A stretch of DNA of 64,000 nt. Source: Paramecium tetraurelia (taxonomy: Eukaryota). Shown piece after piece: positions 1 through 64,000 of this stretch. The position numbers and the translations under genes were made by a program. Location: positions 1-64,000 of the forward strand of contig CT868013.1 in the NCBI GenBank assembly GCA_000165425.1, in the 5' to 3' direction. The notes under the pieces are model-generated. The model was given only the letters and a program-made list of their open reading frames with translations, was not told the DNA's origin and made no database searches. Numbering within the stretch: the stretch's first letter is position 1; every line of letters starts with the position of its first letter.

Positions 1-49
1 CATGTTTGTTAGTGAACCCCGCGCCGGCTCAACTGATCGGATATCATGG
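1..49. other. Non-telomeric GC-rich leader outside the telomere; probable cloning-vector, adaptor or low-quality read remnant
   Basis: GC-rich relative to the rest of the window, lies distal to the telomere, and contains EcoRV (GATATC) and MscI (TGGCCA) sites at the junction. Confidence 0.6.
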
Positions 50-146
50 CCAAACCCAACCCCAAACCCAACCCCAAACCCAAACCCAACCCCAACCCCA
101 AACCCAAACCCAAACCCCAAACCCAAACCCCAACCCCAAACCCAAA
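50..146 (+). repeat. Paramecium-type macronuclear telomere (C4A2/C3A3 mix)
   Basis: From 52: 8 AAACCC, 5 AACCCC and 2 AAACCCC units, with the C-rich strand at the 5' end as expected for a left chromosome end. Confidence 0.97.
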
Positions 147-1288
147 GAAGCCTTTATGTAGGGATCATAGTAATGTTATTCTGGCTCCCTTCTCCATATC
201 CCTCCCAACTTTTCTTAAGGTCTATAGGTTTTATAAATCAATTAAATTATGGAAAAATTAATACTTCATTTCATTCAAGACAGAGGAGGAACAATTTAAA
301 ATAAAAATAGATTTTTTTTTTCATTGAACACTAAGAATAGATTTTGATGATACATGTTTAGTTGTGTTTTATTACGAATATATAGCTAGAGCCTCTCTAA
401 TTCTAAATTTTTTTCTAAATTGTCTTGCCTATATTACGAAAAGAACAATCTTTATGTCTATTCCCAAACCACTTAATAATAGCAAATTAGTCATGAATAA
501 AAGCACAATTAGCCTGCGATTTCCTTTTGATAATAGATGACCGGGTTAATTGACAGTAAGAGCATGGCCGTTGTAATTCAATATTCTGCCCTAATTTAAC
601 AGTATTCTATTTTCAAATTGACAGACGCACCAAAATTAGTTGAGGTTTAGGAATTGATGAATAGTCTCTTAGAAGAATTTATACTTTGGGTGATAAATAG
701 TATGAATTCCTTATGCATCAGTCGAAATTGCTATTTGTGATTGGATCTTAAGGCACCCAAGAAGTTCTCAAAGTTTATAGATTCAATAAATAATGAACAG
801 CCAAGATTAATAATGAGTATTTGTTTTGAATTAGATTGGAAAATTAATATTAAATGATATATAGACAATAAGATACTGTGTTGTATTTAGCAATCTTTCA
901 ACTCTTGTTGAGAGGGTAATTATCAAAAATAGAATTCAGTTTTGACTTAATTATTAAGAAACAATTTTTAATATCTTTATAACGGTTGTGGAGTAAATTT
1001 ATTATTATTTAAGAAAATAATTCACATTTAAAAACTTATGATTAAAAAGATTAAGATTATTTTATCCTTCAAAAAAAATTATGAGTTTTAAAAAACTAAC
1101 TGCTAATAAACTTATTATTTAACTTAGAAAATTCTTCAAAACGTCACATAAATATTATTGAATCCGAAATGAAGTAGTGATGGATTTTTCCTATTTTTAA
1201 TTTCATCCTTTTAAACTTCATTTTTTCCTTATCTAACTCCCAATATATTTCTCCCCTCCCTAGAGAACTAGCCTGGTGAAAACATAGA

Positions 1289-1438
1289 NNNNNNNNNNNN
1301 NNNNNNNNNNNNNNNNNNNNNNNNNNNNNNNNNNNNNNNNNNNNNNNNNNNNNNNNNNNNNNNNNNNNNNNNNNNNNNNNNNNNNNNNNNNNNNNNNNNN
1401 NNNNNNNNNNNNNNNNNNNNNNNNNNNNNNNNNNNNNN
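1289..1438. other. Assembly gap (150 N)
   Basis: Run of N. Confidence 1.
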
Positions 1439-1993
1439 CTGACTTTTCTGTATTCCTTAGATTAACATACCAATATAGTATTTTCATTGAGTTTTAATTA
1501 ATCTGAAACTGCATTGGCATCATGTGGTCATGGAGAATTTATAATATGGGAGAAAGGATTGTAAGGGAAATGGGAATTTAAATATAAATAGAATGTTTCA
1601 TTATATGGATATTAAATCCATTTCTTGAATGATTATCAATTTCTTTGGGTAACTTAAAGTAAATCAAAGGATGATATTTTAGTATTTGAATTATACAATG
1701 GAGTTTTTAAATAGGATTCAAATAAAACTATTTCTTTAATTAAGAATAACCAATGTGAAGATTATATTTTATTTCCAATAATACATAATAAAGATAGAAA
1801 TGTGATAATGGTAAGACACAAACATCATATCTATTTGATCAGACAATTAAATGATGGCACATTTATTATTCTTGCATCATTAGATTCTAAAACTACACAG
1901 ACTTTTGGAACTCTCACCAATAACGCCTAATATTTACTATTTTGGGATAATAAATTTCAAAAATATTCATCATATGAGATATAATATAAGTGA
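1439..1993 (+). CDS. 3' part of a ciliate WD40/beta-propeller family protein (5' end lost in the gap)
   Basis: Code-6 frame SLSFNQSETALASCGHGEFIIWEK...FPIIHNKDRNVIMVRHKHHIYLIRQ...FGTLTNNAQYLLFWDNKFQKYSSYEIQYK ending TGA at 1991-1993. Confidence 0.7.
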
Positions 1994-3108
1994 AGCATCT
2001 AAGTATTTATCATCTTGATCATAATTAAATGAATTATTTTCATTATTATTTAGAATTTAATATTAAAAATTTATCATTTTTAACTAAAAAGGGTTAAGAT
2101 AGTGATGAACTGCGTATCTATTATAATAATAATATATATGATTTTTTCGGAAATCTAAATACTAATTTTGATTCTGAAGTTAGTCAATATTTAATTTTTT
2201 TCTCATAAAGTTTACTATTTAATTTGCTTGTTTTCCTCTTATGTTTAGAATAATTACAAAATACATTCCAATTCTAAATTATTTAATTTCTAAAGATAGG
2301 AGACATAATAAAAAATTAAGTTTCTTGAATCTTATGAAAAATACAAAATATAATCATATTAATTTGAGATATTTTAGAAATTATTATAATGTTATATTGC
2401 ACCAAAATCCCATTAATTGTAAAATTAATTAGATGACAGATTCTTAAGCTTAAACTAGATTTAGGGATATTAAATATTATAAAATAAATGTTTAGCCAAT
2501 TAGTTAAGAACTATAAAGGAGTTATTTTGATCTTTAATAGAAAACAATTTGATCCAATACTCGAAAAACATAATTAAATTATCGAATGTGAGAGTTTCTT
2601 TTTTCAAAGTGGTAAATAATGGTTAAGGTTGCGAAATAGAGGAATGCAATTTAATTGATTAGAGTAGATATGGCTCATAATATATGTCATGTTATTTTAG
2701 AGACAAAATACATTTCATCCAATTTGGAAAGAAATAATCCAAATTGAATATTAATCCTACTTCATAAATTTATAAAGGTGATCTCAAGCAATGAGATTAT
2801 TCTCTAATGTTTACAAAATTTTTAAGGATCTTTTGTACAGATTTAATTATTAACCAAATCTGTATAAATTTAACTTTCAAAAGAAAGAAGACTTTATTGA
2901 AAAGAAATCAGGGGTATGATCAATTAGTAAATTCTATTTAATAAAACTGTTCTTGTAAAATGGGATATGAGATATTTCATAATAATTTAGCAATCCTTAC
3001 TTTAAATGTGACAGAAAAGGAAAATATGAAATTAGAGAATGCCTCAGTTTAATTGTGATTTAAAACTTTTTTGACAATAAGGAGATTAGAGAACAATCTA
3101 TACCTTTG

Positions 3109-3258
3109 NNNNNNNNNNNNNNNNNNNNNNNNNNNNNNNNNNNNNNNNNNNNNNNNNNNNNNNNNNNNNNNNNNNNNNNNNNNNNNNNNNNNNNNNNNNN
3201 NNNNNNNNNNNNNNNNNNNNNNNNNNNNNNNNNNNNNNNNNNNNNNNNNNNNNNNNNN
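3109..3258. other. Assembly gap (150 N)
   Basis: Run of N. Confidence 1.
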
Positions 3259-3303
3259 AATAATTCCTCCAATCGCCATTCCAACAGGTCCAAAAGGAGC
3301 ACC

Positions 3304-5019
3304 TCATAATATGCCACTCTCAAAGCCTAATTAACCAATTCCAGAAATCAAGCACTAAGATGCCATTATGTTAATTAAAGCATTGGTTTGATTTATCGTG
3401 AAGTCTTATTATAAGCATTCCAAAGATTTTTTTTCCTACTCGATGTCGATTATTCCTTTTAATACCAATATGCAAATATTTAGTTTTAAGGTTTTCATTA
3501 CTTCATCAATTTCTTCCTAAAATTTCTTTTAATTGAAACCGAATTAGTCTTAATATTCAAATTTAAATACTTCAATATAGGTTCTAGTAAGATTTTTTAA
3601 TTGGTTCGAAATATCAGGGTATTTTGATTCATTGAAAATCTTATTTAATTAAATTTGAATCTATTGAAATACATTCTCCAATTCTTTCTTAATTAAAGAG
3701 ACAAATTTTCTCTAATCAAATCCTTAGTTTTTTTGTTCATATTCACAAAATGATAGAAATTCAAAAATTCTTTTACATTAAAAATTCACCAATGTTTCTA
3801 TTTTAGGCTTTATTTTCTACTCAACTACTGAGTCCCAATAGGTCTTTCTCTTCAATGGATCAAGCGCAAAAGCATAGTTATTTTTAACTTATTTGATTGT
3901 TACAGTGTAAATTTATTGATTTTAATTTTATTGCTATTCTATATTTTATACAATAAATTCCAATTATGGGAATAATATTACTTCTTCTTCCGTTGGATAA
4001 TAGGAATGATATTTTTATAATTAGAAACACGGATGAGGAATTTCTTAATCTAAAATGATATTGTAAAGTATCCCATAAAATTTTTCAGAAGCAAATGTTT
4101 TTGCCACTTTTATAGATGTAGATGTGCTAGTAATCGTATTCCAAAATAATGAAGTTTAGTCATCTTTTGATTAATTTAGATCTCTCATAATTTATTTAAA
4201 GATATCTTCATCGATGAAGGATATTCCTCTATAAAGACTTCCAATTTTATTGTATTTATTTTAATGTTCCTCAAATCCTTTGTAAAGACACAATATAATG
4301 TTCGTAATTTATGAATAATTATGCTCAGCAAACTATTAGTTAAAAGTTAGACTAATCTCTTCTCTGGTGTAGAGATAAATCAATTTCTCAAACAATTAAA
4401 ATTTCTATTCAGGTTTTTCTTTTTATTTATTTTCTAAATCTTAGAAAATGACATGCTTTTAATTTTATTTATTTTAGATAGAAAGCAAATTTTCTATTTC
4501 TTCAAAGACCTCTGATTCATTAAGTGTTTTGTTTTTTTTTAATTCTTCTATGACAACTAGAAATTAGATGCTCACATGACTTTTTGAATGTTGATATTCA
4601 ATTGTTTGCCTTTACGGCGGTGATAATAATTTGATGAATTCATTTTGGATGTCCAATTAATTCATACTCATAATAGCATCATCATGCGCTTATTAAAACG
4701 AATCTGATACTATAGATTTTATTTAGATATAATTTTTGAATAAGTCAAAATGATTCTATCTTCTTCCGCAAAATACGATAATGTTTTATTTTGTGTGTTT
4801 TACAAGTTAATAAGCACATTACCCACTAGTTAGGATAGTTATATTTTTATCTCCAATATTTTACAATAATTCACATGCCTGAGATATGTCATTAAAAGCT
4901 TAAAATGCATTTTAGTGAACATCTTGTAATTTCTCACAATATAATTTGTTTTCCCAATTAAAAATTTGGCTATCAACCCAAATAAGAAAAGGATAGTCTT
5001 GCTTTTGATTTTAATTCAT
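3304..5019 (-). CDS. R-S-E class (ARTC, cholera-toxin-like) mono-ADP-ribosyltransferase domain protein, 571 aa to the first TGA
   Basis: Intronless code-6 ORF from ATG 5019. Motifs LYRG (4236-4225), WNTITSTSTS (~4143-4114) and HSYYPTEEEVILFP (EEE 3990-3982). N-terminal LIWVD...ITILTSG...IIVFCG alpha/beta domain. Confidence 0.85.
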
Positions 5020-5819
5020 ATATATTAATTCTATTACAAATATAATTTTATCGGCTTTAAAAGTGTATAATAATTATATATTAAATAATTAAATTCATTT
5101 TTTTCTTTAAAAAAATTACTTTATAGAGATGACGAATGCACAGGCGGATTCTTAAAAATGAATTGATTGATTTAATTTTCAAAAGCAACAGTAATGGATT
5201 GATTGATTCTATTTTTGTTATAAACTTCTTTAGAATCTAAAAATTTAAATACCTATTTTAAGAGTGTAAATATTGAGTTTCTTTATATTCTGATTTTTAA
5301 ATTTAATTAAATAAATAATAATAGTTTTAAATTGGTAAAATACTATTTCTAAAATCAACAACTAAGAACTTAAATCTAAATATATATTAGAAAAACAACT
5401 CTCTTTATAGATCTGCTGAAAGTTAAAATAATTTATTTCCACCAAAAAAAAATTTTCAAAAAAACAAAAAAATTTGATATAAAATCTAAATTTTATATGA
5501 GTACTAATGAGTATTCTTTATATTGAAAGATGCACAATTTTTGTAATAATTTTTAAATAATAAATAGTAGGTTTCCAGTTATGAATAGTTGTAATAAAGA
5601 TTAATTTTCCTCAATGACAATTTTATTCTATTCATATATTTGCATTTGATTGGTTTTTGTTTCACCTATTCTCTTAATAACTAAGAAAGTGTGTATTTAA
5701 TTGATGTCAAATATATAATTTAACTCAGACTTTGATGAGAGATTTTGCTTTGAGCAGTAGCAGTATATAAAATACTTTTTAGAGATCCAAGATTATATTT
5801 ATTAAATTTTAGATTTTTG

Positions 5820-8800
5820 ATGATTTTCATATGTATGGTTGTTTTGAAAACTACATAGGCCTTTGAAATATAAGAATTAGATCCATTGTATTAGGTAGCA
5901 CATCAATCGGTAAAGATATAAGATGTTGATTTTTAACCAAATAAATACTTTAGCTATGGCATTTGGTCAAAATATACTCCACTTAGTGCAATACCTAAAA
6001 CTGGTCCAGTTGGATTATTTGAAAGCGATTGTTATCACCTTCACCATGTACTTGATAAAGAGAACAACGAATTAAACCTAATATATTACGACTGTTTAGA
6101 TTTTGAGGCAAGCAAAATAACAAAGACAATTAAGTTTGTTAACGATAAAGATGAATAAAAAACATACTAAATTGAGGTGGAAATATTTAAATATGAAAGT
6201 TTTTGGTATTTCCTTGAAGTACTTGAATGGCCACTATAATAACGATTTGAAATTTTTATAATATCATAAGAGAAAATAATAATTCATAGTATTGACGAGA
6301 TGAATTATCCATTCAAGGGAAGAGACCTCTAATTTACTTTTGGAAGTAGTTTAATTGTAAGTAATTCAAGAATAGAATCTATCTAAAAAGATTAAAAATT
6401 CTCATACTTTCCTGGAACCATTATTAAATAAAATTTTATGATATTAGAAGAACTGACGATCATTGATTGGTTTGATTATGTAAAAGGTGTATTTGCTGAT
6501 TATGAAGTATGTAATTGTTAACCAAATTATTTTCCAAAAATTGAAGACTTGAATATTGACTCTTAATAAAAAGGAGATTTTGTCTCATAAAATATAATTT
6601 GTGATTCTTTTATTTTTTCCGGCTGGGTAAAAATCTAAGAAATAATTAAAGAAGACAGTTAATTTCTATATCCATTTATAAAATTAGCTGCTAGTTTTGA
6701 GGATTCAAGATTATCTAATGATAACTTATCCCCATTTTAAATTCAATATAAATTATCAGATAATTAGAATTAAATTATAGTAACAACTTATAGCTACACT
6801 TTTCCAAAAGTTTCAATTGATTTTTCTGCTGATCCATTCCTGATAAAGGAATCCTTTGATATAATCCAAAACATACATTTATGGCATAAAATATAAGTAA
6901 AATTAATAGGAAACTCAATGGATATTTAAATAAAATTTTATGAGTAGTTAATGATTTTCGAGTATAGCCTTAAAGTAGAAGTTCATCAATTTTAGTCGTA
7001 CTATCTAAAATTAGTATATGGTAATATTAAGTAGTTAAATTCAAATTACTTAAGTATATTAATGAGAAATTTCTTTTTTTTAAATTGCGATCAAATTTTT
7101 TCTGAGCATAATTGTCATAACAGTTGTTAAGAATGCGATGGCCCAACTAATGAAGATTGTCTATCTTGTTCAGAAGAATCCAAGAGAATTTATTTGCCTG
7201 AACATAAAGTATGTGTCTGTCCTTACAATACAGTTGATGATTAAATTTGTATCGGATATTAAGAAACAAAATTAGAGTTTATTGATGAACCTTACACCAA
7301 AACTGATTGCCAATTTGGTTATTTTGAAGTAGATAATGAATGCGTATAATGGTAACTATTAGATTATTTATAGATATAGTCCTTCAATCATAAGGGATGA
7401 TTTAATTGTTTGTGTAGAATGTTTGTAAAATCCTAAATCTTTTAGTTAAAAGCCATTCTGTGAATATGATTTATACATAGGTCAATCTCAATAGACATAA
7501 AGATTATAATGGACTCCTCCTGATTAATTACTTTTTGATGGAAATGATGTTAGTATGTATCCATGCATAGGGTGTAACAATACTGCTATAAATGATTTTA
7601 ACTATCTGTACTCAGGCTTTTTATATAGTTCCTTCCCTTCTAAATTAAATTGCCTATCTGATGACTATAAGTGTCTATAAAAAATGTCTTAAACATGCAA
7701 AGAATATGTTATATCAGTTTTTGGAGTTAGGTGTAATAGGTGTTCTGATCTTTATATATAAGATGGCATCGACTGTATCTTTATATTTGATAATATGGAA
7801 GAACCTTGTCAAAAACCCTATTATAAAAGTTTTGATAGAAAGTGTAAATTATGCCCTAAAAGGAATTGTGTCTACTGTTTCGAATACTAAGATGACGAAT
7901 CTTCTTTCAAAAGCACATTGTATAAGGATTTTGAAAGCCCTAATAGTGATTAGATGATATAGATTGGTTGTGCAATGTGTGAAGATGGCTTTATTTTTGA
8001 CTTTAAAATTGGGGAATGTCTAAGATATTAATCAAAAATTTAAACTTGTTTAAGATCATTTATCAATTTGGATGGTATTGAAATATGTACTCTCTCAACC
8101 TAAAATGACTTTAGTGTTGCACCTGAAATTGTAAATTGTGATACATACTACTCCAATTGTTTATAATGTGTTCTCACTCCTTCATCAAAGCTACAATGTG
8201 TACTCTGTAGAGAAGGTTATGTGAGTTCTATTATAACTGGGAACTGCGAGTTGAATTAGCTTTCTTTAGTTTTTTAGAACAGCACTTATGTAATAGAAGG
8301 TGGTGTAAAGGATTAAGATGGATATGTTCAGTTGATTTAGAGTTTTTTAATGTAATTTTTACCTGACTCATATTATTATTCATACTCTCCAGAATAAATA
8401 TCATACTAGACAATTAAATGTAAAAATGGGTATGATTTGACAATTTAGTCAATGTGTTTTTAATATTGTAGAAGCGAATGCTTAAATTGTTAAAAGGATT
8501 ATTACAGTTTCATTTGCATGAGATGCCCTTTAAATTACTACAAAAGACCTATGTTGGTTGAACTTAATGGACAATGCATAGCCTGTTCTAATTTATGCTA
8601 ATATTGTAGTGTGAGAAATTAGGATGAAATTTCTGTATTATCTCAATAATATATTAGGCTTTACAACCAAATTTCGAATTGCAGGAATCAAATACTCAAT
8701 TTACTACAAAATGTTTAAAATCAGTTAAAGATCCGAATATAGTCCTCGATACTAACTTGGGAAATGCTAAATACTGTTTTAACAAAAGCTGTTAAAATTG

Positions 8801-11800
8801 GTTTTCATTCTCCGTGTATTTTACTGAATGCATGTTAGATAGGTATCTCCCTGATAGTTATTAAGATGATATAAATTTTTAATATTGTAACCTAGTAGGA
8901 GTAGATTAAATGACTATAAATTATATTATCTCACTCCAAGATAATATTAAAATTTGTGATGGTTTTGCTGCAACTTTATGGAATGGCTTAAAGAAGAAGA
9001 TATTTTCTCTAAAGAAAACAAATATGCGATTATTTCCTGTTAAAGAATATGAAATGCGTGTAAGCAGTAGAATTGAAATATTAAACTTTGATGCAGTAGA
9101 GCTCAAAAATATCACCTTTGTTGAGTTTTATGGCTGTAATTTAGAAAATCCTGATAACAAAGTCGATATAACATTAAATAATATAAATTTCATTAAAACC
9201 AGCTTTACTAGTCTGACAATTTTCCAAACTAAAATATTAGGAAATATTGTAATTTAGGATGTTAACCTTTTAGATTCTGTCTTTGTTAATTCAACATTTT
9301 TTGATTTTTCAAAACAAACTGTTTTAATATCATTTCATATAAAAAATTTAACCTTTAAAAACTGTCGAATAGAAAATTCAATATTGTTTAATATTGACTA
9401 TATTTAAGACATTCTCACTATTGAAAATATCCTTATTGAAAATTGCGTACTATTAAATTCTGCATTTTTCACATCCTAAACAGATTTAAACCGTGCAACC
9501 TAAATTAGATTAATTAACATTGAAATAACTCAATGTAACTTTGATTATTCTTTTCTTCTGCAAGGCGACAGTAGGTTTGAAATAATTGCAAACAATCTCT
9601 TTTTCCACAATAACTATCTTAAAAATTCTGTATTTATTACTTTTAATGATAATCTAGATTTAGTTAAGGTAAGAAGTAGTTATAACACTCTAATTGAATC
9701 TTCAATTTTATCGACATTAATACTCATAAATGAATAAAGGCTTATGTTCACACTGGATGATTTTGAAGATGATTCTAGTAATTTTTAATAATCAAGTTTG
9801 ATAATTGTTTATTCTAGTCTTCAAATCAATAATTTCTATGTTAATATTAAAAATGTAAAAGTTCAGGAAAATAGCCTACCTGATAAGTTATATTTATAGA
9901 ATTACCTATTTAAATTTCATTGCCACTCATTAATAGTTTAAAATGCTTAATTTTTAAATTTGTAAAATTTAGCCATGTTTTATCTTTATGAAATTAATTA
10001 GATAAACTTTAATTCGGTAATTTTTGAGAATTCTTAATAAGATCATAAAGTTCCTGTCTCGTAATCTTGTACTGATTTAAGTGAATTCAGGAATTAACCA
10101 TTATACATTATTGGTTTTTAGTAATTATCGCTGTTAAACATACAAATAGTTAATCAATTTAGTATTAATTATTCATTAATGGATATAAGTTTTAGTACTC
10201 AGTTTATTATTGACAAAATAGGATAAATAATTTTAGAAAATGTATAATTTAGAGGAAATGTAATATTAAAAAACAAAGTAGCCACATCATTATCATTGAT
10301 AAATATATTCTCTCAATATAATTTAAATATCAAATTGACCAATTTTTAGTTTATCCAAAACATAGTCAATTAACAAATTGATGAACCACTTGACACATAA
10401 ACAAATTTATTACATATAAGTTCCTTAGATAGCTTCCTTTAAATTCAACAACTGTATTTTAATCAAAATGCCTTAACGAATTCAACTAATCCAATCATTA
10501 CTCTTACTGCAACTTTGATTGAAATTTCAAATCTAATCTTCATGAATTCTAATTTTTTATCATAAAGTTTATGGTAACAATTTTACGATTTTGAATTAGA
10601 GAATTAATATAATCAATAAGAAATTAACTCAATTATTCAATCAACATTTAAAATTTTAAATTAAGGCATCTATATTGCAGCTTCCACCTTTAGCTGTGAA
10701 GATTGTTTTTTTTAAGAAATTATTGCTATTAAAGCTTCTATTTTTTAGATTAAAACTCAAGGACAAGGAATAATAAAAATAAGTAACCTTGAGATAGATT
10801 CTGTATATACTAATCTAAAAGATACTGGGAGTTCAGGTTGCATAAGTGTAGATTCAACAAACAGCCTTTTATCTATTGATCTGAGACAAATCAAATTTAC
10901 CAATATTTTCAATAGGATGTCTACCTCATTATTTTCTATTACACCCTCTTTAAAAGAAAATGTTATTCGTTTAAATAATATTGAAATAAAGAATTGTCTT
11001 TCCTTAAAGAATACAGTCATGTTAGCCAAATTTTCGGCAGAAGTAATGAAATAAAGTTTAGTAAGTATCAATAATTTATCAATTTATTAAAGTGAAGAAT
11101 TGTGGTTTTAACTATTTTCCTTAATTGGTGATATATCATTATCAGAATTAGAGAGTATTTTAAGCTTAGAGAACGCTATGATTTTTCTTGAAAATTGTAA
11201 AGTTGATATCCAAAACCTAAATGTTGAAGGAATTGTAATCTCTCCAATTTTTAAATTTTATAATGCATTTACTTTAAGGCTTTTTGATTGTAAACTAATG
11301 TTTATAAAAAAATTATATTCCTTTGATCTCATACACATAACTTAGACTATAATAGCTGAATCAAAGATTTCTATTGAAAAACTAAAGATACTTTAAAGTA
11401 TTACATATAAAGAACAATCAGATGGAATTCCGATCTTTTAAGATTTGAATTATAAAATTTTAGGATGCAGTGTGTGGAGGAGCGCCTCATAAACAGGATA
11501 AACTGTTTATTCAAATATAATAAGTTAGATATAATCATCTGCTGATCAATCAAATCAGTTGATATATGTTAAAAGTATCTCTGACTAAAACTCCATTAGG
11601 CTTTCGCATTTAGAAATAATAAATAATGATGGATCAGACTTTTCAAATGGAATGATCACTTTTGAAGTTGAACAGTTCAAAATTATTAAAATAGATAATA
11701 TATTTTGCTTTTAAAATGATGTAAAAGAAAATGGTTGTTTCTACTTTTTGATCTAAAATTTTATTAATTCAACTATTATAATCAAAGATTCTTATTTCCT

Positions 11801-14418
11801 ATAGAATAAGGGTAGTCTTGGAAGTGCTATACTAATTTAAAATGTTAAATTAAGAATGACAAATTGCAAAATAATCTCTAATTATGCAAGCAAATCAGGT
11901 GGAGGATTGTTTTTATAACTAAAGGATACAGATTTTTAGATTAAATAAACAATTATTACTAATAATGAGGCCTTAGTTGGAGGAGGAATTTACTTCAATG
12001 AAGATGGAACTATACTCCTTCAAAATTTTATTAAATCTTTCTTATTATTTAATAAAGCAACATAGTTTGGAGATAATCTTATTGAATCTCCTAGCCATTT
12101 GACATTGCTGATTAACAACTTACAAATGCAATCTAAAAAGTAAGACATTAAGTCGATACTCAGTCATCATTTAGCTCTTCAACCTTATAGTCTTATCGAA
12201 TAAGGAAAACCTTTTATTACAAATTATTTAATGATCCCAAGTAACTAAGTTATCGATTAATATCAAATTTATTAGCCTTCTAAAGTTCAATACTCATCTT
12301 ATATTACAAATTTTGTTCTTATTCTAAAGAATAGTTTAAACGAATAACTTCCCAACCTTCTTAGTACTACATGTACTCTAACCAGCAAGACTATAAATGA
12401 ATTAGGTTTGACTTAGGAGGATGGGTTGGCTGAGCAACAAAATTTGCAATTCGATTTAGAAAAAGATTACTATAATTTAGGTTCTCTTTTCTTCGTTTTT
12501 GATCCTTATAATTAAGAAAACAAACAATTACAAATTGAAATTAGTTGTAAATCAGTGTAACATTAAAAAGTTTTGAATTACATTATATAAGCTAAAAGTT
12601 TGAAATGCTAACTTGGAGAATTTTATGTAAATTCCGGTTGTTAAATTTGCTCATCAAGTTAAGGATTTTACTCTGTAGTATACGATGCAACAAAGTGTTC
12701 AATATTTGATAAAACCAAATTTAATAACATAACTGAAAATAATATAGAATTATTAGAGGGCTTTTGGAGACCTGATTATTTATCCGATTTTATAGAATAA
12801 TGTTTTAAAAACTTTAAGTTTTGTAAAGGTGGTTGGGGATATGGAAATTAAATATGTGATTTAGGACATATTGGAGCATTATGTGAAGAATGTGATATTT
12901 ATAATATAAGAGGAGATGGAAAATATTTAAAAAATTAATAAGATTCATAGTGTATATCTTGTTTTGGCGTTGAGGACAGCATAATCCCATTTATAGCAGC
13001 ATCAATTTGGTAATTTAATTTCATATTTTAGGTCGTTTATATCAATTATTATAACTTTAAGGAGTATTGAATAGTCGAATCAATTATTCAAGTGTTTAAA
13101 ACTACAATAAAGGTTTAGCAAAATTATTTTTAATTTAGAATAAGGTAAATTAATGATTCAATTTAAGGACATGAAAGTTTTTTAATAAAAATGTTATTAA
13201 ACTATTTATGGATTTTCTCTGTTATCTTTACATTCAATATACAATTCTCGTTTTCATTTACTTTTGTTGATTCAGCGAGTAATACATCCTACTCTATGAC
13301 TAATAATCTTGATTGTTATTTATCAGAAAATCAAGAAATAAAGTTGATTTACTCTAAAATTATTACAATGCTTGTACTCATGATATTCTAATTTATACTA
13401 ATAATAATGGGATATCTCATTTATAATTGGTATAAGAAGATTGGATTGAGTAATTTTAACTTGGAAACTATTTCTAATACAATTCTCTACCTTTATATTT
13501 CTAATTATGGTGGATTAGTTAAAATGTAATTCGACAAAGATTATTTTTAGGTATTTTTCAATTGTCTCAAAAAGAACTGTTTCAAGTTAGAGTTATATAC
13601 AAGGTGATGTTTCACTATTTTTTGGATCGAGAGAGCATTTAATCTGGATTTTTGCCTTTGTAATTCCAGGACTATGCGTTTTTAGTATGATCATTCCTCT
13701 ATCTCTTTTTATGGTTATGTACATTAAGAAAGATTAACACGACACTATCTAAATAAGAAAGCATTTTTGTTATCTAATTAATGAATACAATAACAGAAGT
13801 TATTTTTGGGAAGAAATTAAGTTAATTAAAAAGACAATCATTATTTTAATTTTAACATATTTTGAGACTTATATTCTACTGAAAGCATCGTTGTTGGGAT
13901 TATGTTTGCTTTTTTATTAGTTATTAGCTTTTAACGAGAAACCCTACATTCTCTCCAATTTCAATAGCAAAGATTTATCTTCAGCACAAATTTGCTCTAT
14001 CACAATTTTTCTTGCTGCTGCCAAATATGTAGCTGAATAAGAAAATAATTAATTTTCATCGATATCACTTTAGACTATTATTGTCCTTCTTTGTATTAAA
14101 CTTTGTTATGCATTTATCAAGAGCATATTAGAAGTTTACTCGAACAAGTATGCTAATTTAATCTTAAATTACTTATATTTAATTTTGAATATGATTTCAT
14201 AAGATTCATCTTTGACATTAAAGTTAAAAAATTACTTGCAAAAGTCTAGTTAGAGAAAAAAGAGATCGAAATATTTGATAAAAAAACTTAAATAATATTT
14301 GTTGAAAGCTTCCAAAGCTCAATTATAAGGTTATTAAAAAGTCCTAAGCTCTCATATCAAGGAAACATAATCAACTGGATCAGAATAAAAATACTTTTTA
14401 AAAATTGATACTGATTGA
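5820..14418 (+). CDS. Giant (~2,800 aa) ciliate surface/membrane protein: signal peptide, furin-like Cys-rich repeats, parallel beta-helix (GGxI/L) region, Cys-rich stalk and multi-pass TM C-terminus
   Basis: Code-6 frame (spot-checked) with 5 short introns (e.g. 7352-7379, 8635-8657, ~13010, ~13145, ~13526). CHNSCQECDGPTNEDCLSC; GSLGSAI, GGGLFL and GGGIYF repeats; GFWR...C..GHIGALCEECD; several hydrophobic helices at 13000-14150. Start codon approximate. Confidence 0.85.
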
Positions 14419-14917
14419 TTTTAACATAATTTATATGAACCTTTTATAATATAGCAATAATTATAGCTCTTATTTTTGATAAACTACTTATAATAATCTG
14501 AGTATTTACTATTACTAATCAAATAATAAATTCTCACTCCATTATATATTATTTAATTTATATTATTCTTTTTTAACCTTCTTCAAATTTTTTATTCTAT
14601 CCTTCCAGTTTTTCTTCCTATTTATGATATGTATTGAAAAATTAAGCTGATTAATATCAATATTTTTTAAATAAATACTCAAATAGAGTTAGTTTGTCTT
14701 AGTACTTATGATAATTAAAGAAATAGTATTACATTTTTGTAGTGAACGTTTAATAAATATAATTCGGATACAATTTACAACTTACTTATGAGAATAAGTC
14801 AATGGAAACAACAAAATAACAATGGTGAGCTTGATTCAAAATAAGTCATAAATTTATACATAAAAATCTGCAGTTTTAATTTTAAGTAAAAAAATATATT
14901 TGAAAATAAATAAAATA

Positions 14918-17062
14918 ATGTAATCAGAACTTGAGATTTAGGCAGTGATAGGATTCACAGGTATGTATACTTCATATATTTAAAGGGAGAATAACTCAAG
15001 GATTAGTTCTGCATCCTGACAATGAGGTATGATATATCATAATAGTCCAAAGCATATTCTTTATCCATTAGGTTCTACTATAGTAGTTAGACATATAATT
15101 ACAAGACAATAAACATTTTTAAGGTATGGAAATATCATATATCAAATTAGAGGACACGACAATTAGATCTCTGTAATAACAGTTTCTAGAACTGGAGATT
15201 ATGTAGCATCTGGGTAGAAAACTTATATGGGGTTCTAAGCTGATATAATAATTTGGGATTTCAAGGAGAGAAGCATGATTCATAGGTTGAAATTACATAA
15301 AGTATTGATCCAATCTCTCAGTTTCTCATATAATGAATTATACTTGGCATCATTGGGAGGGATTGATGATAAAAACATGTTGATTATTTGGGATATTAAG
15401 GCAGGGAAGGCATTATATGGAACTCCAAATCGAGACCCAGTTAATTAAGTCTAATTTTACAACTAATCAGATGAAAAGATGATTGCAGTTTTAAATACTG
15501 GAGTTTAGATTTTAACAATTGACAAATTAAATAAAAAGGTATAGTATATACATATATATACAGATTCAATCCGTAGATGTGAGTTTTGGAAATGTCAAAA
15601 GAACCTTTACTTGTGTTGCAATTGATAGAAATGATAAATTTTGCTATTGTGGAACAAAGACCGGTGACGTATTTGAAATTTAAATGGATAATGCTATTTA
15701 CAAAAGATTAGCTCCAGTCAAGAAGCTATTTTCATAAGGAGTTAACTGTTTGGGATTATTGCAAAACGGAGACATCATCGTGGGAGCAGGAGATGGTATG
15801 ATTGCAAAAGTGTCTTTTCAAACAATGCAGATCGTAGCAAGCAGTGAATTACTTGGAGGTGTGACATCAATTTCGTTTACAAATGATTAGACTCATTTTT
15901 TCGCAGGAACAGTTCAAAGCAATATTTATTGGTTGGACACTGAAAAATTGATACCAGAATTGAGAAATACTTGCCATTATGAAAGAATTAATGATGTAGC
16001 CTTTCCTCATAATTATTCTGACGTATTTGCTACCAGTTCCTTGAATGATATCAGGGTTTGGAATGCTAAGAATAGATAAGAATTACTGAGAATTCAAGTT
16101 CCAAATCTTGAATGCTGGGCAGTAGCCTTTATGAATGACGGTAAAAGTATTGTAAGTGGTTGGAGTGATGGAAAAATTAGAGCCTTCTTACCATAGTCAG
16201 GTAGATTACTCTATGTAATTAATGATGCACATATCCATGGATGCACATCATTGACTTGCACTTCGGATTGCTAAAGAATTATTTCAGGAGGATCAGAAGG
16301 AGAAGTTAGAGTATGGGAAATTGGAAAACAAACTTAAGTTATGAAATCCTCAATGAAGGAACATAGAGGAAGAGTATGGTCCATTTAAGTTAGGAGAAAC
16401 AATGACTAAGCTGTGAGTGCCAGTGCAGATGGATCTTGCATTATTTGGGATCTTAAATCATTTACAAGAGTCATGTGCTTATTTGAAAGCACCTTATTCA
16501 AAATGGTTCTGTATCATCCTGAAGAGAGTTAGTTATTGACTACTGGAAGTGATAGAAAAGTATCGAATTAATTTATAAAAGATCACCTATTGGGAAACCT
16601 TTGATGGATAAGCTATCAGAATGTTGGATGGGTCTGAAGAAGGAGAAGTTAATGCTTTGGCAATTACAAAGGAAGGAGAACATTTTGTATCAGGAGGAGA
16701 AGACAAGGAGGTTAAATTATGGGGATATGATGAAGGAATTTGCTATTTCAAAGGTCAAGGACATTCAGGTACTATAACAAGAGTAATTATTAATTCTAAA
16801 TTAGATTACTATAAGTCCTGATTAAAAGACTATTATATCAGTTGGTGCAGAAGGAGCTATTTTTATTTGGAAGATGCCTGAATCTGTTATTAATTCTAAA
16901 GCATAATAAGAATTACCTACTGTTTAAAGTGTAAAAAAACAGAATGATATTCAATAATAATCTTAATAATAATAATAATCAGTGCCTAAAGATGCATAAT
17001 CATAAAAGTCCAATTAAGTTGCTAAGTCAGTCAAGTCAGGAACTAAGTCATCCAAAAAATGA
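14918..17062 (+). CDS. CFAP52: Cilia- and flagella-associated WD40 protein CFAP52 (WDR16)
   Basis: MQSELEIQAVIGFTG..GLVLHPD..HILYPLGSTIVVR; TCHYERINDVAFP; DIRVWN; SGWSDGKIRAFLPQSG; several short introns; TGA at 17060-17062. Confidence 0.9.
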
Positions 17063-17132
17063 TAGAAGTTATTAATAATCATTATAAAGTCATAAATATT
17101 ATATTTTTGTTGATATTATATATCTTAAATAA

Positions 17133-19911
17133 TCAATTTTTCTTTTATCTAAATTTTTGACCATCAATGTCATTCTAGTTAATCTATGAATTTAATTTAT
17201 TATTCTCATTGAGTATTGAAGTCATATTTTTATTGCTTTATAAAAATTAATTGACTTATGAAGATTAATTTGAAAATTTAGAATTATCCCCTTTCAATTC
17301 ACTATTTATATTTGAAACCTTCTACAATTATTAGCTTTGCATTTATTAATTCTAAATTATGTTTTAAATAATTTCATTTTGCTTTGGTTGCACTTATTAC
17401 TAATTATTTTGATTACAATATTTTTTTATTGCTAGTTCGATTTATGTAGTGACTAATTATATGTCATTCATTTTTAGATTTTATGATTAGAGATCTTCTT
17501 GAACTTTGATTTTTATAGTGTTTGCTAAATTCATTATATCAGCATTATTCTTGAGAAATTATGTTATTCTCAGTTCTTCTTAATGCTTATTATCGTTTTT
17601 AACCTTTTCGCCAATAAGTTACCTTGTTTTTCCAATAAGTGTGTTTTAGTTATCGGCTTAAAATTTTAAACTATTGAATTGTTTCACTTCGATTATTTCA
17701 GATAAATCTTTTGGAATGGAAGCATTATAAAAACAATTTGAAATACATTTAAACAAACCCGTAAGTAAATATACAATCGATAAGTATGCGAAAATTCCAA
17801 TCAATATATATCCAGAATAATTGTAGTAGGACTCGATTGAAATAAAAGCATAAAATAGAACAAAATTTAAAAATAATTAAGATCCAAGCTATTTTTTTTA
17901 GTCAGTTCTCTAAATAGCTGGACTATTGCTTTTAGGTAGCTTTAAAAAATGCCAAAAGTATGATAATAACGAGAACTTAAATATCAAGCGAAATATTCCT
18001 GATCCTTAAGTAATGAAATGGAATAATATCACAAAAATCGCCGATGCTATTAATATTAATTCTTATAAAGATTACTCATTGAGTGCCTATTCACCATGTA
18101 TGAGGATTAAATTAGCAAGAATAAAAAGTACAACTGCAAAATCTAAATAATTCTAAATTTCAATTATAATGTTGACGCAACTACTTATGTATTTCAACTA
18201 AGGGAATTAATACACTAAAAATATTTCGTTTTTTAATAAATCATCTTTCATAGAATAAGAGACATCCTTACAATATTCGTCTTCTTAGAGTTCTACTTTA
18301 ATTTAATATCGTTCTTTTTATTTTTTATAGTACATAAAATCAATATTTTGAGATTGTACGACAGCCTAAAAGTCAAAGCTTTATTACTCCTCATCCTTTT
18401 TTCCTATTAGGGCTATTTCTTTGTTTTAATTCTTCTCAATAATTTTGTCTTGAAGATGGTATAATTATGTGAGCAGTAGAAATAGCAAGACATTAATGGC
18501 ATAAAAAAAAGGTAGGAAAATAGTTATTGCAGTATATCCAACTGAATCCCCCAAATAATTATAGACTACTTAATAAGGACATTAAAATGAGAAAAAGAAA
18601 CCTATTAAGAAGTTAAGATAATAAATTACAGATGGAAATTGCGAAGTAACTTTAGAGGAATATGACTTTTGATATGAACCATTAAAACAAATTCCTACAA
18701 GATCCAAATCTGCACTTCTTCAGTTAATAGTTGATATTTTATTTGAGCTCACAAAATTAATTAAATACGGTTTCAAATTAATTCTAATTAAATTATTAAA
18801 CACTAATTTATTTTGGGATAATCTTTAATTCTTAATTTGCAACTTCAAGCATGAGTTTAGGTAAAATTGCATTATATCCAACTGCCCACATATTCAAAGA
18901 GTACTCTTTAGTAATTCTATTTACATAATCCTCTATAAAATTTTCTATTCTTTCCCACATATAAATACAAGAGAGGGGATCATGGAATTATTTTAACCTA
19001 AACATACAATCTAGATTAAGTGAAATATCTGTAAAATCTCCTAAGAAATTATCTTAAAAACTCCCTTTGTAACCAATTTTCTTTAAAGATTAAACTCCAA
19101 AATATTTATTGTCTTCTTCCAATATTTTAAAAAGCTATAATACATTTATGTTTTAAAGATAAGTCACATTACTTGGGGCTATTGCAGCAAATTTTGGCTA
19201 AATAAACCTTAAAATCCCTTAATAGATAAATTTTATTAAATCTAACTTATTTAATTCTTATGGAAATACAAAATAATACACTGTTTTCTTAGTATTATCA
19301 TCTTCTATTTGGAAATACAAACTATGGTGATTAGAAGTCTCAAACTTTTATTGGAATGGAAGGTACTTAAATTAATAAAAGTTTAAAAATAGATTCTCAT
19401 CAGATCTCATTAGCTTCTTAAATGCTGTTTTACCATTGATTAATACAATAGGTGTTATTTTCGTGCTATCCTTGTTATATTAATAAATTTATTGACATAA
19501 ACTCTTATAGGTTTCTCCTTGATAAATTAATATTGAGACATTTGATTTTTGATTTGATTACTATTTTTATTCTTCGTTTTCCTTACAAAATTTTTTGCGA
19601 AACTCATATTGCCCTGAATTTGTTTAGAGCTACTTTGGACCAAAAATAATATCAGGTAGATTTTAAATCATTTAAGTTTGATCTAGTTCACCATTCTTCT
19701 GGTTAGCTATCTCTATAATTTTTGTTAACTCATCTATTCTTTTTTAAAGTTAATTTTGTTGATATCTAGAAATGTACATTGTGAGATCAACTTTATCAGT
19801 CGTTAGAGGCTGACATAGGTATTATTTAGTATTCAAATCTTGTATTTCTACTTGTAAAGGTATTTCTTCTTTTTCATCTAAAATGATTATGCAATCCTTA
19901 TCTAAATTCAT
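17133..19911 (-). CDS. Multi-pass membrane protein resembling a highly divergent chitin synthase (GT2) that lacks the catalytic motifs
   Basis: Code-6 frame from ATG 19911. Segment order and hydrophobic pattern parallel chitin synthase (ILIYQGE..IVLINGK..YYFVFPQELNKLD..QPKFAAI..CIYMW..) followed by TM helices. One 28-nt intron near 18630-18603. 3' end approximate. Confidence 0.55.
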
Positions 19912-20508
19912 TTATTTAAATTAATAATATAGTTTTAAATTGTAAATTATCAATAAATATTCATCTTAGGATCTTAAAGGAGAGAGAAACAGACTTTTTT
20001 TTAAATAGAATAATTTTTAATTTTTTTCAGAAATTTTCTTTAATGTGAAGGATAACCAGAGTTTGATATTTAAGGTAATTAATTTGACATTTAATTATAG
20101 TTTGCTAAGTCTGTTGGCTTAGAAATTCAAAAGTTAACTTAATCATATAGAGCACAGTTTTCTGCATCATATTATATCATGGGTTATTTCTTCATACTCA
20201 AAATTCATCGAAATTAATAATTTTCAATAAAATTCCTTGATTATTTAAAATATTGAAGAATACTTAAAATCTTGATATAATGAATGGATAACTGATTGCA
20301 ACCAACTCTATAGTTATCAAATATCAAATTATTAAGTTTGACACATTCTTTCTAATATAAAATTATGACAGGTTATGGAAAAAGCATTCCACCAATTTTA
20401 CATTTCGAAATTATTCATGATGAGAACATTGGTGAGCAAAAAATTATCTAAAATATTAAATATTTAATAAGAATAATTACACAATGATGATGTATTAATA
20501 ATAATATA

Positions 20509-21614
20509 ATGGCCGAGCAAATAAAATTTTCACATCCCTTCCCTAAATTGCTATTTGATGACAGTAACATTCAATTTAAAAAATACTCGAAATACATTAT
20601 AGATACAGATGCTGGATCTGATGATGCTCATGCAATTCTCATTGCCTCTTACATTCTTAAATATATAAGAACGGATGCAGAATTGATTGGAATTACAGCA
20701 GTGGCAGGTAATGCTGCACTTGAAAATGTGATAAAAAATGTAATTAATCTAATTTATACTCAAGGTGTATATTACAACTCGAATTGGACATTTTGGTGAT
20801 AATCCTCCTAAAATATACAAGGGGTGCAGAACAGATACTCTAAGAAGATTTTACAGAGATAATTACTTTTTGGAAGACGGATTAGGTGGACAACAATATA
20901 GATTACTAACTGAATTAGGATTGTAAGATAAACCATTGGAATTTTTCCACGAAAAACAACACGCTTGCGATTTTATAAAAGACTCAGTTTACAAATATGG
21001 AGAGGACTTATGTATAATTTGTATTGGTCCCATGACTAACATTTATTTAACTTTGTAAATGTATCCAGAAATTGTTGATAAGCTGGGATGTTTATTTGCC
21101 ATGGGAGGAACATATATGGGTGTAGGCAATGCAGCAAATTCTGTAGCTGAGTTTAATGTGTAAACTGATGTCGAAGCTACGGCAGCGGTAGCTATGGCAA
21201 AGTTTAAATAAAAGATTTTGTTGCCATTTGATGTCGTTTTAGCTTACACTTTAGACAAATAAAATGGGAAAGTCATCTTTGAGAATGGAGCTAATACAAA
21301 GAAATCTCAATTCGTCGAAAGCACTTTCAAAGCTGTAAGTCATGATGGAAATTATATACTTTGTGATGGTATGTTTATTTAAAATTTATATTATAGAATT
21401 GGCTGTAATGGTAGCATTTTTACCTAGTTTAATAATATATTCTTTATAAAAAAACATTTCCATCGTCTCTGATGGCTAAGCTAGAGGATAAGTCATCATA
21501 GATTGGTTAAGATTGATGAAAGGAAATCAAAAGTCAGTAGTCAGTATTCTAACAGCTTTTGAATGGAATTCGGTTATAGAGATAGCCACTAAAGCTAATT
21601 AGGATCAATAATGA
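20509..21614 (+). CDS. Nucleoside hydrolase (inosine-uridine preferring NH family)
   Basis: IIDTDAGSDDAHAI (DxDxxxDD), ITAVAGN, EDGLG, IGPMTNI, MGG..GN..AEFNVQTDVEA; two introns; TGA at 21612-21614. Confidence 0.92.
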
Positions 21615-22754
21615 AATATAAGATCATATATTTACATTAATTCCACAATATAAATGTTTTTAGGTGGATTAACTACCTTCATTATTTTATAGGTGGTAGA
21701 CATCAAATAAGTGAGAATGCTACTCATTCTAAGGCAAAAGGATTTGAGAAGACACCCATATGAGAGTATTGATTTTTACTAAGTATATTATTATCAAACC
21801 TAATATTAAAGTTATCCTGACATATTGCTCTTTCATATTATGTAAGAAACATTTAGTTTTATAGGATAGAACTAATAGAAATACTTAGATTCTTTTTCTA
21901 TAGTTATATACATAGTGTATCTTTTGCAGCATTTAATACAACGGAATTCAACATGACACTTTGATTATAAAATGAATATTTATCACATTATTTTTCAAAA
22001 TATTCAAAGAGATTCTTTGTCCATTACTAAGCTTCAAAGAGACATCCTTCTATTCTATCAAATTAAGAAATATTAGCAAGTTTAATTATTTGGTTTTTTA
22101 TATTGTAGACATCCCGTAAGTTATGTTTGCGGTATTGCTAAAGGAAACTTTTAATACTCAATAAATTAATCCCAATTTATTGTATGATTTATTCAACCTA
22201 AATAGTAATTTGGATTTCTTGGTTTTTTATAAATGGATGTACTGAAATTAACTGCAATTATTATATACATTTATTAGAAATATTATAAAAATACATTTTG
22301 TGATAAAAATAAAGACTCTCATTTTATAAACAAATAATAGGTTAAATAAAGGAAATGATTTGAATTATAATATATTGAAGAATAATTACTCTCTTTGTAT
22401 TTAATATTTTTTGGGCTAATAAAAGAGTATCTGATTTTATAAAATTATTTTTTTTTTTTTTATTTATGTGTTGTAATACAAAAAATGTAGAAGTGATTAT
22501 ATCGCTAATATTATAAATTATCATTATTCGATTTAGGATTATTAATAAAATAAAATTAATGTCAACAAATAAATTAGGGTCGAAGTAATATTAATTATCA
22601 AATTTGCATTTCAAAGTTCAAACGCAAGAAATGATATTCATCTGCAACCTTTTGAATGGATTAATAATTTCAGTGTTAACCATTACTAAAATGTAAAAGG
22701 GTGATTGTATTATTTTGTAATAAATGATGGTATTCAATTATATATATATAAAAT

Positions 22755-23805
22755 TCAGATCCAAGGGAGTAATTTATAACCACAACACTGTGAATTTTTG
22801 TAGTGGGGAGTTTCTTTGTATTTCATTGATTTTTAGAACTGTTGATATTCTTCCTCTGTGTTCTTTTTATTGAAGTAGTCTATCTAGTTTAGGTAGAGTC
22901 TCTGGGGATTTAATAGGTAGGACTTCAATGGTTCATCCAGTTTGAATATCCAAAACTCTATAAAGACAATTTGGTTTGGATTAACCTGAGTTCTTTTGAA
23001 CATTTATCTCTGCTCTATTCGGCATTTGTATTGAGCGCCTTCGTATGTATTAATATACTATTCAAAATACTAAACACTTGAGATGGATCCGATGGTGAGA
23101 TCGCACCACATCTTTAAGGAACCACCAATATCAAAAATGGATGGTAGAGTTTTGGTTTCATGCAGATGATGAAACATCATATCGGAAGTCACTCCCATGA
23201 GGGTGTAAAATTGATCATTGACTATTCTTTGTGAGAGTGAACTATTGTCCTTATTCACTTTTTGAATTATACATTAATAGGGGTAATCTTTGGCTATTTG
23301 TTCAACTTCCAACAATTCTTCGTTTGAAATATAGTAATGTTGTGTGTATTCGTTTAGTATGTTGAATCTTTGATTGACAAGTTGGATTGCCAGTTAAGCA
23401 CATGGATCGTCTTTATGAGAAAGAAGATTAACGATTTGTTCTATGGAATAGTTGTCTTGGTCGAGAAGTTCGAGAGTGTAAAAATAAACATCATCAAGTT
23501 AGTCAGTGCGAGTAACTCTATGGTTGTAGGTACATGGAGTTTCTTTTAGACTTCCCAAGCAGTGATCAGGTATATAAGAGAGAGCCAGCTTTAGTTCCAC
23601 GTCAGCTTTAATATAGACATATTCTCCAACTGATTTTGGCACTGATACTATACAAATCAATTATTTTATAGGTTAGCGCTTACGATGGGTATTTTCTATT
23701 GAATATTGATATATAATTACTCTTTTTGTTTACATTTTTAGATTATAAAGAGAGCGTAGTTGATTCGTCATGCATGCTAACACGTTGCCTTACAATTTTA
23801 CTCAT
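22755..23805 (-). CDS. Hypothetical Paramecium-type protein
   Basis: ATG 23805 MSKIVRQRVSMHDES; short GT..AG introns; ends HYKNSQCCGYKLLPWI-TGA. Confidence 0.65.
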
Positions 23806-24948
23806 TGCAAAATACAAAATTATTTATTATTATATAAATTCCAAATCATAAGGGATATATTAGGGGTTATGATATTTCGTATTATATGATTTAAAATACA
23901 CAATTGTAATTAATTATTATAATATATTTAAGTTTATAAAAATTTAAATATTTTTATAAAATAATTATTATCCTTCTTTAAAATTGGGTTTATAATTCCA
24001 ATAAAATCAGACTCTCTTCAAAACTAAAGATTCTTAACTTACCCACCTCGAATAGCTGACAGGATAGTAAAAATTGTAATAAAGAATCTTAAAATCATAT
24101 GAACAAATTAATAAAATTTTAAAATAATATGCTTTTATTTGAAATAGAGATAACTAAGTTAAACGCTGTGTTTCTAATTCTAAAAATAGCTTATGTTTAA
24201 TTTTAAACTTTGTAATTGGAATTATATGATTATTTTATATTAAGTTCAGAAATTAATTAATAATTAGTAAATTAATGACAATCTTGATTTGCCTAATGTA
24301 GATGATTATTTATACAGCTGTTGCCTCTAAAAAATCAAAATAGAAGAATTATGAGTATTTAAATGAGACAGTAATGTATATTGTACTTACAGTTCTGGGT
24401 AACTATCAATTACATTATAAATAGTTAGTTTTATTTCCTTCTGCATTCTGCTCTTCATTATTATGGCATGCTTGCATCAAAGAGGATATCGATTTATTAA
24501 ATAGGAGAAACTACACTAAAATGAAATTTAATAGCAACAATAAATGATTGTGATAGTACCACCTCATGAGAAATAGCAATACAAGTAGTTCTTATATGAT
24601 GTCAACCAAACAATGGATATCAGTAGATTATCAGATCATTAATGATGATTATTTATTTCAATTCAAGTGTTCTTTAAAAATAATCTATAACTCAATTTTT
24701 GAATCCTTAAAAAAGTCAATTTGCATTTATGTAGTGTCAAACTCAATATGATAATTAATTGCATCATTAATATCAATGTAAACTAGATAAAATTGATTAA
24801 GAGTGTAAATATTAGACTACTTATATTTGACTTTAATGATATATTAGAAAATCTGAGCATTTTTGATTATATTGTTAAAATTCAAATATCCAATAATTAA
24901 TAAGAGTAATTAAATTTTAAAGAATAATAATAATAATTGATGATTATA

Positions 24949-26299
24949 TCATTTCTTCTTGGACACTTTAGCAATTTTAACAGATTTTTGAGCTGCATCA
25001 TCTAAATCTGTGGCTGTTGTAATTGATACTTTGGTTTGTGATTTAGCAAATTCATCCAACATTTTAGCTCCTAAAAATGATCATAATATTTACCTTATTG
25101 AGAGTTGGTTCCAGTTAATCTAACAACTAAAGGTGTTTTAAGATCAACCAATTAAGCTGCTTTGATGATACCTTCTGCAATGATGTTGCATTTCATGATA
25201 CCACCGAAGATATTGATGAGGATGGTCTCAACCTTAGGATGAGAGTTCAAGATTTCGAATGCAGTTTTGACTTATTCAACATTGGCACCACCTCCGACAT
25301 CTAAGAAATTGGCAGGGTCTCCTCCATATAATTTGATGATGTCCATAGTAGCCATAGCTAATCCTGCTCCATTAACCATGCAGCCAATATTTCCATCTAA
25401 GGCAACATAATTCAATCCAGCTGCCAATGCCAATTCCTCATGAGGATCTACTTATTCAGAAGCAACAGAGGTCTTTCTCAATTCAATCAATTCCTTTTAT
25501 CTGAATTTAGCATTGTCATCAACATTGATCTTAGCATCAATACAAAATAATTTATTCTTTGGATCTGTTGCCCATGGATTAATTTCAACTTGAGTAGCAT
25601 CAAGAGTAATGAACATCTTGTATAGATTCTTCAATTATTCAATAGCTTATTATCTGACTGCTTATAATTACAAAGTGTCGATCACTTTGTTAGCAATTTG
25701 ATCTGTCAATCCAGTGTTGACATCAATTGGTAATACGATGATACTGTTTGGATCAGTCTTAGCAACTTCTTCGATTTCCATTCCACCGTTGATTGAAGCA
25801 ACAATAGCTGGTTTCTGAGAATTTCTATCCAAAATGAATGCTAAATATAATTGACGTACGATATCCACTCCTTCATGAACGAGTACTGCATTTACTTATA
25901 AACCCTAATCAATAGACAATTATGCATACTTCTTTTGGTGTCTAATGAGTGACCAACTTATATCCAATCATTTATTTGGTATAATTGGCTACTTCTTCTG
26001 GAGTTTTGCAGATCTTAACTCCTCCTTTCAATCCACTTGACAAAGTTCCTTGAATATTACATTTTTCGTATACCTTTGCCTCTTCCTCCTGCATGAACTT
26101 AAGACTTCAGAATTAATCCACCGCTTGGATCAAGAGTTTTAGCGACTTTGGCTGCTGCATCAGCATTCAAGGCAATTTCTCCTTTCTACACTAGAACATT
26201 GAATTTTCTCATCAAGTCCTTACTTTGATATTCATGAAGATCAAAGCATTTTACAACTTTATGTTATAATGCAGCCAACCTAGTAATTCGATTGAACAT
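24949..26299 (-). CDS. sucC: Mitochondrial succinyl-CoA ligase beta subunit (SUCLA2/SUCLG2 family)
   Basis: MFNRITRL presequence; [69 protein letters not shown]; 3 introns. Confidence 0.95.
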
Positions 26300-26664
26300 T
26301 TATTTTAAATCTTTTATTTAATCGGGGCAATATAAATAATATATATATATCACAACTAATATAATAGTCCACTCACATCCACACCATTCTAAATTCTGTA
26401 AGTGTGATCATTCTCAAGATGTAAAACACATATCTGTATAAATTAATGTAATCTTTATAATTAAAATATTATTATGCATTTTAGCGTAATTCAATTTCAT
26501 TAAATTGACTTTTTATTCATCTTATAATCTCAAATTGACTCCTTTCCTTCTTCTCACTCAACAAAACAAAACTAGACATTTAAGTAAATACTGTTAAATA
26601 CAAATGAGTGATTATTTAATTTATATCTTTTTTTGTATAAATTATTATCAAATGTTTACAAATC

Positions 26665-27290
26665 AAGATTATTGGATAATCTTTGAAAAAGATGAAAGAC
26701 TGTTGGTGAACATATACAAATATTACTCCTATCCTTAAGTCACTAAAATAAGAAATTAGTATCCATCTATAATTTCTGTTACTTTAATGTACCTGAGCAT
26801 TAATAATCCAAAACAAGAAAAAGATTATACTAATTCTTAAGCCTTTTTCTATTTATATAAATCGCTATCCTATTTTAAAGATCACTTAATGAAATTTTTG
26901 TTATTTTCTGAAATATATATTAATTTCTTCAATTACTACTCCCATCACAGCTTTAATATCACTTTCCTCATCATCAAATTCTTCTCCAAGAAAGCCAACT
27001 GCATTTGAATGACAGTCTCTTAAATTTAATTAACGTAAAATAGCAACTGCTCTTTTAGTTTTGTATTCCAAACAAATCCAATAAGTGACTTTAAAGAAAA
27101 TGGATATTCATATAAGCATAACCTAGATTGGGCATATATTTCACTTATTCTATTTATTGCTCAATTTTAATTGATAATTGCAGCCCATTCTAACTTATAT
27201 TTTCTTTAAGGGATAATTTCTACTTATTTTTTACTCATGGGCTTCGATTTTTTATTAAGTAATATAAATTTAGCATTCTTATTCATAATT
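26665..27290 (-). pseudogene. Possible decayed or unidentified gene fragment
   Basis: Open code-6 frame ~27100-26665 (..WICLEYKTKRAVAILRQLNLRDCHSNAVGFLGEEFDDEESDIKAVMGVVIEEI..) with TGA-interrupted upstream sequence and no clean start. Confidence 0.3.
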
Positions 27291-27506
27291 TAATTGAAAA
27301 AATTATCAAATCAAATAATATACATATATATATTTTTAATCCTTGAAGGTTTTATAGAAAGCTCTATGAAATTATTTATAACCTTTCCGAAAATACAATT
27401 TATACTATTTCGTGATATTGATTTACATATAACTAGAGATAATTTTCAAATTGGATGTTTTTAATAAAACACGCAAATATGATGTAATCATTTTAAGATA
27501 GATTTC

Positions 27507-27737
27507 TCAATTGCGACTAACACAAGACAAGGGAGATTTTGAATTAGTCGTAACCTTAATGGATAATTTGCTTTGTTGATGTCGTCTAGCCAGTATAGAG
27601 TTATTTTTCATTTCTAACCAATTATCTTAAATTTTTTCAATGTTCAAAGTTTTCTGATTATTTAGCATAATGGGAACGTTTGCGATATCTAAATCTTTGT
27701 TTTTTTTATAATGAGAATTGCTGTTTACACATCCCAT
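27507..27737 (-). CDS. Small (76 aa) putatively N-acylated protein (MGC..., NSILARR motif)
   Basis: MGCVNSNSHYKK...EMKNNSILARRHQQ...SCVSRN-TGA; 231 nt, intronless. Confidence 0.65.
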
Positions 27738-27853
27738 ATCTATTTTTTTATTATTAATTAATGAATAACTATTCAGTGAAAAATGGTTATCATCAGAAAA
27801 ATTTATCCATATTTTATAAATAAAACAAAGGGAAAATACAAAAGAGGTATATT

Positions 27854-29310
27854 TCAATTCTTGGATTTGATCTCTTTAACTTAATAGTGTTGCTTAAATA
27901 TTTGCTGTTGAATAGGATTCTTGAAGTTAAAATATACTGAGGTAAAATGAAGTAGGTTACATTTAATTTCTATATCTTAGTGTTCGCTTTCCATCAATTG
28001 CTATTCGAAGCTTTGAGACTGAAGAGAGCACACTTCGGCAATGCCTTCAAATGTAGACACTTTTGCCATGTTATTATTTTATTGAATAGCCAAGCAATCC
28101 ACATTATCAGAGACTGAGAATCCATACTAAACACTGTTTTTACTGCCTTTTGTTTCCACAATGCTGAACTAAGTGTGACTAGTGCCATTGTCAGAGGACA
28201 CAATTAATTCCTCTTGAGCTGCAATGGTTTTCACATTTAAATTGGTTTGAGTTTCAATTAGAAATGGTCTAACATAAGAATGATGATTTTACCTTCTAAT
28301 GGTCACACAACTTTGAAAATTGAGATCGCATGAGTTCCTTTGTTTTTTGTGGTGTTTCTTTTTTTCTAATTTCATTCCTTAATTGGTCCAATCCAATCCC
28401 AACTTATTGGTGTTTTGGAGCTTGGAGAGGAATAACCCTCTCAGCATTCCATATTTAAGTCTAGAAGTGGGCTTCAATTCCTTTACATACCTCATATACC
28501 TAGTTTTGCAAGGGATAGTACTTAAGCATAGAGTTGGGACACCCGAAACACAACTCTTCCAATAAAACACTTTCCTTTAACTTGCCAATTTTGTCTAATC
28601 TTTGTACATCTGTTTTCTCGATATTCATCCATGGTAGATGTTGAGTGGTGAGGTAGATAAGAACATACCCGAGGGATTCTAGGTCGTCTTTGGGTGTTTG
28701 TTCGATGCCTTGGTGTGCTGAGATACAGGCATATCTACTGGTGCCGATGAAAGGTAACACTTTCTTTTTGTGGGTGAAATTAGAATCTGCGTCTTTTGAA
28801 ATTCCAAAATCGATTAAATAAATCTTATCTGATTCGTTCTTACTTAATATGTTCTCTGGTTTGATGTCTCTGTGAATTATATTCCTAAAAATAAACACAT
28901 AGTTATACTATTTGTGTATCTATTCCAAGATCCACAGCAATTGGTAGGCGATGCTGTTGATGCTATGCTACGAAAATTGTTTATATTATTTCTGATAATA
29001 GATGAGATCATGACCAAGCATTTTGGTGATCATGATATTGCATTTCTTGTACTCCCCATACCACACCAATTCAGGAATTTGAGGAACTCCCTTCAATTTG
29101 CTCAGCATCTCGACCTTGACTCATAGGATATGTTACTTCTCGAATCAAACTACCAAAGTTGGCCATCTCCTGCTTCTCCACCTTAATCGCTACTCCCTTT
29201 TTTGTTTTGATGCTCTTGCCGTAAAAAACTATTCCGAATGATCCTTGCGATAGTTTTTTTAATATTTCGTATTGATTGTCGATTATATCCCCTATTTAAA
29301 TTTAGAGCAT
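27854..29310 (-). CDS. Casein kinase 1 family Ser/Thr kinase
   Basis: SQGSFGIVF, VAIKVE, IHRDIKPENIL, LIDFGISK, FIGTSRYACISAHQGIEQTPKDDLESLGY, LPW; introns; low-complexity C-tail. Confidence 0.92.
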
Positions 29311-29619
29311 AATTTTATTAATAGAAAGAGAGCCTTTGTTTAATTTAAATAGCCTTAATGGCAGAGATCAATCGAGAAATAATACAAGCATTAATTGATA
29401 ATTGGTTGACAACGAATTACCTTTCACGTACATGATATCATATAATTTAAATTAAAAATGAAATAAAATAATATCACTTCTTAATTGAATAATGATTAAG
29501 CAAATAATATTATAATGGTAATTTCTAATGATATTTTTGATTTTATTCACAAGCTCTAAATGTGACTAATGCATTTGTGTATTTGAAATTATCGTAAAAA
29601 TTCGGATTAATTATTAAAA

Positions 29620-32166
29620 ATGGGAAATTGCAAGTCAGCTAACACCATAGATGTGTCCTGCAATCACAACAAACCTCACATTGCAATCTGTCTGGGCAAA
29701 GCATGCACGAGAGATGAAGGAGATAGAAGATTATGCGAGGAATGTTTGGTTGATCACATGTGCAATGATCGCATTACTATAGACGATGGTATTTGTTATT
29801 CTAAATCCTAAGCAATAAAGTTCGACAACTATGGGATCCAGGAAATAGTGGAGAAGTTCGACAGAGATTAAAATTCACCACATGCAACAGGTGGATTAAC
29901 TCAAACATTAGCAAATTTTAAAAATAATTTCTTTGAGAGTTTCAAATCGTATCAAGGATATTATGATATCTATTTGAATCAGTATCTCCTTTAAGGAATA
30001 CCTGATGCTGAAGTATTTGGAGAAGCGGCAAGTTAAATTGTGGAGGCATTTGAAAAAAATGATTTGGGTTACATCTAAAAGCAAGGATGTCAAATATTAC
30101 TCAACACTTACAATAATCCATAATTGATTAAATAGATCTTAAGCAATTTAGACTCAGCATCCAGAAAAATCTCAGTTTATCAGAATTAAGTCGAGTAGAA
30201 GTTGAGAAGATTGCAAGACTCATTCTTCAAGGAGCTTCTCTCCTTACCATACAATGTGTCTAAATAATTCAATGGTTCCATTCTTAATATAGATCCAAAA
30301 ACCTATTCGTATGAATTCTCGGCTTATTTGACAACTGTAGATACTAATAGGATGAGTGGATCATTGATCTCATTGAATTGCAGTGATCACAATCAGAAAA
30401 TCTAGGTTATCTGTTGTGACAGATGTCCGAATAAAGATAATAGATTGTGCGGTCAATGTTTGATAACTCATAAGTGCAATGCTGGATAAAGGATTAAATT
30501 GAAATCTTTCGGTTAGGATCAAGCTGCAATAATAGAGGCGGCGATGAAATATCAGAAGAAAGTATATATATATCTAATACACTCATAGAAGCAAGAGATA
30601 TCTGAGGCTAAATCCAAAGTGAAAGCCATTTTTGAAGACATAATGAGATAGGCAATCAAGGAAATCGAAATGTTGGGATAAAATTCTAAACGAGTGATGG
30701 GGGAATCTTAATTGGATGGGTTCGACTCCTAGATGAAGTAAGAATTGCCAGCTTACTTAAATAAATTAAAACTAGTACATATTGATATTTTATTAGTGGT
30801 ATTTGCCAATCGGAGCATGGTGAGTTTAGACTAAAGAGGAGTAGCAATCATTGCCTATTTGATACAACATCCTGAAATCAAAAACTAATTGGTTACCTTT
30901 GATGCATCCAACAATGCAGTCTAATATTTGAATAAATTAGTAATCCAATTGGAAGATGTCTCAAAGAGATTCTTACAGAGTGTATCACAAATTGAAGATA
31001 GTACTCATATATATTAATAGTTATAGTTGCAACCTTTGAAAAGAAACCAAGTTAAAATCTGGAATCTTCACATATTTACACTACTAATATTGTGGCTAAT
31101 CATGGTGCAACCATAACTCCTGTGGGAATGAATTTATCATTACAAAGATAACCATCAGCTAATTTGAATTTCTAGATTGATCAATCACTTGAAAATAAAT
31201 TAGATGGTTGTCCTGTTATTAAGGTACTCAAAGATTTTGGGGAAGATCAGGACAATTATGTGAGCGATATCATCTTTTATTAAAATCACTTGATAGTTTC
31301 AAATGTGGATGGACTGATCGTCATTTATTAAGGCATTGGTGAGAGCAAGATTGGGGAACACCAATTTGAAGGTAAATGTACCAGCATATGTGGATTTATA
31401 TACTAAGGCAAATTGGCTATAGCTGCATGGTATACTTAAGGTTCTATCTTTGTAGCATTGGCAATTTTGAAGAATAGAACATTGGAATTATTACATTCGA
31501 TAAGTCAATCTCCTTCTAAGGTCATTTGTAAGGACATACTGATCCAATTTTGATGGTCAAACAATTGATCAAACCTGAATACTTGGTCAGTTGTTCTGGT
31601 GATCATAGCATTAAGGTTTGGGACACATCCTCTAGTGGATTCTTGGAAAGCATTAAGGCTAAGACCATCAACAATCATAAAATGGCAGTCAGAGATGTGA
31701 TCTTAATTAATAACAATCAACTTGTATCTGGGTCATTTGATGAGACCATCCAGATCTACGATATCAAATCAGATCGAGTCATCTATGCCATTCAATGCGA
31801 GGATTGGATATACTGTGTATGACTATTATTTATTTGCAGTTATAAAATATCACTGAGAAGGCTTTTGCTGCAGGCACTGGTTCTGGGGATATTAGAATCA
31901 TTAGCACATCGAATTATAGTGAGATGCAGAGAGTCAGAGTAGCTCCCAATTATATCAAGAGTATTATGGTATTTCAAAATCCCAATTATCTATTCTTGTC
32001 GTGCAAAAACAGAGACAATTACATCATACGCATACAGGAATACAGGCAAATTGATTATATTACCAAGACTGAAGAAGTGGACTTTGTTCCTGAGGGGATT
32101 TGCTTAGTTGACAATTATATCATATATGGAGAAGCCAATTCTGTTAAAATTAAATATGCTAGTTGA
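29620..32166 (+). CDS. Protein with two Cys/His zinc-binding (B-box-like) modules and a C-terminal WD40 propeller; N-terminal MGNC
   Basis: CNHNKPHIAICLGKAC..RLCEECLVDHMC and CSDHNQKIQVICCDRC..RLCGQCLITHKC lie in one spliced frame. GHTDPI..LVSCSGDHSIKVWD and LVSGSFDETIQIYD; TGA at 32164-32166. Confidence 0.8.
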
Positions 32167-32194
32167 TATATATAATATTTAATATAATATTTAT

Positions 32195-34481
32195 ATGTTT
32201 TAGGATAGATATCAATACCTTTTGGCCTCATCTAATGAGATAGCTAGCTTATCCATTGATTGTAAATATTCCTCCTATTTTCAAGCCAATTACATCAAAA
32301 AGGGCAGTCTTCGAAGAATCTTTAAGAATGTTTAATTTGACACATTCGAGAATCAGCAATTAAAGGAATTCAAGGAATATCTCGATTCCATTCCAGTTGA
32401 ATATTTAAAAGAGTATGATTAATCTTATAATATTCGAGAGTTCAAAATGATTCCGTATTATTACGATTCTTGTATGCTCATAAATTTGTCAAAGAAGACA
32501 CTGTAAACTACTTTGTGGATCACTTAAATTGGTTAAACAACCCTGAAACTATGAATTTGGAAGATATTCCATAATATTCTAAATTAGTTTAAATTATTGG
32601 GAGAGATGAGATGCTAAGACCTGTGCTACACATATCTTTGAGTTTACCTCTTGATGACTTATTCATCAAGGCAATAACAAACAAACTTATTATTATGGAA
32701 GACTATATGTTTGTGCCTGGCAAAGTAGAAAGCTGGATTATGATTGTTGATTTAAGTTCAAATAACCCAAATATTAAACCTGAAAAAATAGAATAGGCAA
32801 TCAAGCATTTTGTGACTAACTTTCCAATGTCTCTAGAACAAATCTATTTTTTAGAGGTGAATTTAATATTGAAGTAAATTGGAGAAAATGTTTTAAAGCT
32901 TGATTAAATAAAAAAGCTCAATCTTGAAGATAAAATTACAATTACAACCAAAGCCAAATATGAGAAGGAGAAGATCCAATTTCTATCCCCGGAATACCTT
33001 CATTTATTTGAGAATGACACCTAATTAAATCACAGTTTATAGTAGAACCAACAGAATCCATTCTCAGTACTTTAATAATAGCCATCATAATCCTCTTTGC
33101 CATTTGCTCAATCTCCAAATCAAGTCATACGCAATTAACCAAATCAATCTAATCAAATCGCACAGCAACCCTCGCATTTAATACTTAATTAACCATAACC
33201 TACTTTATATGGTCATCCCCCTAAATTATCAAATGAGGGAGAATTGATTGGCCCATTGTATCCCATGATTGTCTATGCTTCTGCCTAGCCACAACCTTAT
33301 GTGCCCGAATATCATCATAAGGAATTCTAAATTCAGCCTGCCATTTAACCTGATCCTCATCATATGACGAACAACAACAATTACAATAACTTTTAAAATA
33401 ACATCCCCAACCAATAGAATTTCATGAAGACTCAGTACAATCCACAACAATAACAGTACAAAGGCCTCTCAAATCCTGATTATTTAGTGTAATTTATCAT
33501 CTGTCTATCATTAGTCGAACCAAGTATGATGACATCATAGATCAATACAATTGGAACAAGTATGGTGTCACTCCACAATTGCCATCAGTGGAACCTGAAA
33601 AAATCATCAATGATGTCACCATGCATGTCTCTTCACCCCTTCAACCATATTCACCCTTAACACCTACTCTACCAGGGATTCAATAAACAGTTAAAAAAAA
33701 TGACTTCAATTTAAATCATGACATCTATTCAACCTATAATAATAATCATTTTGAAGATCCCCTCATATCCAATAAAGATCATTACCCATAAATTTCAGAA
33801 CACCCTAGTTTGACACACTATGATCATCCACCAGACACTTTTAATAAATATTCAAACGTAGACCTACCAATGGAACCCCCATTTAATTAATCAAATAAGA
33901 AATACGACTTTGATCCATTACCCCATCAGCCCTACCAACCATATCAAAATATGGACTCCTATCCTCCCATCCATCATCAAATTGAAAAGAAATACGACTT
34001 TGGACCAATACCAAATAGACCATCTGAGCACTCCTTTCCAAACTCTTAAATCATTTATGACAAACCCTACATCCCTGATCGCAGCTCCATCGATACTCCA
34101 ATCACCACCATGAATTACACTCAACCAAAATACCAGAGTTATGTGCCTTAAACCCTCAGCAACTACCCCTTAAATACTTTACCATCCAATTTTCAAACAA
34201 TTCCTTTATCGTCGATCCCCCAAAATTCAGGCTACTCCCCATACTATCCCTAATAGCCCTTTAGTCCAATACCCAGCAGCACCAATCTATACACTGCTCC
34301 CAATTATCCAATTCCCATTTCCAAGCCCTAGCATTCCAGTTTGGAACAGCCCAAAATCGTAGAGCAAGATGGAATCAAATTCTAAGATGAAACCATGGTG
34401 GTTGGCGACAATGATCATAGGTAAACCAAGAATTCCAATAGAGACCCTGCCTTGGATCAATAATAATGTTCAATTTATTGA
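32195..34481 (+). CDS. CRAL-TRIO (Sec14-like) lipid-binding protein with long Pro/Gln/Tyr-rich tail and CaaX-like end
   Basis: DSVLLRFLYAHKF, IIGRDEMLRPVLHI, FVPGKVESWIMIVDL, NFPMSLEQIYFL; ends QQCSIY-TGA. Confidence 0.82.
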
Positions 34482-34675
34482 TATTTTTATATGCATAATT
34501 TACATAATTAATCTTGATACGCTCTCTCATTTAGTAATCTTAATGGTTCATCGTAATAATTAAATTATAGGTACTCTTACACGAATATTAATTAACATAA
34601 TTATATTTATTTACTGACATCACAATTAGTGATTTAAAAATTTCAAATCCTAATATCACTTTAATATTAAAATAA

Positions 34676-34885
34676 ATGGGTTGTTCATAAGCTAAGGCCA
34701 GATAGTCGATATCGCTCAAGCTTATATAGTTGAAATCTGCTTAGAATGAAGCTATGATTGAATAAAATCTCTAAAAGGACAATACAAAATTTAATATAAC
34801 GAGGAATCCTATCATCAAGAGAAGAGCGCAAAAGAAAAACAAGATGTCCCAAACTACAGTCTGCACCCCAACTATGATTTCATGA
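34676..34885 (+). CDS. Small (69 aa) putatively N-acylated protein (MGC..., NPIIKRR motif)
   Basis: MGCSQAKARQSISLKL...FNITRNPIIKRRAQKK...TPTMIS-TGA; 210 nt, intronless. Confidence 0.7.
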
Positions 34886-36525
34886 ATTTGTATTACACCC
34901 ATAATTATGTATTAAATCTCTAACCTAACTTGATGAGGGGAGATTTAAGACAGCTATTCACATTTCGTAAATTTTGATTAAGAATTTCGTTGTCCTTCCT
35001 TATTCTTGACAGTTACAACTCACATGCAAGAAAAATATTAATTATGAAATGTGTTATTTTGAATTCTAATAAGTAATATGGCCAACTACCCTTTAATCAT
35101 AATTTTCTAGAAACGTAGATAAGTTCTGAACCTAATTGATCCTAATTCTCAGTCGAATCAGTGTTATGAATTTAAAGAATTGAAAAAAATTGCCTTTAAT
35201 AATTTCGACGAATTTAATAACAGATTTTTAGAATAACATAATAATAATTGTTTGACCATAAAATTTTTGTTGCATAAATTTAAATTATAAGTATTTAGTA
35301 TAATAGCTATTCAATGGAATGAATATTTACAATTTTATTTTAGCAAAAAGATAACATTGTCTTGTGTTGTAACATTTAAAAATTAAATTTAATGGTCAAC
35401 TAAATTTTTATTCAATATAGATAATTAATTTAATAAAAAAATATCATCATAAATTTTTATAAACATCTTAAGAAATACCAATGGCCATATGTGTTTATAT
35501 TTCGAATTAAAAATCATCAATTCGCTATATAGTTAGAGTAACAATTGTTTTTGTAAAGCCAATCTCAAATTCTCTAATTCTTCAAATTCTAATTGTAATG
35601 CTGATGAAATTTATTACAACTACAGATAATAGGGCCTTTTTAAAGTTCCTTAAAAATACAATCAACTTGAAATTCATCTGATCATCAAATATAATCAACA
35701 TATAAATATATGCCATAAAATTTAATTTGTTAATACAAACCAGCCAAACAAATATAATTAGATTTAAGTTGAAGTTGGTAAAACAATCATGGAAGTATTT
35801 AATAAATAAAAATCAATATTAATTAAATGATTAAAGCTTATTTTAATTTTAAAGAATAATATAAATTTTAATAATGTCTAAAGCAACTACCAATTTTGTA
35901 ATCCAAAGGACTACTTAAATATTAAATTTAATCTTTTATTTATATCTAACTCCAAATGTAAAATGTATTAATGTGAAGAAGATAGATTAAGATAAATTAC
36001 AGAAACTAATAAGTTATGAAATAATATCATTAGGTCTTTATGATCAGTGACATAATTTTAATCTAAATTATGGCTTTAATTTTTATATATATCTCAATTT
36101 GTAATATTTTTTGTCAGCATAATTTTAATAAATATATTTTATAAATTACTGAAGGAGTGGTTTAAGGATACTGTTGTGAGATATTTATAATACTTTTTAA
36201 AAGCAATTGAAATTGAATGTTTTCATAGGACTAAAATCAACTTCTTAGAAAATTATAGTTGTTTTTCTAAATTGAATCTAAATACCTTCAATAAGAGGAG
36301 CAACTGTTGGTATATTATATTGATCAATAGAAGTAGAAGTAGAAGTTCTTTTACGATTAATCAATTATAATATTTATGTCTCTATTATTATAGCCTTCTT
36401 TTATTCCCTAATACCGAACTACTCATTGAATAAATAATTGATGAGGGAGAATTGCTTATATAATTAAGACCTTTTGATTCGAGGAATATTAATTTGAAAT
36501 TTAATTTTTTTTCATAAATCACAAA

Positions 36526-38378
36526 ATGCTTCGTCCAGGTTCCTCAATGAGTAAGGCCAAATAAACAAAAGCTGCAGCGCCAGTTTCTGGTGGAATGGCT
36601 GCGAGGGTTGTTCAAGAGAGAATGCCCACATTGGAAGAATATGTTAAAAATAGAGATTGGGTAGGGGCAATCTCACTCTTGGAAAATGAATAAAAGTATG
36701 ATCGGCTATTTATAGATTAGTTTTAATGATTCAAGAGCTGAACCTAAATTATGGCTGGCTTATGCATGTTTTCATAATGGAGAATATAAGTAAATAACTT
36801 TATACATTTGAAAATAGAAGGGCCATCTAGGTTTACGATTAGATGATGACCAAGCCTGATTACAACAAGGAGATCCACATCTACAAGGCTTGTTGCTTTT
36901 ATGCTCTATGTCAATACGAAGATGCCAAGAGAGAGTGTTCTAAAGGTCCAGAGACACCTCTGTCTGTGAGATTGTAATTGATTATATTCTAAGTCATAGA
37001 CAATTTCACATCGCTCATAAGAAAAATGACGAGAAGAATCTCATGACCTATCATCACAAGATATAAGAAACCGTCCATGATTAATTGTGCTTGGCAGCAA
37101 TTCACTATCTGAGAGGACATTACGAAGAAGTAACTGTTACTTTAAATATGATAGGCAACTGATGCATACAAAAAATTATTGCTTGAAAATAGAGAGTATA
37201 CAGCAATCAATGTTTACATCGCATTGTGCTATTATAAATTAGAATATTTTGATGTCTCTATTGAAATCCTATCCTCCTACCTAAAATAGTTTCCACAAAG
37301 TGTCACAGCCATCAATCTTAAAGCCTGCAATCAATTTTAATTATACAGTGGTAAATTGGCAGAGGAAGTATTCAAGCCTTTGCAACAATAATATGAAGGA
37401 ATCAATGTTTGTGAAGATAACGATTTGTTGAAACATAATTTAGTGGTGTTTAGAACTGGAGAGAATGCCTTAAAAGTCTTACCGCCTTTAGTTGAAATTT
37501 TTCCAGAGGCTAAACTCAACCTGATAGTTTATTATTTGAAAAATGAGGATATTGCAGAAGCATTTAACTTAGTGCAAGATCTTTAGCCAACCAACCCAAA
37601 AGAATATATCTTAAAGGCTGTTGTATTTGCTATGAAAGGATAATCCAGTCCTGATTAAAAGGAAGCCTTGAAAACTTCACAATAACTCTTCTAACTTGTA
37701 GGGTCTTCGGCTAGTGAATGTGATACTATACCTGGAAGATAATGTATGGCATAATGCTTCTTCCTTCTGAAACAATATGAAGATGTTCTGGTTTACTTGA
37801 AATCAATTAAACAATTTTTCTAAAATGATGATGACTTCAATTGGAATTATGGAATTGCATGTGCTGGTACTGGAGATTACAAAGAAGCTGAGGATGCATT
37901 AACGTAGATTCAATCTGAAAAATACAGAGTAATATTTTGATTCTATTTAGTCTGATGATATCTACATCAAGTGGATGACTAGAACATACATCATGAATGG
38001 CAAGGCAAAGTAAAATATATTGCATTATAATTTAGGGAAGCATGGGAATTGTACATTAATATGGAGACTTCAAGTGAATCCTTTTAGATTCTAGTGTTAA
38101 TTGCCAATGATTGTTATAAGATGGGGCATTTCTATTATGCTGCCAAGGCTTTTGATATTTTGCAGAGATTGGATTCAGATAATGGAGAACATGAGTATGA
38201 AGATGCTTTGAGAGGGTCAGTTGTAGGAGTGTTTCAAATGGTCATTACATCAAAGGAAACTTTGGATCATCTGATTGAAGTGATGAACATCATTACAAAT
38301 TCAGGGGACAATCCTTAAGTAGAGTACATTCTGAAAATAATTAAAAAATGGGGCAAGGAAAATAATTGGAAAATATGA
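36526..38378 (+). CDS. IFT56: Intraflagellar transport protein 56 (TTC26/DYF-13), TPR protein
   Basis: [90 protein letters not shown]. Confidence 0.93.
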
Positions 38379-38488
38379 AATATAAGTTATAAATTAATAG
38401 TTATTACTTTAAAAGATTTCTTAAAGAGTTGCGTATTAAACTTTAGATATAGAATATATATATATATTGATATAAAATGTCACATGAT

Positions 38489-41400
38489 TCATCTGAAATA
38501 ATTCATTAATACTAAGATAAAGAAGACTACATTATAAATGATATTAAATACCTAGTGCAGCTAAAAATATTATTAATTCGTAGTTCGACTCTTATACAAA
38601 TTTGACTCTTATTTTTTATCCATTTTCAAAATAAACATCTCCTTCAGTAGGTTCGTGACACTGACTAAAATCAAACACAATCTCAACTCGACCTTGAGAA
38701 AATTAGGTTGTGATCAATCCTTACAAATGGTTCTCTTGATAGGTCTTCTCAATGTTTCTATAGTAAGGAATACTTAGAGTTTAGATTGGCTGGCTATTTT
38801 AAATAAATATTTCCTTGTTGGGAAGATAGAATTCTCTTTCATAAGTGATTTCTTTGCTGCCATCCAATTAAATGAACTGATTAGAGATGAATGCATTAAC
38901 CTTCACCTTCTTAGGCATGGGAGTAGTATCTTAAGCAATAATGGGTTTGATATTATATTCATAGAGATTGTCAGTTTTTACTAATTCAAACCATTGAGGT
39001 TAATCGACTTCGATTTTGATTTCAAAGTTTGGATTGATTTAATCAGATTGCTGTATTTTGGGATTGACATTTAATTTGATGTTCAAATGATTATCCACTT
39101 TGTTTGACTCAATAATTATATGTGATGGTCTGATGACCTCGAGTCCAGCCTTGAATTTGTTACCTTAATCATTGACCTCAACAAAGCATTCATTCAATTC
39201 CTTTTCGATTGTTAACTGATTGCCCTTGAAACTACCACAATTTGAATTCCATATTGGTTTCTCTGAATTGTCCATCTTGTAAGTGATTGTGGATCCAAGA
39301 TATGCTTTCTTTTACAACAAGGTGGCTCCCACTTTTTACAAGGATGTAATCAACTCTGTCATTACCACAACTCAACTTGATCAATGCAAATCCTTAATCC
39401 AAACCCTAAATTTCAATTCCATTCTTATTCACCTTAATCTACACAATGTGTCTAGTGTATCCTAGAACCTCAAGCTTATTGTCTTCAATATCATCGTATT
39501 GATATCCTTCCTAATTCAAGTATGCAATTTGAATTTCTAATTTTTCATCGACTTTCAAATTCACAAATTCCGACATCGGATACATTTGATAGATTTCTTC
39601 TACTTGTATTAACATGGGAGTTGTGGCTAACAATAATTGAGGCTACAAAGTGATGCTATCACTTTCAATAATGTTAGGTGGATTCATATTCAATTATCCA
39701 ACACTCTTTATTTCTTATCCCAAAGCTAATCTGCTGTTGGTAGGAACCAGAAGAGGAACATGGTACAAGGCCTTGGTATTAATAAATAAGTTTCTAGTAT
39801 AGGAATTCAATCTTTCTACTTCAAGTAGAGTCTAAGCCTCTAAATCATAGGCCTTGATTTTAATAGTAATTTTTCCAGCCACAACTGTGGAAACTGAAAG
39901 TCCCAAAGAATTTGGAGCTGTCTGAACCAATTTCTCATCTAGATACCAATGTATCTTGTGTGTTGGACACAAACAAAGGTTCATCTAATGATCCTGTATA
40001 AGGAAGTCAGCCACTATTCTTACTGATGAACCTAATTCAATTTTCCTACCATAGTGTAAAATAGCCCTATTGGGTTTATTTACTACTACTGGTACATCGA
40101 CTGAATCTATCAGAATATTAGACTATCTTAAGAACACAGTGACAAAATAATTTCCATTCCTCTTTTTAGATTTGATAGTGACAATGTTCTAGCTAACTGA
40201 AGTTTCTAAATCCTCATTGGAAATGGCTGAATAAGTGAATTAAGAGTAGGAGGGGAACAACACATGAGTCTCACATTCAGTTGGCATGTAGACAGTTTCA
40301 GCTTATAACTTGGGTATAACCTTCAAATCAACTTGATTAGAGTTGATTGAGTCGTATTGTGTTTATAACTTGAATAAGCCTTCTTTATTTGGAGTGATCA
40401 AAAACTAATTATTGACTTGGTTAATATTGCCGAATCCATGGGAATCAATCAAACGAAGAGGAGTCCAAGTTGTCACATGCACCTATTTCTTATAATAATG
40501 GAATGTAGAGGTTGCGCTGATTGAATTTCCAACTACAGTGATCTATTAACTTAATTCCAAATTCAATTGAGATGGGTCAATTACATTAAGGGTTGCTGAC
40601 ACACTGTAATTTAAGGATAAGTCATAAACTACTAATTAGAATTAGCCTAATTTTTTTGGAGTTATAGTAACTTAATCCTTCTCGCACCCTATGATATTAT
40701 TATCATATTGGCATTGTATATTGTTGGTTGATGATTCTATTCTGAATAACACACTTTAATCAATCAGAATCATATTGTTCTCCACTTGGAATCAATTTTA
40801 ATGTATGATGGATGATTAAGTCTAGTTCACTCTTTATGGTTATGAAAGTATCTTTATGATTGTTGTAGGAATTTGAAGCCACAATGAATTTACAATCAGA
40901 AATTCCTGATTAAATATCATATGATAAATATCTATTTTGATATTTTAATCCCCGTGTTGAATAGTCTAAATGCAAACTGCTGGAATTATAGAATAAGAAA
41001 GTCTTGTAGACAGCCACTACACTAATTTACACAGTTTCTTCTTTGAATAACCAATTTACTTCCTGATTCTTTTCATTATAAATTTTGAATGCTTCTGGCA
41101 ATAAACACTAAATAGGTAGAGTATTGCTAACTAATTTTGGATTAGGCAATAAATCTGATTGTTTATTGATTCTTGTAATTCTGAATTCAGCTTTGCTCTA
41201 GAAACAATTGAAATGATATTTTTCCATGTCTATTTTGAGAATACCTTCTGACAACTTCTCGTTGTATGGTGTTTAATCCCAAGTTGTTGGTCCTCCCAAA
41301 ACCTTAGTTGTAATAGTGGAATGAGGAGTCACATAATAGACTGGTTTTTCAAAATGCAAGTAATCATAAACTCTTACTTATTGTGTTACAGATATCTTTT

Positions 41401-43063
41401 GAGTGTTAATTTGAAGATTATATTAACCTGGTGTTGCTGATTGCATTTTCAAACCATTGCAAACTAAATAGTTGGATAGATCTCCAGCTATTTATGATGT
41501 GGTGAAAATATCAAAATTGTCAATAGTAAACTTAACTGCTCTGCATTAAGTATAGTTTCCAACTTTAGGATCTCCAATGGCTTAATAAAATGTGTCATCA
41601 GATTCATTCACTATCAATTCTTTCCTCCTCTCAAATGGAAGTATTTAACTGACATCTGTCACGTAGACAGTTACTTCTAAACTGTTATAGACATTAAATT
41701 CATCATAAATTATCAAGATATTCTCTCCTAATTCTGAAGCGACAAGAGTGTGGGGACTTTTAATTTCGAAAATAGTAGGTGATTGATATCTGGATTAATA
41801 TTTATAATTTCCTGATCCTCCAGTCACAACTAAGTTGTATTGTTCATGAATTGGAAGGTGAATATATGTTTTAAAGATTGTTGATATTTGGATAGGTTGG
41901 ACAAAGTGGATGGTAACAGAGGATTCCAATGTTCCTCTTTGGAATGTTAATTTAACATTTTGTCTTTCTACCTTTGATATGACTGTCTGCTCTATCAATT
42001 CTATGTCTTTAGACTCATAGGAGAATGCATCTGTAGAATATATTCTTTAATGCAATTCATCCTTGAGGTAAGCTTAAAATCTATATAATTTGCCAACTAT
42101 CAAATGAGTTACTTTTCCTTCTCTCTTTTCTTTTCCATCTTCCCAAATATCAATATCAATGTACTTGGGAATGACTACATGATAGATAGCTTTGATTTGA
42201 TTGTAATTGGAGTTAACTACTGTGAGATTCAAGTTCTTCTCAACAGTCTATGTTGTCAAAGCACCATTTTGTTCAATTTTTGATAGTTTTGAAGTAGTAC
42301 TCCAAACATGAGCTGCACTTGGTATGCTTATTTTAGTTTTCCCATCTGCTCTCAATAGATGGAATTGGATCACAGAATGTGTTGGTAAGTAAAACACTGG
42401 ATAATCAGGGTAGAATTGAAATTTTTAAATTACAACTAAATCTACGTTCGTTTCTATTTTATTTTCATAATATTTCTTCTCGACCACTCTAGTAAAAACA
42501 GTCTCTTTCCCTTCCTTCTTTCCTTTGACCACAATGATATCACTATTGAACTCTAATCTTGCTCTTTTTTCTGATACTTTTAATCCTGATTCAGTAAACT
42601 TAACCATTTCCAATTAGCCTGTTTTCCATTCAAATTTAAGACCTTCCAATGTTGTGAATGTGTTTCCCTTATCATCATATGCTTAAACATGCAATTCCTC
42701 TTGAGTATCCAAATCCAATTATTTTTATTTGGTAATTATGCTCAAACTGCTTATTGCTTGCACAACTACTTCCACTATAAATTGAGATGCATCTGAGGAC
42801 TTCGGTTTCACATAGATAAATGTTTAACTTGGCATTTTAGTCACAACTCTGACTTTTCCTATTGACTTCGAGCATCCCTATTAATCCTGCACTGTGATTG
42901 CAATAGCACTATTGGAAGCACTCCAATCGAAGCAGCCACCTTCAGCAGTGATTTCATACTCAACTTCGATGTCTGCCAAGGGCAATAAGATGTTTTTATT
43001 GCTGATTTTTGAGCCACTAATTGTGTTTAAAATTGCTAGCGCCAATATTAAGGCAAATTTCAT
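38489..43063 (-). CDS. NUP210: Nuclear pore membrane glycoprotein gp210/NUP210 (one apparent frameshift near 40763-40791)
   Basis: Signal peptide, NILLP..YEITAEGGCFDWS, AYDDKGNTFTTLEGLKFEW, repeated Ig-like beta-rich units (VTGGSGNY), C-terminal TM ELIIFLAALVFFILVLMNYFR-TGA. Confidence 0.85.
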
Positions 43064-43079
43064 TAATTAAATATATTAA

Positions 43080-43807
43080 TCATTTTTTTTAACTCTTCAC
43101 CTTCTTTGGCTTCTGATATTTCTACTCCATCTATTATAACAGCTAATCAAATGTATTCTTCGGTCTTTGTCTAATCTATTTAGTCAATTAGTCCATATCA
43201 ATCTATTATGCCTCAGGGTCTTCTCTCAAAGTCTTGATCTTGTTTCGGCTGGTCTAGTATATTTTGTAATCCGCTATCTTCTTTTGCTTTATCATCTCGT
43301 CATAAAACTCTAAAAAACGAGGGATGTCCTCATTCTTACTCAATATTATATTCTCGAGCAAACATTTCACATTCCCACTATTTCTATCGAGATTACGGCA
43401 AACACTCTTACTTATTATAGAATTCAATCAAGTCGTTCTCCTCCTCCTTACTAAACCTATACTTGACCTCATATTTATCAATATCCTCTCTGCTGATCTT
43501 CGGATAAAGGTTACGATAGAACTCATATGCATTTTTAAATTCATCCATCCCCTCAATCATCCCTGTTTCATCATACATTTTTCTTTTCTCCTCATTCGAA
43601 AGAATCTAATAAGCTTCGGATATTTTTTAAAACTTTTCTTTTGCATTTACATCTGCTTGATTCTTATCTGGATGTAATTACAATGCCAATTATCGATAAG
43701 ACTTTTTCTAAAAATAAAATTAACTTCCGTACTATTTCATTTTGAGTTGCTTTCGGTGCCACATTCAGTAATGTGTACAACGTAAATTATTCTTCCCGCT
43801 ATTACAT
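43080..43807 (-). CDS. DNAJC9: DnaJ domain protein, DNAJC9-like
   Basis: LYTLLNV..KKSYRQLALQLHPDKN..KFQKISEAYQILSNEEKRKMYDETG; then ISREDIDKYEVKYRFSKEEENDLIEFY, typical of DNAJC9; two introns. Confidence 0.8.
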
Positions 43808-44424
43808 TATTTAATTTATAAACACAAAATTGAGCTATTATTATTTGTAAATTATTCGTTAAAATCAATTAACAATCTAAATTATTCCAAAAAAAGGCTA
43901 CTAATAAAATGGTTTGATGTAAGTCTACATAAACTCCTTACAATATAATTAAAACTTATAACCCTGTGAATAAGAGAAATAATATTTATTTCTATATATA
44001 AAATCATTGAAAATAAATATCAAAATAAAATATTTCAAAACTGTAAATACTTTAGTTTATTTTCTTCTCATGACGTTACAATTTAACTTTGAATGTTAGT
44101 AAGTAAGTTTTAAATGAGACTTAATGTGTTAATTGGAATATCATTATATAAAATAAAATAAATAAAACGAAGTAATCTAAGAATTTCTTCAATCAATGAA
44201 AATTATTTAAAAATAAGAAAATGCTATCAAATTGTCCTAAGTATACTTTGAATTAGTGGTAACTTCCATTAAAGCAACATATTTTGTTTAGAAAATTTAA
44301 ATACCTATATAAAATTTAAAAATACTCAGTCACTAATTAAGTTATTAATTTATGATTGAAATTATAAAAAATTCATAATAATTAGAAAGAATGTTACAAG
44401 ATAATTAAAAATAATATGATTTTA

Positions 44425-45899
44425 TCAATTGACCTGTCTACGCTCAGATTTAAGAACTAAACTAACATCTAAATTATAATAAAGATCATTATACATTGAT
44501 TAGAAATTTCGAGAGCCTGCAAGCTTCTCTAGTAGTAATGAAGCCTAGAGGCCAGCTTCTCTTTAGCTCCTTCAATGAAGATTCCATAAATAAAAAATTT
44601 AGAAGAGGATTCATAATTTATAATTCTTATATGAATTTGTTTTGATATCATGATTTCAAAGACTTCCATCAAAATCAAATAAAATTCATCTTTATGTCCA
44701 GAGATTTTTGATCTTTTTTAGAAGTTTTCAAGAGTTATTTGCTTCTATGGATAAATTAATTTGAGCTAGTTTAGAATTTTGTCGATTTTAATAGAAGCAA
44801 TAAATTATTTATCAATTTTTTCATGTAAATAATGATACACTGTAATCTTAAATATCGTATGTAGATTAGGAAATGGTTGTTAGAAACTCAATCTGAATTG
44901 ATGTAGGATACTTTTGATTAAGATTTTGTATTTATATTAATACTTATTTTCTAATTCTGAATCGTTTTCATTTTTTTAACATTTAATTGGCTTAGCTTTT
45001 ATAAGAATGACAGGGGATGTGTCTGAAAGTATAGAGTAGTAGATATTGTGAACCTCCTTATGATATAAAATGATGAGTTTTTGATTCCATATTTATATAT
45101 TGTCTTTGTTTAATTATTAAACCTTCTGAAATATAAAATCTTCTAAATTAATTTTATGGCTCTGATTCACTTTTGAATTTCTGAGGAATTACTTCAATTC
45201 TTCAGTTGATTCCATGGGGTAAATAAAATCGATTGACTTTTTCAACATAAAAGAATTTTTAAAGTTATTGTAATTGAAAATAATACATGGCTCAACAATC
45301 ATATTTTAAAAAATTTCATCCCACTTATTCTCTATTATTGTAAGTTTGAATTTTGATCTTTCCGCAGAGGCATTTTCATAAAATGTAATTATAAGTAAGA
45401 ATGAAAGTAAAAATGTTGCCAGTGTTAGCGAAATGGAATAATCTGGCTAATACTCCATGAAATAAGCCAGGTAAAAGGAATAAAACGAAATCACCTACAC
45501 TAAAGTATCAATAAATTCTCCAGTATTCATCACTATAAATTGATAAGATACTATCAAAGCCGAAGATAATTAATGTTTGTACTAAGTTTTTCCCTCGTCA
45601 GGTTCATAATAAAAACTTAAAACACCATAATTGATGATTATCAGAACCCATCTGATCAGGCGAGGTTGAAATTTAAGAATCAAAATAAAACCAATAGTGA
45701 CCATTAAGTAGCCGAGAGTGGAATATACATCCCTCAAATTAAAATTGATCATAAGAGCGATTGATTTCACAATTACAATAAGAATTGTGATCTTTATGAC
45801 CTTTTGCAACATTGGTTTCCTCTTCGAGCTTAATTAGTATTCCTGATACTTTTATTCGACTGTATTATCCAAAAACTAGAGGGTGTACTTATTTATCAT
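44425..45899 (-). CDS. Paramecium-type multi-pass membrane protein (about 5-6 N-terminal TM helices plus soluble C-terminal domain)
   Basis: MINKYTLQFLDNTVEQKYQEY followed by hydrophobic helices, then a soluble region; 3' end approximate. Confidence 0.7.
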
Positions 45900-46677
45900 T
45901 AGAAAATATAAATAATCAAAATTTGATTGTTAATTTGACATTAAACTAAGAAATAGATGACGAATTAAGAAGGATATAATTATTTTTAGACCCCATGAAT
46001 AGTCTATATTGCAATTTTAATTTATTAATTAAAATAAAATAAATTAACAGAAATGCAAATTATGGCTTTTTTTCAAATAACTACAAATTAATTAGTCAAA
46101 TTTTGAAGACAGTGGAATATAACTAAACCAATTCTTATTTAAAACTTTGAACTTTCAATAAGTTTTTGGATATCAAATTGATTACATTGAAATTAAAAGA
46201 AGTTTCTGATATGAATACTCATATCTGTAGCATCCCTCTTTTCCTTTGGTGCTATTCAAGGTTAACTATATTTTATTTTTGAATACTTAAGTAAAATACT
46301 GGATATTATTTTAAATACTAATTCTATCAAATTTTATTGTTAATATCAAAAAATAAATCATAAAATTTAAAGTCTAAAGAGAAAAGGTAAATGGAAAATC
46401 AAAAACCTAATGTTAATTTTTAAACTTATTTATCTTTTAACCATATTCCTGTATATTCTATTCCTATAACATTATAATTAGTTACATTAAACAAAGTTTT
46501 GAGTATCATGCTTCTTCAATAATGTCACTGAACAAAATTTGAACTAAAAAGTATAAAATGAAGTTTTAAAAAGAATTATGCAGGTAATTCATTTAAATAA
46601 AAAGTTGTGCGAAAATTTCTAAATAGTGTATAAACTGATTTTATATTTTTATATAAATAATTCAAATTTTCAAAGCA

Positions 46678-49021
<2,344 letters not shown>

Positions 49022-49099
49022 ACATAATACATATATTATATAAAATCTCAAGCATACTGGTGTTAGCTAATTAAATTTAATTTTTTTAGAATTCAAAAC

Positions 49100-51891
49100 A
49101 TGGAGGAGAAGAAAGTCACAGTCGATAAATAGGCCTAGAAAAAACCAGGAAAATAGGCTGTATAGTTGGTAATGATGAAAATCAAGCATAATTTTAGTCA
49201 GAATAAGATCTTGAGTTGAAAACCAGGCTGGAATAATATGCGGAGGAGATCATTTAAAATAACACAGAAAGTTTGGAGAAGTTAAAGACCGAAGTCCGTT
49301 CGGCTACAACTTCAATGACTTCAGTGCCAAAGCCATTCAAATTCTTAAAGGAATCTTATGGGAAGTTGGTTGAGTTTTACGATGGATTGGAGGCATCAAG
49401 ATTCAAAGTATGAGTGTGGTATCTAAAATATAGAAATAATTGGCAGATTTTCTGTCTGTGTTGGCAATGACTTATGGAGGCGATAGAGATTCATTGTTTT
49501 ATCTATAGGAGGGAACATAAGAAGAATTCAAATTTTGGGGACATGAATATCTAAGTCATATAGCTGCCAATATTGGATCAGAATTCTAGATAAGGTTACA
49601 AAAGGTAGAGGGCGCCGATGATTTACTGTTTTTAGTTGATTAAATAGTTCCATATTTTATGGATCATAATTCAGAACATGATGCAATTGATTTATTGAGT
49701 GAAGTGGATCAATTATAAAAAATAGAACAAGTAAAGAGTCTATATCTTATCATTAGTATGTGAATCAAGTGAACATATAAAGAGTTTTGGTTTATTTATT
49801 AAGTCTCGTTCCATTTTGTTCAGATTAGGACGAATTGGATATTTTACTTGCTACTGCCTTTAATATTTGTTTGAAGGTGAATGAATACACTAATGCTTTG
49901 AAAATTGCATTACGTATAGACAAGCCAGGAAATGTTGAAAAAGTATTTTAAGCATGCTAAGATGAAACAATAAAAAAGCAATTGGCCTTCTAATTGGCTA
50001 GACATAGATATCAAGTTGGAGAAGAAATTATTATTGATGAGACTTTAAAAAAGATAGCAGCAAATCAATACTTGAGTTAATTCTACATAAATTTGGCTAA
50101 AGATTTAGAAGTTCTTGAACCTAAGACTCCAGATCAGGTTTACAAGGCTCATTTAGAGGAAAAGAACAAAGAAGCTAATTTTGAATAAATTTAAAAGAAT
50201 TTAGCAGCAACATATTGCAATGGATTCGTGAATGCAGGATTCAAGAAGGATGCATTGATGAGCAATAAAGAAAATCCATGGTTGAATAGTGTGAAAAATG
50301 ATCATACAGCAATTGCAGCTGTTGCAAGTATTGGGTTAGTCAATTTATGGAATATTGATAATGGAACAGAATAAATATCTGAATACTTTGAATTAAGTGA
50401 TATCTTCACAAAGGCAGGAGCTTGCATAGGATTAGGATTATTTTGTAGTGGAATTGTAGATGAAAATTAACCAGCTTAAGCCATATTATTAGCTTAGTTG
50501 GAGAGTCCTGAAGTGTAGGTTAAGATCGGAGCTGTGATGGGATTAGGATTAGCATATGCAGGTTCAGCAAGAGTAGAATTATAAGACCAATTGATAAGTT
50601 TAATTGTTGAGGCAGATAGTGTTGAATTGGCTTCTATGGCTGCATTATCTTTAGGTCTGATATTCGTTGGTAAATGCAATGATGAAGTTGCTAATGCCAT
50701 TGTTTAAACAATGGGGGAGAGACAAGAATCATAATTAGATATCTCTATATCAAGATATTTTGCAGTAGGATTAGGATTACTCTATTTAGGATAAGCAGAA
50801 GCAGCAGACATTGTAATTGATACACTTGCTGTAATTCCTCACAAGATCAATAAATATGCAAAAGTCACCTTGACTTCTCTTGCATATGCATCAACAGGAA
50901 ATGTGTTAAAAGTTCAAGAACTACTTGGTTATTGTTCAGAAGTGACATCTGATGACAAGGGCACTAAGATAGACAAGAATTATGAACTCTAATAAGTAGC
51001 CATTTTGGGAATTGCCTTAATTGCCAACAGTGAGGATATTGGTAGTGAAATGGTCTATAGAATTTTCTAACATATATTGTAATATTCAGATGTGGAGGTC
51101 AAGAGAGCCATTCCTTTGGCTGTAGCTTTGATCAACGTATTAATACAGTATATTAATTAATTAGATATCCAATCCCAAGATTCAACCCATGGACCTTCTT
51201 CTTAAGTTGGCTCACGACAGAGATTAAGAATTGTCCTATAGAGCAACCTTGGCAATGGGTTTATTGGGAGCAGGTACTAACAATTCAAGAATTGCTGATA
51301 AGTTAAGAGGATTGGCAGTTTACTTTATGAATGATTCAAATGGATTGTTCCTTGTGAGAATTGCTTAGGGATTATTACATATGGGCAAAGGATTGTTGAC
51401 ACTTCAACCATACTATTCTGATAAGTTCTTAATGAATAAGGTGGCTATTGCAGGAATTATTTCATTCTTACATGGATGTTTGGACATTAAGAATTTGATT
51501 TTGGAAAAGCATCATACATTACTCTACTATTTAGGTATTGCCATGTATCCAAGAATGTTCTTTACAGTAATTATTCTCGCTTAATTTAGTTAAATGAAAA
51601 TCTTGAAAATCTCCCTGTTTAGGTACGTGTAGGATAGGCTGTAGATGCAGTTGGATAGGCTGGTAAACCAAAAAGAATCACAGGATTTCAGACTCATACA
51701 AGTCCAGTCATTGTTAGTGCTGGTGAAAGGTAATCCTAAATATATTCTATAATAGAGCTGAATTAGCCAATGATGAATATATGCCAGTCTAGGATATGAT
51801 TTTAGAAAACTTTGTTATTTTAAAGAAGAATCCAGATTATAAACCAGAAGTTGAGTAACCATAACGTAAAAAGACTAGTTTTAGCATGTGA
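49100..51891 (+). CDS. RPN1: 26S proteasome regulatory subunit RPN1 (PSMD2)
   Basis: [83 protein letters not shown]. Confidence 0.96.
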
Positions 51892-51973
51892 TTATATATA
51901 ATAAATATGCAAGTATGTAACTTTTAAATTAAAATATATAAATATAGTAATAATATTAAATAGTCATAAAAGA

Positions 51974-53005
51974 TCATTATTTAGTTATTGAAATATTTTC
52001 AATTTAGTTTGTTAATTTCGTATTTTAGATATTACGCCCATGATATTACCTAATTTTACTTAGTGTATTTTCATAGGTTCTTGTCGAATCAACTTCTCTC
52101 TTTTCAACATCATTTCCAACTTAGTAGAAATGACATTCTCTTGCTTATTATTATTCTTTTATTTTGTTAATATGATTTTTGTATTAGGTAATTGTCTACC
52201 AGAATCGATCGATTGTTGAGATGTGCTTCTTAATTTTGCTATTTTCTACATAATCTCATCAATCGATTTAGTATGAGATGGGTGGTCTTTTAATCTATGT
52301 TTAATTCCTGACATTATTGCGATGTTTTTAACTGGCTGATTTCTTGGCAATGATTCATTGAGTTATTCAAGTGAACTGGCATCAACGGAAGCTTATTATT
52401 ATTTTTAAATAAGGTCAACAATGCTTTGATTATTTGAAATCACTAATTCTAATTATATTATTAATTTATAAAGTACTTTTCAAAATGATCTTATTGGGAC
52501 TAGAAGAATTGATAATCGAATTTTGATGTGTTAACTAATTGTACTTTAGTGTATTCCTTTCTGTAATAGATTTGATTCCTTAATTTGATAATTGTATTAT
52601 TTTTTATTAAGTACATAATACTGTATCATCCCTTTCAAGTGTTCTATCCCTATTAGAAGTTATACAAGGTTGGCTACTGGTGTGGTTTTTATGCTTCATT
52701 CTTTCATCAAGAAGTGCAATTATTTCATCAACATTTCCAGGATCAGTACAATCAATTGACTTGTCCTTGGAACTCATTTTGGCAATTGTTTATTGAAATT
52801 TTTTAATGTTCATAGCAACAGCATGCAAGTATAAAAAGTAGTCTTACTAACTAGTATTTGATGTCATATATTCTAAATAATTCATTCTTTGCAAGGATCT
52901 TTGAGTCAATCCCAATTTCTTCATTACGATTTAAGTTAATTCTGAGTTGAAATCTATTTTTTGATCCAGATATTACTTCATCTCTTGCATCGGGATTTTA
53001 CTCAT
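51974..53005 (-). CDS. Hypothetical protein (probable coiled coil)
   Basis: ATG 53005 MSKIPMQEMKQYLDQKIDF; coding-like frame with introns; end approximate. Confidence 0.6.
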
Positions 53006-53068
53006 TTTTTATAAAATATTAAACTATAAGTAATCATTTTTAATTATATTATAAATTATTTAGTTTAT

Positions 53069-54223
53069 TCATTGTTGTCCTGCCCTTTCATCTTTTTAGT
53101 TTGCAAATAATAATACTGTCAATTCTTCAATGGCCTTTGAATTTTGAACAATTACACATGCTTTATTTATATTACATTTCAATTTCATATCCATAACTGA
53201 ATATAGATAGGATAATAATTTAATGTCCTGATTGTCAGTGCGAATATGCAATGAGAATGTTGGTTGCAGTCTGCTATTAACAACTACTTGATCCAATAGT
53301 TTGGCTGCCTTGTCTGCTGGTAGATGAGTTTCCACTGCTGTTTTGAAAAGAGGCCAATTATCAGCAAATAAAGGCTGGTATTTAGATTTTACTAGATAGC
53401 AATACAGCTATTCTGGTGCCTCTATTTCCACTTAATCATTAACTTATTGTTCTTCTTCAGCAAAGATTTCTTGTGGTACTTCTTTAAGTAATGGCTGGAA
53501 ACTTGAACTCAAGACATCCACATCCAGACGTGAAGATTCTTCAGGATAAAAAATCAAGAGTACTTCTTCATGAAATGGCTTCTTTCTTTATTCACTTGTG
53601 AAAGGAATAACTTAGTTTTCTGTTTTGCATTCCTCTGCCCAAGTGAAATTAGGTAAAGAGAGTACTTCATTTAAAGGTTTAAGCATATCCTCATAACGAG
53701 TATCTTCCAAGACCATATAGAAATGAGTGATTTCAGCCTATTTTTCAGGATCAAAGTCATGCAAATCACTCCATGTGTTATTCCAGATGTTGAGTTTTGC
53801 CTTCTGCAAATGTTATCTTAATTATGGATAATAACCACGAAAACAACCAAATCCCATTCTGACTGATAATTCTATAATTGGTTGACTTTGAGTGAAGAGC
53901 AAGGTTTGAACATCCTCACATTTCTTAGATCGAAATTATCCGCAAGCAGTAATCACTTTACATCTTTTACATCCTCTTATAAACATACTAGATTCAACAG
54001 CAGCAAAGAACATTTGACAATCAAAACAATCATCAATTAGAATTTATGCTGAGAAGTCTGCTATGAAGATCTTACAACGGACACAATTTCTTAATACAAA
54101 GGACTCGCCATCAACTTCACCTGGCTTTTTTACTAGTATTTCATCTTGTTTGTCAAAAAACCTATATTTAGAAGCATCCTTTTTTCTTAATTCCCATGAC
54201 TTAGGTTTGTTGTTGTTTTACAT
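53069..54223 (-). CDS. RP2: RP2/XRP2-like Arl3 GAP (TBCC beta-helix domain plus C-terminal domain)
   Basis: SWELR..YRFFDKQDEILVKKPGEVDGESFVLRNC..IDDC..ACGQFRSKKC..QPIIE..FGCF..YYPQL..NIWNNTWSDLHDF. Confidence 0.88.
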
Positions 54224-54283
54224 TTAAAAGGAATACAAAGAATTTTATCAAAATTACAAAATTATTAAAAGAAAAACAAATAA

Positions 54284-55282
54284 TCATTGATTTGGAAGTG
54301 CTTCTATTTCTTCTTGAAGGATATTTTGAACACATTTTGGATATTCATAATTTTTATACCCTCTAAAAAGAGGAGTGTACTCTTTCTATAATAATTTAAA
54401 TTAATGAACTAAAATACCAAGTAAGCTAAGATGTTTTTGGCCATTTAGTCTTTTTTAATAGTGAATGAAGGGATGATCAATTCTGGCATGACAGGCACGT
54501 TCTCCCTGTTATAAACTCTTAATAAATGCTCTTGAGGGTCTAATTTACCATAGCCTTTTGTAATCTTGTTCCTTGCAGTAATGTTCAGAATAGGAGGCTT
54601 CTTTTTTAATTTCTCTAATTAAAAGTATCATTTACAGCAAATAAAGTTGGGTTCTATCTTTTTTCATACATTCTTTACAAAGTATGATCATAAGTTTATT
54701 CTCTCTTTTTTACTGCCTCTGAATATGAACATTTATTATCATCTCTATTCGCAACCACTTCCTATTACTTTGGCTCTTAAACTATAGTTTCCATTTCCTC
54801 TTCTTGGACCTCTTCATCTTAAATTTCCACTCCTTGAATTTGAGGATTTGTCATGAAATCTATAGCTCTTTTCTAATCATCTTCGTTTTCAAGCTATCTT
54901 TCTTATTCCTACTACTCTCTCATCAACTACTCTTATCTTTCCCTCTCCATTAATCTTCTATAAGCCATAATCTTTTTGTCTATCTATTTTATGGCTTCAG
55001 GGATTGGAGTAGGCTTTGGAACATACTACATGAATGCATACATAAATATATTTACAGGATGAACATATTAAATTGAAGGTTGTGGTAGCACAATCAACTC
55101 TTAAGTAGTTTTGGGTTTACGACTTGCTTAATAGATATTCAAGATTACAAAAACCGTTATGCATTTCTCATCTGAGGTGGATGTGCAGGGTCATCTTTGT
55201 CATTTAAAAATCTTGCTTTTTATCCTTAAGATTTAGCCTTATGCTCAGCATAATGTTTTTAATGAATTTGTTTTTCTGACAT
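54284..55282 (-). CDS. Hypothetical protein with Glu/Gln-rich coiled coil
   Basis: ATG 55282 MSEKQIHQKHYAEHKAK; several introns; ends EEIEALPNQ-TGA. Confidence 0.65.
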
Positions 55283-55490
55283 TTTTAATTAATATTTATA
55301 TTTCCATACAAACTAATACTTTATTGTCTTGTCAATCACTAGCTGACAATAATAGAATTGATTGACATTAGTAATTATATTATTTGAACTAATTTTACTA
55401 TTAGTATTAAAAACCTAAATCCACTTGGTATATAGAATTAGTTATAACTTAATTTAAAATGTATAGATAATGCATAAAAACCAAAATCAA

Positions 55491-56680
<1,190 letters not shown>

Positions 56681-57597
56681 ATTATTATATTTATATTATT
56701 GATCACTAATAAATAGGTTTAATTTCATAAATTATACTTACAATTTATATTATTGTAAAATCATTATTTTTGAATTTTACAATTCGAACTCAACCTTTTG
56801 AATAAAAGAATCAATTTTATTAGAACTCATCTTATCTGTAGAATAACTCTAACCAATTCTATCATTTTTATATCTTAATATGATATCCTTAATATCTTAA
56901 TATTATATCAGTAGCGATATTCAATCCTATTCTTGACAATAGCTTATTGTACAATACATGAATACTAAGTAATTAGTCCTCTCAATTATTGATATAACTA
57001 TTACAAAATCCTCCATAATATCTTATCTATAAAAATAACAATAGAATTCTAGAAGGATGAAGTTTTAAACTATTTAAGTTGAGGGCATTTATATTAAATA
57101 AGCATAAATAATAGATTAGTTTAATTCCTGGGATGCTTGTACAATAATAATTCTTGCTTGAATTTTCAATTTAATGAAACTATTAGTATAACGATGAATT
57201 AGATTTTCATAAATCGGTTAAAATTACATTGATTAAAAAATTGATGATTGAGAAGGCAAGGAAGGAATATAAGAGTTCTTGTATTTCTATTTGGGGAGTG
57301 AATACTGTAGGTGATTTTTAAATTATTTTGAAAGTTATCTTAACACTAATACAATTTATATTGATTTAATTGTTATAAAAAATGTAATTTATTTAATTTT
57401 GATTAAATATTATTATACACTTTTTTTTAATCATAGTTAATTAAATGTATGAAAAAAGACAGTTGTTTCAATTTGTTGGAGGCATTCAAATTGAAAGGAT
57501 TTAGTATTAAATTAGGCACAGAATTTCTCCAATTAAATTAATTACTAGGATTCTAAAATATATGCTTTATTTTAATTACACATTTATTAATTTTGAA

Positions 57598-60364
57598 ATG
57601 ATTTATTCTCAGTAAACATAATAAGAATACAAAGAGATGGTATTACAAGGTTTTGATGGATATGATCACTCCTTAGCTCAACTACAACAAGAGAAAACCA
57701 GATTAAACCAGGTATTTTATGGAGTTATTTTAGGAACGATAAGAATTCATATATTTTATGCAAGAGTACATCGTGGATTATCTTACTTATGAAAATCAAG
57801 AGATTGATGATGATGTACAGACATTCTATAATATCAGTAGGTTGTTTAAAAGATAAAAAATATATGTTAAAAAATGGTACTTAAACCCTTATGGAATTAC
57901 GAAGATTTTAGTGTGGAATTGGAGCAACAACTGGAGACTTTAACACGTAAGCACAAACTTTCTATTTTGAATATTTTAGACGATTATATCGTATTGAATT
58001 AAGTCAAATTAATCATTTCCAGTTTCGATGCATATAACTAAACCAAGTTTAATTAAATAAGTACTCACTGTCTTGAAACATTGAAAAGCCTAAGTTCTAC
58101 AGAGACAAAGTATTTAAAGAGGATGAACCATTACTTTGAGGGTATCTATAAACAATAACCAAAGTACAAGAATTGATTCCGAACTAATCGGATCGAGTGG
58201 AAGAGATTAATTAGCTGCTCACAACATTGATCTCGTATTATCTTATTATTTTATATTAGAGTGCAAGATAATACACTTTCCATGGATTCCTGGAACTATT
58301 CTCATTACTAATTTGTGAACACAAATTAACAAGATTTATAATACTAGGTCAAAAAATAGGATGCCGATGTTATTTTGATTGATACATATGGGATCAGTCA
58401 AGAAGTGGCAAGAACTCTATTTTAACTGCTGCCAGATTATGAACTAGTTTTGCCTCAACTCTTATCCACAATTAACATAACCAAGGGAAATTTGCAACAC
58501 GTAAGAAATTCTACATTACCTATTTAATCAGGCATTGTCCAATCTGTACGATTTGCAATTTAAAATGATGGATCACTTGAACCCTTTCACCTTAAAGGGC
58601 AAGGGCATGGTTTGTTGTTTGAATGAAGGCTTAGCAGGAAATGAATTTATATGTTTCTATTTTGGTGAAGTGTACACCCCGTAGAGATGGTTCGAGAAAC
58701 AAACGATATTCCATAAGAGAATGCAGGATGGCAATCGAAAAACATGTTCTCAAAGTCCCTATGCTGAATTCTTCATTCACGATGATCTGCTGGTAATGTT
58801 TAAAAATAGGTTTAAGTTTATCGACCCCACTAGGTATGGGAATATGGCTCAACACATTTCATATTCATGTGATCCCAACTGTAGACTCATAGCAGTTACT
58901 GTGAACTAACAGAATTTGTTGGCAGTTATTACATCAAGAAAAATCAATTACTTTGAGGAGTTGACCTTGCCCTTCCCTTACACTTCCCAGGATCAATGTC
59001 TATGTGGATCAATTCATTGTAAACGAAAATAGAATCTAGAATTAGAAAATGCTCATCAAATTAGCATTTACTCAAATTATATAGAAAGAAATGTGATTTT
59101 GCTCCAATCCACTTTAATTACTAGCCAAAACACATAAAATGATATCCCTGAATGGTTGTCTAATTGGTAGGAGCTTAACCACTAATAGAATTACATTAAC
59201 ATTTTATCCTGCGTTGATAAAGTCAAATTTGTTTTATAACATTTAAAGACGATATAACCGCCCATTTTTCTCGTAACTAACATTTTCAATTAATTCTGGA
59301 AGAATTGTGAAACCAACACATAAAAGATTCAAATGGAGTCCTCAATTATGAATGAAATTGTTGTGTTCCTAAAGAGACATTCACAATTGCATTAATGCTA
59401 AATAGGGTTGGAAATAATCAATCAGATGAAGAAGATTATAGATTAAAATACTGACTATGCTCTGCAATTGACAAGAATGCTCTTTTTATTATTGAGTGAG
59501 ATTATTTTGAATATAGAATCTTGTTCATTCAATAATAAAGCATTCTCCACTATTTTGTACTTCATGTCATTCACTCACACATACTTCTCATCAACCTAAT
59601 ATTAGGGATTTGATGGAAAGCCCTTCGAAGAAACAGAATTTGAATACATTCCTTAACCAAAAAATAAATCAAAATTGTCATTATCTAAACAATACACGCC
59701 TTAATTTATTTGGGGTCAATTAATCAATTGGAATAAGTAAACACTCTAAAATCCATAATCTTCAATGGCACAAGAGAGGAGAGGAGTTTTGTGTTATCCC
59801 TCCTTGCTATTATCATTTGATAATAAACACAAGACTTTTCCTTATCAATGCAAGACCAGAGAGAAATATCTGGAGTACTTTTAATCCAAAAAAGAGATCC
59901 AACCTGATTTGTCAACTTGGTCATACAAAAATTAACATAAGTACTAATTTTTAACATATTTTAGCATATATGGTACAATATTTTTTGAATAATACTTCTC
60001 CTTAAGCAAGGTTGGAGAGGACTTTGTTAGTCATGTATGTAAACTAGGCATGCAAACATTTGAAAAAAAGTTTCAGTATTGGTTGCATATTGAAAATTGT
60101 TTTGATATGAATCAATAGTTAATAGATGATTTATAGACCATCTTTTCAGAGTATTAATTTATACAAATTTAATTAGAAAATTTTAAGCATTTTTTGATCA
60201 AACTCCAAAAAGCAATTCATCTACAGATTATGATGATAATTAAAGAAAAAAAGTTAAGTATAATTAAGATACAATAATTGTCGAAGAAACTCAATTTAGT
60301 ACATATTGATTTAATAATTTTTTTAAATTTGTAATCTCAACCTCATTATATTCCATCAATTTGA
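57598..60364 (+). CDS. SET-domain protein of the ATXR3/SDG2 (H3K4 methyltransferase-like) type, with degenerate catalytic motifs
   Basis: KGKGMVCC..FYFGEVYTPQRWFEKQ..GNMAQHISYSCDPNC..EELTLPF..CLCGSIHC; C-terminal YTPQFIWGQLINWNKQT..RRGVLCYP as in ATXR3; many introns; ends approximate. Confidence 0.8.
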
Positions 60365-60461
60365 ATTGAATAATTTAAGATGTAATTTAAGAATTTTTTA
60401 ATGTAATAAAAATATTTATAGTTATATATAATAACTGTTAAAGTTTCATTTTCAATGGTTG

Positions 60462-61649
60462 TCAATTTCTTGCTTATTTTAGAATTTCTTTATTGTCATA
60501 TGTGTTAATTTCCTCATATTTTTTACCCTTCTTGAATACGTTAATCCCCACCTGCATCATAAAGTAAGTCCAATATAAGTGCATTCCAACCAAGATGCAC
60601 ATTTGCACTATGAGATACTTGTTTCCCCAAGCTGCCTCAGGACTTAAATAATAATATTATAAATTACTAATTTTGGTAGTGCATAATTGCTTCCAAAATA
60701 ATTTGAGGAAAGATGATCACTCGGGTATAAATCCATGTGAATAAAAGCAACACGTATTGGATATACATGAGAGATTTGATTGATTTTAAGTCATGTTGAG
60801 CTCTTGAGAGAGATAAGATGATATCAGCAACATCATGAATTCCCAATACGACAATTCCAAATCGAACTAAACGATAAATATGATATTCTAACATTGATTA
60901 TAAAGGGCCGAGAAGATGAGCAGACAAGTTGCAAGAGTGTGATGCAACATGTATTCCCAATACTTGGTTTCTACTTCCTTCCTCTTTATTGCCAAGTGGA
61001 CCAAGGCATACAAATGATTAGCAGTTTGAATCATATAAAAGGGAATTGCCCATTTATTCTAAAATATTTTTATGAACTGTTACATTTATCATATATGGAA
61101 AGTCTTACCAAATACTAGTGTAATTGGTACCTCCCAATCCAGTTGGATACCAAGGCTCTTCATGGAAGAGATACCAACAGAGTATCTAAAGATAATAAAA
61201 ATGATTTATATACAGATGTTGTTGAATAGTATACTCCATCAAATAGCCATTTTAAAATTTTCTTAACTCTTATGTCTCTGAATTCCCCTTGATATTCTTT
61301 AGAGATTGTCCTAAAGACAAAACCATGGCACAGGTGATTCACAGTCCACTTAGAGTACTAAAAATTTAAATTTCATAATACGTGAACAATGATTAGTCCA
61401 AATAGCAGGATGCTGAAACTGGAATATGGTATTACAGCAATATCAGACATTATCAAATATGATCTGAAGCGTAATGCATCAAATACAAAAAAGGAGAGTA
61501 TAGCTAAGTCTTAATGGAATAGAATTACATGCCAAGAGTTTGAATAAGAGTCTGAATGTCTCTTCGTAGGAGAGATTTAATAACCTGAAATAGTAGAAAT
61601 TCGCCTTTTAAACGAGGGACTTGCCATTTGATTTCAAAATGGAATTCAT
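60462..61649 (-). CDS. Ceramide synthase (LAG1/LASS, TLC domain)
   Basis: YWEYMLHHTLATCLL..FGIVVLGIHDVADIILSLSR (Lag1p motif), WIYTRVIIFP, LHLYWTYF; several introns. Confidence 0.9.
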
Positions 61650-61802
61650 TTTTTTAAAATGATATGTTTATTTAATAATATTATTGTTAGGAGTATATTT
61701 CATATAAATCTAGGAAATGTTATATAAATTTAATTAAAAATGACAAATTATTAAAATATTTAATAATAACCTTCTTTATACATAATTATTGAGAGTTTTT
61801 AA

Positions 61803-62750
61803 TCAAAATTAATTGTATAGTTGAGTCCTTTCATAATTAAAGAAGTTTTGCTCATCCTTCAAGTCCTTCTACTCCATCCTCTCCCTAGATTCACACAGCT
61901 TGAGTTTTAATCTGTGAATGTTCTGGTTGTTCTTAAACTCCTTGAATTGAGATTAGTCTATCTTTACTCTATTTTACTTCCCATAGTACTTCAACTACTT
62001 ACTGTTGAGATACATCTGTATGTAGACCTCGTGAATTTATGTCTTCTCGACGTTGTTCATTGAATTGCTCACCAGCTCTATTATTTAAGACTGATATGAT
62101 ATCATATCCCTGATGATTAGGTTAAAGCAAAAGGCAAGTTTTTAATTCCTCTATCCCTCTATAATTCGTAATCCCATGCACTGAATGTTCTGAATGACAA
62201 AGCAATCTATGATGGGGACTCCGCTGTTCTATTGCATACACACTTTTTTCAAATAGGTGTAATAGAGTTGCAATATCTATTAATAGTTGAGGGGGTCTCT
62301 CAATTGCTTAAACTCAATCTTTTTGTCTGTGGCACTCTTCTTCTATTCGGGACTTGCCTTGAAGTAATTATTGTGGATGTAGGATTTGGGTGTGCCATCC
62401 CAACTGGGAGCCAAATTTACACTTCTTGAGGCAGTCAAATTTAAATCTGTTTATAGTCTCTCCATAATGGCGTTGCCTTCCTAAGAATTTGTAATGCTGA
62501 AAATATGGTTATCGACAAATTCGTCCTTCTATAAGGTTTTTTCTTGAATCATATAATGAAAGACGCTAAGTAATTTGATCATATATTCCGGGAACAATAC
62601 TTATTCAAAAGGTCTGGATAATTCATAGAATACTTTTCGAATACCTAATATAATCATGACTTGATTACCAATATTCAATAGTTATCGACTAATATCTTTG
62701 AGATTTTCATTATTTGAATTTAGTATGTGCATCAGAACAGATTTCTTCAT
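61803..62750 (-). CDS. Hypothetical protein
   Basis: ATG 62750 MKKSVLMHILNS, one 24-nt intron, then an open frame ending ERTQLYNQF-TGA. Confidence 0.7.
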
Positions 62751-62777
62751 TAATATAAATTTTATATGTAATTTAAA

Positions 62778-64000
62778 TCACAATAGTTTCTTACATTTCT
62801 TTCCTTTGAATCCCAAATCGCATCTGCATTTGCCATCAATTAATTGTCCTCTGTTATTGCATGCAGAATAGTCATTGCAAAAATCTTTAAACACTGGACA
62901 TTAAATAATTTACCCATCAAATGAGATAGTAGCAAAATCAGATTGGCAATACTAAACTTCCCCATTGTATTTCACTCTAATGCCCAAACTCGTGCATTTA
63001 CTCTTAAAGCATTTTGCCTTATGCAACAAAGTAGTTGGGTCCTAATAATTGAAGCACCTCCTCTAATTGCAATCTGTCAAAGCAGTAACCAACCCACATT
63101 CAGCCAATTTTTAAGATGGCTTGCAAAATTGGATATGCTGATAATTGTAAGAACAAAATCTCTCATTTTTAGCCAATTTACAAATTGTAGGAGAATCGCA
63201 ACCTCCTTATGCTGCCAAACAACCTTGATTCATTCCCCATTGATATCTGCCTGCATTAACCAAATTGGCTTGGTATATGCCTGTATCCTGTAAAACTAAC
63301 ATTGTAAATTTGCTATAGACAGTATCTCGACTTGCAGTTCCTGTCATGATTTCTTGATTGAAGGTCATTTTTTCAAAATGGGAATACTGTGAGGATGGTC
63401 CTCCATCATCTTCGAGTGGCAAATATTGGAGAGACGAACAATTGAAATATTGTTTTGCATATTCCATGATTCCTGGACTTTTCAAATATAATTTATCTTA
63501 GATCATCTCAGTCATATTGAAGTGATTCAATAATCGACTATGAAATCCGAGGGTATGAGTAAATTCATGAACTATAGTTCCCAATCTTTCGTATTTGTCT
63601 AATTTACTCATCTTTTTTGAGAAATGATGATTATTCAATAATATTTCTCCTGCAACAGGTCTATAGTTTTGATCATATAAACATGGTGATGATTTTGCAA
63701 TCCAGTTTTCTGCGACATCAGTTTCTGTAACATACAACACAAAATCAGCATTTTTTATTCCTCTTTTTCTATGTTTTTTGGGAACTTTAATATGATGGCA
63801 TTCTTTGACATTAAAAACTATATTATTTTTCGATCGTCTCACTTTATAGGTGTCCTAAGTGAAGAGCGCTGCCGATTTTATCAACTTCTTAAACAACTTG
63901 TGATTTGGATTGTCTTTGTCCAATTTTTTAGTAAAGACCTTGATTCGAATTGGATCGAAATCTTGATTATAATCCAACACCTATATAAATGAATAGTCAG
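62778..64000 (-). CDS. Leishmanolysin-like (peptidase M8) zinc metalloprotease, 5' partial
   Basis: ADFVLYV, RPVAG, HEFTHTLGF (HExxH), LEDDGG..SHFEK..EIMTG, Cys-rich tail with EGF-like CNNRG..CRCDLGFKGKKC-TGA. Confidence 0.93.

Follow-up and report, generated by a model that had tools for sequence, protein, structure and literature searches.

Near a chromosome end of the ciliate Paramecium tetraurelia lies a gene whose product is, as judged from its modelled fold and its motifs, an ADP-ribosyltransferase (ART) of the R-S-E clade, the ARTC or toxin type. The catalytic domain is preceded by a domain that has the fold of a response-regulator receiver and no phospho-accepting Asp, and the gene is longer than annotated. 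This is a known kind of enzyme in an apparently undescribed architecture; our literature search found no account of a protist receiver-ART family, a mention in a survey or a supplementary list being possible. We give a probability of about 0.5 to the prediction that the protein is an intracellular gated mono-ADP-ribosyltransferase of low abundance that serves as an effector in cell-autonomous defence or programmed arrest. To our knowledge, the defences of free-living ciliates against bacteria and viruses that they swallow or host are poorly understood. The combination of intact toxin-type ARTs, a conserved receiver without a phospho-acceptor and exchangeable tails offers a concrete candidate for ciliate defence.

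Location and Layout of the Gene

The window, by which we mean the whole stretch of 64,000 nucleotides that was analysed, corresponds to the initial 64 kb of contig C30 in the organism's own genome (G000) and begins at a chromosome end, so that the closeness to a telomere claimed in the preliminary description is borne out by the repeats at 50-146. Genetic code 6 opens long frames in the window, where G+C near the ART gene is about 25%, and with this code the minus-strand frame of 571 codons, 5019 to 3304, was recovered as described. No intron joint is listed in the reads, in agreement with an intronless ORF, RNA depth being low, however. A signal peptide is likewise absent, as had been stated (the hydropathy maximum over the first 40 residues is 0.11, and the receiver fold already begins at residue 8). 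The features of the locus are the following.

50-146, forward strand: telomere repeat tract of mixed C3A3/C4A2 hexamers (period 6, 15.8 copies)
3109-3258: assembly gap, really longer than 150 bases, in which the remaining zipper and the PEBP-fold domain would be expected from the orthologues
3259-3342, reverse strand: final segment of the glycine zipper, read in the same frame as the ORF (77% at the nucleotide level to L010 5083-5166)
3304-3306, reverse strand: annotated stop codon, without support in any of the 4 compared runs (contig-end error or strain difference)
3304-5019, reverse strand: annotated ORF, 571 amino acids in code 6, the true CDS continuing beyond 3304 into the gap
3343-3380, reverse strand: site at which about 700 bp have been lost in frame, as judged against the C646 paralogue and orthologues of 915-977 amino acids
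3385-3864, reverse strand: conserved post-ART region, residues 386-545, helical as judged from sequence and present in both Paramecium subfamilies
3865-4254, reverse strand: ART catalytic core, residues 256-385 (profile match to Vis, structure matches and alignment)
3982-3984, 3988-3990, 4126-4128 and 4228-4230, reverse strand: catalytic residues E346, E344, S298 and R264, respectively
4255-4629, reverse strand: helical linker and helical N-lobe of the ART, residues 131-255 (from the model; HopU1 aligns from residue 164 and ART2.2 from residue 143)
4630-4998, reverse strand: pseudo-receiver domain, residues 8-130 (receiver fold; 3jte at Z 12.3, rmsd 2.7, 113 residues aligned)

A Toxin-Type ADP-Ribosyltransferase

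The three ARTC motifs reported in the preliminary description are present in the order given, namely LYRG at residues 262-265, TSTS at 297-300 and YPTEEEV at 341-347. A pattern of the triad, composed after the motifs had been seen, had no match when the protein was shuffled 20,000 times, and among the 69 window frames of at least 200 residues it matched this ORF alone. Searches with the window protein alone returned only two sub-threshold matches in Pfam and none among PDB sequences or in NCBIfam; the protein itself matched neither PF01129 nor TPR repeats, and the alignment of close relatives reached only NarE (E 0.02-0.4). The ART fold is clear only because a deeper alignment and structural models were used. 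Residues 1-385, searched against 1.84 billion representatives, found 44 proteins at E values up to 0.001, and the Pfam ART family (PF01129) was detected at E <0.01 in 22 of the 38 relatives scanned. A profile of 39 sequences, made of 38 relatives and the query after very short hits and hits far from the core layout had been left out, finds Vibrio Vis at E 2.6e-11 with the R, STS and ExE motifs aligned, and NarE at E 0.0027. Across these 39 rows R264 is conserved in 37, S298 in 35, E346 in 35 and E344, the first Glu of the ExE, in 34, with Gln in two others.

The model of residues 1-385 (mean pLDDT 90.9, pTM 0.74) carries the motifs on strands, R264 on 261-268, S298 on 297-300 and E346 on 346-349. 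Among solved structures it is matched best by HopU1 (Z 15.5, rmsd 3.1, 194 residues aligned) and ART2.2 (Z 14.2, rmsd 3.5, 203 aligned), and the top 50 ranks shown by Foldseek are all ARTs. The fold model thus agrees with the assignment first made from the motifs: it has the R-S-ExE fold, the catalytic strands carry the motifs, and on fold and motifs together the protein is placed in the R-S-E clade. In this clade an ExE points to arginine as the acceptor, and arginine is the predicted acceptor of the window protein because its ExE lies in the ARTT loop. Two other searches added little, as a PF01129 search of the own genome gave 0 matches with the controls likewise silent, and a viral fold search gave generic ART matches only (10-24% identity).

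The catalytic fold and the helical N-lobe are held in common with bacterial R-S-E ARTs (HopU1, 3u0j; Vis, 4xzj; 6drh, which we take to be a Tre1-type pair; XopAI, 6k94; ExoS, 6gn0; SpvB, 2gwm; and C3/C2/VIP2), at only 10-20% identity to the window protein, which unlike them is encoded by a ciliate nuclear gene, is fused to a pseudo-receiver and to variable tails and has no secretion signal that can be seen. The fold and the motif set are also those of the vertebrate ecto-ARTs (ARTC; rat ART2.2, 1gxy; PF01129). However, ecto-ARTs are small, surface-anchored or secreted proteins in which no receiver fold is known, whereas the window protein lacks a signal peptide and does not itself match PF01129; it is not an ecto-ART, nor is it a phospho-receiver protein. 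According to a passage of PMC3417536, eukaryotic mono-ARTs are nested among bacterial toxin ARTs, and the Tox-ART-RSE row of a table in PMC3482391 lists fungi, animals and plants and not ciliates.

An N-Terminal Pseudo-Receiver

The N-terminal alpha/beta block of the preliminary description is present in the model. Its reading as a receiver-like sensor stood in part: the fold is that of a receiver, the phospho-accepting Asp is missing, and the word sensor had been taken from the fold alone. Residues 8-130 give many structural matches to receiver domains (Z 10.6-12.6), including the five-stranded alpha/beta receivers of response regulators (3jte, 6swl and FixJ, 1d5w; Z 11-12.6, rmsd 2.5-4.5), with which the domain also has in common an acidic residue after strand 1 (D16). 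In canonical receivers strand 3 ends in an Asp and strand 5 is followed by a Lys. Here, by contrast, strand 3 ends in Thr-Ser-Gly in place of the phospho-Asp (Asp occurs at position 64 in 1 of 27 rows and at position 65 in 1 of 28) and no conserved Lys follows strand 5 (positions 105-106), the two sites being assigned from strand topology and not from residue-level superposition. Since there is no phospho-accepting Asp, the domain is called a pseudo-receiver, and phosphate acceptance cannot be assumed.

The domain has a conserved residue set of its own, which is found, counting the rows that cover each position, at W14 (22/22), D16 (19/22), S65 (24/28), F83 (30/31), C84 (26/30) and H90 (23/30), G66 being conserved too. 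Such a set suggests that W14/D16, S65-G66, F83-C84 and H90 form a putative binding face. The pairing with the ART is widespread in the family: a receiver-like segment stands ahead of the ART in 34 of the 50 scanned proteins and behind it in 2 more, in a scan whose receiver profiles were partly built from the same 50 proteins, and six proteins outside that set behave alike.

The Unsupported Stop Codon and the C-Terminal Tail

The end of the frame at 3304, as first described, did not survive comparison with sequencing data. Four of the 24 runs on record were compared with the locus, two contig-type and two RNA, with a read threshold of 90%. The supposed stop lies 45 bp from the assembly gap, and all four compared runs read a sense codon there (at base 3305, in both contig runs and in all RNA reads, 3/3 and 5/5). 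Because the stop is unsupported in all four, the frame continues into a glycine zipper; an ORF truly ending at 3304 is ruled out by these reads and contigs, and the gene model in GCA_000165425.1 is cut short by an unsupported stop. The main X1 contigs differ from the window at only three points between 3259 and 5900, each at most 150 bp from the N gap, which indicates contig-end errors, a strain difference being possible. One contig extends 1,710 letters beyond 3259, and the gap is therefore larger than drawn. The gene is thus longer than annotated, and its product is likely to be a protein of about 740 residues with a terminal PEBP-fold domain, the last part being deduced from orthologues. 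A search of the own genome for the PEBP-like domain has no match on C30, where that part of the gene falls into the gap. What had been described as a membrane tail is really the start of the glycine zipper that continues into the gap, and within the annotated 571 residues no 19-residue window exceeds a hydropathy of 1.4.

The complete tail can be seen in five proteins of four other aurelia species, which have 915-977 residues and extend about 400 residues beyond residue 545. This extension combines a small segment rich in beta structure, long hydrophobic helices rich in glycine (hydropathy of the hydrophobic stretches, 1.66-1.87) and a terminal PEBP-fold domain. When the PEBP-fold tail was modelled on the C613 paralogue, the terminal domain reached a pLDDT of about 80-90 and matched YbhB (Z 13.7, rmsd 2.6, 125 residues aligned; Foldseek E 1.5e-5). 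Full-length paralogues therefore end in the fold of the bacterial PEBP proteins YbhB, YbcL and CT736 (1fjj, 1fux, 3n08), from which they differ in that the domain is fused and the pocket motifs are absent. DPDxP and GxHR are the ligand-pocket motifs of PEBP proteins; neither is found in the aligned tails, where a His (in the window's subfamily only) and a YxGP motif remain. An Atlas search with the tail gave scores of at most 0.77, leads only.

Most of this tail is missing from the window copy. Compared with C646, its closest paralogue (85% at the nucleotide level), the window runs in parallel to 3381, jumps about 700 bp and resumes in frame at 3342-3259, so that the small beta domain is missing together with the greater part of the hydrophobic helices. 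The contigs of both contig-type runs cross the junction with 0 gaps, so the deletion is real and an assembly artefact is ruled out.

A Family with Interchangeable Tails

In the first homologue search with the window protein, the other proteins found were all labelled Paramecium (9/9). The own genome holds at least nine loci (C30, C646, two on C613, C89, C247, C693, C223 and C47), and the gene is hence a member of a multi-copy family, as had been supposed, and not single-copy. At C89 and C247 the frame is open and includes the zipper-PEBP tail. The loci on C223 and C693 have pentapeptide and WD40 repeats in place of this tail, and C47 is a fragmented copy of the WD40 type. C646 and both C613 copies are frameshifted in the assembly, and altogether four loci besides the window copy look broken there; given that the stop of the window copy is unsupported, the frameshifts in C646 and C613 may likewise be errors.

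Besides Paramecium, a heterotrich ciliate, a euglenid and numerous environmental sequences share the combination of receiver and ART. The labels among 20 relatives looked up are Paramecium (five), Blepharisma, Entosiphon, two transcriptome entries and environmental proteins; none of the 20 is labelled as rotifer. The core found in other species is joined to a PARP-like domain (P0015) or to a tail with no assigned domain (P0014; Pfam and PDB gave no support for reading it as a P-loop), and in environmental proteins to ubiquitin (P0028), ubiquitin and a kinase (P0035) or VWA (P0027), while P0038 is a tandem receiver-ART. A tree from a quick search, with SH-aLRT support only, has a single Paramecium clade with two subfamilies, and the window gene adjoins a 915-residue octaurelia protein. 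The position beside a full-tailed protein implies that the deletion in the window copy is recent. The zipper-PEBP tail occurs in both subfamilies, for which reason the WD40 and PARP tails are probably later swaps.

Chromosome Ends, Selection and Expression

The family is biased towards contig ends, in line with the subtelomeric setting emphasized in the preliminary description: of the eight loci on large contigs, six are no further than 17 kb from an end, for which P is about 5e-5 if placement is taken as uniform and 2e-3 when the window copy and one C613 duplicate are omitted (the test leaves out the 9-kb contig C223). Telomere repeats are present at three of the six near ends (C30, C646 and C89), those of C613, C693 and C47 being bare contig ends. 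The position is not specific to defence, since fast-evolving genes of many domain types are common near ciliate chromosome ends, as reported in a part of a study of Tetrahymena germline chromosomes (PMC6564038). The similarity of C30 and C646 is restricted to a 6-kb block (window 3.3-9.2 kb, with 80 kb of C646 compared) that was duplicated onto another chromosome end without wider synteny, and C646 was accordingly rejected as a whole-genome-duplication partner. No family copy was found in 20 kb on each of C686 and C336 beside the gene that matches the conserved neighbour.

Simple counting in this AT-rich DNA gave a dN/dS against C646 of 0.41 over 509 codons, with 0.27 for the receiver, 0.44 for the ART core and 0.85 for the C-terminal helices (residues 386-540); C646 may itself be the relaxed partner behind the last value. 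For comparison, the neighbouring gene has 0.55 and the two C613 copies 0.31. No domain exceeds 1, and there is no sign of positive selection in this check. RNA depth is 0-3.4 in runs of 1.1 and 1.3 Gb and near zero in several bins, from which expression is judged to be low; the reads are oriented as expected of a minus-strand gene. At the threshold of 90%, some of them may derive from a paralogue.

Proposed Function and Alternative Explanations

In the mechanism that we propose for an intracellular effector of defence or arrest, the predicted enzyme would bind NAD+ and transfer ADP-ribose, probably to arginine given the ExE loop. Its activity would be gated by the pseudo-receiver through a small ligand or a partner bound at the conserved face, and not by phosphorelay. 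The tail would set the place or the trigger: the glycine zipper and the degenerate PEBP fold may tie one subfamily to a membrane, e.g., that of a food or symbiont vacuole, and the WD40 or pentapeptide tails of the paralogues may bind protein ligands. Once released, the enzyme would modify a host or intruder protein or drain NAD+, and the intruder, or the compromised cell, would stop growing. The window copy, which is without most of the hydrophobic tail, may lack such tethering to a membrane.

A role in defence or in killing is plausible. In its favour we count the ART fold with intact catalytic residues, the swapping of tails, which is frequent among proteins of intracellular defence, and the gain and loss of loci, as well as the end bias, the fast but constrained evolution and the low RNA. 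Against it stand the modest copy number (nine loci, not a large expansion), the full-length copies in four other aurelia species, which would also fit a steady signalling role, the absence of any dN/dS above 1 and the lack of specificity of a chromosome-end position. A broader version can be advanced tentatively, the odds being against it, namely that protists have a family of gated toxin-type ARTs of their own, in which a ligand-controlled pseudo-receiver-ART with interchangeable recognition or membrane tails serves as an intracellular immune effector of ciliates. In the boldest form of this idea the zipper-PEBP enzyme inserts into vacuole or symbiont membranes and acts on bacteria that are engulfed or resident. 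Paramecium lends itself to routine RNAi and tagging, and the ligand and the substrate of the receiver-ART would bear on a wide, unannotated group of protist and environmental proteins.

The alternative that survives best, although rather improbable, is an endogenous signalling enzyme with no role in conflict, which would reversibly modify a Paramecium protein at a membrane under the control of the pseudo-receiver; candidate substrates would be a G protein, actin or tubulin, or a trafficking factor. Purifying selection on the receiver and the ART (dN/dS 0.18-0.45) is what such an enzyme would show, and so are the retention of full-length copies in four other aurelia species, the kinase, ubiquitin and VWA partners in distant relatives and the transcripts in two RNA runs. 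What it accommodates badly is the very low expression together with the recent duplication of a segment, the internal deletion, the broken copies and the swapped tails, and also the divergence of the octaurelia sister protein, which is just 71% identical to the window protein whereas other genome copies of the conserved neighbour gene stand at 93-96%.

Whatever the role of the family, the window copy might be a decaying subtelomeric duplicate on its way to loss. It lost about 700 bp, albeit in frame, after its split from the octaurelia sister, residues 386-540 are little constrained relative to a C646 copy that is possibly relaxed itself, several bins have near-zero RNA depth, four other loci look broken and the gene model of the octaurelia sister is without the STS motif. 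However, the readable part of the frame is open apart from a single unsupported stop, all catalytic residues are intact, the receiver keeps its low dN/dS, the 3' part is covered by reads that agree with the contigs of the locus itself, and the other copies may also owe their breaks to errors of the assembly. On balance decay is unlikely.

Least likely is a self-delivering single-chain toxin, in which the full-length protein would act across a membrane against prey, symbionts or competing protists: the order of enzyme, hydrophobic zipper helices and terminal beta-sandwich does recall the catalytic, translocation and binding layout of bacterial toxins, orthologue hydrophobic stretches are modelled as long helices before a PEBP fold resembling bacterial YbhB/YbcL, the nearest folds of the ART are bacterial effectors and vertebrate ART2.2, and the PEBP-like domain is confined to this family in the own genome (5/5 matches), but the protein has no signal peptide, cytosolic-type WD40 repeats replace the tail in paralogues, the window copy has lost most of these helices, in the C613 model the zipper region (pLDDT <50) has no translocation-domain match above background, and the bacterial VasX-like clusters score just 0.76, as a language-model match.

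Related Proteins and Their Annotation

The likeness to rotifer ART proteins suggested in the preliminary description holds for the ART and the helical part. The nearest Atlas clusters, together with ciliate ART clusters, are rotifer ART-TPR clusters named 'NAD(P)(+)--arginine ADP-ribosyltransferase' (features 0.92-0.94), and most Atlas rows align to the window protein from residue 137 on; the whole-chain TM is, however, just 0.40-0.43, and TPR repeats stand in the place of the zipper-PEBP tail. Tetrahymena BUBL1, with ubiquitin-like and intein-like domains, is likewise a ciliate locus tied to ADP-ribosylation in the part of PMC8616854 that concerns it, and the window gene, which has neither a ubiquitin-like nor an intein-like part, is set apart from it by architecture. 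AACRNL, as described in a section of PMC12957317, was considered and set aside as a diphtheria-type ART unrelated to the window protein. Database labels of the relatives are automatic or wrong, as exemplified by 'HECT domain' and 'transmembrane protein', and some relatives are already arginine ARTs by the automatic labels of UniRef.

Chromosome end and assembly gap

Across the assembly gap into which the frame of the ADP-ribosyltransferase (ART) gene continues, the contig depth of sequencing run X1 falls from about 46 (window 2018-3108) to about 14 (window 3259-5900), and the contigs that reach the gap from either of these flanks extend for more than 1.2 kb without joining. This drop in depth, together with the unjoined contigs, fits either alternative macronuclear chromosome ends or a misjoined scaffold. 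On the chromosome-end side of the gap lies part of a second transcribed gene, as indicated by RNA reads:

1440-2035, plus strand: 3' part of the second transcribed gene

RNA depth reaches 17 over this segment, and by eye its product looks WD40-like. Searching the genome with the stretch 1440-3108 gave 14 matches, including one of 86% identity over 1.5 kb on a 5-kb contig. Beyond the telomere repeats, window positions 1-49 form a GC-rich stretch of 49 bases that is probably vector or low-quality sequence.

Genes on the other side of the ART gene

Two genes follow in the window:

5820-14418, plus strand: large gene with introns, head-to-head with the ART gene
15029-17062, plus strand: conserved WD40 gene, with copies on contigs C686 and C336

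The large gene encodes Cys-rich stretches and a hydrophobic C-terminus, and a Pfam search with two of its frames gave no match. Its 5' part is duplicated together with the ART gene on contig C646, and its 3' part is common to the window and C686. The copies of the conserved WD40 gene are 96% (C686) and 93% (C336) identical. Numerous further WD40 matches in the genome are found on small contigs or close to contig ends.

Copies and relatives of the ART gene

Contig C613 carries two copies of the ART gene, in opposite orientations and about 95 kb apart:

L012 3252-6156: first copy
L014 4020-6946: second copy

The last 397 amino acids of these copies are 99% identical and the same adjoining sequence follows each of them; the copies are recent. 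Among the viral structures listed in the fold search with model m68afb92cecb8, Paramecium bursaria Chlorella virus M376R has the highest identity (24%), despite which this is a generic ART match. Neither the STS motif nor the complete linker is present in the gene model of the octaurelia sister, P0003, an omission that suggests an intron mispredicted across a break, or a pseudogene. The same receiver-ART core also occurs in unusual fusions:

P0015: R-S-E ART with a PARP-like domain
P0027: VWA-receiver-ART
P0035: ubiquitin-kinase-receiver-ART
P0038: ART-receiver repeats in tandem
P0044: receiver doubled
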